Origin: Cyanophora paradoxa CCMP329
Lineage: Eukaryota > Plantae > Glaucophyta
Direction: 5' to 3'
Assembly: GCA_004431415.1 (NCBI GenBank)
Contig: QPMI01000408.1
Location: 620,001-684,000 of the forward strand
Length of the DNA stretch: 64,000 bases
Positions 1 to 64,000 of this stretch are shown here, in pieces. Under the pieces are notes generated by a model. That model saw nothing but the letters and a program-made list of their open reading frames with translations. It searched no databases and was not told where the DNA came from. Made by a program: the position numbers and the translations under genes. The stretch's first letter is position 1. Each line of letters begins with the position of its first letter.

Positions 1-690
1 TCTTGAGCTGATCTGTTCGCTGCTCGCTCCTTCGGCGCCCTGATTGAGTCTGTTCTGCTTTTGTTCGCGGTTGCTCTCTGCTCGACAAGCGCGCAAGATC
101 CAGCGACCTGTTGTTCGGTTTGACGCGCCGCTGCCGGCACTCAAGCTACTGCGTCGACTTGTGCGAGTGAGCTCGAGTCAAAGAGGTTGATGTGGAAGGC
201 ACGCTGATCGGCAGAACGGCTGAGGCGGGCTGGCTGGCTGGTCGGCTGTGATTTTCTGTACCCCAACGGCCGGGTTGGTCCCGGTTGGACCCGGTTGGCC
301 CAGGTTGTCCGGTCTGCATGCATGCTAGCGCTGGTTCGGTGCACGCATGCGCGGGCCCTATTCCGGATCCTAGCCTCGGAGCTCGCCCTCTCTGGATGCC
401 CTCTGCCCGGCCTCGACGGCCTGCGCCTCAATTGCAACAAACAGGTTCTTGAGGTCTCACTGTTCCACCGCAGCTGACTTCTCATCTTCTCAGAGGAGAA
501 CCGGGGGGAGGTGGGGAGGGGGGCGGGAGAAGGGGACAGAAGCCTTGAAGAGCTGAGTCCGCCTCAAATTGTCCAACCTTAAGTGTAGTAAGGGTAAAAA
601 AGTCTTTGGGACCGCGCGGCCTCAATGGGCAGGTCACTGAGTCACGGAAAATCAAGTATACTTACACCAGCTCTGCTAACTATGACAAAC

Positions 691-1552
691 TCAGAGCTCG
701 AGGCCACTTGTCTTGAGGACGTATTCACGCATGATCTCTAAATTTGATTCCTCAAGATCCTTCTCAACGAGTCCTCTCATGTTGCTCCACTCGAAGCTCT
801 CCTTTGCATACATTTCGCGGACCTTGAGCACGCGAAGCGCCATTGATTGATCGTCGTTCATCAGCTCGCGGATGAATTGATCTCCATCTCTATAGGTAGG
901 TGCACGTGAGCTGCACTGTAACTGAACAACGAAAAACAATGCACCTCAGTGAATGTGCGGATGCGAACTTGTGCAACTTCAGAAAAGCGTCCTGGCTTCC
1001 GAGTTCCTGCTCAAGGCTTAACCGGGACAGGGAAAGCAGCAAAAAGCCATCCAGAAGACCAACCTGAAGCTGTCGAAGCACAATTCGAACCGAAAGCCAA
1101 GTAAAGAAGTGTTTGAGCTGGTCCGCGAGTTCGCGCTCGGGCGAAGCATGGCCCTCTGCGACACGAAACTGTCAATGTACAAAAAATATATGTCGCTAGC
1201 TATAGCCCCGGCCCAACCCACCTCCGCCGACGTCGATCGTCTCCGCGCGCGCGCTTTCGAAGTATCGATGCGGCTGTGAGGCGACTTCGACGTGAACGCT
1301 CGCGTCTCCGGATCCGTAGGATCGCTGCGGCCGCGAGGCGTGGCTGAACCGACGGCCGCGCCAGCCGGCCGTTGGCACAAAAGAGGAGAGGCCGCTGGAT
1401 ATAGCGCTTCTGCCGCTTCTATCGCTGCGACTTCGCCGGCGGGTCGCTGCTGCGGCTGCTGTCTGCGTCGCGCAAGCGGTCGCACGCTGCGGCAGCCTGT
1501 GGTCGTACGCGAGCTGGCACAGCGCAGTTGCCACGTACGTCGCGCTCGGCAT
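691..1552 (-). CDS. RbcX: RbcX-family Rubisco assembly chaperone (spliced, probable plastid-targeted)
   Basis: Spliced translation ..HASPERELADQLKHFFTWLSVRIVLRQLQ/ELGSQDAFLKLHKFASAHSLR/DGDQFIRELMNDDQSMALRVLKVREMYAKESFEWSNMRGLVEKDLEESNLEIMREYVLKT matches eukaryotic RbcX motifs. Ser/Arg/Ala-rich N-terminal extension from ATG 1552 (start approximate). Confidence 0.85.
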
Positions 1553-1745
1553 CGTGGCGCTGCTGCTCTTTCGCGCCTTCGCCGCAGGCTTCGCGGCAGA
1601 ACTGGGTATAACAGGCGCGAGACACGAACCGACGCAGACTCCAGGGGTACGACTGCCGATCGGCCGGCCATCAGTGCGCCATCGGCCCTGGCGCATCTCG
1701 ATCTGCGTGATGTGTGCTGATCAAGCGCAACCCGCAGCGAATCGG

Positions 1746-3541
1746 ATGGCCGCGCCGACGTTTCGAGTCCGCGGGTTGCACAATCTGGGGCAGACCTGCT
1801 ACTTCAACGCGCTCCTCCATGTACGTCAGCTGGAGCTTAATTTTGTGCACGCCGCTGTAGCTGATCAGACGGCCTCCCGGCCGTGCTATCGCGTGCAGTG
1901 TCTCGCCGCCGTTCCGGCGTTCACGGCCTTCGTACGGAGGCTTCGCGCGCGCCTGAAGTCGCAGAATACGCTAAACGCTAGCCGCGAAGTCGAGATCACG
2001 TCAGCTCTGACGCGAGTGCGTTCCGAACAAGGACGTGAAAGCGCGCGAAAGCCCTCATGCCGCTGCGCCGGCTCGTGCAGGTCCTCCTCGACCTTCAGCC
2101 CCTCGAGGATGGCGAGCGCGCCGCTGCAGTACATTCTACCAAGGCTGTCTTCCGGGCCATCGAAACTGTTGTCAGCAAAGCAGCAACGCAAACGCAGCAG
2201 GACTCGGAAGAGAGTTTCCAGCTCCTTGTTCATCTGCTAATGGAAGCAAAGTGTCTAACTTTGATGGACAGTCAGAGCCAGCATCATTCCTTTAGCGTTA
2301 TTCTCTCAGATGGTGGAGCAGCGAGCAGTATTACCAGCCGAGGCTTGCGGTTATTGGAACTTCCTTGTCCCTCGTTCCGACTTCCCTGTGAGGGGAGGAT
2401 CTGTGAGCGCATTTCCTGCCAGACCTGCGGGCATGGCCGACAGACGATTCGACCTTTCCAAGTACGTTTCTTTGTTCCAGCCTGGTGCACCTTATCAACT
2501 AGTACACCCCCGATTGATTCCAGGATCTTGTACTTCCATGCCCGCAATCAGGCAGTGCGTGCAAACCAAATCCAGCGTTTTTGCGAGTCCATTCACTCAT
2601 CCTGCTTCAATACAGCAATTGAAGGAGCCTTGCGGGAGTTCACACGAAATGGTGCTTGTCACTACAAGTATCTCTGATTGTCGTTGCTCAATATCGTTCA
2701 GAAATTGTCGAATCCACTTGCTCACGATGCTCGGGCTTTGATTCGGATCGTGAATCGGGAAGTTCTGTGTCTTCTGTCCAGCGCAAGAAGGTACTGCTGT
2801 CATGCTCGAACTTCACCATGCCCTTCTCAAATTGATCAGGTCAAGAGCATTTCGATTGCCACAGCACCAGAAATGCTCGTGTTGGCACTTCAGCGCCTTG
2901 TTTTCACAGAACAGGCAAGTCGTTCCACCGAAAGTTTGCCTTCAGACACCGAAATCAATTTTCAAACTCAGGGACTGGCAAGGCTTACAGATTTTGTGCG
3001 GTTCAAAGACACTCTGGACATCACCCCGTCCATTGGAGTCCCCTGCCAGCACTCGGGCCCGTCATCATCACCAGCTCCTCTAAAAAGCGGCTGTCTTAAA
3101 TGCCAACTTCGTCCTTCTGGATCGTCCGTACGATATCGCCTAGCAGCTGGTAATTTCTGATTATTCCTTATGCGCATGCTGGAAATTCTCGTTTTCAAAC
3201 TCGAAGTAGTGCTGGAGCACCTGGGAGGCAGCACGTCGGGTCATTACATATGCTGGCGTCGGGCTCCCACCTGCAGACTAGGACGGGTTCAACTTCCTCC
3301 TTTTCTGTGGGCTTTTCTGCTCATTCTAATTTCGCAAACAGGATGCGGATTCGGAATTACAGCCTGTCAATTTTGGCAACCAGTGGCTCTGTATATCAGG
3401 CAAGCTCGCCTCTGTCCAATGCGAATGCTCCGCCTTGCCAATCATCGCATATCAGACTCGTCCTGGAGGCAAGCATCATGGGAGGAAGTACGAGAACGAG
3501 GTAGCTCGATGTACATGTTATTCTACTCGCGGGATCGGTAG
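1746..3541 (+). CDS. Ubiquitin-specific protease (peptidase C19, USP30/UBP27-like), spliced
   Basis: Cys box GLHNLGQTCYFNALLH, QQDSEESF, LVLALQRL, His box LEHLGGSTSGHYICWRR, ISDS..YMLFY. In-frame alternative ATG at 1710. Confidence 0.85.
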
Positions 3542-4392
3542 CACAGAACCAGTCACTGAGTAGCCGCTGAGCTCCTGCCAGGCTGCTAGAAGCATTTGGA
3601 TACAATCTAAATCACAAAGTCCGGCCTGGCAGTCCAGGCTACAGTAGCTATAGCCTAGTAGTGTACATGTGGATGTATTCTGTCGCCCAGCCAGCCTGGC
3701 AGCTGCGCCGGGCCATGCTTTGCATAGCGGCCCTCTAACAGGCCCTCTAACAGGGGTGCAGCATCACGTGCATGTCTCGAGTTTAACGGTCCGACGGTCG
3801 CGTGCACAGTGCGGCCCGTGACTGCACCATAGCCACGGGGCCTCGGAGCTCAGCGGCTTGCTTGGGCATGCGCATGCATATGCATTGCAATTGGCCATGG
3901 GGCTAGCGCTGCACCTGGCCCAGTGGCCCAGCTAGCCTGAGCAGTTATGCGCTAGCGCCCCAGATCTAGAAATTCCGGCTGGCTTAAGCTTTCCAATTGC
4001 AAATTCAATGATTGGCCACAGCCTTTCTGAAGTCCGACAGTCAACGTCAGAAACAATTCAGTCAGAGGTCACCCCGGGCCCTAGGCCTTGCGCCTCTGCG
4101 CACTGCGGCATGCTAACCTGCAGCTGCGCATGCAGCTGGGGCCATCGAACGGAAAAGTGGATGCCACGGCCGGCGGTCTCATCGCCGAGTCGTCAAAGAG
4201 GCTGCGGAGGCACTCGCGATCCGCCCGGGGCACTCGCGGGGAGGCGGCGGATTGCCAGATCATGATCACCGGATCGTGATGACGGGCATAAGCACGGTCC
4301 CGGGCCTGGTGTGCACAGCGGACGGCAGCGTGACGACGGGCTACACAGATAATCCTTTCGAATGACCATGCTCTTAGGCTTGGTCTGGATGG

Positions 4393-4445
4393 TCGTAATC
4401 GTAATTCGTGGCTCCTTGATCGTAATCGTAATTCGTGGCTCCTTG
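4393..4445. repeat. 27-bp tandem duplication
   Basis: tcgtaatcgtaattcgtggctccttg twice, starting at 4393 and 4420. Confidence 0.9.
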
Positions 4446-4646
4446 GGCTTTCCATGTCTAGATCTAGCTGATCGTAACAATCAGAGCCCGAGCATCGTGA
4501 GCAAGTCGATTTCTGATTCCTGCCCCTTTTCGTCTTCGGGATTGTCTCTTCTTTCAGTATGGACGGAAAATATTATTCGAGATCCTGGCAACACATCAAC
4601 TCTAACCTCTGCACTACTAAACAGAATAAGGGCAAGGCACTCTTAA

Positions 4647-7600
4647 TTACGCTACCAACCTCGCAAGGCGCATGGTGCCAAGCAGGTTGTGCGCCGCATT
4701 CGAGTGGTCGTACACGCCACCGTTGAAGGCCTGGGTAATGTCCTTGCCGAGGTACACGTCGAGGATCTGGCAGAATGTGAGATGCGATCTAGGAGGCGTT
4801 CTAAAAAAGCGCGAAAGCGTACCGCCTTGCCGCCGGGGTGGTTCGGGACGAAATCGGTCACGTCGTGAACAAGGCCGTCGAGGATGACGAGGGCCTTCTT
4901 GGCCTCGGGGTTCTCCTTGGAGCGCGACTGGGCCTGGACCTCAGCCAGAGTCATCGTCGGGAGGGTCGCGGGGTCCGCAGCCCAGCGGACGCGGGCCTTG
5001 ATGTGGTCCAGGCGCTTCTGCTCCATCTGGATACGGCCCTTGATGACCTCGTTCTGGATCGAAGTTAACATGAGCCGCAGGGACAAGGGGCTCCCGAAGC
5101 GCGGACCTCGGGGAACTGGCGCAGGTTGTAGGTGAGGCCGAACCACGAGCAGAAGGTGATGAGCCACTTGGTCGGGTCGTACTGGTAGAACTTGATCGCG
5201 TTGCGGTAGTCGTTCGGGAACTCGTGGTGGAAGTTGTGGTAGCCCTCCCCCATGGTGAGGAGCGCGGTGAGGACCGAGTCACGCGGGGTGTGGTTGTCCG
5301 CGAAGGGCTGGGTGCCCCAGAAGTGGGCGAGCGAGTTCACAAAGAAAGTCGCGTGGTGGACGAGGACGAGACGAGCGATGCCGGCGAGCAGGAACCCCCC
5401 CTTGAAGTCGCCCCAGCCGAAGCCGGCCACGAGCGTCGGCAGGACGAACGCCATGAAAGGAGCGAACCAGTAGTAGTTGCGGTGCTGCCAGCGGACCATC
5501 GGGTCAGCGTTGAGGTCAGAAATGTCGGCCTTGCCGATCTTGGTCGGGTCCTGCTTGACGAGCATCCAGCCAAGGTGCGAGTAGAAGAAGCCGTTCTTGG
5601 CCGAGTAGGGGTCCTTGTCAGTGTCGGTGTAACGGTGGTGGGCACGGTGATCGCGCGACCACCAGCGGATCGACCCCTCGAAGGCACCAGTGCCGGCCAG
5701 CATGAGGAACAGGCGCATGGGCAGGTTCGCGTCGTACGAGCGGTGAGCGTAGAAGCGGTGGTAGCCTGGATTGCAAGGTCAGCTGCGGAGTGGCATCCAA
5801 GAATGGCCGGCGCGCTCACCAGCAGTGATGCCGAGGCCGGTGATGTAGTAGTAAATGAAGGCCCACAGGTACGTCTTCACGTTGAAGGGGCAGGTCAGAA
5901 TGCCGTACAGGCCGAGGATCGGCGTCAGGGTGAGCAGGGGGACGTGCAGCCAGTTGAGCTGCTGGTACATGCGCTGCAGGGCTCTCAGTCGCTGCGCAGC
6001 GGAACGCGGTACATCAACGACGCACGCTGCACCACTTGTCCAGAGTCTCGACGGGCTCGCTGAGAGTCTTGCCCTCACGATCATCGAAGGGAGTGTAGCA
6101 GACCTGCAAGCATCCGATAAGGAAGGCGTCCTCTCTAGTTCATAACCAAGCTACAGAGCGATGTACCTTCTCGTTGTACAGGTGGCACTTGTTGGTGACC
6201 TCCGAAATGAGCTGCCAAGTGAAGGTGCACTCGTGGAGGTGCTGGCATTGACGTGAGCAAACGATGACGGACGAAGCGGGTTCGTGCACAAACCTTGCCC
6301 CAGTTCTTGCGCAGCGAGGCATGCGCAAGGCGGAGGTTGTAGTGCGGGATCATAGTCGACACGTGGTGGGGCACGTGCCAGTTGATGTCATGGCACAGGA
6401 GCTCGACCCTGCCAAACGCTTCAGCGAGACATCTCGGTTCAAGGCAGCGCGAGAGATCACCAGCGAGGGTAGTCGCAGTGCACAGTGTAGTGCAGACGAG
6501 CGCGGGCATCGTCCCAAATGCCAACAGGCTCGAAAGGAATGTGGGGGAGCGTGTGGTGGATCATGGTGAAGGTGCTCATCTATTGCAGATAAGAAGAAGC
6601 TGTTGAAAAAAGGGAAGGAGCGGGCGCAAACCCAGAAGTGATAGCCGAGCCACGGCATAAGCCAGAACTTGATGAAGCCCTTCACTCGGAAGTCAGCGCA
6701 AGAACGAGAAGACTTGCTCGCATAGCTAGAGTGCGCACCCAGATGCCGAAGTTGTAGAGGATCGTGGGCCAGCCGATCAGCATGAACGCGTACACGGCCG
6801 CGAGACTGATCTTCACACGCGTGTGGTCCTTCGCCTCGAAGTTCTCCAGGAAGAAGTGCTCCTTGATCCTACAAGCCAAGTCATGTGGGGTCGGCTAAGG
6901 TGCAGAAGGGGGGCGGCGTTCGACGAACCAGTGGCCGACGGAAGCGAACCACCACATCGGGCCCTTAATAAGCCGCATGAAGGTCTGCATGACGGGATTC
7001 TGGTCATCAAACCACTCCGCGCGAATCGGCTGCCACGCGTTGTCGACGTCCAGCCTGCGCGGGCGTGAGATAGACCGGAGAGGCGCCGAAGGCACAATTC
7101 CGTACTTGTTCGTGTTCTTGTGGTGGAAGTCGTGCTTAATGCGCCACGGCTCATAGGGATACACGAGCGGGGACATCATGATGGTGCCCAGCACGTCATT
7201 CAGAAGGCTGCACGTGCGGCGCGGTGAGTGGGCTGATGGTCGGGCGGGGAACGGCAAAAACGAGCGTTTGAATGTGTACCTGCTCTTTGTGAAACAGCGG
7301 TGAGCGCAGTCGTGGCCGATGACGAACATCTGCGCGCGAAAATGTCGGCAACAGCAGGCGGGGAAGCGGCAGAGTCTCCGCACCCCAGTGGAGGCCGTTC
7401 CTGCGATAGCCCAGGCGATGGGAAGCATGTACCACGGAAGAACGTGGATGAGGAACATGCTGAAGCACATGGCGATGACGGTCACCATGGTCGTCTGCGC
7501 GGCCTTGACGTAGCTCTTTTCAAAGGCCTACCAAATCGTCGAAATGATCAAAATCAAGCTCGCCCAGACGAAATACGCAGGCGCGCCGCACCTCCTTCGG

Positions 7601-7774
7601 CAGAGTCTTGATGATGTCCGAGAGTTCCGTCCCCGGAGGAAGTGGCTCAGGGTGCGCGTTGGAGAAGCACTCGGCGGGGGCATAGTAAACGTGATCGGGC
7701 TTCCCCTCCTCGTGATGGTCGATCTCCGACAGGTCCGAAATGGTCGGAGCGACCGTGGACGCGTTGGGAGCCAT
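4647..7774 (-). CDS. Fatty acid desaturase fusion: DesA/FAD6-type omega-6 (delta-12) desaturase + OLE1-type delta-9 acyl-CoA desaturase + C-terminal cytochrome b5
   Basis: Delta-12 part has His boxes GHDCAH, HDFHH, WHVPHH and FAD6-like [18 protein letters not shown] and [14 protein letters not shown]. Delta-9 part has [44 protein letters not shown]. The b5 part has [36 protein letters not shown]. Joined in frame through introns 6104-6166 and 5974-6025. ATG 7774, TAA 4647-4649. Confidence 0.85.
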
Positions 7775-7892
7775 TGCTGTTACTGGGACGGTATGCTCAA
7801 GGCGAACGAGGCGCGCCCAAGGGCGGCCGAGAGAACTGCGGGTGAACCCGCGACACGCGCAAACTGCTTGCTGATTTGCAAGGACTGTACCC

Positions 7893-8145
7893 TTGACGCG
7901 TAGCGAGGGGTACGTCACTCGGGGGCAGGTTGACGTCGGACTCAGAGAAACTATGGAATTCGAATTCGAATTCGAAGTTCGCAATTCGGTCGACGTCGAA
8001 GTCGAAGCTTAAGGCGCGCGCGCGGCGCCGGCACCGCGGCGCGCGCGCGCGATGCAGGCTGATGATGCAGCTGCATGCGCGCGTATGCGCAAGGGGCTGC
8101 TGACGTCGGCGCGCGCGCGCCGCGCGCGCGCGGCGCCGCTGATCA
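7893..8145. repeat. Dispersed intergenic element, copy A (upstream of desaturase fusion)
   Basis: Core cgaggggtacgtcactcgggggcaggttgacgtcggact..gagaaact..atggaa..ttcgaa..cggcgccgctgatca is shared with 11945-12183. Confidence 0.8.
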
Positions 8146-8317
8146 AGGGGGAAGGGGACGGAGTGCAACGTGTGCCGCGCGGGCTTCTTCTGCCGCCGCA
8201 GCCGCCGGACTCTGACGGAGGCGGGCGCGACGGCGTGCAAGGGCTGCGAGGAGGCGCAGCTCTGCCCCCTGGTGCCTCTGATTCCCCGCGGCCCGTGAGA
8301 GGGGAGAGCTGCAGCTG

Positions 8318-11300
8318 ATGGCGGCGGGCGCAGGCGACGTCGCAGCCGATCGACCCCTCCTTCTTCCGCAGCCTCGTGGGGCAGGCCGCGCTGGACCTCG
8401 GCGGCCTGCGCGCCGGGTCCGCTCTGCGGCCCGCGCCTCTGCACGCGCTCTGCGGCTCACGTCTCTGCAGGAGTCGGCTGCGCGCGCTGTGGGGCGCACG
8501 CAGGGGCCTGCTCGGCGCGGCGGCGGCCGAGGTCGCGCCGCCCGCGGCGCAGGAGGAGGTGACGCTGCCGACGGAGGAGGTCGTGTACGACACGAACGCC
8601 GCCAACGTCAGCCGCGCCGTGCGCCCGGAGCCGCCGCGCGCCTCGCCGCGGCGGGCCTGAGGGCGGGGGCGCAGGCGATCCGGACGGAGCAGGCGGCGCT
8701 CCAGCGGCTCTACCGCATCGGGGGCGGCCTCGCGGGGGCCGTCGGGGGCCTCCTCCTCCTCGCCGGCCTCGCCGCCGCCTGCTACATCCGCCGCGGCCTC
8801 CCCGTCCGCCCCGTTTTCTTCTTCGGGGATCGGAGCGGCCCTCTCCGAGCCCCGCGGCAGGTCCGGCCCCGCTGGCGCCCGGCGCAGGGCACCGCCGCGG
8901 CGGACGCGGAGGCGAGGGAGGCGAGGCGGCTGGAGCGGCGGACCACGGTGCGCGCGCCTGCTGGACCCCTCTAGATCTCGGCCGAGCGCTCGCGGCCGCG
9001 AGCGCGACCCGCGCGCGGCAGCTGGCGAAGCTCGACCTGCTCTTCACGGAGGACGTCGCGGAGGCCAAGCGGCCCCTCGCCGAGCGAGTCGCGGCGCGGA
9101 GGGCGCAGCGGGCGGCGGAGGCGGAGCGGGCCGCGCCGGCGGGCGGCGGGCCTCCGGATCCGGGGCGGACGTGGCGATCGTGTCGAAGAGCGGGATGGCG
9201 GACCTCCTGCAGATCGCCCTCGACGAGCGGCCCGCGGACCCGCCCTCGCCGCGCGCCGCCGGGGAGCCGCGCGGGGTCCTTGGGCGCCGGAGGAGAGTCC
9301 GAAGTCCGTTGCGGGCGCCGTCGCGACCCTCGTCGCCATCGGCCTCGCCCTCCTCGCCGGTGCGCCCGCCGCGCCTTGCGTCCACTCGCAGCTTTCGCGC
9401 CTCTCGGGCTGACGCCTTCCCCGCGCAGCGGCCTTCGTCATACTGCAATTCGTGCGGGCGGCCCGCCTGCGGCCCCGCGCCCGCCGCTCACGCCAGGCCG
9501 CGCGCAGGCGATCGCGAACTACGAAGTGGTGCAAACTCTGCTGCCCGGCACGTCGCCCTCGGCGGGGGCGATCGCTGGCCCCGTCGAGGTCTCCGCCAGC
9601 TTCCTCGGCTGGTCCGGTGCGCCCCTCGAGCTCGCACGACCCCCGCCTGCCGCGGCTCGTTTGACGCCGCGGCCAGCGGCGCGCGCGTGCGTCGTGCGGC
9701 GGGAGGCGGCAGTGAACAGCTCGGGCTCCCTCGGGGCGGCGAACGCGACGGAGGAGGGGGCGGTCGTCACCTGGCGCAACATCGTCCCCGTCGGCGGGTC
9801 GCCCCCGCCCGCCGCCACTGCCGCCTACGACGCCTCCCAGCGCGCCTGCCTGTGCGCCCCCGCGCTCCCCCGCTGCCCGCGGCGCCTCGCTCACGGGGCG
9901 CAGGGTGACGTGGCGCTGCGAGCTGTGCCGGGTCGCGTCGACGGCGGACGCGGCGGTCGACTTCCGCCGCGTCGCCCGCCTCGCCCGCGCTTTCGCCCTC
10001 CGCTACTCTGTCAGGGTGCCTTTTTTGTTGCAGCTCCTCGAGCGGAGCCAGGCTGAGGCCGCGCAGGTCCCTGCGTACGCTGCGATCAGCGGCGCGGTGA
10101 CGACGCACGCCGGCGCGTCGGGGCGGCTGACGGTCTTCCGCGGCACGCGGCCCGTGACCGTCCCCGTCCTCCTCACGCCGCTGCACTTCGAGAACGAGGC
10201 GGACGGGCGGCCGCAGTACGACGCGGCGCTGCAGCAGGCCGACAACCGCCCCTCCGAGCTCGACGAAACCTCCTTCGTGCGCGGGGGAGGGGAGCGCGGC
10301 CTTCGCGGCGGAGGACCTGACCGGAGCCGCGCGCAGGGCCTCTGCTCGCTGACGCGGCAGCTGTCGGAGCCCGAGTGCGCTGTGGAGGCGGTCGGCTTCC
10401 GCGCCGCCCTCGGCGTCAACGACGTCTACCTCCTCGTCCGCCCCCCCGCCCGCCACACCCGCCCGGCGCGGCTGACGGGCCGCAGGTGTCGCGGGTGACG
10501 TGGGCGAGCGCGCTGGGGACGCGCTGGCGGACGTCGCGTCGCTGGCGGGCACCGCCCTCGCCCTCGGCGGTCAGCTCGTCGTCTCCTACTACGCCGCCCT
10601 CAGCGCCTACGCCGTCCGCCCGCTCCCCTCGCCTCGCCGCTCGCTGCTGACGCCGGGGGTTGCAGATGCGCCGCGAGATCCTGGAGCGGGTCGGGCGGCT
10701 GCCGGCCGCGGGGGAGGCGAGAAGCGGGCCGCACCCCTCAACGCCCTTCCGGCGACCGCGCCGCCCGCGCCGCCGCCGCAGGCGACCGCGACCAAGGCCG
10801 CGCGGTCGGGCAGCCTCGCCGCCGGCGCCGGCCTGCAGGCGGACTCCGAAGCCTCGCGCCCGGCCGCTTCGCGGACCCCCCTGCCCGCGGCCGCGCCTCC
10901 CATCCGGCGCGCGCGGGCCGCCTCAATGGTCGAGACCGGCCACCACGCGCCGCCGTCGGGGCCGGAGCCGCCGCCCGTCCGGCGCGCGCGGACGGCGTCG
11001 ATGGTCGAGATCGCCCTCGCCGCGCAGGCCGCGCTCTCGAGGCCGCCGGGGCCCCCGTCCGAGCAGCTGACGCCCCACGGCATCCGCCAGGGCCGCTCGA
11101 ACTCCCTCCCGCTCCTCTTACCCCGCGCCGCGGCCCGCGTCTCGCCCCGAGCCCGTGCCGCCTCTCGCCAGCGCCACCCCCGCGCAGTCCAGGCCGCCGT
11201 CGACCGACGCAGCCGCGGCCGCGGCGGCGGCGCAGGCGGCGGGCGGCGCCCGGGCGCTCGTGCGGCGGTAAAGCTTCCTCAGGCCGGGCTTCCCGCTCGG

Positions 11301-11602
11301 CAGCCTCGGCCTCGGCGCTGGCGCCGGCGTCAATTGCGAGCGCGCCGCAGCCGCGCTCGGGGGCCGCGCTGCCGGCGGCGGGCAGCTCGCGCCGGCACAG
11401 CGTCGTGCAGGCGGTCGTCATCGACGACCGCCGCGCCGAGCCGGACTTGGGCCGGCCGCAGCCTCCCCGCTCCCTGCCTCTCCTCTCCCCACTCTGGGCC
11501 GGCGCCGAGGGCCCCGCGCCGCCGGCCGCCGGGACGCCGGGAGAGGATGCGGAGGCTGCTCCGCCTGCCGTCCAGACTTCGACGCCCGCGAAAGGCCACT
11601 GA
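8318..11602 (+). CDS. Hypothetical multi-exon membrane protein
   Basis: Successive exon-like frames bounded by gt..cag with hydrophobic segments (GGGLAGAVGGLLLLAGLAAACYI; VAGAVATLVAIGLALLA; ALADVASLAGTALALGGQLVVSYYAAL) and a Pro-rich tail. No recognised family; boundaries uncertain. Confidence 0.5.
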
Positions 11603-11944
11603 CACTCCCGAATCCACACCAGATTATAATTAAGCTCCCCTTAAAGCTTGCATCATAAGCTAGCATGACAATCTCCCCCACTCTAGTTTAATTCTTTTCT
11701 TTAGATATCTAAGATTTAAGATATCTTAAGCTTTGATTTTAGATCTTCTGCTGATTCATTTGCTTGTTGTAGTCTGCTCCAGCTTGAATTGTCCCCTAGA
11801 GGCCTCAGCTACGTCCAGCTATCGCCAGCTATTCACAGTCTAGCTCTAATCTTCTTCTAGATCTGCCGCTTCGAGATTAACAAGAGATCCCTGCGGAGCA
11901 GGAGTGACCTTGGGGGCATGGGGGAAGGGGGCTTAAGCTTGCAA

Positions 11945-12183
11945 TTGACACAGCTCGAGGGGTACGTGACTCGGGGGCAGGGTTGACGTCGGACTTGCCA
12001 AGTTGAGAAACTTGTACGTATACTATGGAACTTCGGAATTCGAATCATTGAATTCGAAGTTCGGAATTCGGAAGCCTTGCAATTGAAGGCGCCAAATTAA
12101 ATATGTCCTGCTTTACAGCTGGCCCAGTGGCAGCAGCGATCATCGGAGCAGCCTGGCAGCCTGGCAGCCGGCGCCGCTGATCA
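11945..12183. repeat. Dispersed intergenic element, copy B, with palindromic insertions
   Basis: cgaggggtacgtgactcgggggcagggttgacgtcggact aligns to copy A, with additional short inserts. Confidence 0.8.
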
Positions 12184-12813
12184 GTGATCACATATGCATG
12201 AGCTGCAGTACTAGTATCGATATCATATGCATGGCATGCGCATTAATATTCGGATTCATGGCAGATCATGGTATCCGGTACGTACATGGACATGCATATG
12301 CGCTCAGCGGCTGGTACTTGGTACGTTCAAGCTATCGTCGGGGGTCGAAGTAGGGTGCGCGCGCGCGCGCAAAGTACTATAGTCGCGATCGAAAGATTCG
12401 AAACTAGCATGCGCATGGGCCGGGGGTCGAACTGGGCCTGTCTACGAATGCGTACCCGTATTTCGGTCCGACCTCGCGTCGACGTCGGTTGGAAGAAGAG
12501 CTCCGAGCTCTCAAAGTCGCAGCGATCCCGAACGCGTGAAAGGTGCGCGTGCCCTTCTGTCCTGCCACGGCCGCCGGGGTTGGCCAGGGCTGGCGGTTAG
12601 GCGTCGGTTAGTGGTAATGGGCCGAAGTGCGCCGAACCGCCCAGACGACGTATGCCTGTTCGCCGCTAGTAATTCCGGCTGTCGCGAAGCGGTCTTGAAG
12701 GCTACTGTGCGCCTCAGCCCTCGAGCTATGCAGTTTAAATGCCGCAAGTGTTTCGAATGGGTGCCGAGTCGACCCGCTCGCGCTCCTGACACATAATCAT
12801 GCAGGTTTTCAGC

Positions 12814-13654
12814 ATGGCTCTCTCGCAGTCGCACTATCTCCACCGCACCAAGAGCAGTGCGCGCCCCTTGACCCGAGTTGAACGTGCGACCGGCGTCCGA
12901 CGCACCACGTCCAGTGCGCTTGGGCGATACGGCGCCCTCTTTCGAGGCGTTCAACGCGGACGGGAGCGTGTTCGACTTCTCGGCGATCCTTGGCCGTGAT
13001 ATCGTGATCCTGCACCTTGTGCCTGGCGCGGCGGTCGACTTCTACACCAAGTCCTTGTGCGCCCTGCACATGCATTCAGACGACGCACAAGTTCAGACTG
13101 TCGGCGCGCAGGAAAAACTTCCAGGGTCTGAAGCCGCGGTTCGACGAGCTCGGTGCGATACTTGCCAAACTTCCCTTGACCATTCAATCTAATTTTTTGT
13201 AGGTGCCAAGGTGACGATTGGTTTCGAGTGCATCGCATGTTCGACCGGCTAACTCTCAGCGGAAGATTGTCAGCGTCATCGACCAGAACAAGCCCCGGGA
13301 GAATGCGGATATTGTTCGCCGGCTTGGCCTCACGTTCCCCGTCATCGCGGATCCTTACAACCGCGTGACTGTAAGCTCTGTTGCCAATATTTACCTGAAT
13401 GTCACTGACCTGACCCCCCCTGTCAGGCTCAGTATGCGCCTTCGGTTGCAGGGCTTTCCATCATGACGTATGTGATTGACCGCAATGGACGCATCCGCTA
13501 CACTTATGATAGCGTCGGACGCCCCTTCGACCACTCCGTCCGCGCTCTGGAGGCCATCCGGTCCTTTATTCCCGATGCCCCCGCACCCATTTTCGCATCG
13601 TCCACCGACCGTGCTATGGCTCCGAGCTCGGACGGCCCATGCAAGCTTATGTAA
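12814..13654 (+). CDS. BCP/PrxQ-like redoxin-fold protein lacking catalytic Cys and Arg
   Basis: Spliced MRLGDTAPSFEAFNADG..DIVILHLVPGAAVDFYTK..FDELGAKIVSV..LTFPVIADP..TYVIDRNGRIRY follows the BCP/PrxQ pattern. Includes an 8-nt microexon at 13203-13210. May start further upstream. Confidence 0.75.
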
Positions 13655-14066
13655 GCGCATGTTAACGCTTATTGCCCTGGTCTATTGTCATGTATGCGGT
13701 TTCCACTTTCTGTTTGCATCTGAAAGCCTTGGAGCACGCTCGAGCTGATTACGAAGCTCCAGAGCTGCAGTGTGCTGTGTTCATCTACAAAAGCTCGTGT
13801 GTGCTCCAGAGGCTCCAGGGCCTCTGCAAAAGCGTAATTAGAGTTCGCATTGGGAGGGAGATAGAGAAGCAGATTCACCGACTGCCGTCGATCCTCTTAT
13901 ATTTTGGAGTTCGAATTCTGCCGATTGTTCAACTCGGGAAGCCTTGAAGGGTCCGAAGGGGTCGGAAGGGCCACTAGTAGGGTACGCCCTCGATTGGTAG
14001 CGCTTCCGGCCAGCGGTCGCACAGTGCACGCACGTACGCACGCGTACAGCAAGCTCCGTACGGATC

Positions 14067-14388
14067 ATGCATGCCATCGCGAGGAGAGGCCTCAGCGGCC
14101 TGGCAACTCGCAGGCCTTTAATTCAATTCCGACATGCGCTGAAGAAAGCAGGCGAGCGTGATGTGTTCATCTGCAAAAGCTCATTGCCGATATTCGCGCA
14201 CAGGAGCGGGGACCGAACAAGCGACGCAACCCGCGCCGGCCAAGATTGCGTCGACGCCTGCTCCACCTGCCCGCCCCGCATCTGCGACCTCTGCTGCATC
14301 TGGAGTAGTCGTTAGGACGCGCTCATCGCTGCGACCAGCGCTCTCTGCCCGGGAGATTGACCTCATCAACAGCGGAGGCGCGCTCTAG
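14067..14388 (+). CDS. KGD4/MRPS36-like small mitochondrial protein (2-oxoglutarate dehydrogenase adaptor)
   Basis: N-terminal RRPLIQF and C-terminal LSAREIDLINSGGAL motifs with a Pro/Ala linker. GC-AG intron at 14152-14203. Confidence 0.75.
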
Positions 14389-15006
14389 AAGCGGGCCGGA
14401 GAACGCGAAACACCTCACGCCGGCTCTAGAGCGCGGCTAGATTGTACCTTCATATTGTAGTTTTGCAACTATTCGTACGCATGGCCTGCTTCACAACGGC
14501 GCAATTTCGTACCGATGACGTTGCGCACTGCGGCAATGCCCTCAAGCTGGCGCAAGCAGTGCCGGCGTAAGGCGGGGCGCCTCCGCTCAGATTCGACGGT
14601 CAGATCGACGCCACGACGTGCGCATGCATGTTAGCGTTGGCCGAGCTCTAGCCTAGTAGATCTAGATCTAGATCTAGATCTGGGCTCCATGCTTCATGAC
14701 GTTGCTTCGAATTCCTGCCCAATTGCAACTTGGCAAGTGCAAACTTCGAAGTTCGAAATTCCGAGTTCGGCGAAGCGGACCCATGGCCAGTCCACTGCCG
14801 CAGTGCGTGGGGCGCCGCGGCGGGGGCATCGATCCCGGGCTGCACACCTTCACTTCAGATCATTGTAACTTGCTTGAGATTTCACTATAATCATTCATTT
14901 CACTGATTCAACTGTCGATCTAGAACAGAACACTGCGGCTGCACAAATGAACGTATACAAGTTTCTGACTGTCTATTGAAATAGGGCCAAGGCCCTAGCG
15001 CAGGTT

Positions 15007-16259
15007 TCACTGGGGGGCGGGGCGGGGGCATGGCTGGATGTTCCAGATATCGCGGGCGTACTCGTGGATGGTGCGATCCGAGTTGAACTTGCCACCACCA
15101 GCAGTGTTCATGACCGACATACGAATCCACTTCTCCTTGTCCTTGTAGAGGTTGTCGACGCGGTTCTGGGCATCCAAATCTGCACAGAATTCAGTCACCA
15201 AGCGATTGGGGGCCGAGAGCCAAACAATGGAGCTTACAAGATGCGAAGTCAGCACCAACAAGATAGAAATCGTTCCCATTGTACAGAGTCCCAAGGAGGG
15301 GGCCGTAGTAGTCCGCAGGACCGAACCTGAGTGGCCACAGGATGTCAGAAGGCGAAACTTCGCGGATTGGAGGAGTGCGACTCACCAGCCCTTGTTGATG
15401 GTGTCAACCACGCGTTGCAGGCGCCCATCAACGGGCTTGCCGCCGAACCTAGGCATTTTCAGTTAGAGAACTGCCCCTGGCGCATCCAGGTTATGAACGA
15501 ACTTCATCTCGTGGCGGGCATTCTCGATCTCGTGTGCCTTCAGCCCGAACACGATCATGTTGTCGTCCCCAACCTTCAGAGAGGGTTACATGTCAAAAGC
15601 TGGATGGAAGGGGGGCAGGTGAGGCGAATCACTTGCCTCTTCACGAATCTCAATGTTGGCCCCGTCGAGAGTGCCAAGGATGATGCCACCATTGAGGGAG
15701 AACTTCATGCAGCTGGAACAAGAAGATTAGCAGGAAGCCATGCAAGAAAGCAGCAGCTGAAGGGACCTGGTGCCCGAAGCCTCCGTGCCAGCAGTAGAGA
15801 TGTGCTGGGAGATGTCGTTTGCTGGAACAATGACCTCGCACTGGGACACATTGTAGTTTGGAAGGAAGACAACCTGGAAAGGAAGGGAACCACATGATCA
15901 AACAGAAACAGCCACAGCGAAAGGGGAACAGACCTTGAGGAGGTTGCCAACGGCGGGGTCGTTGTTGACCGCCTGCTGGACACCGCCAATGAGGCGGATG
16001 ACACGCTTGGCCATGACGTACGACGGGGCCGCCTGCAAATACAGTTGTTAGAGGAAAGAGGAAAGACAAAGCATCTTTCGCTACTGAATCCCAACACACC
16101 TTGCCTCCGAAGACGCAGACGCGGGGGACCATGTCAGCCTTGGCCTGCTGGCTGGCATCCTTGATCACGAGGTAGCGGTGGATGACCCTGTTGCTCGATT
16201 CCGTGAGAAATGGGAGTCGAAGGCAGAAATAGCGCGGCGCACGAGAGGATGTTGAGGAA

Positions 16260-16292
<33 letters not shown>

Positions 16293-19202
16293 GATGTCAA
16301 AGAGCGCGTTGCAGTCGACCTGCACACCGACGGTCCTGCATGCACATCAGACAGGGAGGGCGATCCGGGTGCGAGCCGCACTTGTTGATGAGGGCCGCGA
16401 GGCGCTGCTTGTTCTTCAGCTTGACGTCGGCCCACTCCCGGCGGAAGTCAGGGTTGTTAATGTGCGCGCGCAGGCCCTGTTGGGCCGGCATCAAAAACTG
16501 CAGGACGCGCTATTTATGAGACAAAGTGAACCTTGAGCGCGTCCAAGTTGGTGAGGAACGAGTCGTCCTCGAGCCACTTGGTGCACAGAGACGTGAGGGC
16601 GGGGTTGCACTGTCCGAGCCAGCGGCGGGGAGTGATGCCGTTCGTCTTGTTCTGGAACTGTAAAGCGGCAGGATTAGCAAAACCACGATGGCGTGGCGCG
16701 CGAGTGGTCGGATGTTCAGCTAACCTTGTTGGGGAAGATGGTGACGAAGTCGGGGAAGATGGTCGACTTGATGATCTCAGAGTGGATGGCAGCGACACCT
16801 GCACAAAGACATTTGAGAATTCTTTAAAATAAGATTAAGCAGCGCGGGGCGGACCGTTGACGGCGTGGGACCCGACGATGGCGAGGTTGGCCATGCGGAC
16901 CATCTTGGAGCCGCTCTCCTCGAAGATGGAGAGCTTCTCCATCTTGCGGCCGTCCCCGCGGAAGCGCTTCTCGACCTCCATGAGCCAGCGGCGGTTGATC
17001 TCGTTGATGATCTGCATGTGGCGGGGCAGGAGCTGCGAGATAAGGTCCACGGGCCACTTCTCCAGGGCCTCCGGCAGCACGGTGTGGTTGGTGTACGCGA
17101 ACACCTGCCGAGGGCAAGACGGCTCAGGAAAGGCGGTGCCAGAGGGAGCGTCGGCGTCGCGCCTTGGTGACGATGTCCCAGGCGGCGTCCCAGTCCAGCT
17201 CCTCCTCGTCGAGGAGGATGCGCATCAGCTCGACGATGCCGATGGTCGGGTGCGTGTCGTTCAGCTGCATCGCGACCTGCACGGGCCAGCGATGAGCGCG
17301 GGGCGGGGGGGCGCTGGGGCGGGCCCGCGGGCCTTGTTCGGGATCTCCTTGAGGTCCCTCGGCTTCTTCTTGAAGCGGCGGAGGACGTCGCGGATGGTGG
17401 CCGAGCAGAAGAAGTACTGCTGCTGGAGGCGGAGGGTCTTGCCCGACCAGGTCGCGTCCGCGGGGTAGAGGACCGAGCTGATGTTCTCCGACTTCTGCTT
17501 GTCCTCGATGGCCTGAGCGCGAAAGACTCAGTCTGGCCTGGCCGACGGGGCCGAAGGCGGAAGGGAGTGTTTCGAAAATAAGAAAAATATACCTTGAAGT
17601 AGTCGCCCTGGTTGAACGAGCCGAGGTCGAACTCCTGAGCAGGGGATCGGCTCCGGCCGAAACGGAGAAAGAAATAAACAAAGAAAGAGAAAGGAAGGCA
17701 CCTTGGCGGCGCGGGAGGACCAGAGGCGGATGTTGATGGTGTTCCAGGTGTCGTAGCCGGGGATGGGCACGTCGTACGCGACGGCGGTCACGACCTCCCC
17801 GCCCTCCCACTTGAACTTGAGGCGGCCGTTGTCCTTGTAGGACGACACGGTGCCGAAGAAGCGGACGGGGTACGTAACGTCCAGGCGCTCGATCTCCCAC
17901 TGCGGGGCGACACCGTCAGCACGGAGCCTCCCCCAACGCGGAGCAGAGCGGAGCGAACAGGGTTGCCGAAAGTGAGCCAGTCTGCAGGGAGGCGCGTCAG
18001 CGAGCCGGCGGCGCGCGGGCGCGAAAGAAACGAATCGCTCACAGTCGGGGACCTCCACCTGGGCGCCATCCTTGATGCGCTGCTCGAACATGCCGTACTG
18101 GAAAGAGAAGGAATCAGCGGAGGCAGGGAAGGACACGCCAGTGGGGGCCTGCCTGGTAGCGGATGCCGTAGCCCCAGGCTGGGTAGTCGAGTGTGGCGAG
18201 CGAGTCCATGAAGCACGCGGCGAGGCGGCCGAGGCCTGTGCAGTCGTGTAGGTCGGCAGCGCCTCGGCTGCTAAGCAAGCGAGCCGGAAGCGCGCACCGC
18301 CGTTGCCAAGCGCGGCGTCCTTCTCCTCGTCGTACAGATCCTCAAGCTTGTAACCGAGCTGGCGAACGGCCTCCTCGTACGTCGACTGCGGAGCGACGTA
18401 AGAAACAAAAAACTGCAATTGAAACTGGGAGCCGGGCGCGCCTTCAGGTCCAAGTTCATGAGCGCGTTCTGGAGCGAGCGGCCCATGAGGAACTCCAGCG
18501 AGAGATAGTATACGCGCTTCACGTCCTTCTCCGTGAAGTACTGCTGGGTATCGTTCCAGCTCTCGATGAGGCGGTCGCGCACGCTGCGCCGGGGTCAACA
18601 GGAGGCGGGGCGACCCAAAGGGCAAGACTGACCTGTAGGCAACGGCACGGTAGCAGCCGGAGTTATTGAAGTTGTACCGCGTAAGAGCAAGCGTGTGCTC
18701 GATGTGGTTGATGATCGAACGCTGAACGCCGCGGACGGCTACGCAAAGAATGAGTCCCTGGCGAAGGAGAGAGTGCGAGGGCGGACGCACAGCTCGGCAG
18801 GTAGGAAGCCATAAGGTCGTGGAGACGCTGCGCCTGAGCGCCGGACACGCCGGCGGGCATCGGGTGCGCCGGCCCGGTATCACCTGCACGCCGGCCCCCA
18901 AAGAGTCGAAACGCGGAGCGGCGCGGGCGGGAGGTGGCCGGCCGCGAATCTCACCATCGAAGCGGGCGCGCGACCCCTTGCGATGCTTGTGGCTCAAGCC
19001 GTACGACGGCCTGCGAAACGGGCGCGTACGCGCGGTCGGTCGGGGAGAGTGGGAATGGGATTTCGAGGGAGGACGTCATGTAGAGAATAGAGTCATTCAG
19101 AGCATGGGCTCAAATTCGGAAACACGGACGCGACAGGAAAAACAAGGGAGGCAACCGGCCACAACGAACTAGTACTCACGTGCCAAATCCACTTGGAGAC
19201 AT
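15007..19202 (-). CDS. Alpha-1,4-glucan (glycogen/starch) phosphorylase, probably cytosolic
   Basis: [73 protein letters not shown] motif [25 protein letters not shown]. No clear transit peptide. Start inferred from in-frame spliced [12 protein letters not shown]. Confidence 0.95.
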
Positions 19203-19356
19203 GGGCTCTGCATGAAGCGGAGTCGCCGACATCTTGCAGCTGGTGGTTGATTCAGCGAACTTGCGCCTCCACTCGCCGAGGACGACCGAACGAGTACCCC
19301 TTCACGCTCTCCTCCCCCCTCTTGGCGGCTTGCTCAGGGCTGGGCGACGCTCCTTT

Positions 19357-21077
19357 ATGAGTCGTTCGAACACGCCGACCGCACACATAAACTTGGTTTG
19401 CTCCCGTCCCTTTAGTCGGTCGTGCTGCTGAGGTCCGGAGGTCGAGGCGTTTCACCTAGTTCCGCCCGCGCCGCGCCTCCGGAGCTGTTTCGACGCACAG
19501 TCGACCCTGCTGACGCCTCCCCACGGCCAGCCTGACGAGCAACCCACGTACCAAGTGCACCACCCGCGCACGCCAGGGCGGGAGCGCGGATCTACACCGA
19601 GAGCAGGCGTTGCCCAAGAAATGGTGCGAATCGTCCGGCGGGACGATCCCTTCGCTCGGATCGCTGCGGGCCTGCCGCGGCGCTTGGCGAAGCAGCAAAC
19701 TCACGCGCTCGTCCCTCGCCCTCCTCGCCACGCAGGCCGCGAAAGCAGACACCTTCAGTCCGGCAGTAGACGAAACGAGCGACCGCCAGGATGCCCTGGG
19801 GCGGCAGATCGAGCGCCGCGCCGTCGGACAACCGACCGCCGCCGTCCCAGCGCACTCCGAGGGCGAGCAGCACCCCACGCGCGAGGAGATGGAGGCGCTC
19901 GGTATCACTCAAGTTGCGGAGCCGGGTCACTTCCGGGACGAGTCTGCGCAGGAGGAGGAACTGCGCGCCGCCGTTAGCCAAGTGAGCGTGAATGGCCACG
20001 CGCCCCAGATCGTCCCAGCCGAGGCGCCAGCAATCGAGCTTGAACCCGAGCCAGTCGCTCCGCGCCCCGGTCCGCTCCTTCCTCTTTTTCTTGAGCTGAC
20101 AAACCCTAGCCTGATGCATTTTGTTTCAAGTAGACAAACTGATGGACGGGTTCAGCTGCACATCTTTCTTGCAACGAGTGTTCAGTTGCTTCTCTCCTCT
20201 AAAGAGGGTCTGTCCTCTTATTCTTCTCCTTTCTGTTGCGCTCTTACCCACAACAGAGATCCGCTGGCTTGCCGGAGTCTGAGGGTCCAACTTATCTTCT
20301 GTCGCCTATTCGCCCAGAGGACGCCGGTCGGAAGACCCTTGTGCTCGATCTCGATGAGAGCCTCGTCCACAGTTCATTCCAGGTCCCTCCTTTTTTTGGC
20401 GTCTCCCCGGCCAAGCTTAAGTGCTTCGCAGCCGACGGCTGAGCCCGATATTGTCCTGCCGTTTGCTGTTGGAGATCACGTGTACACTATGTACGTGGGT
20501 AAGCGGCCAGGAGTCGATGAGTTCTTGAGGCGAATGGTGCGTGGCGACTCAGAGCAGTGTCTTCCCTTTTCCTAATGATGGTTTTCAGGGCGAGCTTTAC
20601 GAGGTTGTCATCTTTACTGCGAGTCTCTCGAAAGTGAGCGTTGCCCTTGTCCTCGACTGAAGAGTTTTTTGGGTGTTGATGCAATCGTGTTCGCAGTATG
20701 CGGATCCACTCCTTGACAAGCTGGACAAGCACAAGGTCATTCGTGCACGGCTTTTCCGAGATGCTTGCATCACGCTTCGTGGTTGCTATGTGAAGGTGAG
20801 GCCTTGTGGTCTTTTTGCGGTGCATGGAGTCAAAAGAACACTGACACATCCACTGCAGGACCTCACACGGTTAGGGAGGCCACTCAAGAACACCATCATA
20901 GTCGACAATTCCCCCGCTTCTTACGTCCTCCAGCCCCAGAACGCTGTGCCCGTCACCTCCTGGTTCGGCTCAACAGAGGATCGGGAACTCTACGACCTCA
21001 TCCCCTTCCTGGAGCAGGCAGCACACGCAGACGATGTGATCGAGTTCCTTGCCCGCCGTTCTGCGAAACTGTCGTAG
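19357..21077 (+). CDS. CTD small phosphatase / NIF (SCP/Psr-like) HAD phosphatase
   Basis: KTLVLDLDESLVHSSF, YVGKRPGVDEFL, FTASL..YADPLLDKLD, RLFRDAC, KDLTRLGRPL..IIVDNSPASY. Confidence 0.9.
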
Positions 21078-22120
21078 TCCTGATGAAAGCTTGTTTGCCA
21101 GTGCGGTGGGTTTTTTTTGTATTCTTTTTACCGTTCCACACTGCAAAAAGCTGCAAAAAGTATTGGAATGAATCCCAGCCCCGAGCCGCTAAGAAGGGGG
21201 AGGTCTAAAATGGCGTGGATACCAGAGCGGCTTGGTTTGGTGGTCCTTCGGGAGTGGAGCACATACTTGAGAAGCACCTGTGTGACCAGCCGCGCTGAGC
21301 TGCATGCAAGATGTCAGCGACTCCGCTTCATGGAGCTCGAGAGCCCGGCCCGGCGCCGGTGGCCCATCGATATCATACAAGTGGCATGCAATGTCGCCAG
21401 CTGCAGGCCAAGTTTAATTATAAGTGGATTTGGCGCCGGCCCATGACTCTAGATCTTGGCGCCGGCCCATCTTGCGTTGGATGCCTCCGGATCCCGGCCC
21501 AGAAAATCCGATCAATTGCCGCAGTGCAAAGACGTCCAACGTTAACCTCTAATCGTAATCGCAACCTCTAATCGTAATCCCAGTTCCGCTCAAAGACGTC
21601 CTATAGCCAAGGGATGCCATGCCATGATGGTCATGATCATGATGGAATTAAGGCATGCATATGACACTGTGACACCAACAGCTGCAGTACCGGTCCGACG
21701 GTCTTTCTCAGGCCCTGATCATGAGGGCCCTTATCCCATGGCCATATGCATGCCACTCTCCGATCATCGGATCGAGGCTCCTGAGGATCCCTTGCTAATT
21801 ATAAAGCCGACTGCCAGGTTGACTAGGCGTGTACATGTATATTGCAATTCAAAATGATTATCAAGTTATCATAGTTTCAGAGTTTTATTGCAACTGGGCC
21901 GAGATCAAATGCATGATCATGATCGACATTATGGATCAAGCTGGCATTCATTCAATGAGTCTAACCATGTGTATGCCAGCAAGTCATCATGATCAGGCTC
22001 TGATATTGAACAAGTCATCAGAGGCAAGGCTGCAGGATCAATTGCTTGAACACTCACTGCAAAATATTAATACTCTACAACAAAAGTTCTGTGTTCGTAA
22101 GACGACCACTTCTCAAACAG

Positions 22121-23131
22121 CTAACCACGACGCTTGCTCTCCCTGACCTCCTGGCCCTTCTTCGAATTGTCTGAGCCAGCCCTGACCTTCTCCGATTTGG
22201 AGCGTTCCGCGCGCTCGCTTTTCTCGCTCTTCTCAGCTCTTTCGCTCTTCTCACGAGTTGGCGGCTTGCTCTGGCTGTGGCTGTGGCCCAGCTTGCCTTC
22301 CAGCTGAGCGATCTGTGGAAAGGCTCTAAGCGAAGGATAACGGCAGCACACCGCGAGCCGTACGCACTTTCTTCTCTAGTTCCGCGACACGCGCCTCGAG
22401 CTGCCCGTTGCCGCCCGCGGGAGGAAGCGCCCCGTACGGAGCCGGCTGAGCGCCATAGCCCCCGTACGGCCCGTACGCGCCGCCGCCGTAGGCGCCGGGT
22501 GCTGCCCCGGCGTAGTTGAAGCGGCCCCCGCCGCGGCCCTGTAAAGAGACGCCTGCGCAACGGGGAAGGTGTTTGCGGGGCAGGGCGTCCCCGATCGACG
22601 GCGCAACGACGTACCGATGCCGACGCCGTAGCCAACGCCAACGCCGCACCCGATTCCGCTCTTCATGCCCGGCAAGTCGCTTAGCATGCTCAACGCGTCG
22701 CTTAGCATGTTGAAGCCTGGTATCCTCGCGAATTGATAGGGGATTCGAGGGACGCCCGGCTGGGCTGAGGGACGGCTCAGCGCGCAGCCGACAGTCGCGA
22801 GCTCAATCTCGCACGCACAGTATCTAGGGACGGCGACTCCCACGCCTGCGCCGAGGCCGCACCCGACGCCCGCGCCGAATCTGTGCGCAGGAGTGAGGAG
22901 AGACCCGACCTACGCCGACCGCTGCCGCGCACCCGATCCCAGGCCTGCAGCACGAAAAAGCGTATTTGAGAGCGCTGCAGCGTAAAGGCTCGGCGATTTG
23001 CACCTTATTGAGACGCAGAAGTCGGTGCCAGGAACGCAGAGCGCATTTCCCCGACGCAGACCGCGTGGCGGAAGCGGTCCGCTGCCACCTTCCACCGGCG
23101 GCGGTGCTGGGTCTGCTTCCGGCGCGGCCAT
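22121..23131 (-). CDS. Glycine-rich putative membrane protein with C-terminal coiled coil
   Basis: Two GxGxGCGxGxG blocks (FGAGVGCGLGAGVGV; SGIGCGVGVGYGVGIG), followed by LEARVAELEKK/IAQLEGKL. Confidence 0.55.
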
Positions 23132-23277
23132 CGCTCGTCTGTTGTACCCCCTATCGTTTTTTTTCTTCGAGACGCTGCATATGCATGCTCAACCCTGCTA
23201 ATGCAGCTGCAGGAGACTCTCTCTTCCATATTCAATGATGTACATCGCTAGCTGCAGGAGGTAAATTAATGGCACGC

Positions 23278-26200
23278 TCACGCGCATGGGAGGGAGTGCG
23301 GCGCCGGAGGCCCGTCGCCCGCGGCGAGCCCCAGGCCGAGCAGCGTCGACGACGAAGAACTTTCTTCAGCATCCGTCGCCCCCTCCTCCCCGTCCGGCCC
23401 CGCTCCGTGCGCCGCCTGCGCCCCCTGCACGCCCTCGGCCGCGGCCGCCGCTGCAGCTGCGGCGGCGGAGAGGAGCCCGGGCAGCTGCTGTCGCCACAGG
23501 TCCTGCACCAGCGTTTCGAGCCTCTGGACCTGATTCGAGGCGTCAGACGTCGAAAAGCACGAGTGAACAGATGGGGCCGCGCGCGGCGTGGCCGCGGCCG
23601 GGAGGGGGCGCGCGCGCCCATCCGCGGGTATCGAAGAGGGGGGACGTGGCACGCCGCTCGGCAAGGCGCGCCCGCAGAGAAGCGAGCTCGCCGCGGCCTG
23701 CGACTTCATGAGAAAAACTCGGTGCTTAGAAGGGCTGGTCGCCGGCGGCTGCAGCTGGTGCCTGGGCCTGGCCCGGTGTCGAGCGCACGCACCCGCCGTC
23801 GCGAGGTAGACGGCCCGCTCCTCGTACTCCTCCATGGAAGCGGCTGAGGGGCATCCGGTGAGGCCCGAACGCATGGGCGCGACTGGGCGCGAGAGCTATC
23901 GTCACCTACGAGCTCGCGGTCCATTCCGAGGGCCCGAAGAAGCGAGGCGCCGACCCTGACGGATCCGGTGGGTCAGGAGGCTAGGGCCGGGGGGCACGAG
24001 GGGTACAAGTTTGAGAGCGGAGGCGGGGGGAGGGGGGCGGGGGCGGACCGGGAGTGCATGGGGCGGCCGGGGAGGGTGAGGAGGGGGCAGCCGGCCCAGA
24101 GGACATCGGCCCCCGTCGTGTGCCTGCGCGCGCGGGGGCGTGCGCGTCTCAGAGACGACACGCTGAAGGAGAGAGATGATTCGGAGGTTTTAGCTGGACG
24201 CTCTCCAGAGACGCTATGGGGATTTGGAGGCCAATCTATGAGGATTTAGGGGCCAAGCTATAGGGAGCCTTGCGGCCTAGGACCGGGCGCGCCCGCTGCG
24301 AAGTGGAAGCTATAGCTATATGGGAATTTGGAGGCCAAGCAACAGGGAGCCTGGCGGCGTAAGCCCGGGCGCGCGCGCCCGCTGCAGAGGGCGAAGTGGA
24401 AGCTCTAGCTAGACACGCTCCAGAGAAGGGATATGGTTTATTTGGAGGCCAAGCTAATGGGAGCCTGGGGCGGCGGGCCGGGCGATCGGGCGGCGGGCCG
24501 GGCGATCGCGAGGACGGGGCGCGCCCGCTGCAGAGGGCGGAGTCGAGGACGAGGTCGGCGAGGGCCGCCCGCCGCATGTACTCCTGCTTCTCCTGCACGT
24601 CCGTGAACCGCAGCTGCCGGTCCCGGCCCCGCGGGGCGGTGAGCAGCTGCAGGCGATAGACAGGGCGGGCGGGGGAGTCGTCGTTGGGGGTGCTTGCTCT
24701 AAGGGGGCCCGGCCTGCCTGGTGCGGGGCCACGCCCCGGGCCTGCGCCTCGGCGCGGATGCCGGCCTCGCCGGCGGGGGGGAAGCGGAGCAGCCATAGGA
24801 CGCTTCGAATTCGGATGCGGGACCGCCGTCAGGGGCGGGAAAGAGAAGGGGGGGGGAGGGGTAGCACCTGTTGGGAACGCGGCGGAGGATGCGGCACCAG
24901 CAGTCAAGGGTCCGGGAGTCGATCTGCGTGGTCTGTAAGGCGCGCGGACCCGCTTTCCGTCAATATTAATGAGGCCGCGCTACCTTCCAGAGCTGGTTGG
25001 GGTTGTGGAAGACGAATGCGTCCTCGGGCAGGCCCACCTGGCGCGCGAACGAAGTCAGGGGCGAGGGGAGGGACGGGGCGGGCGAGAGGCGGAGGGGGCG
25101 CCTGGGCGCGGGTCCTGCCCCCGGCGAGAACGTCGCGGAAGCTCTGGGCCTGCAAGGAGGGTCTATGAGCGACAGCAAGGGAGAGCAGCCGGGTACAAGG
25201 ACAGCGGCGCACGTGGTCCGTGACGAAGTAGGAGAAGGGGGCCGGGATTCGCAAGATGCGCTCGTCGTAGCGGTCCTGTACCCGGGCGATGCATATGAGG
25301 GCTGGCGGGGCGGGGGTAGCCTAAAAGGGCGGTTCGAAACGGCGCGCCTCGAGCTCGGGGGGTATGACGACGTCATCCGCGAGCATGAAGGGCATGTACT
25401 TGGGGGCGCCCATGGCTGCGGGCGCGTCAGGGGGGTACAGTGCTGCGCCGGCGAAAGGACGGACAGCCGGGGAAGCTGCGGAGAAGGGGTACAGTGAGCG
25501 GGGCGCGGAGAATCCAGAAATGGAGCACGTACCCCATGTAGAGGATCTGGATGGGGGCGGGGCGGAGGGCGAAGATCTGCGGGGGGTAAGCGCCGACCCC
25601 GGGCGGGGGCCGGAGCGGCTGCGGCTGCTCGCCTCGTTGCGGGCGCGGGCCGTGTAGCCTGCGCGCCGGAGTGTCGTTTCAGGGGAAGGCCTGGGCAACA
25701 AAGGGAGTCAGAGGCGGCGGGGCAGACCGTTCAGGTTGAAGAGGACGTGGATTTTGTCCACCTCCCGGATCTTGCCGGCCCGGGTCGGGGGCGCGCGGCG
25801 GCCGCCGGTCAGACCGGGTCGAGGCTTCGAGCGTCAGGCCCACGCAGGTTCTGCGCGGATCGCACCCGGTGGGCGGCCTGCGGCGCCGGTGTCAGAGGCG
25901 GCGGGGCGGGGCGGGGCGGTCAAGGCTCGAGCCCGAGCCCGAGGACGCACGGCGGGGGAGGGGACGGCGATCAGGTCCACGAAGTGCTCGGCCTCGGCCT
26001 CGATCTTGCGCCGGTACAGCCTGCCGCCACACCCTCAGAAGGCGCGTCTTGTACTTTGAAGATGAGGGGGGAGGGGTGGGGGCGCGCGCGCGAGGCGGCG
26101 TCGGGTCTCATGGAGCAGAATAGTTATCGTTTGTGTTTTAGCCGTGCTTTATTTCTCAAGGAAAGCGAAGGGGCGCGCGAGGCGTCGTCGGGGCCGATGG

Positions 26201-29200
26201 AGTAGAGGAAGGCCTCGAGGGGCCCGCCCCGCAGCATCCCGAAGACGGACTGCATCAGGTGCGCCAGCGGGTGGTTGTTGAAGTCGCTCGAGACCTGCCG
26301 GCCGGGGGCCGCGGGCAGCTTAGGGATATGGACGGCAGGAGGCTTAGGATCTTGGCTAATCTTGCTAGCGAGCTTAGCTACCTAGCTAGGGCTTCGATCG
26401 CCCCGTCAGGGATATCATAATAGATGGGGGAGAGGGGAGGGGAGGCTTAGGATTCTCCCGAGGCTAGCTAGGGCTTCGATGACGGCCTAAGGCGAAGGAG
26501 GAGCGGGAGGGCAGCACGCCAAAGATCGGTGAGGGCTAGCCCCTGGGACTGGCCCTCTACGGCATCGATCGAGGCCAGGGGCTAAACCAAAAGGCTGGAG
26601 GGGCGCACGAATCCGACGCGGAGGCGGCGGGGCCGGGGCGACTCGAGGAGGGCCGGCCAGCGGGCGAGCTCGGGCTCGGGGAGGGCGTGCGGCGCCGCGA
26701 GGGCCGCCGCCCGCGCCCCGTGGCTCCGCGCGATCGCTGAGGTCCCAATGAATCACATTGGATCGATTTTAGAAGATTAGAGGGCGGACCGAGGACCCAG
26801 GCGTTGGGGATGGGGTAGAAGAGGGCGTGGTGCGGCTGGACGCAGGCCACGGCCCCTGCGCCGGCGCGGGTCGGGAGGGGCGCGCGGAAGGCTGGGGCGG
26901 GGCTGGAGGGGAGCGCACCGGAGGCGATCTAAGAAGGTGGGGGGTACACACGCGGGGCGCGGGGCGCGGTGAGACGAATTCGAAGGGGAGCGGGCGTCGC
27001 GCGGGGGAGGAGGTCGACGACCCGAGCCGCGCCGCCCCCCGCCCTTCTACCTCGAGGCTGCCCCGTCCCGCCCCGCCCCTTCCAAGCGCCGCCCCCCGCC
27101 CCTCTACTCTTCCGGGATCTAGCGTCCTTCCCGCCCGGGCGGCCGCCCCGCCCCTTCCCGGCGGACCTGGCGGGAGACGACTTGAAGGAGGCGGCGCACG
27201 TTGCGCTCGAACTCGCCCCACGCGCACGACGCCTGCTCCGCGTGCGCCTGCGCACGTACGCCCGGGCCCCGGCCCGCGGGTCAGACTGGCAGTGGAGCTT
27301 TCAGACTGAGGTTGGGGGGCGCGCCAGGTTCGCGAGGGAGTCCGGGTGGTCCGGCTTGAGGAGCAGGGCCCGCCGCAGGTACGCGATGGCCTGTACACCC
27401 CCCCCTTCCATTAGGAAGCGCGAGCAGGAAGCGGGGGTGGGAGGAGAGGCGGCGGGCGGGCGGGCGGGCCTGGAGGTGGCGCCCGAGCTCCTTGAGGGCG
27501 GCCCCGACGGCCGCAACGGGGTCCGCCCAGTCCGGGCGCAGGGTCATCGCCTTTCCGTAGCACTGCGGGGGAGGCCGGCGGTGAGGGGCGGCGCGGGGGG
27601 AGCCTGCCTGGGCCCTTCCTTCCCCTAGGCCCGGGCCCCGCTCTGCACCTTGCAGACCCCGCCCGGCCCGCGCCCGCGCCCGCGCCCGGTCCCGCCGGCC
27701 CCGCCGGCCCCGCCGGCCCTGGCCCGGTCCCACTCCAGGCACCTGCACGCCCGGGCCCCTACCCTCCGTTAGGCCCCTCTCTCCCTCCCCCTCGCTCTCT
27801 CCTCCGCCCTCGTCCCGATCTCCGATCCCCGGCCTGGCGGCACCTCCAGGGCCTCTTGGTACCGCCCCGCGAGCTTGTACGCGTGCCCCTGCGCCCGAAG
27901 CTCAGGCGCCCCACGTCTCAAGAGCGCGGCGCCGATCTGATCTCGCGGCAGCCGCACGAGGTTGGCGTGGGCCTGCGCGCGCCCGCCATCAGCCCGACTT
28001 CCTGGATCAAATTTCTCGGGGGTACGCACGTCGGCGAAGTACGGGTCGAGGGCGAGGGCCGTCGCGAAGTGCCGCATCGCCTCCTGCACCTGCGCCGCAC
28101 GGTCTCAGGACCCCGCCAGCCCAGCGGGGTACCGCAGGAACGCGCCCGGCCCGCCTCCGTGAGGAGGTTCGCGACCTGCCGGGGGTACGCGAACGACGCC
28201 GTCAAGCAGGGCCGGGGGTACTTGCGAGACAGAGCGGGGGTACACGCACGTTGCTGTGCACGATGGCGAAGGTGGGGCAGATGTTCAGGGCCGCCCTGCG
28301 GGGGGTCAGCGCTCAGGGGAGTACGGGCTCAGCGAGGCGGGGGGCGACGCGCTGGTAGCATGTGAAAGCGTCCTGTATCCGAGCAGTCTCCTTGAAATGG
28401 TTGCCCTTCGGATCGACTCAGAAGAGAAGAGTAGGTGAAACGAAAGAGGGCGAAGCGGGGGTACCATGTTGTTGTAAGCGGGGGCGTGGCGTGGGTCGAT
28501 CTCTGCGCGATGAGATCGGGGCGGGCTCCGGGCGGCGGGGACCGTCGGGCGCACCGATTGCGCGGGCGAAGCACTGTACAGCGCTGGCCGTGTCCCCGCG
28601 GACCTTTAGCGCGTTCCCGAGCTGCAGCGGGCTCGGCACAGGCGAGGCAGGGGGCGAGGGGTACGGCACACGTTGTTGAGGAGGTCCGGGCTGTCGGGGT
28701 GGATCGAGAGGGCCCTGCAGGGGCGCTCGGAACGCGACGGGGGTACAGGAGCCGATCATAGCGGGCGTACTTGCGGTAGGTGGCGATGGCGTCGTCGCAG
28801 CGGCCCGCCTCCGTCAGGGCGTCCCCCGCCGCCGCCAGCGCCGAGACCTGCGCGGATCAAATTCGATCCGCAAGGCCGCCGCGGCGTGCGGTAAAAGCAC
28901 CTCGGTGGGCCCGCCCATCGCCGCCGCGCGCTCGGCGCAGCGGACGGCCTCCTCAGGGCGGCGCAGGGCGCGCAGCGACGCGGCGGCGCCCATGAGGGCC
29001 TCCGGTGACGCGTCCAGTTGGATCGAGCGCTCGAAGCAGCTGCGGCCCGCGGATCGAATCTCCGTTTCTGCATTCAGAAGATTGCGAAGCGCACCTCAGC
29101 GCGTCCTGAGGCCGGCCCAGCTCCCGATACACGGTGCCGAGGCGCGTCCACGAGGACGCGCGCTGCGGGTCCATGGATGTCGCCTGCGCACAAGGCCTCA

Positions 29201-30078
29201 GAGCCCTTTTCCATGAGATAGGCAAACAGGCGCACCGCCTGGAAGGCCTGGTGCGCGTTCGGGAGCAGTCCGGCGGAACGGTAGAGGATGCCCAGGTGAA
29301 TCTTGGTGTCGACTGACGGGCCCGCGGCGTCGGCGCGATGCATGTAGGAAATGGCGTCGGAAATCTGCCCGCGAAAGCTGTAGACGCCCGCCACGTTCAC
29401 GAGTGCGTCCTGGAACTGGGGCTTCTCCTCCAACTGCAGCGGGGGCAAGTCGGTGGCGCGCAGCGAGGGAAGGAGCGGAAATCAAGCGAACAGCTTTGAA
29501 GTAGAACGAGAGCGCCTGCTCCGTGTCGCCTGCAATGCGCATTGAGGGAAAGACAATCGATGCAGAGACGAGCAGGCGTACCGAGGGCCCGGTGACAGTT
29601 CCCTGCGTTGCTCAGCGCCTCGCACATGTTGGGATCGAGCTCCAGAGCCTTCAAGTTGAGATCCAGCGCCTCCTTGAAGAGCGCCCTCCCCGCCTTTTCG
29701 CCTTGGTCGCCGGAGCCTGTTTCCCGCTTCACACGCGCGGCCTCCTCCTGCTCCTTGCGCAGCCCGAGACTGAAAATCGCTGCACCCTGCACGTACGCAG
29801 CGCGGCTACGCTCAGCAGGATTCGCGCGACCGCTGCCGGGTGGCAATGCATGGGAGCGCAGCGAGCGGGAGCGATGGGAGCGACGGGATTCGCGCAGCCA
29901 GCACACGACAAAGTATGCGCGCAAGCGCGGCGCCGCGCACCCGGAGTAGAAACGCCGAGGGAGAAGGTGAAAGCGCGGCCGCGGCCCGCTCGCACCCATG
30001 AAAGTCTCCGCGGCCGTAGAGCTTCACCGCCTCGGCGAGAGACCCGCCGACCGGCTCCGTATGCGCCGCGTTTGTCAT
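23278..30078 (-). CDS. O-GlcNAc transferase (OGT/SECRET AGENT type, GT41) with N-terminal TPR repeats
   Basis: Many TPR exons (ALELDPNMCEALSNAGN; HAPAYNN; ALLLKPDHPDSLANL), VQPHHALFYP, VSSDFNNHPLAHLMQSVFG, GLPEDAFVFHNPNQLWK, RAALADLVLDS, RVGASLLRALG. Confidence 0.9.
24181..24535. repeat. Degenerate tandem repeats inside OGT intron
   Basis: Recurrent blocks atttggaggccaa..gggagcct..gcgcgcccgctgc (3-4 copies). Confidence 0.75.
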
Positions 30079-30214
30079 TTCCAGCGCCGCTTCCGATTCA
30101 AGTTCGGACTGTTGGGGTACAGAATCGCCAGAGCCGTGTCGAAGTCAGCTGCAGCGCTTTGCCGGCACTCTGAAGCGCGAGGGACGAGTTGAACAAACTG
30201 CTGCGATCAGCATC

Positions 30215-30753
30215 ATGACGGATCACCAGCCGGAGGACGAAGAGGGCGCCGAGGATGAAGGTGCAGGCGCGCCCGAGGAGGCCGACGAGCTAGACGATGA
30301 CGACTTTGTGGCGGACGAGCTTCCCCCGCAGCTCTCCGGCAAGGCGCGCGCGCCCCTCGCTCGCCCGATCCGCTTGGCATTGAGCGTACGTGCGCAGCGC
30401 TTGGACGCGCGGCAGCGCGGCGTGGGTTGGATGGAGGCGGGCGGGAAGTGGAAGCAGGCGTTCCTGGAGCTGGGGCGAGAAGCCGATGCGGAGCCGTGCT
30501 TGCACCTTTATCTTGAGGACGGTAAGCACCTGCGCGATCTCTTCGCTGTTCAGGGCCGACGCTCCATGCAGACGGCGAGGCGCAGCGCTTCGACCATCGT
30601 AGCGCGACGCCGCAAGAGGAGGAGCCGCGCCGGGGGAAGTGGCCGCTGTTGCTGGCGTGGGAGCATGGCGACCCGCAGACACTGGCACTCGCCTTCAACA
30701 CAAAGCTCGAGCGGGAGTCGTGGATGCAGGCTCTGGGCTTCCGGAGAACATAG
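30215..30753 (+). CDS. Small acidic protein with possible PH-like domain
   Basis: Acidic N-terminus, GWMEAGGKWKQAFLEL, and C-terminal LAFNTKLERESWMQALG resembling a PH-domain terminal helix. Two short introns. Confidence 0.55.
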
Positions 30754-30966
30754 GCGCAGATCTAGAGCAGGCAGGGCAGTCTACATGCAGAGTACATTAC
30801 GCAGGGACGCTTAGCAGGCGTAGCTCTTTCTAGAGATCTACCTATACAGGTCATTGTTTCACCCGCCAGCGACACGCAAGCGCGGCGAGCCCGTCGCGGC
30901 CGATCGGCCTCTAGATCCCACAGCAAGGCCCGCTAAAGCTAGCGCTTCAGCTAGCTGTAGCTAGCG

Positions 30967-31524
30967 CTACACGAGCTGGGCGGAGCGGTAGGTGAGCTCG
31001 ATGCAGCCGGCGCGGCCGCGCCAGAGCGTCCGCCTCACAAACTCGACGCTGGTCTCCGAGGCCAGGACGGACCCCGCGCAGGCCACCTCCACCCGGTTCG
31101 CCTCCTCCAGGTCCAGGGCCATTGCCAGGTACCTCTTCAGGTGCTGCGCGCCCCGGCGCGGGGGGGGCGGGGGGTACCGTCGGCTCCCGGGGGTACGGGG
31201 GCGGCGGATGGCAGGGGGGAGGGGGCACCTGCACGGAGATGCTGGGGGCCGTGCGGAGGAATGGCTTCTCGAGGGGCGCGAGGGGGTGGCTCGCCCTGCG
31301 TGGCGTTGGGCGGGCCGGGAAGGGGGCCGAGCCTTGGGGCGGGGGCTCACGTCTCGTCGGGGCGGAGCGCGAAGACGACGGGCGGCTCCTCGGGCCGCCT
31401 CGCCTCCTCGCGCGGCCGCGACGAGCTCGCCTCGCCCGCCTCGCCCCCCGCCGCAGCCGCAGCAGCAGCGGCGGCAGCAGCAGCAGCACGCTTCCGCTCT
31501 GCGCTCGCTCGATTCGGAACGGCC

Positions 31525-31558
<34 letters not shown>

Positions 31559-33816
31559 AAGGCGCACGCTGCGCGGGGTCGTTCTTCCCCGCGCTGAACG
31601 CCGTCGCCGCCCGCTGCCGGATGACGAAGACCGCTGCCGGGCGGGCGGGCGGGGCGCACGTGCACGGTCAGCCCCTCCTCGCGTCGGATGGGGAGCAGGA
31701 AGGGTACGGGGACGCACGGTGGGCGGCGTCGGTCTCAGCGTCGGTACCCCGCTCGGCAAAGAAGCGGGCGCGCTCCTCGGCCTCCCTGGCGCGCAGCTCG
31801 GGCATCAGCTTGTCGACCAGGTTCCCGAGCGCCCGGTCCGGCCTGCCGCGGCGCTGAGCGGACGGGAGGGGTACAGAAAGGGGAGGGAGGGGGTACCGGA
31901 TGGAGAAGGCGGCGAGGCGGGAGAGGTCGACGTCGCAGAGGGGGCAGCGGGGCACCTCCATACGCCGCACGTGCTCCAGGATGCACACCTTGCAGACTGC
32001 GAGGGGCCCGGCCGGGCGAACAGACGTCGGACTAGAGCAAGCAGACTGAACAGGACGGGCGGGGCGGAGGGAGTGAGGAAGGGCGCACAGGTGTGCATGC
32101 ACTCCCCGACGGTGTGCGGTTCGCGGTAGACGCCGGCGCAGAGCAGGCACACGATGAACTGGTTCACCAGCCGCAGCGGCACCTCCATCAGGCCGCCCTT
32201 GACCCGCGGCGCCTCCGCAGGCTCCCCAGCCGCCCCCGCCGCCTCCGCGGCGCGTGCGCCCCGCGGCGAGGGCAGCGGCGGGGGGGCGCGCCGCGGGGCC
32301 GGCTGCCGCCTTTCCTCCCCACGTCGCTCTGCCGGCGGGCGGGCGGGCGGGTCTGAGGGCAGAGGACAAGGCAGGCAGCCGGGGTACGGGCGCGCACGCT
32401 CTCCTCGGCCGGGCCGCCCTCGCCGGGCTCCCGCTCCCTCGCCCGGGCGCGCTCCCGTTCCTCGCGCTCCCGCTTCCGCTTCGCCGACGCGGCCGCCGTC
32501 GCCGCCGCCGTGGGCGACGAGGCCGGTCGCGGCGCGGGCGAGGCCGGCGACTCGGCCGGCCGCTCCGGCAGCAGCGGGCGCGGCGCCCTCCCGCCGTAGA
32601 AGATTCTCTGGAGCTCCGCATCCTGCGGCCCGCATCAGATCCGAGCCGCTCGCTCCCGCCGTCCCCCGAGCCTGCCGCCCCCGCCGCACCGAGGGCAGCA
32701 TCGGCGGCGCGCTGTATATGAAGGGGTTGCCGATGCCGCCGCGGCCCTCCCGCACAAGCAGCTGCGCGGCGCATCGGTCCGGGAAGCGCACGACTGCAAG
32801 GCGCGGCGGGCCGGGGCGTCGCTCGCCTCCTCGCGCAGAAGACCGCGGAGGACCTTGCAAACCTCGGTGTTCCTGCGGGGCGCGCGCGCTTGTCAGCTCG
32901 CCCGCGCGACGCCGTCAGGAGCCGCGCCCGAACGCACTTCGGCTCGTTCGTGATCGCCAGGCACATCCTGCGGCGGGCCGGGCGTCGGCAGCAGCGGCGG
33001 GGCCGGCGAGGGCGCAGGGAGCGACGCGCACTCCTTCTCTGTGGCGCGCCCCCCGCCGCTCTCGATGCAGCGGTATATACGATGCGCCGACGCGACGTGC
33101 TGCGCGGGCGGGCGGGTGGTCGGTCGTTCGGCGGCGGCGGGGCGCCCCGCGGCTGGCCGGCCGCGCACCTGCGGCATGTCGGCGGGGGCCTCCCAGTCGA
33201 TCTCGAGCGCGCGGGTCCCGATCGCGCTGCCGGAAGTGTCTTCGGAGCCCCTGCCGAGCTCCTTCGCGTCCTGCGCGCCCGCCTCCGGCGACGCGGTCGC
33301 CTGCGTACGCTCGCGCTGCGCGTCCTCGGCGCCCTCCGCCGCCGCCGCCTCCGCCTCCGGCGCCTCCCGCTCCTCCTCCGCATCGGCCGAGATCGCATCC
33401 GCCTCGCGATCCATTGGCGCCTCCCCATCCTCGTCCTCCGCAGCGTCGACTGCTATCCGCTGATTCGCGGAGTCGTCCTCCTCATCGGCATCCGATGCCT
33501 CGTGCTCGCCCGCCCCCGCCATTTCCGTGTCCTCTGCGTCTTCGCCGGCGTGGTTGTTGCCGTCCTCGCGCTCGTCGCTCTCGCGCTCGTCGTCGCTGGG
33601 GCTCACCTCGCCCGCGGCTTGGATCTCGGGCCCGGGCCCGTCGGGCTCCGGGGCAGGCGCGCTGTCGTCAGCATCGTCCGGATCTTCTTCGTGCTCCGAG
33701 GACGACTCCATGGGCGCGCAGGGCGACGCAGGCGCGGACAGCGGCGCGGCTGCATCGATCATCTCCGCGTCTCTCGAATCGGGCGCAAATGGGTCTGCAT
33801 CGTCATCGTCCGCCAT
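30967..33816 (-). CDS. Polycomb group RING finger protein (PCGF/BMI1/DRIP-like: C3HC4 RING + RAWUL)
   Basis: NQFIVCLLCAGVYREPHTVGECMHT..CKVCI..CPLC..RPDRALGNLVDKLMPEL, and C-terminal PLEKPFLRT..HLKRYLA..VEVAC..IELTYR. Long acidic N-terminus. Confidence 0.85.
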
Positions 33817-34210
33817 CTGCAGAACCGGAGAGTCTGGCAACCGCGAGCGCCAGCAGGCAGCTGGCGGTTGCGGGGTACCGGTACCGCGAGCCCACCTCAA
33901 AAGACAAGCCCTCTTAGCTGAATCCCAACGCGCAGCAGCTTTAGAGCCTGCAGGGCGTGCAGCCTCTGCACAGTGCAGCCCCGGTCCGGCTCGAGGTACC
34001 TCGCTGCCAAGTTACTCCAACCCAATCGGCCGGTGCTAAGCTAGCCAGCTCCGGGATCCTGGGGCGGCTCCAGCACTTCACCCAGCGTACTTCTTCTTCA
34101 ACGTAGCTAAAGAGTTCACGGGTGCTCTGCGCGCTCGTGGACGGGGAACGCCACTTGAGATCGGCGTCGCGCATGGCGCTGAGGACGGGCGGCCTGGACA
34201 TATAGCACAG

Positions 34211-36805
34211 ATGGCAGCGGGCGAAGAGCCCGCGTGGCGCCACATCCTGGAAGCGCCCGCGCCGCGGTGCATCCGGACGCCGCCCTCCCACCGCCTCACG
34301 GACCTGAGGAGCACGGTGCGCCCCGGCCCGCCCCGCCCTAGGCCCGGGGGCTCGACTTCTCAGCTCACGTGCTTTCGCCCGCCTCCAGCTCGTGTTTCGG
34401 GTCCCGCCGCGCCCGGAGACGCCGCCCTCGTCCTCGAGCTCTGACTCCGGGGACGAGAGCGGCTCGAGCTCGCGCTCCAGCAGCAGCTCGGCGGGGGAGA
34501 ATGACGAGCCGGACCCCGCGCTGCCCCCGCCGGGCCCCCCCCCGCCCCCCGCCCTCATCTGGGAGAACCCCCCTACCCCCCGCTCCCACGAGCCTGCCCC
34601 CGTGCGCCCCCGTTCGCCCCCCATTTTTCTCCCTCAACCAGCCCATAACGTACCCCGCGGACCAGGTCGGGTGCCTCTCGCGGCTCGAACAGCCGTACGC
34701 CCCGCTAGGGGTACCCGATTTCAACATCGACCGGCTCCTCCCCCGCGCCCTCCGCGCCAAGTGCGCCCCCTCTACCCCGGCTTTGCCTTCCCCGCCCCCC
34801 TCTTAGCTTAAGGCGGCCTGCAGGATCCTGGGCCCGATCGCCCGGGGGCGCGCCGGGAGCCCGCCCAGCCGCGCGGGCCGCCGGCACGGGCGCGCGGCGC
34901 ACGGGCTCGAGTCCGCGCGGGACCGGAAAGGGCCGCCGCCGGCGGCGGTGCCGGCGGCGCGCCCGGCGGCGGGTGAGGAGCCGCTCCCGCACCCGCAGCG
35001 CCGCGGGGAGGACGGGGGCGCCCCCGCCGAGCGCGAGGCGGCCTTCCGCTACACGATGCTGCTGCGGGCCTCCGCCCCAACCTCGCCCGCCTCGCATCCC
35101 GTGCGGCCCCGCACGCGCCCTCCCCCCCCGCCCGCCCCCCCCCCGCGCCCCCCGCTGACAGGGCCCCCGCAGCGCGCGAGAAGGACGCGTCGGGGTACCA
35201 CTTCCTCCGGAAGGTCTGGCACCGCTCCGAGGAGGTCGCCAAGCGCGTGCGGGTGCGCTGTACCCCTCCTTTTGATCCTTTTATTCCGGATGCGACCGGC
35301 CGCGCAGGCCGGGGCGTCGCGCCGCGAGGCGCTGGCGGGGACGGCGGCCCCGCGCCCGTCATCGTCTCTCGAGTGGGCGGCCCTCCCGCCGGCCGCGGCC
35401 GCCCATCCCGAGCCGCCCGCGGGGCCCTCGCCCGAGCCCTCGCCCTCGCCCTCCCCGGGGCAGAGGGCCGCCGGCCGCTTCGCGCGGGGCCGCGGCCTCG
35501 CCGTCTCCGTCGGGGAAGAGGGCCGGCCGGCCGGGGGGGTAGACCCCTCCGTGCTGCCCGTCGAGCCCCACAGGGTCCCGCGGGGGGTAGAGAAGGAGGC
35601 GGCGGAGGGGGCGGAGGAGACGGCGGGGCAGCGGGAGCGGCGCAAGCTGCGGGAGGAGGCGGTCCGGGAGGGGCCCGCCGCCCCGCGGCCCTCCCTCTTT
35701 CCCCACCAGGTCCGATCCCGTACCCCCTTCCCCCCCCTCCCTACCCCGCTTCCCTCCTCTTACTCACCGCTTACACCGCGCGCAGCTCGCGCACCACCTC
35801 CCGGGGGGCCCGATCGACGAGCCGCCCCTCCCCGCGGCGGGCGGGGCCCGCCCCAGCCGCGCGGCCCACGAGCCCCAGGTCCGGCCGCCCCCCTCGATGC
35901 CCGCCTCGCGTGACACCCCCCTCGCAGCGCGGGCGCCGGTGGTCCCACGACGGCGCTCACGAGGGGTATCAGGTTCGCCCGCGGGGCGCCCATCCGTACC
36001 CCGGCCCTCAATCCTGTACCCCCTCCCGCAGGACTTCGACGTCGTGCAGCGCGAGATGAGGAAGCGGCTCCTCGTCCGCATGGAGCGGTGCGAGCGCAGC
36101 GACGTGCCCCCCTCTCACCTCTTCCCCTGTCCTGAAAGGGGGGTGCGTGCAGGCTCGGGGTGGTGCGGGCGGACCGCGCGCTGCGGAAGAGCCTGGCGTC
36201 GCAGCTGGACCGGGGCGGGCCGCCCGCGGCCGCCGCCGCCCCCGGGAGCGCGCCCCGCCCCATCTCCGTCCTCTCCCTCGCCTCTACCCCCGGCCTCTCC
36301 CCTCTCCTGCCCCCGCCGCGGGCGGCGTCGCCCCAGAAGGGTCCCCAGCCGCCCCCCAGCCCCTCCCCGGCCGACCTGGACGGCCTGGGCCCCGACCGCG
36401 GGAGGGGTACGCGCGCCGCGGAGCTCCGCTTCGTCGAGCGGCTCGCGAGGGCCGGCGGCCCGGGGGGTACGGTCTCCCGGGACGCCCTCTTCAGCGCCGT
36501 GAACCGTACCCCCCCGGCGGACCTCCGCGCGAGCAACCGGCTCCGGCTCCTCGTCGCCGCGCTCGTCAACGAGGTACCCCGCAGCCTATCCTCCCCCGCC
36601 TCTGGCCGTCCTGATGCTGGGGGCGCGCGCGCAGCTGGGGGCGCAGCGGGAGTTCGCGGCGTTCGCGGCCGCGCGGGGCCTTCCCTTCCGCTCCGGCGCC
36701 GGCGAGGGCCCTCCCCGCTTCTCCCCCGGGCCGCTCAGCCCCCCGCTGGGCAACCGCCCCCGGCCCCACACGTCCCTTCATGGCCATCTCAACGTCCCCC
36801 CCTAG
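34211..36805 (+). CDS. Hypothetical Pro-rich multi-exon protein
   Basis: Exon-like frames with splice signals (YAPLGVPDFNIDRLLPR; DFDVVQREMRKRLL; ELRFVERLARAG). No recognised family. Confidence 0.45.
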
Positions 36806-37423
36806 CTTACGTTCGGCCCGTTTGTAAGATCAGACCGATCCCTAGCCTAGTAGCTGGTACCAACTATCTTGCAATTGTGTGTAATTTCCTCTTGAGACAA
36901 TGCCCTGTTTGGCATGCGCATGGCCGGCCGCGGGCCGCGGGGGCAGCCGGCAGCCCAGTGACTCAGTGAGCTACAGATCTAGATCTGCGTGACTTATTTT
37001 CTGATCGCAGTACACTATACTATCATAGTATGATGATAGTGCTGACTTTTTCAAGTGGCGCCGCGGCCCGCGGCCGGGGCCAGCCCTCAGGGCCTGGGCC
37101 CGCGTCCCGGGGAGTCCCTCGAGCCTCGGAGCTAGCTTAAGCTTAGTCGTGCTCAATGCCCGGCGGCCATGATGCCATGATGATGGCCATTTAATTTCAA
37201 CGTACCACGGGCGGGCCCCCTAAGTCAACGCATGCGCAGTCTAGATCTGCCAGGCTGGACCGAAGTATCTTCAAAAGCTTGTAATTGGGCGCAATTTCCT
37301 CTTGAAACTTTGGCTATTCTATAGCTATAGCTATCCTTGAGACTGAATGTACTACGGTGCATGGAAGGGGGCGGCCCGGCGGAGACGATGGAGAGGCACT
37401 GCATGAATAGGTCGGGCTTCTAG

Positions 37424-39610
37424 CTATAGCCACTTCTTGTACTTGAAGACGGCGAGGAGGAGGGCCGTGGAGATGATGATCTCCGCCAAGATGAGCCCGA
37501 AGGGGCCCATGTCGCTGCCCCCGTCCGTCTGGTAGGGGATGTCGATGTTCTGTGGGGGTTCGGTTAGCAGAGAATCAGAAAACGGGGGCGGTGGGGGGGT
37601 ACCTGGCTGAACATGCCCGAGACGAGCGTGTGCCAGAAGACGACTGGGCCGACCAGCGCCGTGCACTGCATCGGGTTTGGCTCGTGCGGGCTACAGCGAA
37701 TCTTGCCGTTGGGGAGGAAGAGAGGAAAGATTGGGGGGTACCCGCATGATGTAGTTGGTCTTGGCGGCCGACTCTGCGAGCTCGAGCTGGAGCCGGTCCT
37801 GGTTGCTGACCTGCGGCCCGGCCGAACGTCAGGCTTGGCTCCGGCTTGTTTGATTAGAAGAGAGAGCGCTAAGGCGCCTGGGCGGATCGGAGGCTGTCGG
37901 CGGCCGCGTTGGCGCGGAGGAGCGAGCCCTCGAGCTTCGAGTGGACGTCCCTAACGTACGGCGCCAGCCCGCCCGCCGCGATGCGCCCTGCCCGCCCCGT
38001 CCCTCAGAGCGCGCCCAGGGCCAGGGGCGCTCGTGAAACCGTTGAACGCGCACGGAGCGGGGCGCGGTCGGCGGAGGGGGTGAGGAGGGCCCCCGTGACC
38101 TCGCACTTCGTATCCAGGAGGCCCTGCGCGCCGCGCGCGTGCGCAGGTGAGCGTCGGGCAGGCGGCAGGGCCCTGGGGCGACTGCCCGGTCGCTCGCCTT
38201 CAGGGCGTCGATGCGGCGGCGGAGCAGCATAATCCGCCGCAGGACGGTGTCCCGCAGCGCGCGGCCCGCTGCGCCCTGCCGCCGCCTGAGCCGAGCGGGG
38301 GCTGGCGCGGGGGCGGGGTACTGCAAGGGCGCACGGAGCCGGAGACGATCTCGCGGCCGATGGCCTCCGCCTCCTCCTCCACCGCCGCCAGCGGCGGAGC
38401 GATCGAGTCGGCCACCGTGTCCAGGATCGCGTACGTCAGCGCCTGTACCCGGCTCGTCCTCAGTCTCGGGGGTACAGCGGATCATTCGGGGGGTACGACG
38501 AGCCTCGGCGGAGAGTTCGGCGGCGGCAGCGGCGTGCGCGGCGGCGGCGGCAGGTGCCGCTGCTGCGCTCCGCCGGAGGGCACGGAGCCTGTCCAGTACC
38601 TGCCGGGGTACGTGAGCCTCGCTGGCGCTTCTGGGGTACAGGAATCGCACTCGGTGCTCCAGAAGGTCGCCGAGGGAGTCCTGGAGGCGGGGGGGCGGCT
38701 CGGGCTCGGCTCGGGCTCGCAAATCGCCGTACCCCCCCGGAGAACGCGTACCCGGTGGAAGGAGAGGACGGCGTCCTCCATGAGGACGATGTGGAGGGCG
38801 GCGGTGCGGACGGGCTTCACCTCGAGCGCGAACTCGGAGCCGGAGAGGGGCGCCGGGCGCCGCGCCTGCGCCCGGGCGGCCAGGGCGCGGAAGAGCCGCC
38901 GGACGGCCCGCGAGGCGCGCCGGGCGGCGCCGACGTCGCGGAGGGCGTCCCGTCGGGCGCCGCCGACGGGGGGGTGGAGCGCGAGGGAGATGCGGGGGTG
39001 GGCGGACTGGGCGAGGGAGCGGGCGGGGTGCAGGGAGTCGTCGGGGAGAGGCGTGGAGGAGGGGGCGCCCGGCCCCGAGGCGGTGACGATGACGGCCAGC
39101 GACACGAAAACGTACTCGTCGAAGTGCTCGACCTGCCGCGGGGTCAGCGCGGGCGGGGCGGGGCGGGTCGGGGGCTCCTCGCCTTCTCGTGCACGTCCGC
39201 CGCGAAGCAGTCCTCGGTCGTGACGGGGTGCAGCTCGAAGAGGCGCTCTACGAAGTCCATATCTGCGCTCACCCGCTCGCTCGGGACACAGCGGCCGCGG
39301 GCCGCGGCGGGGAGCACCGGCGATGGTGGGCGCCTCGAAGTCGAGCCAGGGCGGGCTCTCCGGCGAGCGCCTTCTGGCGATCTCCTCGAGCTGCGCGATG
39401 CTGGGGACGTCCTCCATGCCCAGGCGCCCCACCACGTTCACCACGCGCCGAGCGCCGAGGCCGCCGGGCCGCGCCTGCGGGCGCGTCGAGGGGCCGGCGC
39501 CGTCCCCGAGCGCTGCAGGATCCAGCGGCCGACCCTGCAGCAGCGGTGCGTCCGAGCCCTGCGAGCGGCCGCTCTGTCGCGCGTACACGGGGGCGCATCT
39601 CGGCCGCCAT
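37424..39610 (-). CDS. CorA/Mrs2/Alr-superfamily divalent cation transporter
   Basis: PWLDFEAPT, FELHPVTTEDC, KVEHFDEYVFV, KTNYIM, and two C-terminal TM helices TLVSGMFSQNIDIPY..LLAVFKYKKWL. Start approximate. Confidence 0.8.
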
Positions 39611-39803
39611 TACGCACCGCATCGCTGGGAGGTGGAGGCTGCCTCCCGCGTATCGAGGGGCTCTTCGGCGGGAGCCTCATGGAAAGCCACGCCAATTCGT
39701 CGCCAAACGAAGGGGGGGTAGGTTCAGTTTGGGGGTAGAGCGGCCGGAGCCTACTTTGGGAGGTCCCGTTTTCCAACATCACAGCAGCGTCGGACGGGCC
39801 AAA

Positions 39804-42277
39804 ATGCCTCTCGAACGCACTCTCGCCATGATCAAACCCGATGCGGTGGCCGCCGGGAGCGACACGGCCATCATGGAGCAGATCGAAGCGAACGGCTTCA
39901 CGATTGTCGCGAAGCAGAAGTATCAGGTCAGCATGCATTCGGGCTTGCCTGGAGAGGCCGCTGGGCCCTAGCAGCCACGCTACGCGCACGCGCGCAGACT
40001 TCTAGTTTCCGCGGGTGACACGCTGTGCGGCGCAGCTCACGAAGGAGAAGGCGGAGGAGTTCTATGCCGAGCACAACGGCAAGCCCTTCTTCGAGGGCCT
40101 GGTGAACTTCATGATCAGGCACGCCACTTTCCTTGGAATGCGGAGCCGCACATGCAGCGGGTTAGGGGCGCGGCGGGAGTCTGATTCGGAGCGTTCTGCA
40201 GCGGCCCCATTTGGGCACTGGTTCTCTCCCGGGAGAACGCTATCGCGGAGTGGCGCAAGCTCATGGGCCCGACCAACTCCACGAAGGCCAAGCAGGAGGC
40301 GCCGGAGAGGTGAGGGCACTCGGAGCGATACGAAATACAATTCGGAATCCGAATCTTGATTACTCCCCGCTCCCCGCAGCCTTCGCGCCAAGTTCGGCAC
40401 TGACGGGCAGAAGAACGCGACTCACGGCAGCGACTCTCCCCAGAGCGCTGCGCGCGAGATCAAGTTCCACTTCCCGAAGCGTGCGCTCGCTAGCTAAAGG
40501 CGGGAGGGCATGAAACGGCTGACCTCCCGGCTGACCTCTTTGTCTTGCAGTCACCTCGGACCCTCTCCCCGTCGGCGCCAGCGCGCGCGAGTACCTGCAG
40601 TCCACTGTCCTTCCTGTCCTCACCACTGCTCTCACCCAGCTTGTGAAGACCAAGCCCTCCGATCCCATCGTGCGCCTCAGCGGTATTTTCGACCTCCGTT
40701 TGCATGGCGCTCATTCGGTCCCGCCTGCAGTCGTGGCTCGCGGACTGGCTCCTGGATAACAACCCGAACAAGCCGAAGGTTCACGAGGCTGGCGTTCCGG
40801 TAAATCCGCCCTGCGCTGCGATGGGCCTGCACAAATTGATCCGAGCGCAGCCGAAGGCCGCACCCGCGCCCACCGCCGCTGCGCCCGCTGCCGCGACCCC
40901 CGAGCCCGCGCCCGCCGCGGCACCGGCGGCAGAGGTCAAGTCTGGCCTCATCTCCGGCAAGAAGGTCGTGTTCGTCCTCGGCGGCCCCGGCTCCGGCAAG
41001 GGCACCCAGTGCGAGCGCATTGTCAAGGAGTTCGACTGCGCCCACGTCTCGGCCGGCGACCTCCTGCGCGAGGAGGCGAAGAGCGGCTCGGAGCAGGGCA
41101 ACATGATCCAGGAGATGATGAAGGAGGGCAAGATCGTGCCCGGCTCGGTCACCATCAACCTGCTTCGCCAGTTCCTGGAGAAGACGGACAAGAAGACCGT
41201 CCTCATCGACGGCTTCCCGCGCGAGATGCAGCAGGCCATCGATTTCGAGACCGGGGTCCGCCTCTGCCGACGCACCCGGCTGACCGCGCCTTTCCAGCTC
41301 ACCTCCGTGTGCAGATCACGCCCTGCGAGTTCGTTCTCTTCTTCGACTGCCCAGAGGAGGTCATGGAGGAGCGGCTCATCAAGCGCGGCGAGACCAGCGG
41401 CCGCGCCGACGACAACATCGAGACCATCAAGAAGCGCTTCCGGACCTTCATCGAGACCAGCATGCCCGTCATCGCGCACTTCGAGAAGACGGGCCGCGTG
41501 CGCCAGATCTCGTCCGTCCCCACCCCCGACGAGGTCTACGCCGAAGTCCGGAAGCTCTTCTCCACGTGCGCGGCCGCGCCCTCCCTTCCTCGCGCCTCTT
41601 CGCCCGTCTTACGTGTGTGTCCGCAGCTCGCCGGCCCCCGCTCCGATCACCGGCAAGAAGGTCGTGTTCGTTCTCGGCGGCCCCGGCTCCGGCAAGGGCA
41701 CCCAGTGCGCCAACCTGCTGGCCGACTTCCCGAGCATGGCGCACGTTTCGGCCGGCGACCTCCTGCGCGAGGAGGCGAAGAGCGGCTCGGAGCAGGGCAA
41801 CATGATCCAGGAGATGATGAACGAGGGCAAGATCGTGCCCGGCTCCGTTACCATCAACCTGCTCCGCCAGTTCCTGCAGAAGACGGACAAGAAGACCGTC
41901 CTCATCGACGGCTTCCCGCGCGAGATGCAGCAGGCCTTGGACTTCGAGGGCCAGATCTGCCCGTGCGAGTTTGTCCTGTACTTCGACTGCCCCGAGGAGG
42001 TCATGGAGGAGCGCCTTCTCAAGCGTGGCGAGACCAGCGGCCGCGCTGATGACAACATCGAGACCATCAAGAAGCGCTTCCGGACCTTCGTGGAGACCAG
42101 CAAGCCGGTAGTTGATCACTTTGAGACTCAGGGCAAGACCCGGAAGGTTTGCACCTGATCTGCTATGAATGTTTTGCTGCCGTTCCCTGACCACCCTTCA
42201 TGCAGATCTCTTCCGTGCCGCCCCCGCAGGAGGTGTACGCAGAAGTCAAGGCTCTCTTCGAGGGCGGCGACTTCTAG
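39804..42277 (+). CDS. Nucleoside diphosphate kinase (NME5/RSP23-like) + Dpy-30 + two adenylate/UMP-CMP kinase domains
   Basis: [19 protein letters not shown], Dpy-30 [44 protein letters not shown], Ala/Pro linker, then twice [43 protein letters not shown]. Confidence 0.9.
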
Positions 42278-42496
42278 ATCTGCTCCCTAGATGCGCGTGT
42301 AGAGTTGTATAGGCAGGTTGCTCCAGAATTCTATCAAACCGTGCTCCACGGCTCCTGCATGCACAGGGCACCTGCAGCTGCCTCGTACTAGATGAAACTT
42401 GATTGGAAGTTATGCTGGCAGAGTCTTACTTACTCTCATATCTAAAACTGGCAAAGGACCTGGCCTAAAGCAGTCTGCACAAAGAGAAGTCTATAG

Positions 42497-45258
42497 CTAT
42501 GTCTCGCCAAAGAGCTCGTTCTCCAGTTCAAGTGCTACCTCATCTGAGTCTAGCGAGCCAGAGGATGCTGGAGATGCAGGTTCCCTCTGCTCGGATCTGT
42601 CTTCTTCTCGGTCATTGCTTGTCAATGGCGCGCTGGGCAGCGTGTCTGTGGTGGAGCTTGGCAATGTGGGAGAAGTTTGCTGGGCAGGAGCGGGGGTTGT
42701 CAACCGAGGAGGCACTTGCGAAGTCTCCAGTCGGAGTGTGTTTGGTCTCTGTTGGGTTCTTTCGGAATCTGGAAGGCCAGCAACACCTAGAGAGAAATCT
42801 GCCTCATTTGGACGCTTCCAGCTCTTTGCAGCTTCCCAAAGCCTGCGCAAGAAAAGCTGGTTTGAAAACGATTGCATGGTCGGACACTGCCTTGCAAACC
42901 AGTTGAGATGAACGATTCGAATGGTAGGACATGTTAATGCCTGTGTCACCTTCGCAGTCCCAGGCTGTGCCCCACGTTAGCATTTTGACGGATTGCAACA
43001 AAAGATTCCATGCACACCTTCATAGCGATCAGGTGCGTGACGACAGGACTAATCTCAGTGTGGCACTGAGCGCCAAAAGTCTCTGCAAGTTGCCACGCTT
43101 GGGCTCTGCGAGCTCTTTTTTTAGCTTGGTCTCATTACCAGTATGCCAAATACTCAAACCTGCTTGGCGGCATGTTTGTCGGAAACACACCCGAGAAGAC
43201 ACAATGCACTCCCTGAAGCACCTCACGCCGAACGTTCTCTAGAATTTCCTGCGGGGCAATCATGATCTGCATTATTCCGTGAGGGAAAGGCTCATGCGCA
43301 CCCTCACATCCGGGAAGGATGAAGATGGGAAGTTCGATCCTCGAGACCGTTCTCTATCTACAACCGCAAAGAATCGACTGTGCACCTCCTTTAAAACCTG
43401 AAAATGTTGCGGCATTAATGACAACTGACACAGAAGAATCAGCAGAGGCAGACCCGAAGCATGTAAGAGAGCTGCAAATCTTCAGTGATGTTGTACTGCC
43501 ATCGGCTGATTGAGGAAGGTGGGATGAACTCCAGCGTGATGGGAGGTGGAGGACTGTTGTTGCTTGACGGTGATGCCGATGCAGAGTTGGCTGGTCCTCC
43601 GCCAGATGACTGTGAGTCGTCTACCTGACCATCATCGCTCGGTTCCAGTGGAGTCTCCACCGTTGGAGTCTGAACGGCGTTGGAACTCGATGGCTGTGGT
43701 GATACCAAGCTCGAGGGGGCCTGTGGTGGTGAACTTGAGGAAGCGGATTGTGTTGGACTCAAGGAAGCTGGAGCAGAAGGGAAAGAGGGTTCGGACACTG
43801 CAGCGGATGCTGCAACACGAGTCAGAACGAGAAAGACTATCTCTGAACCGAGCAAGGGCTGGACAATCATCATTCCACACACACCTCTGGACACCCCTGG
43901 CCTTCTTTGCACGCCTGGGGCACGTGCTGGACCCTGCGTAAAAGACTGCTCAGACAAAGATTGCTCAGACACCTGGAATTAGAACGATCTCACTGGCATT
44001 CTACTGACTCACCGGTAACGATGCTCCAGCAGCATTGTTCACCTCTGGTCCATCCAGGAAAAACGTGTCTGCATCGCTCTCGTTAGCACTCCTTTCAGCT
44101 GGTGTCAAAGAAAAGCAAACAATGCACATGGCTGGATTTGCAGAAGGTTCTTGGATGACTTCCACACATCGTTCCGGTCATCAATGATCAGAACCATTGA
44201 GGTATCACAGGGGAATAGACGCTCTAGCTTCTTTTCCATCGGTTCCGGGGGTCGATTCGGGTCTCGATCCCCCTGCATCTCCTCCCGAGCTGCAATCCGC
44301 TCGTGGAAGTAATGCTTGGATGGGTCGATGATCTCTGATATCTTCTTGGCGTATTCTTGTGTGCCAAAAGTGTAAATGTGGAGCACAAAAAGCTTCGAGA
44401 CCTCCTCGAGGAATGAGAAGAGCCCAGGTCTGCGAAAACGTGTCACCGCAGAATGCCACTTTTACATGCATCTCCATGCTTAAAACAGCATACCTCAGCT
44501 TCACATAGTAATTGAAGTTGCACTTGGGCAGTTGGAAATCGTGAAGGCGGCCAAGACGTGGATCTTTACAGAAAGATTTGTAAGCGAAACGCGCAGCCAG
44601 TTTCCGACGGGCCGTAGCTCACCAGGATCCTGCCACGCGATCACTTCCGGGACTGGAGGGGGTGTCGGATGTGGCTTGTTGCGGTCATACGGCGACTGAG
44701 TGGCATGTAGCAAGGTATGGTCGATATCGAGCACGAGCGATAGCTTTCGCTTCTCAATCAGTAACCGTGCCTCCTCCATCTCGATCTTTGCCGCCACCTG
44801 CAGAGGGACGCGTCGGTGCTGTGTGGCAGCAGGTCCCTAGCGGCGGACCTTGCGCTTGACATAGATGTCCTTCTGCATGGCGTGCTCGAACTTAATGTAC
44901 TTGTTTTTGTTCTCGAGGCTGCGAGATTCGAGAGTTCGAACGAAGACGCACACGAAACATACTGACACGCGCACCTCGAAACGTCGACGGACTCGCTGCA
45001 TTCGCAGCAGATGCCACCGGTCACCATCTCATGCGAGCACGAGTATGTGGAGCTTGAACTTGTGTCGCGCACGCGTCTCGTTCGCTTGGACCTGCTGAAA
45101 GGTCAGGAGGAGGGTAGCTTGCATGTGCAGTGAGCGCACGCTCTCGGCGGGGCCGAGCTAGGTCCCTCATCCATCCCCGAGCCCCTCGCAAGCGCCGGCA
45201 AGCCGTCGACAGCGCCCGCATTCGCCTCGGCGCCACGCGAGCCCTCGCCGTCTTCCAT
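42497..45258 (-). CDS. RNA polymerase II CTD phosphatase FCP1/CPL-like (FCPH + BRCT)
   Basis: CSHEMVTGGICCEC, KRKLSLVLDIDHTLLHAT, VKLRPGL, VLIIDDRNDVW, BRCT-like EVLQGVHCVFSGVFP and RIVHLNW. Start approximate. Confidence 0.9.
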
Positions 45259-45273
45259 CCGCGGCTACGGCGG

Positions 45274-48200
45274 ATGGTGAGTCGATCGGGCGGCTCTGAG
45301 GTGAGGCTCGTGCGCTGTGCGCTCGCAGACGCCGGCCGCGTGGCCCGCAGCTAAAGTCCGCGGCGCAACCGCGACCGCGCTCGCCGAACTCGGAGTGCTG
45401 CCGTCTTCTATAGAGTTGTTCTGGCTTTTACTGTCGCTTCTGACGCTGGCAGCCGCTGGGAGGCCGCGGAAATCGAGGCGACAAGGAACTGGCCCCGGTC
45501 AGTCCCGAGCCGGGGACTCAAGCGCGGATCGACCGAAGCACAGCGCTGGTCAGCCCCAGCGCGTCCGGGCAACGTGGGCGTGTCAGGCTCGTGGCTGGCA
45601 AGCTCACTTTTGAAGAGCGAGGACGCCAGCACTTTTCAGGGTGAGGGCGAGCGGCGTGCGAGGTCGAGCGGCGGCGCCGTCTCCCAGGGCGCTCTGCAGG
45701 TCGCGCTGGGCGAGCATTTGAGGTTTGCAGTTGAATGGAATCGCTTTTGCACGCCTCGCGCCGCGGCTGACCGACCGCGCACAGTGACGTTGAGCGATGT
45801 CGGGCTGGGCTTCGGTGCGCATGCGCAGCTCGCCCTCGCAGGTTTCCAGCCTCAGCGCCTGACATTCGCGCTATGTAGCACACATGCTCGGGTTCTCGCA
45901 CAGCGGCCGCTCCCGTGCGCGACGCAGGACAGCGCCGCGGCGCCGTTGCTGCACTGACCCGGGCGCTTGCAGCTAGCCGACAAGACAAACGTGCCCCGGG
46001 ACCGGAACGACAGCCACGAGCATGTCAAGGAACTCAAGGAGGAGATTATGAGGCTGAGAGACAAGCTGGAGCGGGAGGAAGACCGCAACAAGCGCCTGGA
46101 ACGCCAGCGGGACAAAGCGGAGGCAGACTGCAAGCTGCTCGTGCGGGAGCGGGACGAAGCGGATGCAGACTTACAAAAGGAGCAGGAGCGTGCGAGGCGG
46201 CTCCAGCGAGAGCGGGACGGCGCGAAGGACGACCTGCGGGACGAGGCGGAGCGTCGCCGCAAAGCCGCACGGGACGCCGAAGCGTCCCGTCTCCACACTC
46301 AGGAGGCCGAGGCGCGGGCGGCCGATGCGAGCAAGGAGCTTCAGGCGGCGCGCGCCGCCCAGCAGGCGTCGGCGGCGGAGGCCGCGGCCGCGAAGCAGCG
46401 CGCGGAGGCGGCCGAGCGGCGGGCCGCGACTGCCGAGTCATCCGCGAGGGCGGCGGAACGGGAGCTGGAGGAGGTGCGGAGGCAGGCAGAGGCCGCGGGG
46501 GCCGCTCGGCAGCAGCTGGAGGAGGAGCGGGAGAAAGCCAAGGCGAGCCTCGCGAAGGCCCGGGAGGAGGCGGGGGCGGCGCGGCAGCGGCTGGAGGAGG
46601 AGCGGACGCGGCGCGAGGCGGCGGAGACTCGCGCCGGGGAGGCCGAGGCGAGGGCGGAGGAAGCGGGGGCGAGGGCCGAGGCGGCCGAGGCGAGGGCCGC
46701 GGCAGCTGAGAGGCAGTTCTCCGAGACAAGCGACCGGCTCGCCTCGGCGGAGGCGGCCCTGCGGACGGTGTCCGCGGAATGGGAGGAGCACCAGGAGGCG
46801 GAGGAGAAGCTGCGGGCGGAAGCGGAGGCGCTGCAGAAGCAGTACGACGACGCCTGCGACACGAACGGCTACCTCCAGGCCAAGCTCGAGGAGGCGATCG
46901 AGGAGGGGAGGGCCAGGACGGGGCGCGCGTCCGCGGCCGGCGGCCGCCGGCGCGCGTTCTCCGTCTCGCCGCCCCGCGCGTCCGACCTCGAGGCGCGCTG
47001 CGCCCCCCAGGTCAGCGACGCGCCCACGTGCATGCTGCGCTCTTGAGCCTCACGGCTCCCTCGCAGAGCTCCGACTCTGCGGAGTTGCCGATGGCGAAGA
47101 TGCGCGTCAGCCTCTCCGCGCGGGCATCGCTTGCAATTGATCGCGCGTCGCTCGGGCGGTCATCACTCGGGCGGACGTCTCTCGCGCGGGCATCGTTCGG
47201 GCGGGCATCGGTCTCGCGGGCAAACACCCTGCGCGCCCCTCCCGCCGGCGCTCGGGCTGACGCCCAGGCAGCGGAGCAGCGTCAGAGGGCAGAGCCCCTC
47301 GCGGGGCGAAGAGAGCTCGGAGGGCGGGCAGGGGCGCCGCGGCCGCCTGAGCGCCATCCCATCGTCGCCCGCGCAGACCCCGGAGGCGCCGGAGAGCCCC
47401 TGCACCCCGAAGCCGGCGCCCGCGCGGCCGCTTTGCGCCGTGTCGCCCGGCGGCGCAATCACGACGCCCGCGCGGGCGGCCGCGGCCGCGGAGCGGCCGA
47501 AGCGGCCGCGCTCGAGCCCGCCCTCCGCCGGCCGCCACCGCTCCGTTTCTTTCTTAAATGACGAGCTTCGGGTGCCCGGGCACGCGGCGGCCCCGTCGGC
47601 GTCGCCCGCCATTGTGCAGCAGCAGAAGCGGCCGCGGCAGAGGGACGACGATGCCGACCCGGAGGCCTCGGAGCGGGAGAAGTGGCTCCAGATGAACCCG
47701 CGGGAGTTTCAGCGGGAGCTGCAGCGGATCTCCGCGCTCGTGCTGACGGCCTCGGAGCGGGCGGAGTGGCTAGCGAGGGCAAGGGACCGGCAGCGCGAGA
47801 CGAAGCGGCAGCTGGTGGACCTGGAGAATCAGTGCCGCAGAGACCACTTCCTCGAGCTGTACGCTCTCCCTTCTAGCCCCCGCGATTCCCGTGATTGCAC
47901 ACTGTTATCTTACAACAACCTAAAACCTAACATCGCAGTGCCTTCTACAACCACGTGCGGAAGAGGTTCTACCACCCGAATGAGGCTCGTGCCTTCAGCG
48001 CCCCGGTGCGACGTGTCGGATGACGGCGCCGCGCAGGATAGCGGGACCTTCTACGTCATCGCGGACACGAACATCTACCTGCACTGCAACTGGGAGCGCC
48101 TGCTCGGCTACTCCGCCCGCGGCGTGCTCCTTATCGTCCCTGGCCCCGGTGCGCGATGATTCCAAGGTCCGGAGCCCTCGCCCGTTCCGATCCGCTTACA

Positions 48201-48872
48201 CCCTCGAAGTGGAGTGGGAGCTGGACGGCTTGAGGAAACCGGATTCGCGGCAACGCGAGCGCGACAGGGAGGCGGTGCGCGCGAAGCCCTGCGCTTGACC
48301 GGCCGCGGCCTGATTCGAGCCCCCCGGCTGCTGCGCGCGCAGGCGTGCAAGGCGGTCTCAGATATCCAGCGGCACGTGACGGGGAACGTGCGGATCCCCG
48401 CGCTGCGCACGGCGCTGCGGCACGAGCGCCTCCCGCTGCCGGTGCACGGCCCCCGCGCCAAGAACAACGATGACCTCATCATCGAGTGCGCCGCCTACTT
48501 CTCGGTCGTGCGTCCCGTCCACCTCCCCCTCCCCCTCCGGTATTCTTCTCAGGGAGGCCGCGCGCAGGTCGCCGAGTCGCCGGAGCGCGCGATCATCGTG
48601 TCCCACGACAAGGTCGGCGCTGGAGCTAACTGCCCCCTGTGCCTAGCTATAGGCCTTCGCGCGCCGACGCAGCTGCACAGGCCGTTGTGATCCGGGCGGC
48701 GAGCTTCGGGATATGCGCCCTCGAACTCGCCGAAGCCCTGGAGGAGCTCGACAGCGTGAGCCGCCCGGGCCCCATATTGCACCCTGCTTTCCTCACGCCC
48801 CTTCCTCACGCCCCGCCGCCCCAGATGGACGACGGCCTGGCCGCCCCTTCATCAGCTGCAGGTAGCTGCTGA
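45274..48872 (+). CDS. Long coiled-coil protein with C-terminal PIN (Swt1/Smg6-like) nuclease domain
   Basis: Glu/Ala/Arg coiled coil at 45970-46910. PIN motifs FYVIADTNIYLH, VEWELDGLRK, NNDDLIIECA, IIVSHDK. 5' end uncertain. Confidence 0.7.
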
Positions 48873-49208
48873 GCAGAGAATCAAGTACAGTGCAGATTAT
48901 TATAAGCTGTAGAATCAGATACCGGGTAAGCTGATCGAGGATGTGTGAGGATGCACGAGAGCCCACCGTGCCATCGCACGGTGTGAGGATGCACAGTGGC
49001 ACAATTTGATCGCACGGGTACGAGCATCTGACAATGTTCAGCGTTCCAGCCCCAATTGCAACGTTGACTACGTTCAGTTAACGTTCAAGCCTGAAATTGA
49101 CGTTCAGGGCCACTGTTTAGTTTATCTCGCTCGCATTAGGCATCGATTTCGCTATAGCCCACCGCACCGCAGCGCGCTCCCGATCATAAAGTTCACCGAC
49201 CTGCAGCG

Positions 49209-50727
49209 ATGCATATGCGCGTATTGCACGCAACGCTGCAGCTGATAGTTGCGGCTGCGGCCATTGGACTCGCGTCTGCGGCTGAACCGTGTGCTGAGCT
49301 GCGCCCCACCGACCAGCGATTTAAGGCATGCGCAAGCCCCCGGATTGCTCGTTTCTTCTCCCTTCCCGTACAGCGACACGCGCGTGACGGTGTACGCGTG
49401 CGCGAGCAGATGGCTTTGACGCTCGCAGGGGCGGAGATCGGCAGCCTCAGCTGGACCACCTCTCAAAGCATTACAGCCGAACTCTGGGTTCGTTGCTCCA
49501 GCTCGGGCTCCGTCCCGTTACATATGCAGGCCCAAGCTTAAGCTTGGTGGCTGACGCGTACTTCCGCCGCGCAGGGAAAGTTAAACGGTTTTCCCCCTTC
49601 CGGGGACGTGTCAGAGGCTTTCGCCTTCGCGAATGATCTCGGTTCCGTGTCGTCACCGCTCTGTAGTGGTCCGCGTGAATTTGCACTGGTTGGAGCAGCC
49701 CCTTAAATTCGCTTAAATTCGAATGTTGCTCGCAGTGGTTGGAGCAACCCCAACCCCCACCACCCCGGAGTTTTACTGTTTGATCCCCACCAGTCCAACT
49801 TCAACCAGTAGCATATATGCTGACAACCCGTCTGCTTTCTCTTCCTCCATGGTTCGCCCTTCAGCCTTTTTTATGTCTCAGAACGTGCATGCAAAAGTGC
49901 ACGCACAGTTGAGCTACTGGACACACTACGCGTTTGTCCTCGATAACGATGCGGGGTACGCTCGTATCACCATCTACCTGAACGGCTCCCGCTTTGGCGC
50001 TGCGACGGCGGCGGCTATGCTGCCCGCTTCTCCTATCATCGCCCAGCCAAGAATCGCAATCCAGCTCGAGCCGGGCTCCGTCAGCCAGGGGGGCTTCCTG
50101 TCCATGCGGGAGGTTCGCACCACATGGCCGCCTCACGGCGCCTCCACCGTTCCACACTCAGCGAACGCCCCCGCCCCCGCCCCCCGCCCACCTCCCCTCC
50201 CCCCCCCCGCCCCCCGCCCCCCCCCTAGAGGCCTCCCCCCCCCGCCCCCTCCCCTCTTCTCCCCCACTTTCTTCCCCCCCCCCGCTTACCCCCCTTCCCC
50301 CCTTTTCACCCCCGGGCAGGTTCGCTACTGGAGCCGCGCGCTCACCCTGAGCGAAATTTTCGACCACTGGTCCCGGCGGGTCATCTACCAAGGCGAGCAG
50401 TACCCCTCCAATCCATCTCTTCTCGTCAACGGTACATTTACATCCCCTTCTCAACTTGCTGCTGTTTCTGCTGACGCTCTGCTGCCCCCGCCAGTGCCAC
50501 TCACGCTTGGCGATCTCCCGATTGGCGTGCCCGTGTACCCGTCTAACTTCACCAATGACGTGACGGGTACATCGTTCACCGATGTGGGCGGCGGCGCGTC
50601 GGCAGTCTTCATCAATCAGTCGCCCCTGGAGGCTTTTCTGTGCAACCCGCCAGCTTTTCTGGAGATTCGTGGGGGCGCCTCTGTCCTCATCGACGGCGGC
50701 CACATCTGCATCGGCAGCACCTGCTGA
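49209..50727 (+). CDS. Secreted LamG/concanavalin-like domain protein
   Basis: Signal-peptide-like LQLIVAAAAIGLASA; ITAELWV; WTHYAFVLD..ITIYLNG..MRE/VRYWSRALTLSEI. Confidence 0.65.
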
Positions 50728-51016
50728 TGCGCGCGCGCCCCACTCCCAGCCGGCGCCGGCGCCTCATCTCGTACCACGATACCCCGTATACGTATACGTT
50801 AAGGACCAGCTACCGGCCCCATCCCGGGCCGGGACCTCGGGGCCCCCGCGCCCTCATCTTGGCAACGATGAGCTGGCCATGGCCTGCCCCTGTTTACGTT
50901 GCCCGAGCAAGGATGTGCAAGCAGTTCGATTTCTATTTACAGAAACGTTGATGTGTGCACGTGTGCGCCGCTTCTAATATTATGACGTGTCAAGTCATCG
51001 ATGTTCATCGCGAGTA

Positions 51017-51809
51017 CTATAGCACGGTCGCATGCTCACTGAACAATGCAGTTCTAGTCACCGGGGTGAAGTGAATCTCGGCGCCTGCGCTTACGCATGT
51101 ACGGGCGCAAGAAGTCAGACCGGCGGCCGCGGCAGACTGCAACGCAGATGCGCACGCCGCAGCCGGGCCCCGCAGCCGCAGCCAAATCACCCCGTGAAGT
51201 GGATCTCGGCACCTGCGCAAGCGCGCGACATCAGAGCACTGCGGCAGCTGCACTCGCGCGCGCACTGCGGCCCGCGAAGCAGGGCAACGAAAGCGCTAGC
51301 GTACCAAGGAACTGGCAGGCGGCGCGCTTGACGATGGTGCCGACGACCGAGTCGCCGGCCGGCTCCTCACGGATGGGACCGATCGGGTCGGCTTGGATCG
51401 TGTTGCCGGCGGCGTCCTTCCAGTGGCGCTGCGGCTGGACGATAGCGAGCAGACGAAGGCCGTGGTTGCTGTGCCGGAGCACAAACTCCACATCCTCGTA
51501 CGATACCTGCACGGCCGGCCAGGGCGTCAGCGGGAGCGCTAGCGAACGCACAAGACCGTGAGGCGAGGAGCGGCGCGGCGAACCGAATTCACAGGCGAGG
51601 CCATCGTCCGAGTTTACCGGCCCTCCAATTCCTTCGAGCGGGGAGCTTGTGCGCGGGGAGGCGCGCCTGGCAGGGAGCTTGAGGCGACAAGATTGAGGCG
51701 GAGCGCATTTTTGAAGCCGAGCCGGGTTGGACAGTTGACGAGGTTGAATGACTTCAAAGGACGCGCGATCAAGCCACTTGACTCGAGGAGGGTACTGGTG
51801 CAATGACAC
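51017..51809 (-). CDS. Hypothetical protein with duplicated terminal exon
   Basis: Exon VSYEDVEFVLRHSNHGLRLLAIV..KRAACQFL with clear splice sites. True start not identified. Confidence 0.45.
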
Positions 51810-51964
51810 GCAGCCGCGTACCCCTCAGTTCGACTCGCTTCTCGTCCCAGGCGTGCCTTGGCCGCTTCCCGGGAACGGCAGCGGCCTATTTTAGTCGGTA
51901 GCTATCGGCTCGTTGAGTCTGGGACGCCGCACACGCCTGCACGTGCACGCAAGCAGTCCAGCGC

Positions 51965-53016
51965 ATGATGGACTTCTTGGTCTCCGCTTTACACGCGCAG
52001 CTGCAACCGGCCCTTCCGCTTGCCGTACAGATTGGCGGCGCACATCCGCCGGCGCCGCCGAGCGCATTTCGTGCACCCGGCGGCTATAGCTATGGGGCGG
52101 CCGGAAGGAGCGCGCCTGCGCTCGGAGCGTTCGGGAGATGGGCCTTCTTCTCTCAGCAGGCCCGCCCGGTCATCGGCCCGGCGCCGAGCGTCGTCCCGCC
52201 AGCAGCGGCAAGCGACGACGGGCGGCTACGCCTCTGCAGGAATTGCCAGGGCAAGCTCTGCGTCGCCTGCAAAGTGGTGCGACTATGAGACCGCCCATGC
52301 CGCAGTGCGCCGCTCAAATAGAAAGGACCGAAGTGACCCGGCTGGCGCGCGCGCAGTGCTCCGGCCGGGGCACGCTCGCCAAGGGAGGCTTCCACTCCCG
52401 CCGCAACCCCATCCGGGAGGACCGCCTCGTAGGTGCACACGCGCCCGACTCGCAGTATCGCTTCAGCTCAAGTGGGCCCGCGCAGACTCGAAGTGGACGA
52501 GCGCGAAGCCGGTCGTTGGCTGGCGGCACTTCCGCGTCCTCGAGACGATGCGCGAGCGGCGGGAGGAGGGTGGCAAGCCGTCCCTCCGCGCGCGGCTCCA
52601 AGCCACCTGCGCCCCGGACACCACCGTCTGGATCGACGCTGAGGTCGGCGTACCCCCTCCTATGGCGCGCTACCCCCCGCCCCCTTCTGACGGGAGCGGC
52701 GCCGATGCAGGAGCTCAAGAGCCGCGACGCATGGATCGCGGGCTGGATCACGAAGGAGGCGCGCGCATACCTCCCTTGCAACCCCGCACCCCCCTTCCGA
52801 CCCTGTACCCCGGCTCACCCTCCCGCAGGAGCTGACGGAGCGGGCGGCGCGGGCCGCGACGACGTGTCCATCGTGCCGCGGCCGCACCGTTGTACCCTGC
52901 CCCAGGCGAGCCCCTGCCCCGCCCCCACCCCGTCTTGCCCCGCTCCGCTCCGCCCCTCCCCAGGCCCAGGCTTGACCGCTCCTGCGCGCAGGTGTAAGGG
53001 CGCTGGCGTGCAGTAG
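51965..53016 (+). CDS. TIGR02450/DUF2389-like Trp-rich domain flanked by DnaJ-type CxxCxGxG zinc-finger repeats, probably plastid-targeted
   Basis: SKWTSAKPVVGWRHFRV..ELKSRDAWIAGW; CRNCQG..ACK/CSGRG before and CPSCRG..CP/RCKGAG after. N-terminal extension MMDFLVS. Confidence 0.7.
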
Positions 53017-53527
53017 CGACCGAACCACGACCCGTCACGCTTCCTCCGATCCGAGGCTCGTTCCGCTGTCAGTGTCCTCCCGGCCCGGCCCAGCCCCGCC
53101 GCCGCCGCCCCGCCTCCTCGCCCGCCGCTTCCCCTCCCTCCAGCCCCATTCCTGCTGCCTCCTGGGCGCTCTTCCCGCCAGCCCCGCTCGCTCTTCCTTG
53201 GGCGGGGGTCTCTCAGGCCTCCCCCGCCGCGCCCAACGCGCCGCGCTGTTCAGGCTTCGAAACCCCGCTCGTGCCGCACGTCTCCCTCCACCCGTCCTTC
53301 CATCCACCCACTCTCTCCCGCCCAGCTCCAGCTCTCAGTCTGCCCCGACGCTAATCTGATCCCGCCCACCCGACCTGTCCGTGGCTTCCGCCGCAATCGC
53401 TTGCATGGATGAAACTCGAAAGAGAGCGCTCGGCGCGCGGGGGAGGGTGTTACGTTACAGGGAGCGAGTTCGAAGAGAGAAGAGGGGAGGAGGCGGGAAA
53501 GAGAGAGAGGAAGGAGGAGGGGGCGGG

Positions 53528-55903
53528 CTAGGGGTCGGTGCGGAGGCGCTTGGAGATCTGGGTGCGGAAGTCGGAGCAGAGGCCGGCGGCCGTCTCCGAG
53601 ATCCGCCTCAGGCGGTACCCGTCCACCCGCTGGGCCTCCGCGTGGAGCCGGTCGGAAAGGGCCTTCAGGTCCTCCGCCGAGAGGGCGCTGTCGGCGTGGG
53701 AAGGTGAGAAGAGCTGTGATGAAGCGCAGACAGAGAGAAAGCGTAGAGGGCCTACCTGACGTGCGCCTCGGAGAGCTGGACGGCGGTGGCGAGCTGGCCC
53801 TGGAGCTCGCGCGCCCTCTGCTCGGCGGCCAGCGCGCGCCGCTCGAAGCCGGCGAGGCCCTCCCGCAGCCGCGTCGCGTCCGCCTCCGCCCGCTCGGCAC
53901 TGCCCGTCAGCGCGCGCAGCTGCGAGAGCGTCTGCTGGAGGCTCTCCGCCGTCTTCTGCACGTTCCACGTCGCGACCTGGAGCTCCTAGGAGGAGCACGA
54001 GGCGGAGCTTAGAAGCGCTTAGATGGGAGGAGGGAAGGCACGCACCTCTAACTGGGAGTCGTCCGCGGATTTCGGTGCGCGGCCGAAGAAGGAGGAGGAG
54101 GGCGCGGGGAGCGGCGGGGCGGCGGGGAGGGGCTGGATGGGCTCAGGGAACGGCGCCGAGGCGAAAGGGACCGCGGCTCGCGCCGCCGCGGGGGCCGGGG
54201 CCGGGGCGGAGACGGGGGTGGGGGCGAGGGAAAGGGCGAGGGCGGGGCGGGGCCGGAGGCGGGGCGGGGCGGGGCGGGCGGGGCCAGGGCGCGCAAGGGA
54301 CGAGTCGCCGCCGCCGGGGCCGGGGCGGAAGCGAAGCCGGAGGGCACGACGATGGCGGGCGGCAGGCCGGGCGCGGCGGCGGGGGCGCCCCCGCCGACGG
54401 ACCAGACGCGGACCGTGCGGTCCCTGGAGCAGGTAACGATCCTGCCCCCGTCCTGCGCGCGCCGCCCGAGGCGCAGTCAGGCAAAAGAGAGCGAGCGATC
54501 CAATCCGGCCGGGCGCAGGGGGGGCGGGGAGGGGCAGCGGACCGCGGAGATGGCGACCGAGTAGGCTATACCCCCGTGTCCGCAGAGCTGCCGGATCAAA
54601 TTCCCCGCCGGGCTCCAGAGCCGCACGGCCCCGTCGTCGCTGACGGACGCGATGAGAGTCCCGTCCTGGCAAGCAGCGATCAGAAATCCGGAGCGACCCC
54701 GGATCAAATCCAGTGCGATCCGACCCGCCCACCTTAAATTTGAGTTTTCTAATGCCCCGGATCTAATGAGATTTGATCCCACCCACCCACCTTGGAGTAG
54801 GCGACGCCGTTGACTTCGCCGGCGGAGGCGTTGATGCAGCGGAGGAGCGCCCCCGTCCTCGTCTCCCACACCCGCACCGTCTTGTCGTACGAGCCGGAGA
54901 CCAGCCTGGACCCGTCCTGGAAGGCAAGACGCTCAGAGTTTGTTCGATCGGAAGGTGCGGGGCGGGGCGGGGCGGGGCGGGGCGGACCGGGGAGAAGGCG
55001 AGGGAGCTGACGGTACCCGTGTGCCCGCAGATGTCGAGGGGCGGCGCGTGCCCCCCCAGCCGTATGTCGCTCACAACGACCTTGTTCTCGTACGCCCCGG
55101 CCGCATAGAACCCGTTCTAGGGCGGGCCGGGTCAGGTGGGGGGTGGGGGTGGGGGGGGGGAAGGGAGGGGGGAAGGGGGCCGCGGGGGTACAGGGCGCAC
55201 GGGCGAGCAAGCGACGGCGAGCACGGGCTCGTCCCCGCACTCCCACAGGTCGACGGGGTCCGTGTCGGCGGCCCCGGGCGACCAGAGCGAGGCGCAGCCG
55301 TCCCCGTTGCCGATGACGACGATGGCCGCGTCCTAGGGGCGCGCTGAGCTGTGGTGGGAAGGCCGCGGGAAGGGGCGAGGGATTATCCAAAGCTCAGCAC
55401 CGGCGAGAAATCGGCGGCGTAGACGCTGCTCTCGAGCCGGAGGAGCTGGAGCCGGCTCATCGAGTGCGCGTCCCAGATCGACACGCGCTTCCCCCCCGAC
55501 GACACGATGCGCGATCCATCCGAAGAGAAGCGCACGTTGACGACGCGCTTGCCCACGAGCGCGCGGTCCCAGCAGCGCAGCTCCCGCGCGTCGGGGGCCG
55601 ACCAGAGGCGGATCGTGCCGTCGGCGGAGGCCGACACGACGAGCCGCCCATCCTACAGCGTCAGGAACATGTGCATTAGATGAAAGAGGCCGCTGGAGGC
55701 ATCTGGAGCTAGCTGTAGCTTGGCGCCTGCTGTTCCGCTCTCGGTGCGAGGCTCGCTGTCCTAGACCCTCGCGGCGCGCTGAGACGCCGCCCTCGCCGCA
55801 AGCGCACCTTGGCGATGTCGACTCCCGTTACGTCGTCCGTGTGTCCTGTCAGAACGACGCTGCTCGGCTCGGCCGCCGCCCATCTTTGAGCGGCGGTGGC
55901 CAT
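53528..55903 (-). CDS. WD40-repeat protein with C-terminal coiled coil (no RING)
   Basis: LTGHTDDV, SASADGTIRLW, GHTGTVSSLAFSP/DGSRLVSGSYDKTVRVWE. Tail LQGQLATAVQLSEAHV..LSAEDLKALSDRLHAEAQRVD. Confidence 0.85.
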
Positions 55904-56273
55904 CGCTCCCGCGCGTCCCTCACTGATACGGCTGGCTACGATCTACCGTCCGCGCTCGCGGCTAACGCTCAGCGGCTCGGGGCTCAAAGCCCAGTCATCG
56001 CGGTCCAACGCTGGAGCTCGCAGCGCGCCTTGCAGGGACTAAGCCCAACGGGACTGCAATGCCGTACATGCGCTGATGAGCCTCAGCTGTGACTGTGGCC
56101 TGCCTTTGGTCGCGTACCCCTTGCACTTCCCGCGGACCCGCGAATCCCGCCAGGACCGCCTCCCAGCTAGGACATCGACAGGTCATGTCTGCAGAGGGAC
56201 CATTCGCGCTCAGTTAAGAGTGTAGCTGGCAGCGCTAGCGCTGCAAGCGGCAGCGCTGGCAAGTCCGGCTGCA

Positions 56274-58472
56274 ATGGAGCACTGGATGACCGCACAGCCA
56301 CGGCGCGTAGTGCTAAAAGGGCATAAAGACGCTGTGAACGATGCCCGCTTCTCCCCGGTACGTCGCGCGGCGCCGCCAACTCGCGCCCTGCAGCTGGTGA
56401 TGGGGCGCCGCGGCCGGCTCTGCAGGACGACATACACATCACATCCGCATCTCGCGACGGCTCCATCCGGCTTTGGCCGGTACCAGTGTCGTCGCGGGTC
56501 GCCGAACTGTCGGAATCGCACTGCTGGCCGTCTGCGCATCAGGGGCAGGCTGTCTATGCTGTTCGTTTCTCAAAGGACAGCTCGCGGATCGTGTCAGGCG
56601 GCGGCGACTGCCACGTACGAGTATGGGACTTGAAATCCAAGAAGCAGCTCATGGAGCTCAAGTGCGACGGGCAGATTCTCGTTGTCGCTGTACATCAGGC
56701 ACCTCAGCTCGGCGAGGTCTTTGCGTCTGGCGACCTTGGTGGAAAGATTTCGGTTTGGATCTCGCGCAGTTCAACAGGCCCGCCAACCTTACGGTGGAAA
56801 TCCGCCGCGCACACAAGCCGTGTCCGCTGTATCGCATTCTCCCCAGTGCGCTCGGCCCAGCGGTGAATGCCGCTTCCTCTGAATAAATATTTATTTCTTT
56901 TGTGCACTCTGCAGGACGGCCTCCGGCTGGCTTCCGGGTCCTGGGATGAAACTGCTAAGATCTGGGACGTGCTCTCTGGTGCGGAGCTTGCCAGCATGCG
57001 GCACGGGGGCGCAGTCAACGGTCTGGCATTCGTTTCCGTGCGTGCTGATCTTTTTTCAAATCTCAATGTTCCGAAGTTCGCCCTTTTTCTTACTGGTATC
57101 CGGATCCATCAACATTCAGAATGGCGCCCAGTTATTCACTGCCTCCGCTTGTGACGACGATCGCGAGGCACCAGCCTTATACTTATGGGATGCAAATACG
57201 GGTGCCTGTGTTCGCAAATTCGGTGCATTCGGTGCAGGCGATAGCGCCATGCTGTCCTTGGCGTTTTCCGAGGTGCCTTGGCAATATTAATATTGCTGAG
57301 GTTTGCCAAATTGCTGTAATATTAATTAATGACATTTTCGATGCCAGAATGCGTACGGCTCATTTGCGGCTTTTTCGAGCTCATCGAAGCAAGTGCGGCT
57401 ATGCGCCTGGGATGCGGACTCGTCGGGTCTTCTCCGGATCCGGTCTGAGCTTCATTTAGAAGGGCACGAAGACGAAGTACGTTCTGTTGCCTTCTCTGCG
57501 GTTCGTGAATGATCGTTCAATATTTATGAAGATACATTATCTCACAAGTCTGACGATTGCGAGTTGCGGTTTTTAATGCACAGGATGACAAACGCATTGT
57601 CTGTGCGTGTGATGATAACAAAATTTTGATCTGGACACAGAGAGATCCGCTTACGGATCCGGAAGTACAGCTTGGGCAATCGCAATTCGAGGTGCAAACG
57701 CCCCATACTTCTTATTTGCGTGTCTCCGGATCCGCCTTCGATTTTTGAACTTTTAAAACAGCAACTACAAGCGGCAATGAAGCAAGCCGCGCTCCTTGCA
57801 GCAAGCTCTGGCAAGGAGTACAAGCAACTGCAGAAGCAGGCAGCGCAAGCTGAGCAATGGAAGGGAGCGGCAGCGAGATTGAAAGAGGAATTGTCTGCAA
57901 GCAAGAAGATGCAACAAGCGGCAGAGCAGCTGGCAGCCTCAGCCGAGCAACGGGCAGCTTCGGCCGAGAGGCGCGCAACTACAGCGGAGAAGCGGGCCAC
58001 CCAAGCTAAGCTCGCAGAGGAATCCACGGTAGTTGAGCTCAAGGCCACACACGCAGAGGCGGCTCGGCTCAAGCGTAGGCTCGAGATGGCAGAGCAGTCC
58101 GCGCAGCTGCTTCAGGGCCAGCTGGAGACAGCCGTCCAGCTCTCCGACGCGCACCTCCAAACGCTCTCTGCTGCACAGCTGAAGGAGCTCGCCGATCGCC
58201 TCCACCGCGAGGCCCGGCGTGTCGACGAGACGCACGTCGAGAAAAAGTGCAAGGAGGCAGCGGAGGCGGCGCGGCGCGCGGCAGCAGCGGAGGTAGAGGA
58301 CGCGAAGACCTGCATCGTGTGCTCGGAGCGATCCGTGGAAATCACTCTGCAGCCGTGCGGGCACTCGACCCTCTGCGAGCAGTGCGCCCTTCTTCTCTGG
58401 AACAGTTCGCGGCAGTGCCCCGTCGATCGCATCGCTTTCACCGAGTACAAGCGGATTCGGCTGCCTTATTGA
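56274..58472 (+). CDS. WD40-repeat + coiled coil + C-terminal RING (C3HC4-like) putative E3 ligase
   Basis: LKGHKDAVNDARFSP, SGSWDETAKIWD, LQGQLETAVQLSDAHL..LKELADRLHREARRVD, CIVCSERSVEITLQPCGHSTLCEQC..CPVDR. Confidence 0.88.
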
Positions 58473-58687
58473 TTCGAATTCTTTTTCTCTCTTCAGCTTT
58501 GAATTTAATTATCGCTTTAGCTCGAGATCTCTTCCCGTACGTGCATTGTGCGCATGCGTGCACATGTACTGCTCATCATGATCATGCGTATGAGACCCCG
58601 CCAGGCAGTACTAGTACAAGTTATCCTGACTTGGAAATGAAAGCCTTGAACTTCGATGCCTTTTTAAGAAATTCAAATTCGAATTCG

Positions 58688-64000
<5,313 letters not shown>

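Follow-up and report, generated by a model that had tools for sequence, protein, structure and literature searches.

The window, a 64-kb stretch of Cyanophora paradoxa DNA, carries on its minus strand, between positions 4647 and 7774, a gene whose coding sequence joins a FAD6/DesA-type desaturase, an OLE1/SCD-type delta-9 desaturase and a cytochrome b5 domain in a single reading frame. Its features, in the direction in which the gene is read, are as follows.

4547-7882, minus strand: minimum extent of the transcript as given by RNA contig ends, with a 5' UTR of at least 108 nt and a 3' UTR of at least 100 nt
4647-7774, minus strand: coding region of the fusion gene, 15 exons and 14 introns, 777 codons plus the stop codon
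7774, minus strand: start codon (ATG)
7774-7592, 7527-7384, 7329-7280, 7207-7106 and 7054-6929, minus strand: exons 1-5
6868-6739, 6679-6632, 6579-6461, 6408-6294 and 6241-6167, minus strand: exons 6-10
6167-7774, minus strand: exons 1-10 together, residues 1-364, the FAD6/DesA-type module (assigned from splice joints, identity and Pfam)
7300-7314, minus strand: His box 1 of the N module, HDCAH, residues 115-119
7120-7134, minus strand: His box 2 of the N module, HDFHH, residues 151-155
6363-6377, minus strand: His box 3 of the N module, HVPHH, residues 312-316
6104-6166, minus strand: intron 10, 63 nt, GT..AG, skipped in contigs of 4/4 runs
6026-6103, minus strand: exon 11, the bridge exon, 78 nt or 26 codons, residues 365-390
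5974-6025, minus strand: intron 11, the linker intron, 52 nt, phase 0, GTGCGT..CTGAG..CAG, skipped in 4/4 runs
5973-5820 and 5765-5107, minus strand: exons 12-13, the OLE1/SCD-type delta-9 module
5760-5743, minus strand: His box 1 of the delta-9 module, HRFYAH, residue 444
5649-5635, minus strand: His box 2 of the delta-9 module, HRAHH, residue 481
5238-5224, minus strand: His box 3 of the delta-9 module, HNFHH, residue 618
5053-4823 and 4766-4647, minus strand: exons 14-15, hinge helix and cytochrome b5 domain, joints 5053/5107 and 4766/4823 present in RNA contigs
4840-4829, minus strand: heme-binding HPGG motif of the cytochrome b5 domain, residue 733
4649-4647, minus strand: stop codon (TAA)

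The spliced model is identical to the public C. paradoxa gene model tig00020553_g10659.t1, a protein of 777 aa (P0173). Pfam was searched exon by exon, and P0173 was used as the whole-protein query after its equality with the exon model had been confirmed; a tblastn search covered all 777 residues, and the segments lying within one exon were 100% identical. The exon bearing the CHLYNEK motif ends at 6167, and the linker intron joins to exon 12 at 5973 in phase 0. The boundaries put forward in the first-pass annotation for intron 10 (6166-6104), the bridge exon (6103-6026) and the linker intron (6025-5974) all proved correct, as judged from the sequence and from RNA contigs. Intron 10 splits the conserved FAD6/DesA tail between CH(L/V)Y.. 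and ..Y.PFD, which is continuous in stand-alone FAD6/DesA proteins, and the first part of the bridge exon encodes the end of this tail (VCYTPFD), the remainder being a linker. We considered whether the second half of this exon is a remnant of the fungal OLE1 motif EPxTxxNW and rejected the idea: the similarity is weak and the other glaucophytes do not have the motif. The introns of the gene are short and contain CTGAC branch sites. An Rfam scan of the 64-kb window returned no match.

The fusion mRNA is real: one nuclear gene of this glaucophyte alga gives rise to one mRNA of ~2.5 kb, with a single open frame for a membrane protein. In contigs built from 31-letter words, a procedure by which rare isoforms are dropped and the joints flanking the 78-nt bridge exon are not provably on the same molecule, all 14 predicted introns, with GT..AG ends on the minus strand, are skipped in four RNA-like runs from four studies; in one run a single 2465-nt contig spans 7840 to 4582. 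The contigs end at 7840-7882 and at 4547-4585, and in one run Illumina adapter sequence adjoins 7882 and 4547. Across 6170-5950, where the first-pass annotation had located the critical transcript test, RNA contigs splice 6026 to 5973, and within the four runs we found no contig retaining intron 11 (5974-6025), no contig break and no loose end. Sixteen RNA-like or untyped runs (8 studies) contain 0.58-0.61 of the sampled words, the value expected if all introns are removed being ~0.62. The splice match is far beyond chance, since none of the 14 predicted joints is missing and a public protein predicted independently is identical to the model.

The N module is closely related to chloroplast and cyanobacterial desaturases. 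It shares 50-57% identity (E 1e-120 to 1e-143) with proteins named chloroplast omega-6 desaturase, and among the best 80 prokaryotic loci, which are 46-53% identical to it, nearly all of those naming an organism are cyanobacterial. In an unrooted tree containing no FAD2 or FAD3 outgroup, it groups with the stand-alone FAD6/DesA family with an SH-aLRT value of 95, and the glaucophyte N modules have short branches. The exon-wise search placed Pfam FA_desaturase in exons 4 and 9. The three His boxes align with those of 33 stand-alone FAD6/DesA proteins and fit the patterns HDC(A/G)H, HxxHH and H(I/V)PHH. Residues ~40-372 would thus correspond to an omega-6/delta-12 desaturase of cyanobacterial/plastid (DesA/FAD6) type with all three His boxes. 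We write "FAD6/DesA-type" rather than "a FAD6" because the latter name suggests a plastid location and a ferredoxin donor, which probably do not fit this protein.

In the delta-9 module, Pfam detected FA_desaturase (E 9.5e-18), and residues 397-664 match the SCD1 structures 4zyo (E 1e-67) and 4ymk (E 6e-66). Pfam Cyt-b5 (PF00173) was found in exon 14, and cytochrome b5 structures of the PDB match residues 689-777. Residues ~391-685 are accordingly predicted to form an acyl-CoA delta-9 desaturase of OLE1/SCD type, and residues ~689-777 a cytochrome b5. The first-pass annotation had read the locus as one polypeptide of three modules, a FAD6/DesA-type delta-12 desaturase followed by an OLE1-type delta-9 desaturase and a C-terminal b5 domain with HPGG, the three His boxes being intact in both desaturases. 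All of this is borne out: the single frame, the spliced RNA contigs and the identical public model agree on one chain, and identity, cyanobacterial matches, tree, Pfam, SCD1 structure matches and His boxes agree on the nature of its parts. In the predicted structure both modules are confident (mean pLDDT 81.8), with values below 50 only at residues 1-27, 374-381 and 597-599. A short flexible linker (~373-384) would connect the first module, at its natural C-terminal tail, with the second, at the helix preceding its first membrane span. A predicted complex between the N module (50-372), the b5 domain (686-777) and heme obtained a score of 0.00 and was counted neither for nor against the proposal made below. 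It is highly probable that gene and protein are a genuine fusion in which both desaturase modules are intact.

We then asked how this architecture is distributed. The order DesA/FAD6-like module, delta-9 module, b5 was seen in 99 proteins. Outside Cyanophora it occurs in two further glaucophytes, in Amoebozoa, Diphylleia, Paulinella and Ancoracysta, and in many environmental sequences. For Cyanoptyche (776 aa) and Gloeochaete (804 aa), transcripts give complete ORFs with the three modules and all His boxes, so that the boxes are intact across all three glaucophyte genera. All three His boxes of the N half are kept in only 5/99 fusion proteins, all of them from glaucophytes, and the other 94/99 lack at least one; the N modules of dictyostelids, Paulinella and Ancoracysta have lost most catalytic histidines, although the domain itself is still retained. 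On sequence evidence the architecture is therefore widespread in protists and not unique to Cyanophora, and elsewhere its N module is mostly without catalytic histidines. Because most relatives have lost these histidines, the fusion is able to persist without the second activity. A single clade for all fusion N modules was not rejected (p-AU 0.55). The tree of the delta-9/b5 module is poorly resolved at depth, including on the question of N-domain loss in the fungal stand-alone enzymes. For a dictyostelid N domain, stand-alone relatives amounted to one partial Acytostelium model, from a word index that falls short of distant kin. The C. paradoxa gene model is already public; the architecture is undescribed in the literature searched, since we found no description of a double-desaturase fusion in the searchable literature, many subscription papers being beyond reach.

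What might such a protein do? FAD6/DesA enzymes normally use ferredoxin and act on lipid-bound acyl chains, and OLE1 enzymes act on acyl-CoA. Direct hand-over of the product from one module to the other is not self-evident, because the substrate forms and the donors differ. Fatty-acid synthesis and desaturation in C. paradoxa are apparently cytosolic or ER-based (Sato et al. 2024, PMC11714747), and label passes from 16:0 to 18:0, 18:1 and 18:2 (PMC11714747); its Supplementary Table S1 lists 10 Cyanophora desaturases (PMC11714747). Our preferred reading is that the fusion protein resides, on balance, in the ER rather than in the plastid. There its delta-9 module would, somewhat more probably than otherwise, convert 18:0 to 18:1, and we lean towards the N module adding the delta-12 double bond to give 18:2. 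It also seems reasonably plausible that the fused b5 feeds both di-iron centres, either in cis or within an oligomer. An enzyme type that normally depends on ferredoxin would in this way have been shifted onto the NADH-b5 electron chain of the ER.

Other explanations were weighed against this reading. It is extremely unlikely that the locus holds two separate adjacent genes, joined only through read-through or chimeric splicing and yielding no fused protein. The modules are separate in most organisms, and contigs alone prove neither a single molecule nor translation; however, assemblies from four studies contain the spliced form alone, the joint keeps the reading frame, and complete ORFs with this fusion occur in two further glaucophytes and dozens of protists. 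Moreover, the delta-9 part alone would start only 5 residues before its first conserved motif, where aligned stand-alone relatives have ~40 or more. The linker intron might instead act as a splice switch, yielding a delta-12-only protein (...DKWCSVRR) and a delta-9-b5 protein starting at Met392, for which the same mRNA or an internal start could be used, the fused form being one of several products. In its favour, a retained intron would present an in-frame TGA (6016-6014) 9 nt into the intron, and the ATG of the first delta-9 Met (5970-5968) lies 3 nt past the intron and 43 nt beyond that stop, close to the ~45 nt of the first-pass annotation. In three of the four runs, contigs are also 1.3 to 4.7 times as deep over the 3' part as over the 5' part. 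Nevertheless, this excess has the look of 3' bias: depth changes stepwise at 5764/5819 and within exon 13, not at the module boundary, in a 3'-to-5' gradient, to which an extra 3' transcript may contribute. The linker intron is ordinary, its length and splice signals resembling those of the other 13 introns (51-72 nt); no contig in four runs keeps it, and the ORF is continuous in the transcript assemblies of the other glaucophytes. A splice switch is thus distinctly unlikely, although a minor delta-12-only form that keeps the intron, or an internal start, may escape contigs from which rare isoforms are dropped.

The remaining alternatives accept the fusion and bear on where it is and what its first half does. 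The N module is of plastid/cyanobacterial type, and one could imagine the protein being imported into the plastid (cyanelle), where the N module would work with ferredoxin and only the delta-9 module with b5. In glaucophytes, transit peptides have a basic or hydroxylated character and a Phe near the N-terminus; the fusion protein, on the contrary, begins with an acidic stretch (D+E 10 versus K+R 3 in the first 60 residues), which the first-pass annotation had already called unlike a transit peptide. Its first Phe does not occur until position 37, and transit-peptide features are absent. OLE1-b5 enzymes are, in addition, ER proteins. Among the desaturases of C. paradoxa, TargetP predicts a chloroplast location for FADA and one delta-15 enzyme and leaves all the others outside, and isolated plastids make almost no fatty acids (PMC11714747). 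We regard plastid import as very unlikely. It is also possible, though unlikely, that the fusion is real and its N module is not a working delta-12 enzyme, being a structural or regulatory partner or having another regiospecificity or substrate. The 94/99 fusion proteins lacking at least one N-part His box speak for this, as do the N domains of dictyostelids, Paulinella and Ancoracysta, retained despite their lost histidines; retention of such histidine-poor domains therefore indicates that the domain has a value beyond catalysis, and in dictyostelids the N module most likely serves the delta-9 module in a structural or regulatory capacity. Against its extension to Cyanophora stand the intact boxes and short branches of all three glaucophyte genera, the 50-57% identity to FAD6/DesA-type proteins, whose characterised members are active delta-12 enzymes, and the production of 18:2 and its derivatives by C. 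paradoxa outside the plastid (PMC11714747).

More speculatively, the glaucophyte protein might be the sole version still fully active of an ancient fusion now scattered across several eukaryotic supergroups. It would be a self-sufficient ER enzyme converting 18:0 to 18:2, with one b5 feeding two di-iron centres, whereas elsewhere (Amoebozoa, CRuMs, Rhizaria, Ancoracysta) the first half would have decayed to a pseudo-enzyme partner of the delta-9 module. We consider this scenario doubtful. If it were true, a cyanobacterial-type acyl-lipid desaturase would be able to run on cytochrome b5, and DesA-like genes would have reached non-photosynthetic eukaryotes through transfer of the fusion, or else earlier than the plastid FAD6 lineage or independently of it.

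Descriptions of membrane desaturases usually concern single enzymes, with a b5 domain at most. In the Cyanophora protein, the first two desaturases of PUFA synthesis would be paired naturally by a covalent link, providing a system for testing product channelling between consecutive desaturases. It would also be a test case for the operation of an acyl-lipid, ferredoxin-type enzyme on the b5 chain of the ER, and for what sets acyl-CoA versus lipid head-group specificity. The decayed N domains of amoebae and other protists raise the question of why a dead desaturase is kept before a live one, as well as that of how non-photosynthetic eukaryotes came by DesA-like genes. A single ORF leading from stearate to linoleate would be a compact part for engineering. 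Finally, the fusion agrees with the recent report of fatty-acid synthesis and desaturation outside the plastid in Cyanophora (PMC11714747), and offers a concrete gene for this relocation.

Several known systems share part of this organization. Fungal delta-9 acyl-CoA desaturases of the Ole1/SdeA type have the same order as residues 391-777 (desaturase, hinge helix, b5 with HPGG) and three His boxes, and the delta-9 enzymes of Mucoromycota, Glomeromycota and chytrids show ~50-58% identity, as measured with a close fusion relative (P0002) as query; in the Cyanophora protein, however, a complete desaturase of another family replaces the N-terminal ~40 or more residues of the aligned stand-alone relatives. 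Plant FAD6 and cyanobacterial DesA show 50-57% identity to residues ~40-372 and have in common with them the His boxes and the tail CH(L/V/I)Y..Y.PFD. Whereas these enzymes are stand-alone proteins of ~350-460 aa, the Cyanophora module appears to have no transit peptide and is fused upstream of an ER-type delta-9-b5 enzyme, and because of this fusion we infer that ferredoxin is an unlikely donor. The closest solved structure for the N module (residues 30-372, E 7.5e-41) is Chlamydomonas FADL (PDB 8xks chain K), a FAD6-like fold likewise in a non-standard context, being a subunit of the Orf2971-FtsHi chloroplast import motor; complex and function are nevertheless different, and FADL has no delta-9 fusion.

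Plant FAD2-FAD3 and FAD6-FAD7 reportedly form non-covalent heterodimers proposed to channel products (Lou, Schwender and Shanklin, 2014). The idea of consecutive desaturases held together, the product of one feeding the next, is common to both systems, but in Cyanophora the link is covalent and joins an acyl-CoA type to an acyl-lipid type, and channelling would be hypothetical. The same three-part order is found in dictyostelid proteins annotated "delta 9 fatty acid desaturase" (692-786 aa; one example is XP_636528.1 / Q54IE9 of D. discoideum) and in relatives from Stenamoeba, Diphylleia, Paulinella and Ancoracysta, and the delta-9 modules of these fusions are the closest relatives of that of Cyanophora. 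In contrast to the Cyanophora protein, the dictyostelid N domains have NDCxH and have lost boxes 2 and 3, and box 3 reads xVPHY in the N domain of the Stenamoeba and Diphylleia group; the N domains of all these relatives lack at least one His box and have long branches. Among these fusions, only the glaucophyte version appears to be doubly catalytic.

The fusion gene runs from 7774 to 4647 on the minus strand as 15 exons and 14 introns, and its joined frame comprises 777 codons. Its exons, the two introns around the bridge exon and the Pfam domains (searched one exon at a time) are as follows:

7774-7592, minus, exon 1
7527-7384, minus, exon 2
7329-7280, minus, exon 3
7207-7106, minus, exon 4, FA_desaturase
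7054-6929, minus, exon 5
6868-6739, minus, exon 6
6679-6632, minus, exon 7
6579-6461, minus, exon 8
6408-6294, minus, exon 9, FA_desaturase
6241-6167, minus, exon 10
6166-6104, minus, intron 10, 63 nt
6103-6026, minus, exon 11 (bridge exon, 78 nt, 26 codons)
6025-5974, minus, intron 11 (linker intron, 52 nt, phase-0 joint)
5973-5820, minus, exon 12
5765-5107, minus, exon 13 (219 residues), FA_desaturase
5053-4823, minus, exon 14, Cyt-b5
4766-4647, minus, exon 15

All 14 introns are 51-72 nt long, begin with GT, end in AG and have a branch site resembling CT(G/C)A(C/G). The first half carries the His boxes HDCAH, HDFHH and HVPHH, the second HRFYAH, HRAHH and HNFHH, and HPGG lies close to the protein end. 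The first-pass annotation had proposed three modules in one polypeptide, each desaturase with three His boxes, joined through introns 6166-6104 and 6025-5974, bridge exon 6103-6026 and a phase-0 joint; domains, motifs and splice coordinates are all as it described. If the linker intron is retained, the frame ends at a TGA (6016-6014) 43 nt ahead of the ATG at 5970, close to the 45 nt or so that had been estimated between the unspliced delta-12 stop and the first delta-9 Met. The public C. paradoxa protein tig00020553_g10659.t1 (777 aa, hereafter P0173) matches exon by exon and is identical at every letter to the joined model, so the fused gene model is already publicly annotated.

Introns are unevenly spread, with 10 in the 1170 nt of the FAD6/DesA-type half versus 3 in the 1161 nt of the delta-9/b5 half, and GC3 is 0.84 in the former versus 0.91 in the latter; both features may reflect separate histories of the two halves. 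Intron 11 falls exactly between the two, on the module boundary and in phase 0, and its TGA lies about where stand-alone FAD6/DesA proteins stop, some 20 residues past the Y.PFD motif. That the linker intron is a former gene end converted into an intron is speculative, because the fusion is older than the glaucophyte radiation.

Transcription was assessed from 20 public runs of one organism that contain the stretch, by comparing the share of sampled words in each run. Four runs of one sample contained 0.73-1.00 of the words and are presumably genomic DNA; 16 runs from 8 studies contained 0.58-0.61, where about 0.62 is expected with all 14 introns spliced out. Contigs from 4 of these 16 runs (4 studies) were placed on 4300-8100. 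The RNA nature of the runs is a guess; the contigs are free of introns and therefore come from a source other than genomic DNA. All 14 predicted joints were found, every one GT..AG on the minus strand, and joints 6167/6103 and 6026/5973, the latter set in advance as a test of the fusion, were seen in each of the four runs. A single 2465-nt contig of run X2 spans 4582-7840 with all introns absent, and contig ends at 7840-7882 and 4547-4585 indicate that the UTR on either side measures about 100 nt or more.

No contig of the four runs retained the linker intron, and none showed a break or loose end at the module boundary, although contigs built from 31-letter words lose rare isoforms and do not strictly prove that one molecule carries the joints on both sides of the 78-nt bridge exon. 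In three of the four runs, contig depth was greater 3' than 5', with steps at the 5764/5819 joint and within exon 13. The steps form a 3'-to-5' gradient and lie away from the module boundary; we read them as 3' bias rather than as a second promoter. Contigs also break at the exon 12/13 joint (5764-5819, minus) in three of the four runs, with 10-17-nt overlaps that correspond to spliced sequence; a branch in the assembly together with 3' bias probably explains this. Taken together, a fused transcript and a fused protein architecture are very probably real: one mRNA with one open frame encodes two di-iron desaturase modules, both intact and from different families, and one b5 domain.

The DNA around the gene has features of its own. 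In the 5' flank (7955-8140), short palindromes (CTTAAG, AAGCTT, GTCGAC, repeated TTCGAA/GAATTC) follow one another in a chain together with (GC)n runs, and G+C is 72-78% in the adjoining 4 kb (8001-12000) versus 58-60% within the gene. At 4392-4445 (minus), about 100 nt past the transcript 3' end, a 27-nt unit (CAAGGAGCCACGAATTACGATTACGA...) occurs twice in tandem.

Residues 1-390 of P0173 are 48-57% identical (E 1e-120 to 1e-143) to the chloroplast omega-6 desaturases (FAD6) found in land plants and green algae, as well as to DesA-sized proteins of about 350 aa. In a prokaryote scan (one genome per species, 594 confirmed loci), the best 80 loci were, where the organism is named, cyanobacterial nearly throughout, with 46-53% identity across residues ~40-376, in agreement with the FAD6/DesA-type assignment first made for this half. 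The family tail CH(L/V/I)Y..Y.PFD is interrupted by intron 10 and finishes within the bridge exon, which is thus the genuine delta-12 module end followed by a short linker. Structures of SCD1 from mouse and human match residues 397-664 (E ~1e-66), and those of cytochrome b5 match residues 689-777. An AlphaFold2 model with 39 fusion proteins as input (mean pLDDT 81.8, both desaturase cores mostly >85, <50 solely at residues 1-27, 374-381 within the bridge exon, and 597-599) describes a predicted structure of two folded modules linked by a short flexible stretch.

The architecture is not restricted to Cyanophora. Against a representative library, the top matches of exon 13 were proteins of 677-788 aa, aligned from residue ~320-420, ordinary 450-500-aa proteins not being the best; several carry two FA_desaturase stretches and Cyt-b5 (Pfam). 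Owners were named by a full-length search with one fusion relative, then by cluster look-ups. Transcript assemblies gave complete ORFs in the glaucophytes Cyanoptyche gloeocystis (776 aa) and Gloeochaete wittrockiana (804 aa), and fusion proteins were also found in Diphylleia rotans, the amoebozoans Stenamoeba, Clastostelium and Synstelium, several dictyostelids (two paralogues per species, annotated merely 'delta 9 fatty acid desaturase'), Ancoracysta twista, two Paulinella species and many environmental sequences. The domain order that the first-pass annotation had suggested searching for is therefore present in glaucophytes, amoebozoans and other protists, and it is conserved among glaucophytes.

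In an alignment of N parts from 45 fusion proteins and of 33 stand-alone FAD6/DesA proteins, all three N-module His boxes are retained in the three glaucophytes; the Diphylleia and Stenamoeba group has xVPHY where HxPHH is expected, dictyostelids have NDCxH with boxes 2 and 3 absent, Paulinella retains box 1 alone and Ancoracysta none. Pattern counts over 99 fusion-type proteins gave three boxes in 5, every one glaucophyte, boxes 1 and 2 in 10, box 1 only in 27 and no box in 57. Dictyostelids, Paulinella, Ancoracysta and most environmental relatives (fusion proteins P0012, P0177, P0003, P0228, P0214 and others) have kept a DesA-like N domain whose catalytic histidines are gone, which looks like a conserved pseudo-desaturase domain.

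Separate trees were built for the two halves. In the N-module tree the glaucophyte parts form one clade (SH-aLRT 97) that groups with stand-alone FAD6/DesA (SH-aLRT 95), and the remaining fusion N parts fall outside on long branches. A tree constrained to hold all fusion N parts together was equally good (p-AU 0.55), so a single fusion origin is neither rejected nor established. In the delta-9/b5 tree the glaucophyte clade has a support of 99, and the Diphylleia and Stenamoeba fusions are nearest to it with weak support, deep branches being without resolution.

FAD6/DesA enzymes normally use ferredoxin and lipid-bound acyl chains, and OLE1 uses acyl-CoA, which makes a direct transfer of product between the modules less than obvious. 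SCD1 has both termini on one membrane side, as FAD6/DesA is predicted to have, and the fusion is therefore topologically possible. In the mechanism we propose, the protein would sit in the ER membrane, the delta-9 module would convert stearate to oleate and the N module oleate to linoleate, the fused b5 supplying electrons to both. The N-terminus is acidic and without transit-peptide features, as had been remarked from the sequence. In Cyanophora, isolated plastids produce almost no fatty acids, TargetP places desaturases outside the plastid except FADA and one delta-15 enzyme, and label passes from 16:0 to 18:0, 18:1 and 18:2 (Sato et al. 2024, PMC11714747). These data and the acidic N-terminus favour this picture indirectly; the two-step, shared-b5 mechanism is plausible, at roughly even odds, and the interpretation given in the first-pass annotation is supported in part.

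Sato et al. 2024 (PMC11714747) list ten desaturases, and 'fusion', 'fused' and 'cytochrome b5' are absent from their main text. In the searchable literature we found no description of two different membrane desaturases joined covalently; a filter excluding 700-800-aa proteins may have caused these proteins to be overlooked. The closest solved structure for the N module is 8xks chain K, the 682-aa FAD-like subunit 'FADL' of the Chlamydomonas Orf2971-FtsHi chloroplast import motor, a further example of a FAD6-like fold serving outside ordinary lipid desaturation. The families of the modules are all well known, OLE1 joined to b5 is a classical fusion, and the gene model itself is not new; what appears new is the recognition of the architecture, of an apparently doubly active glaucophyte form and of its decayed relatives.
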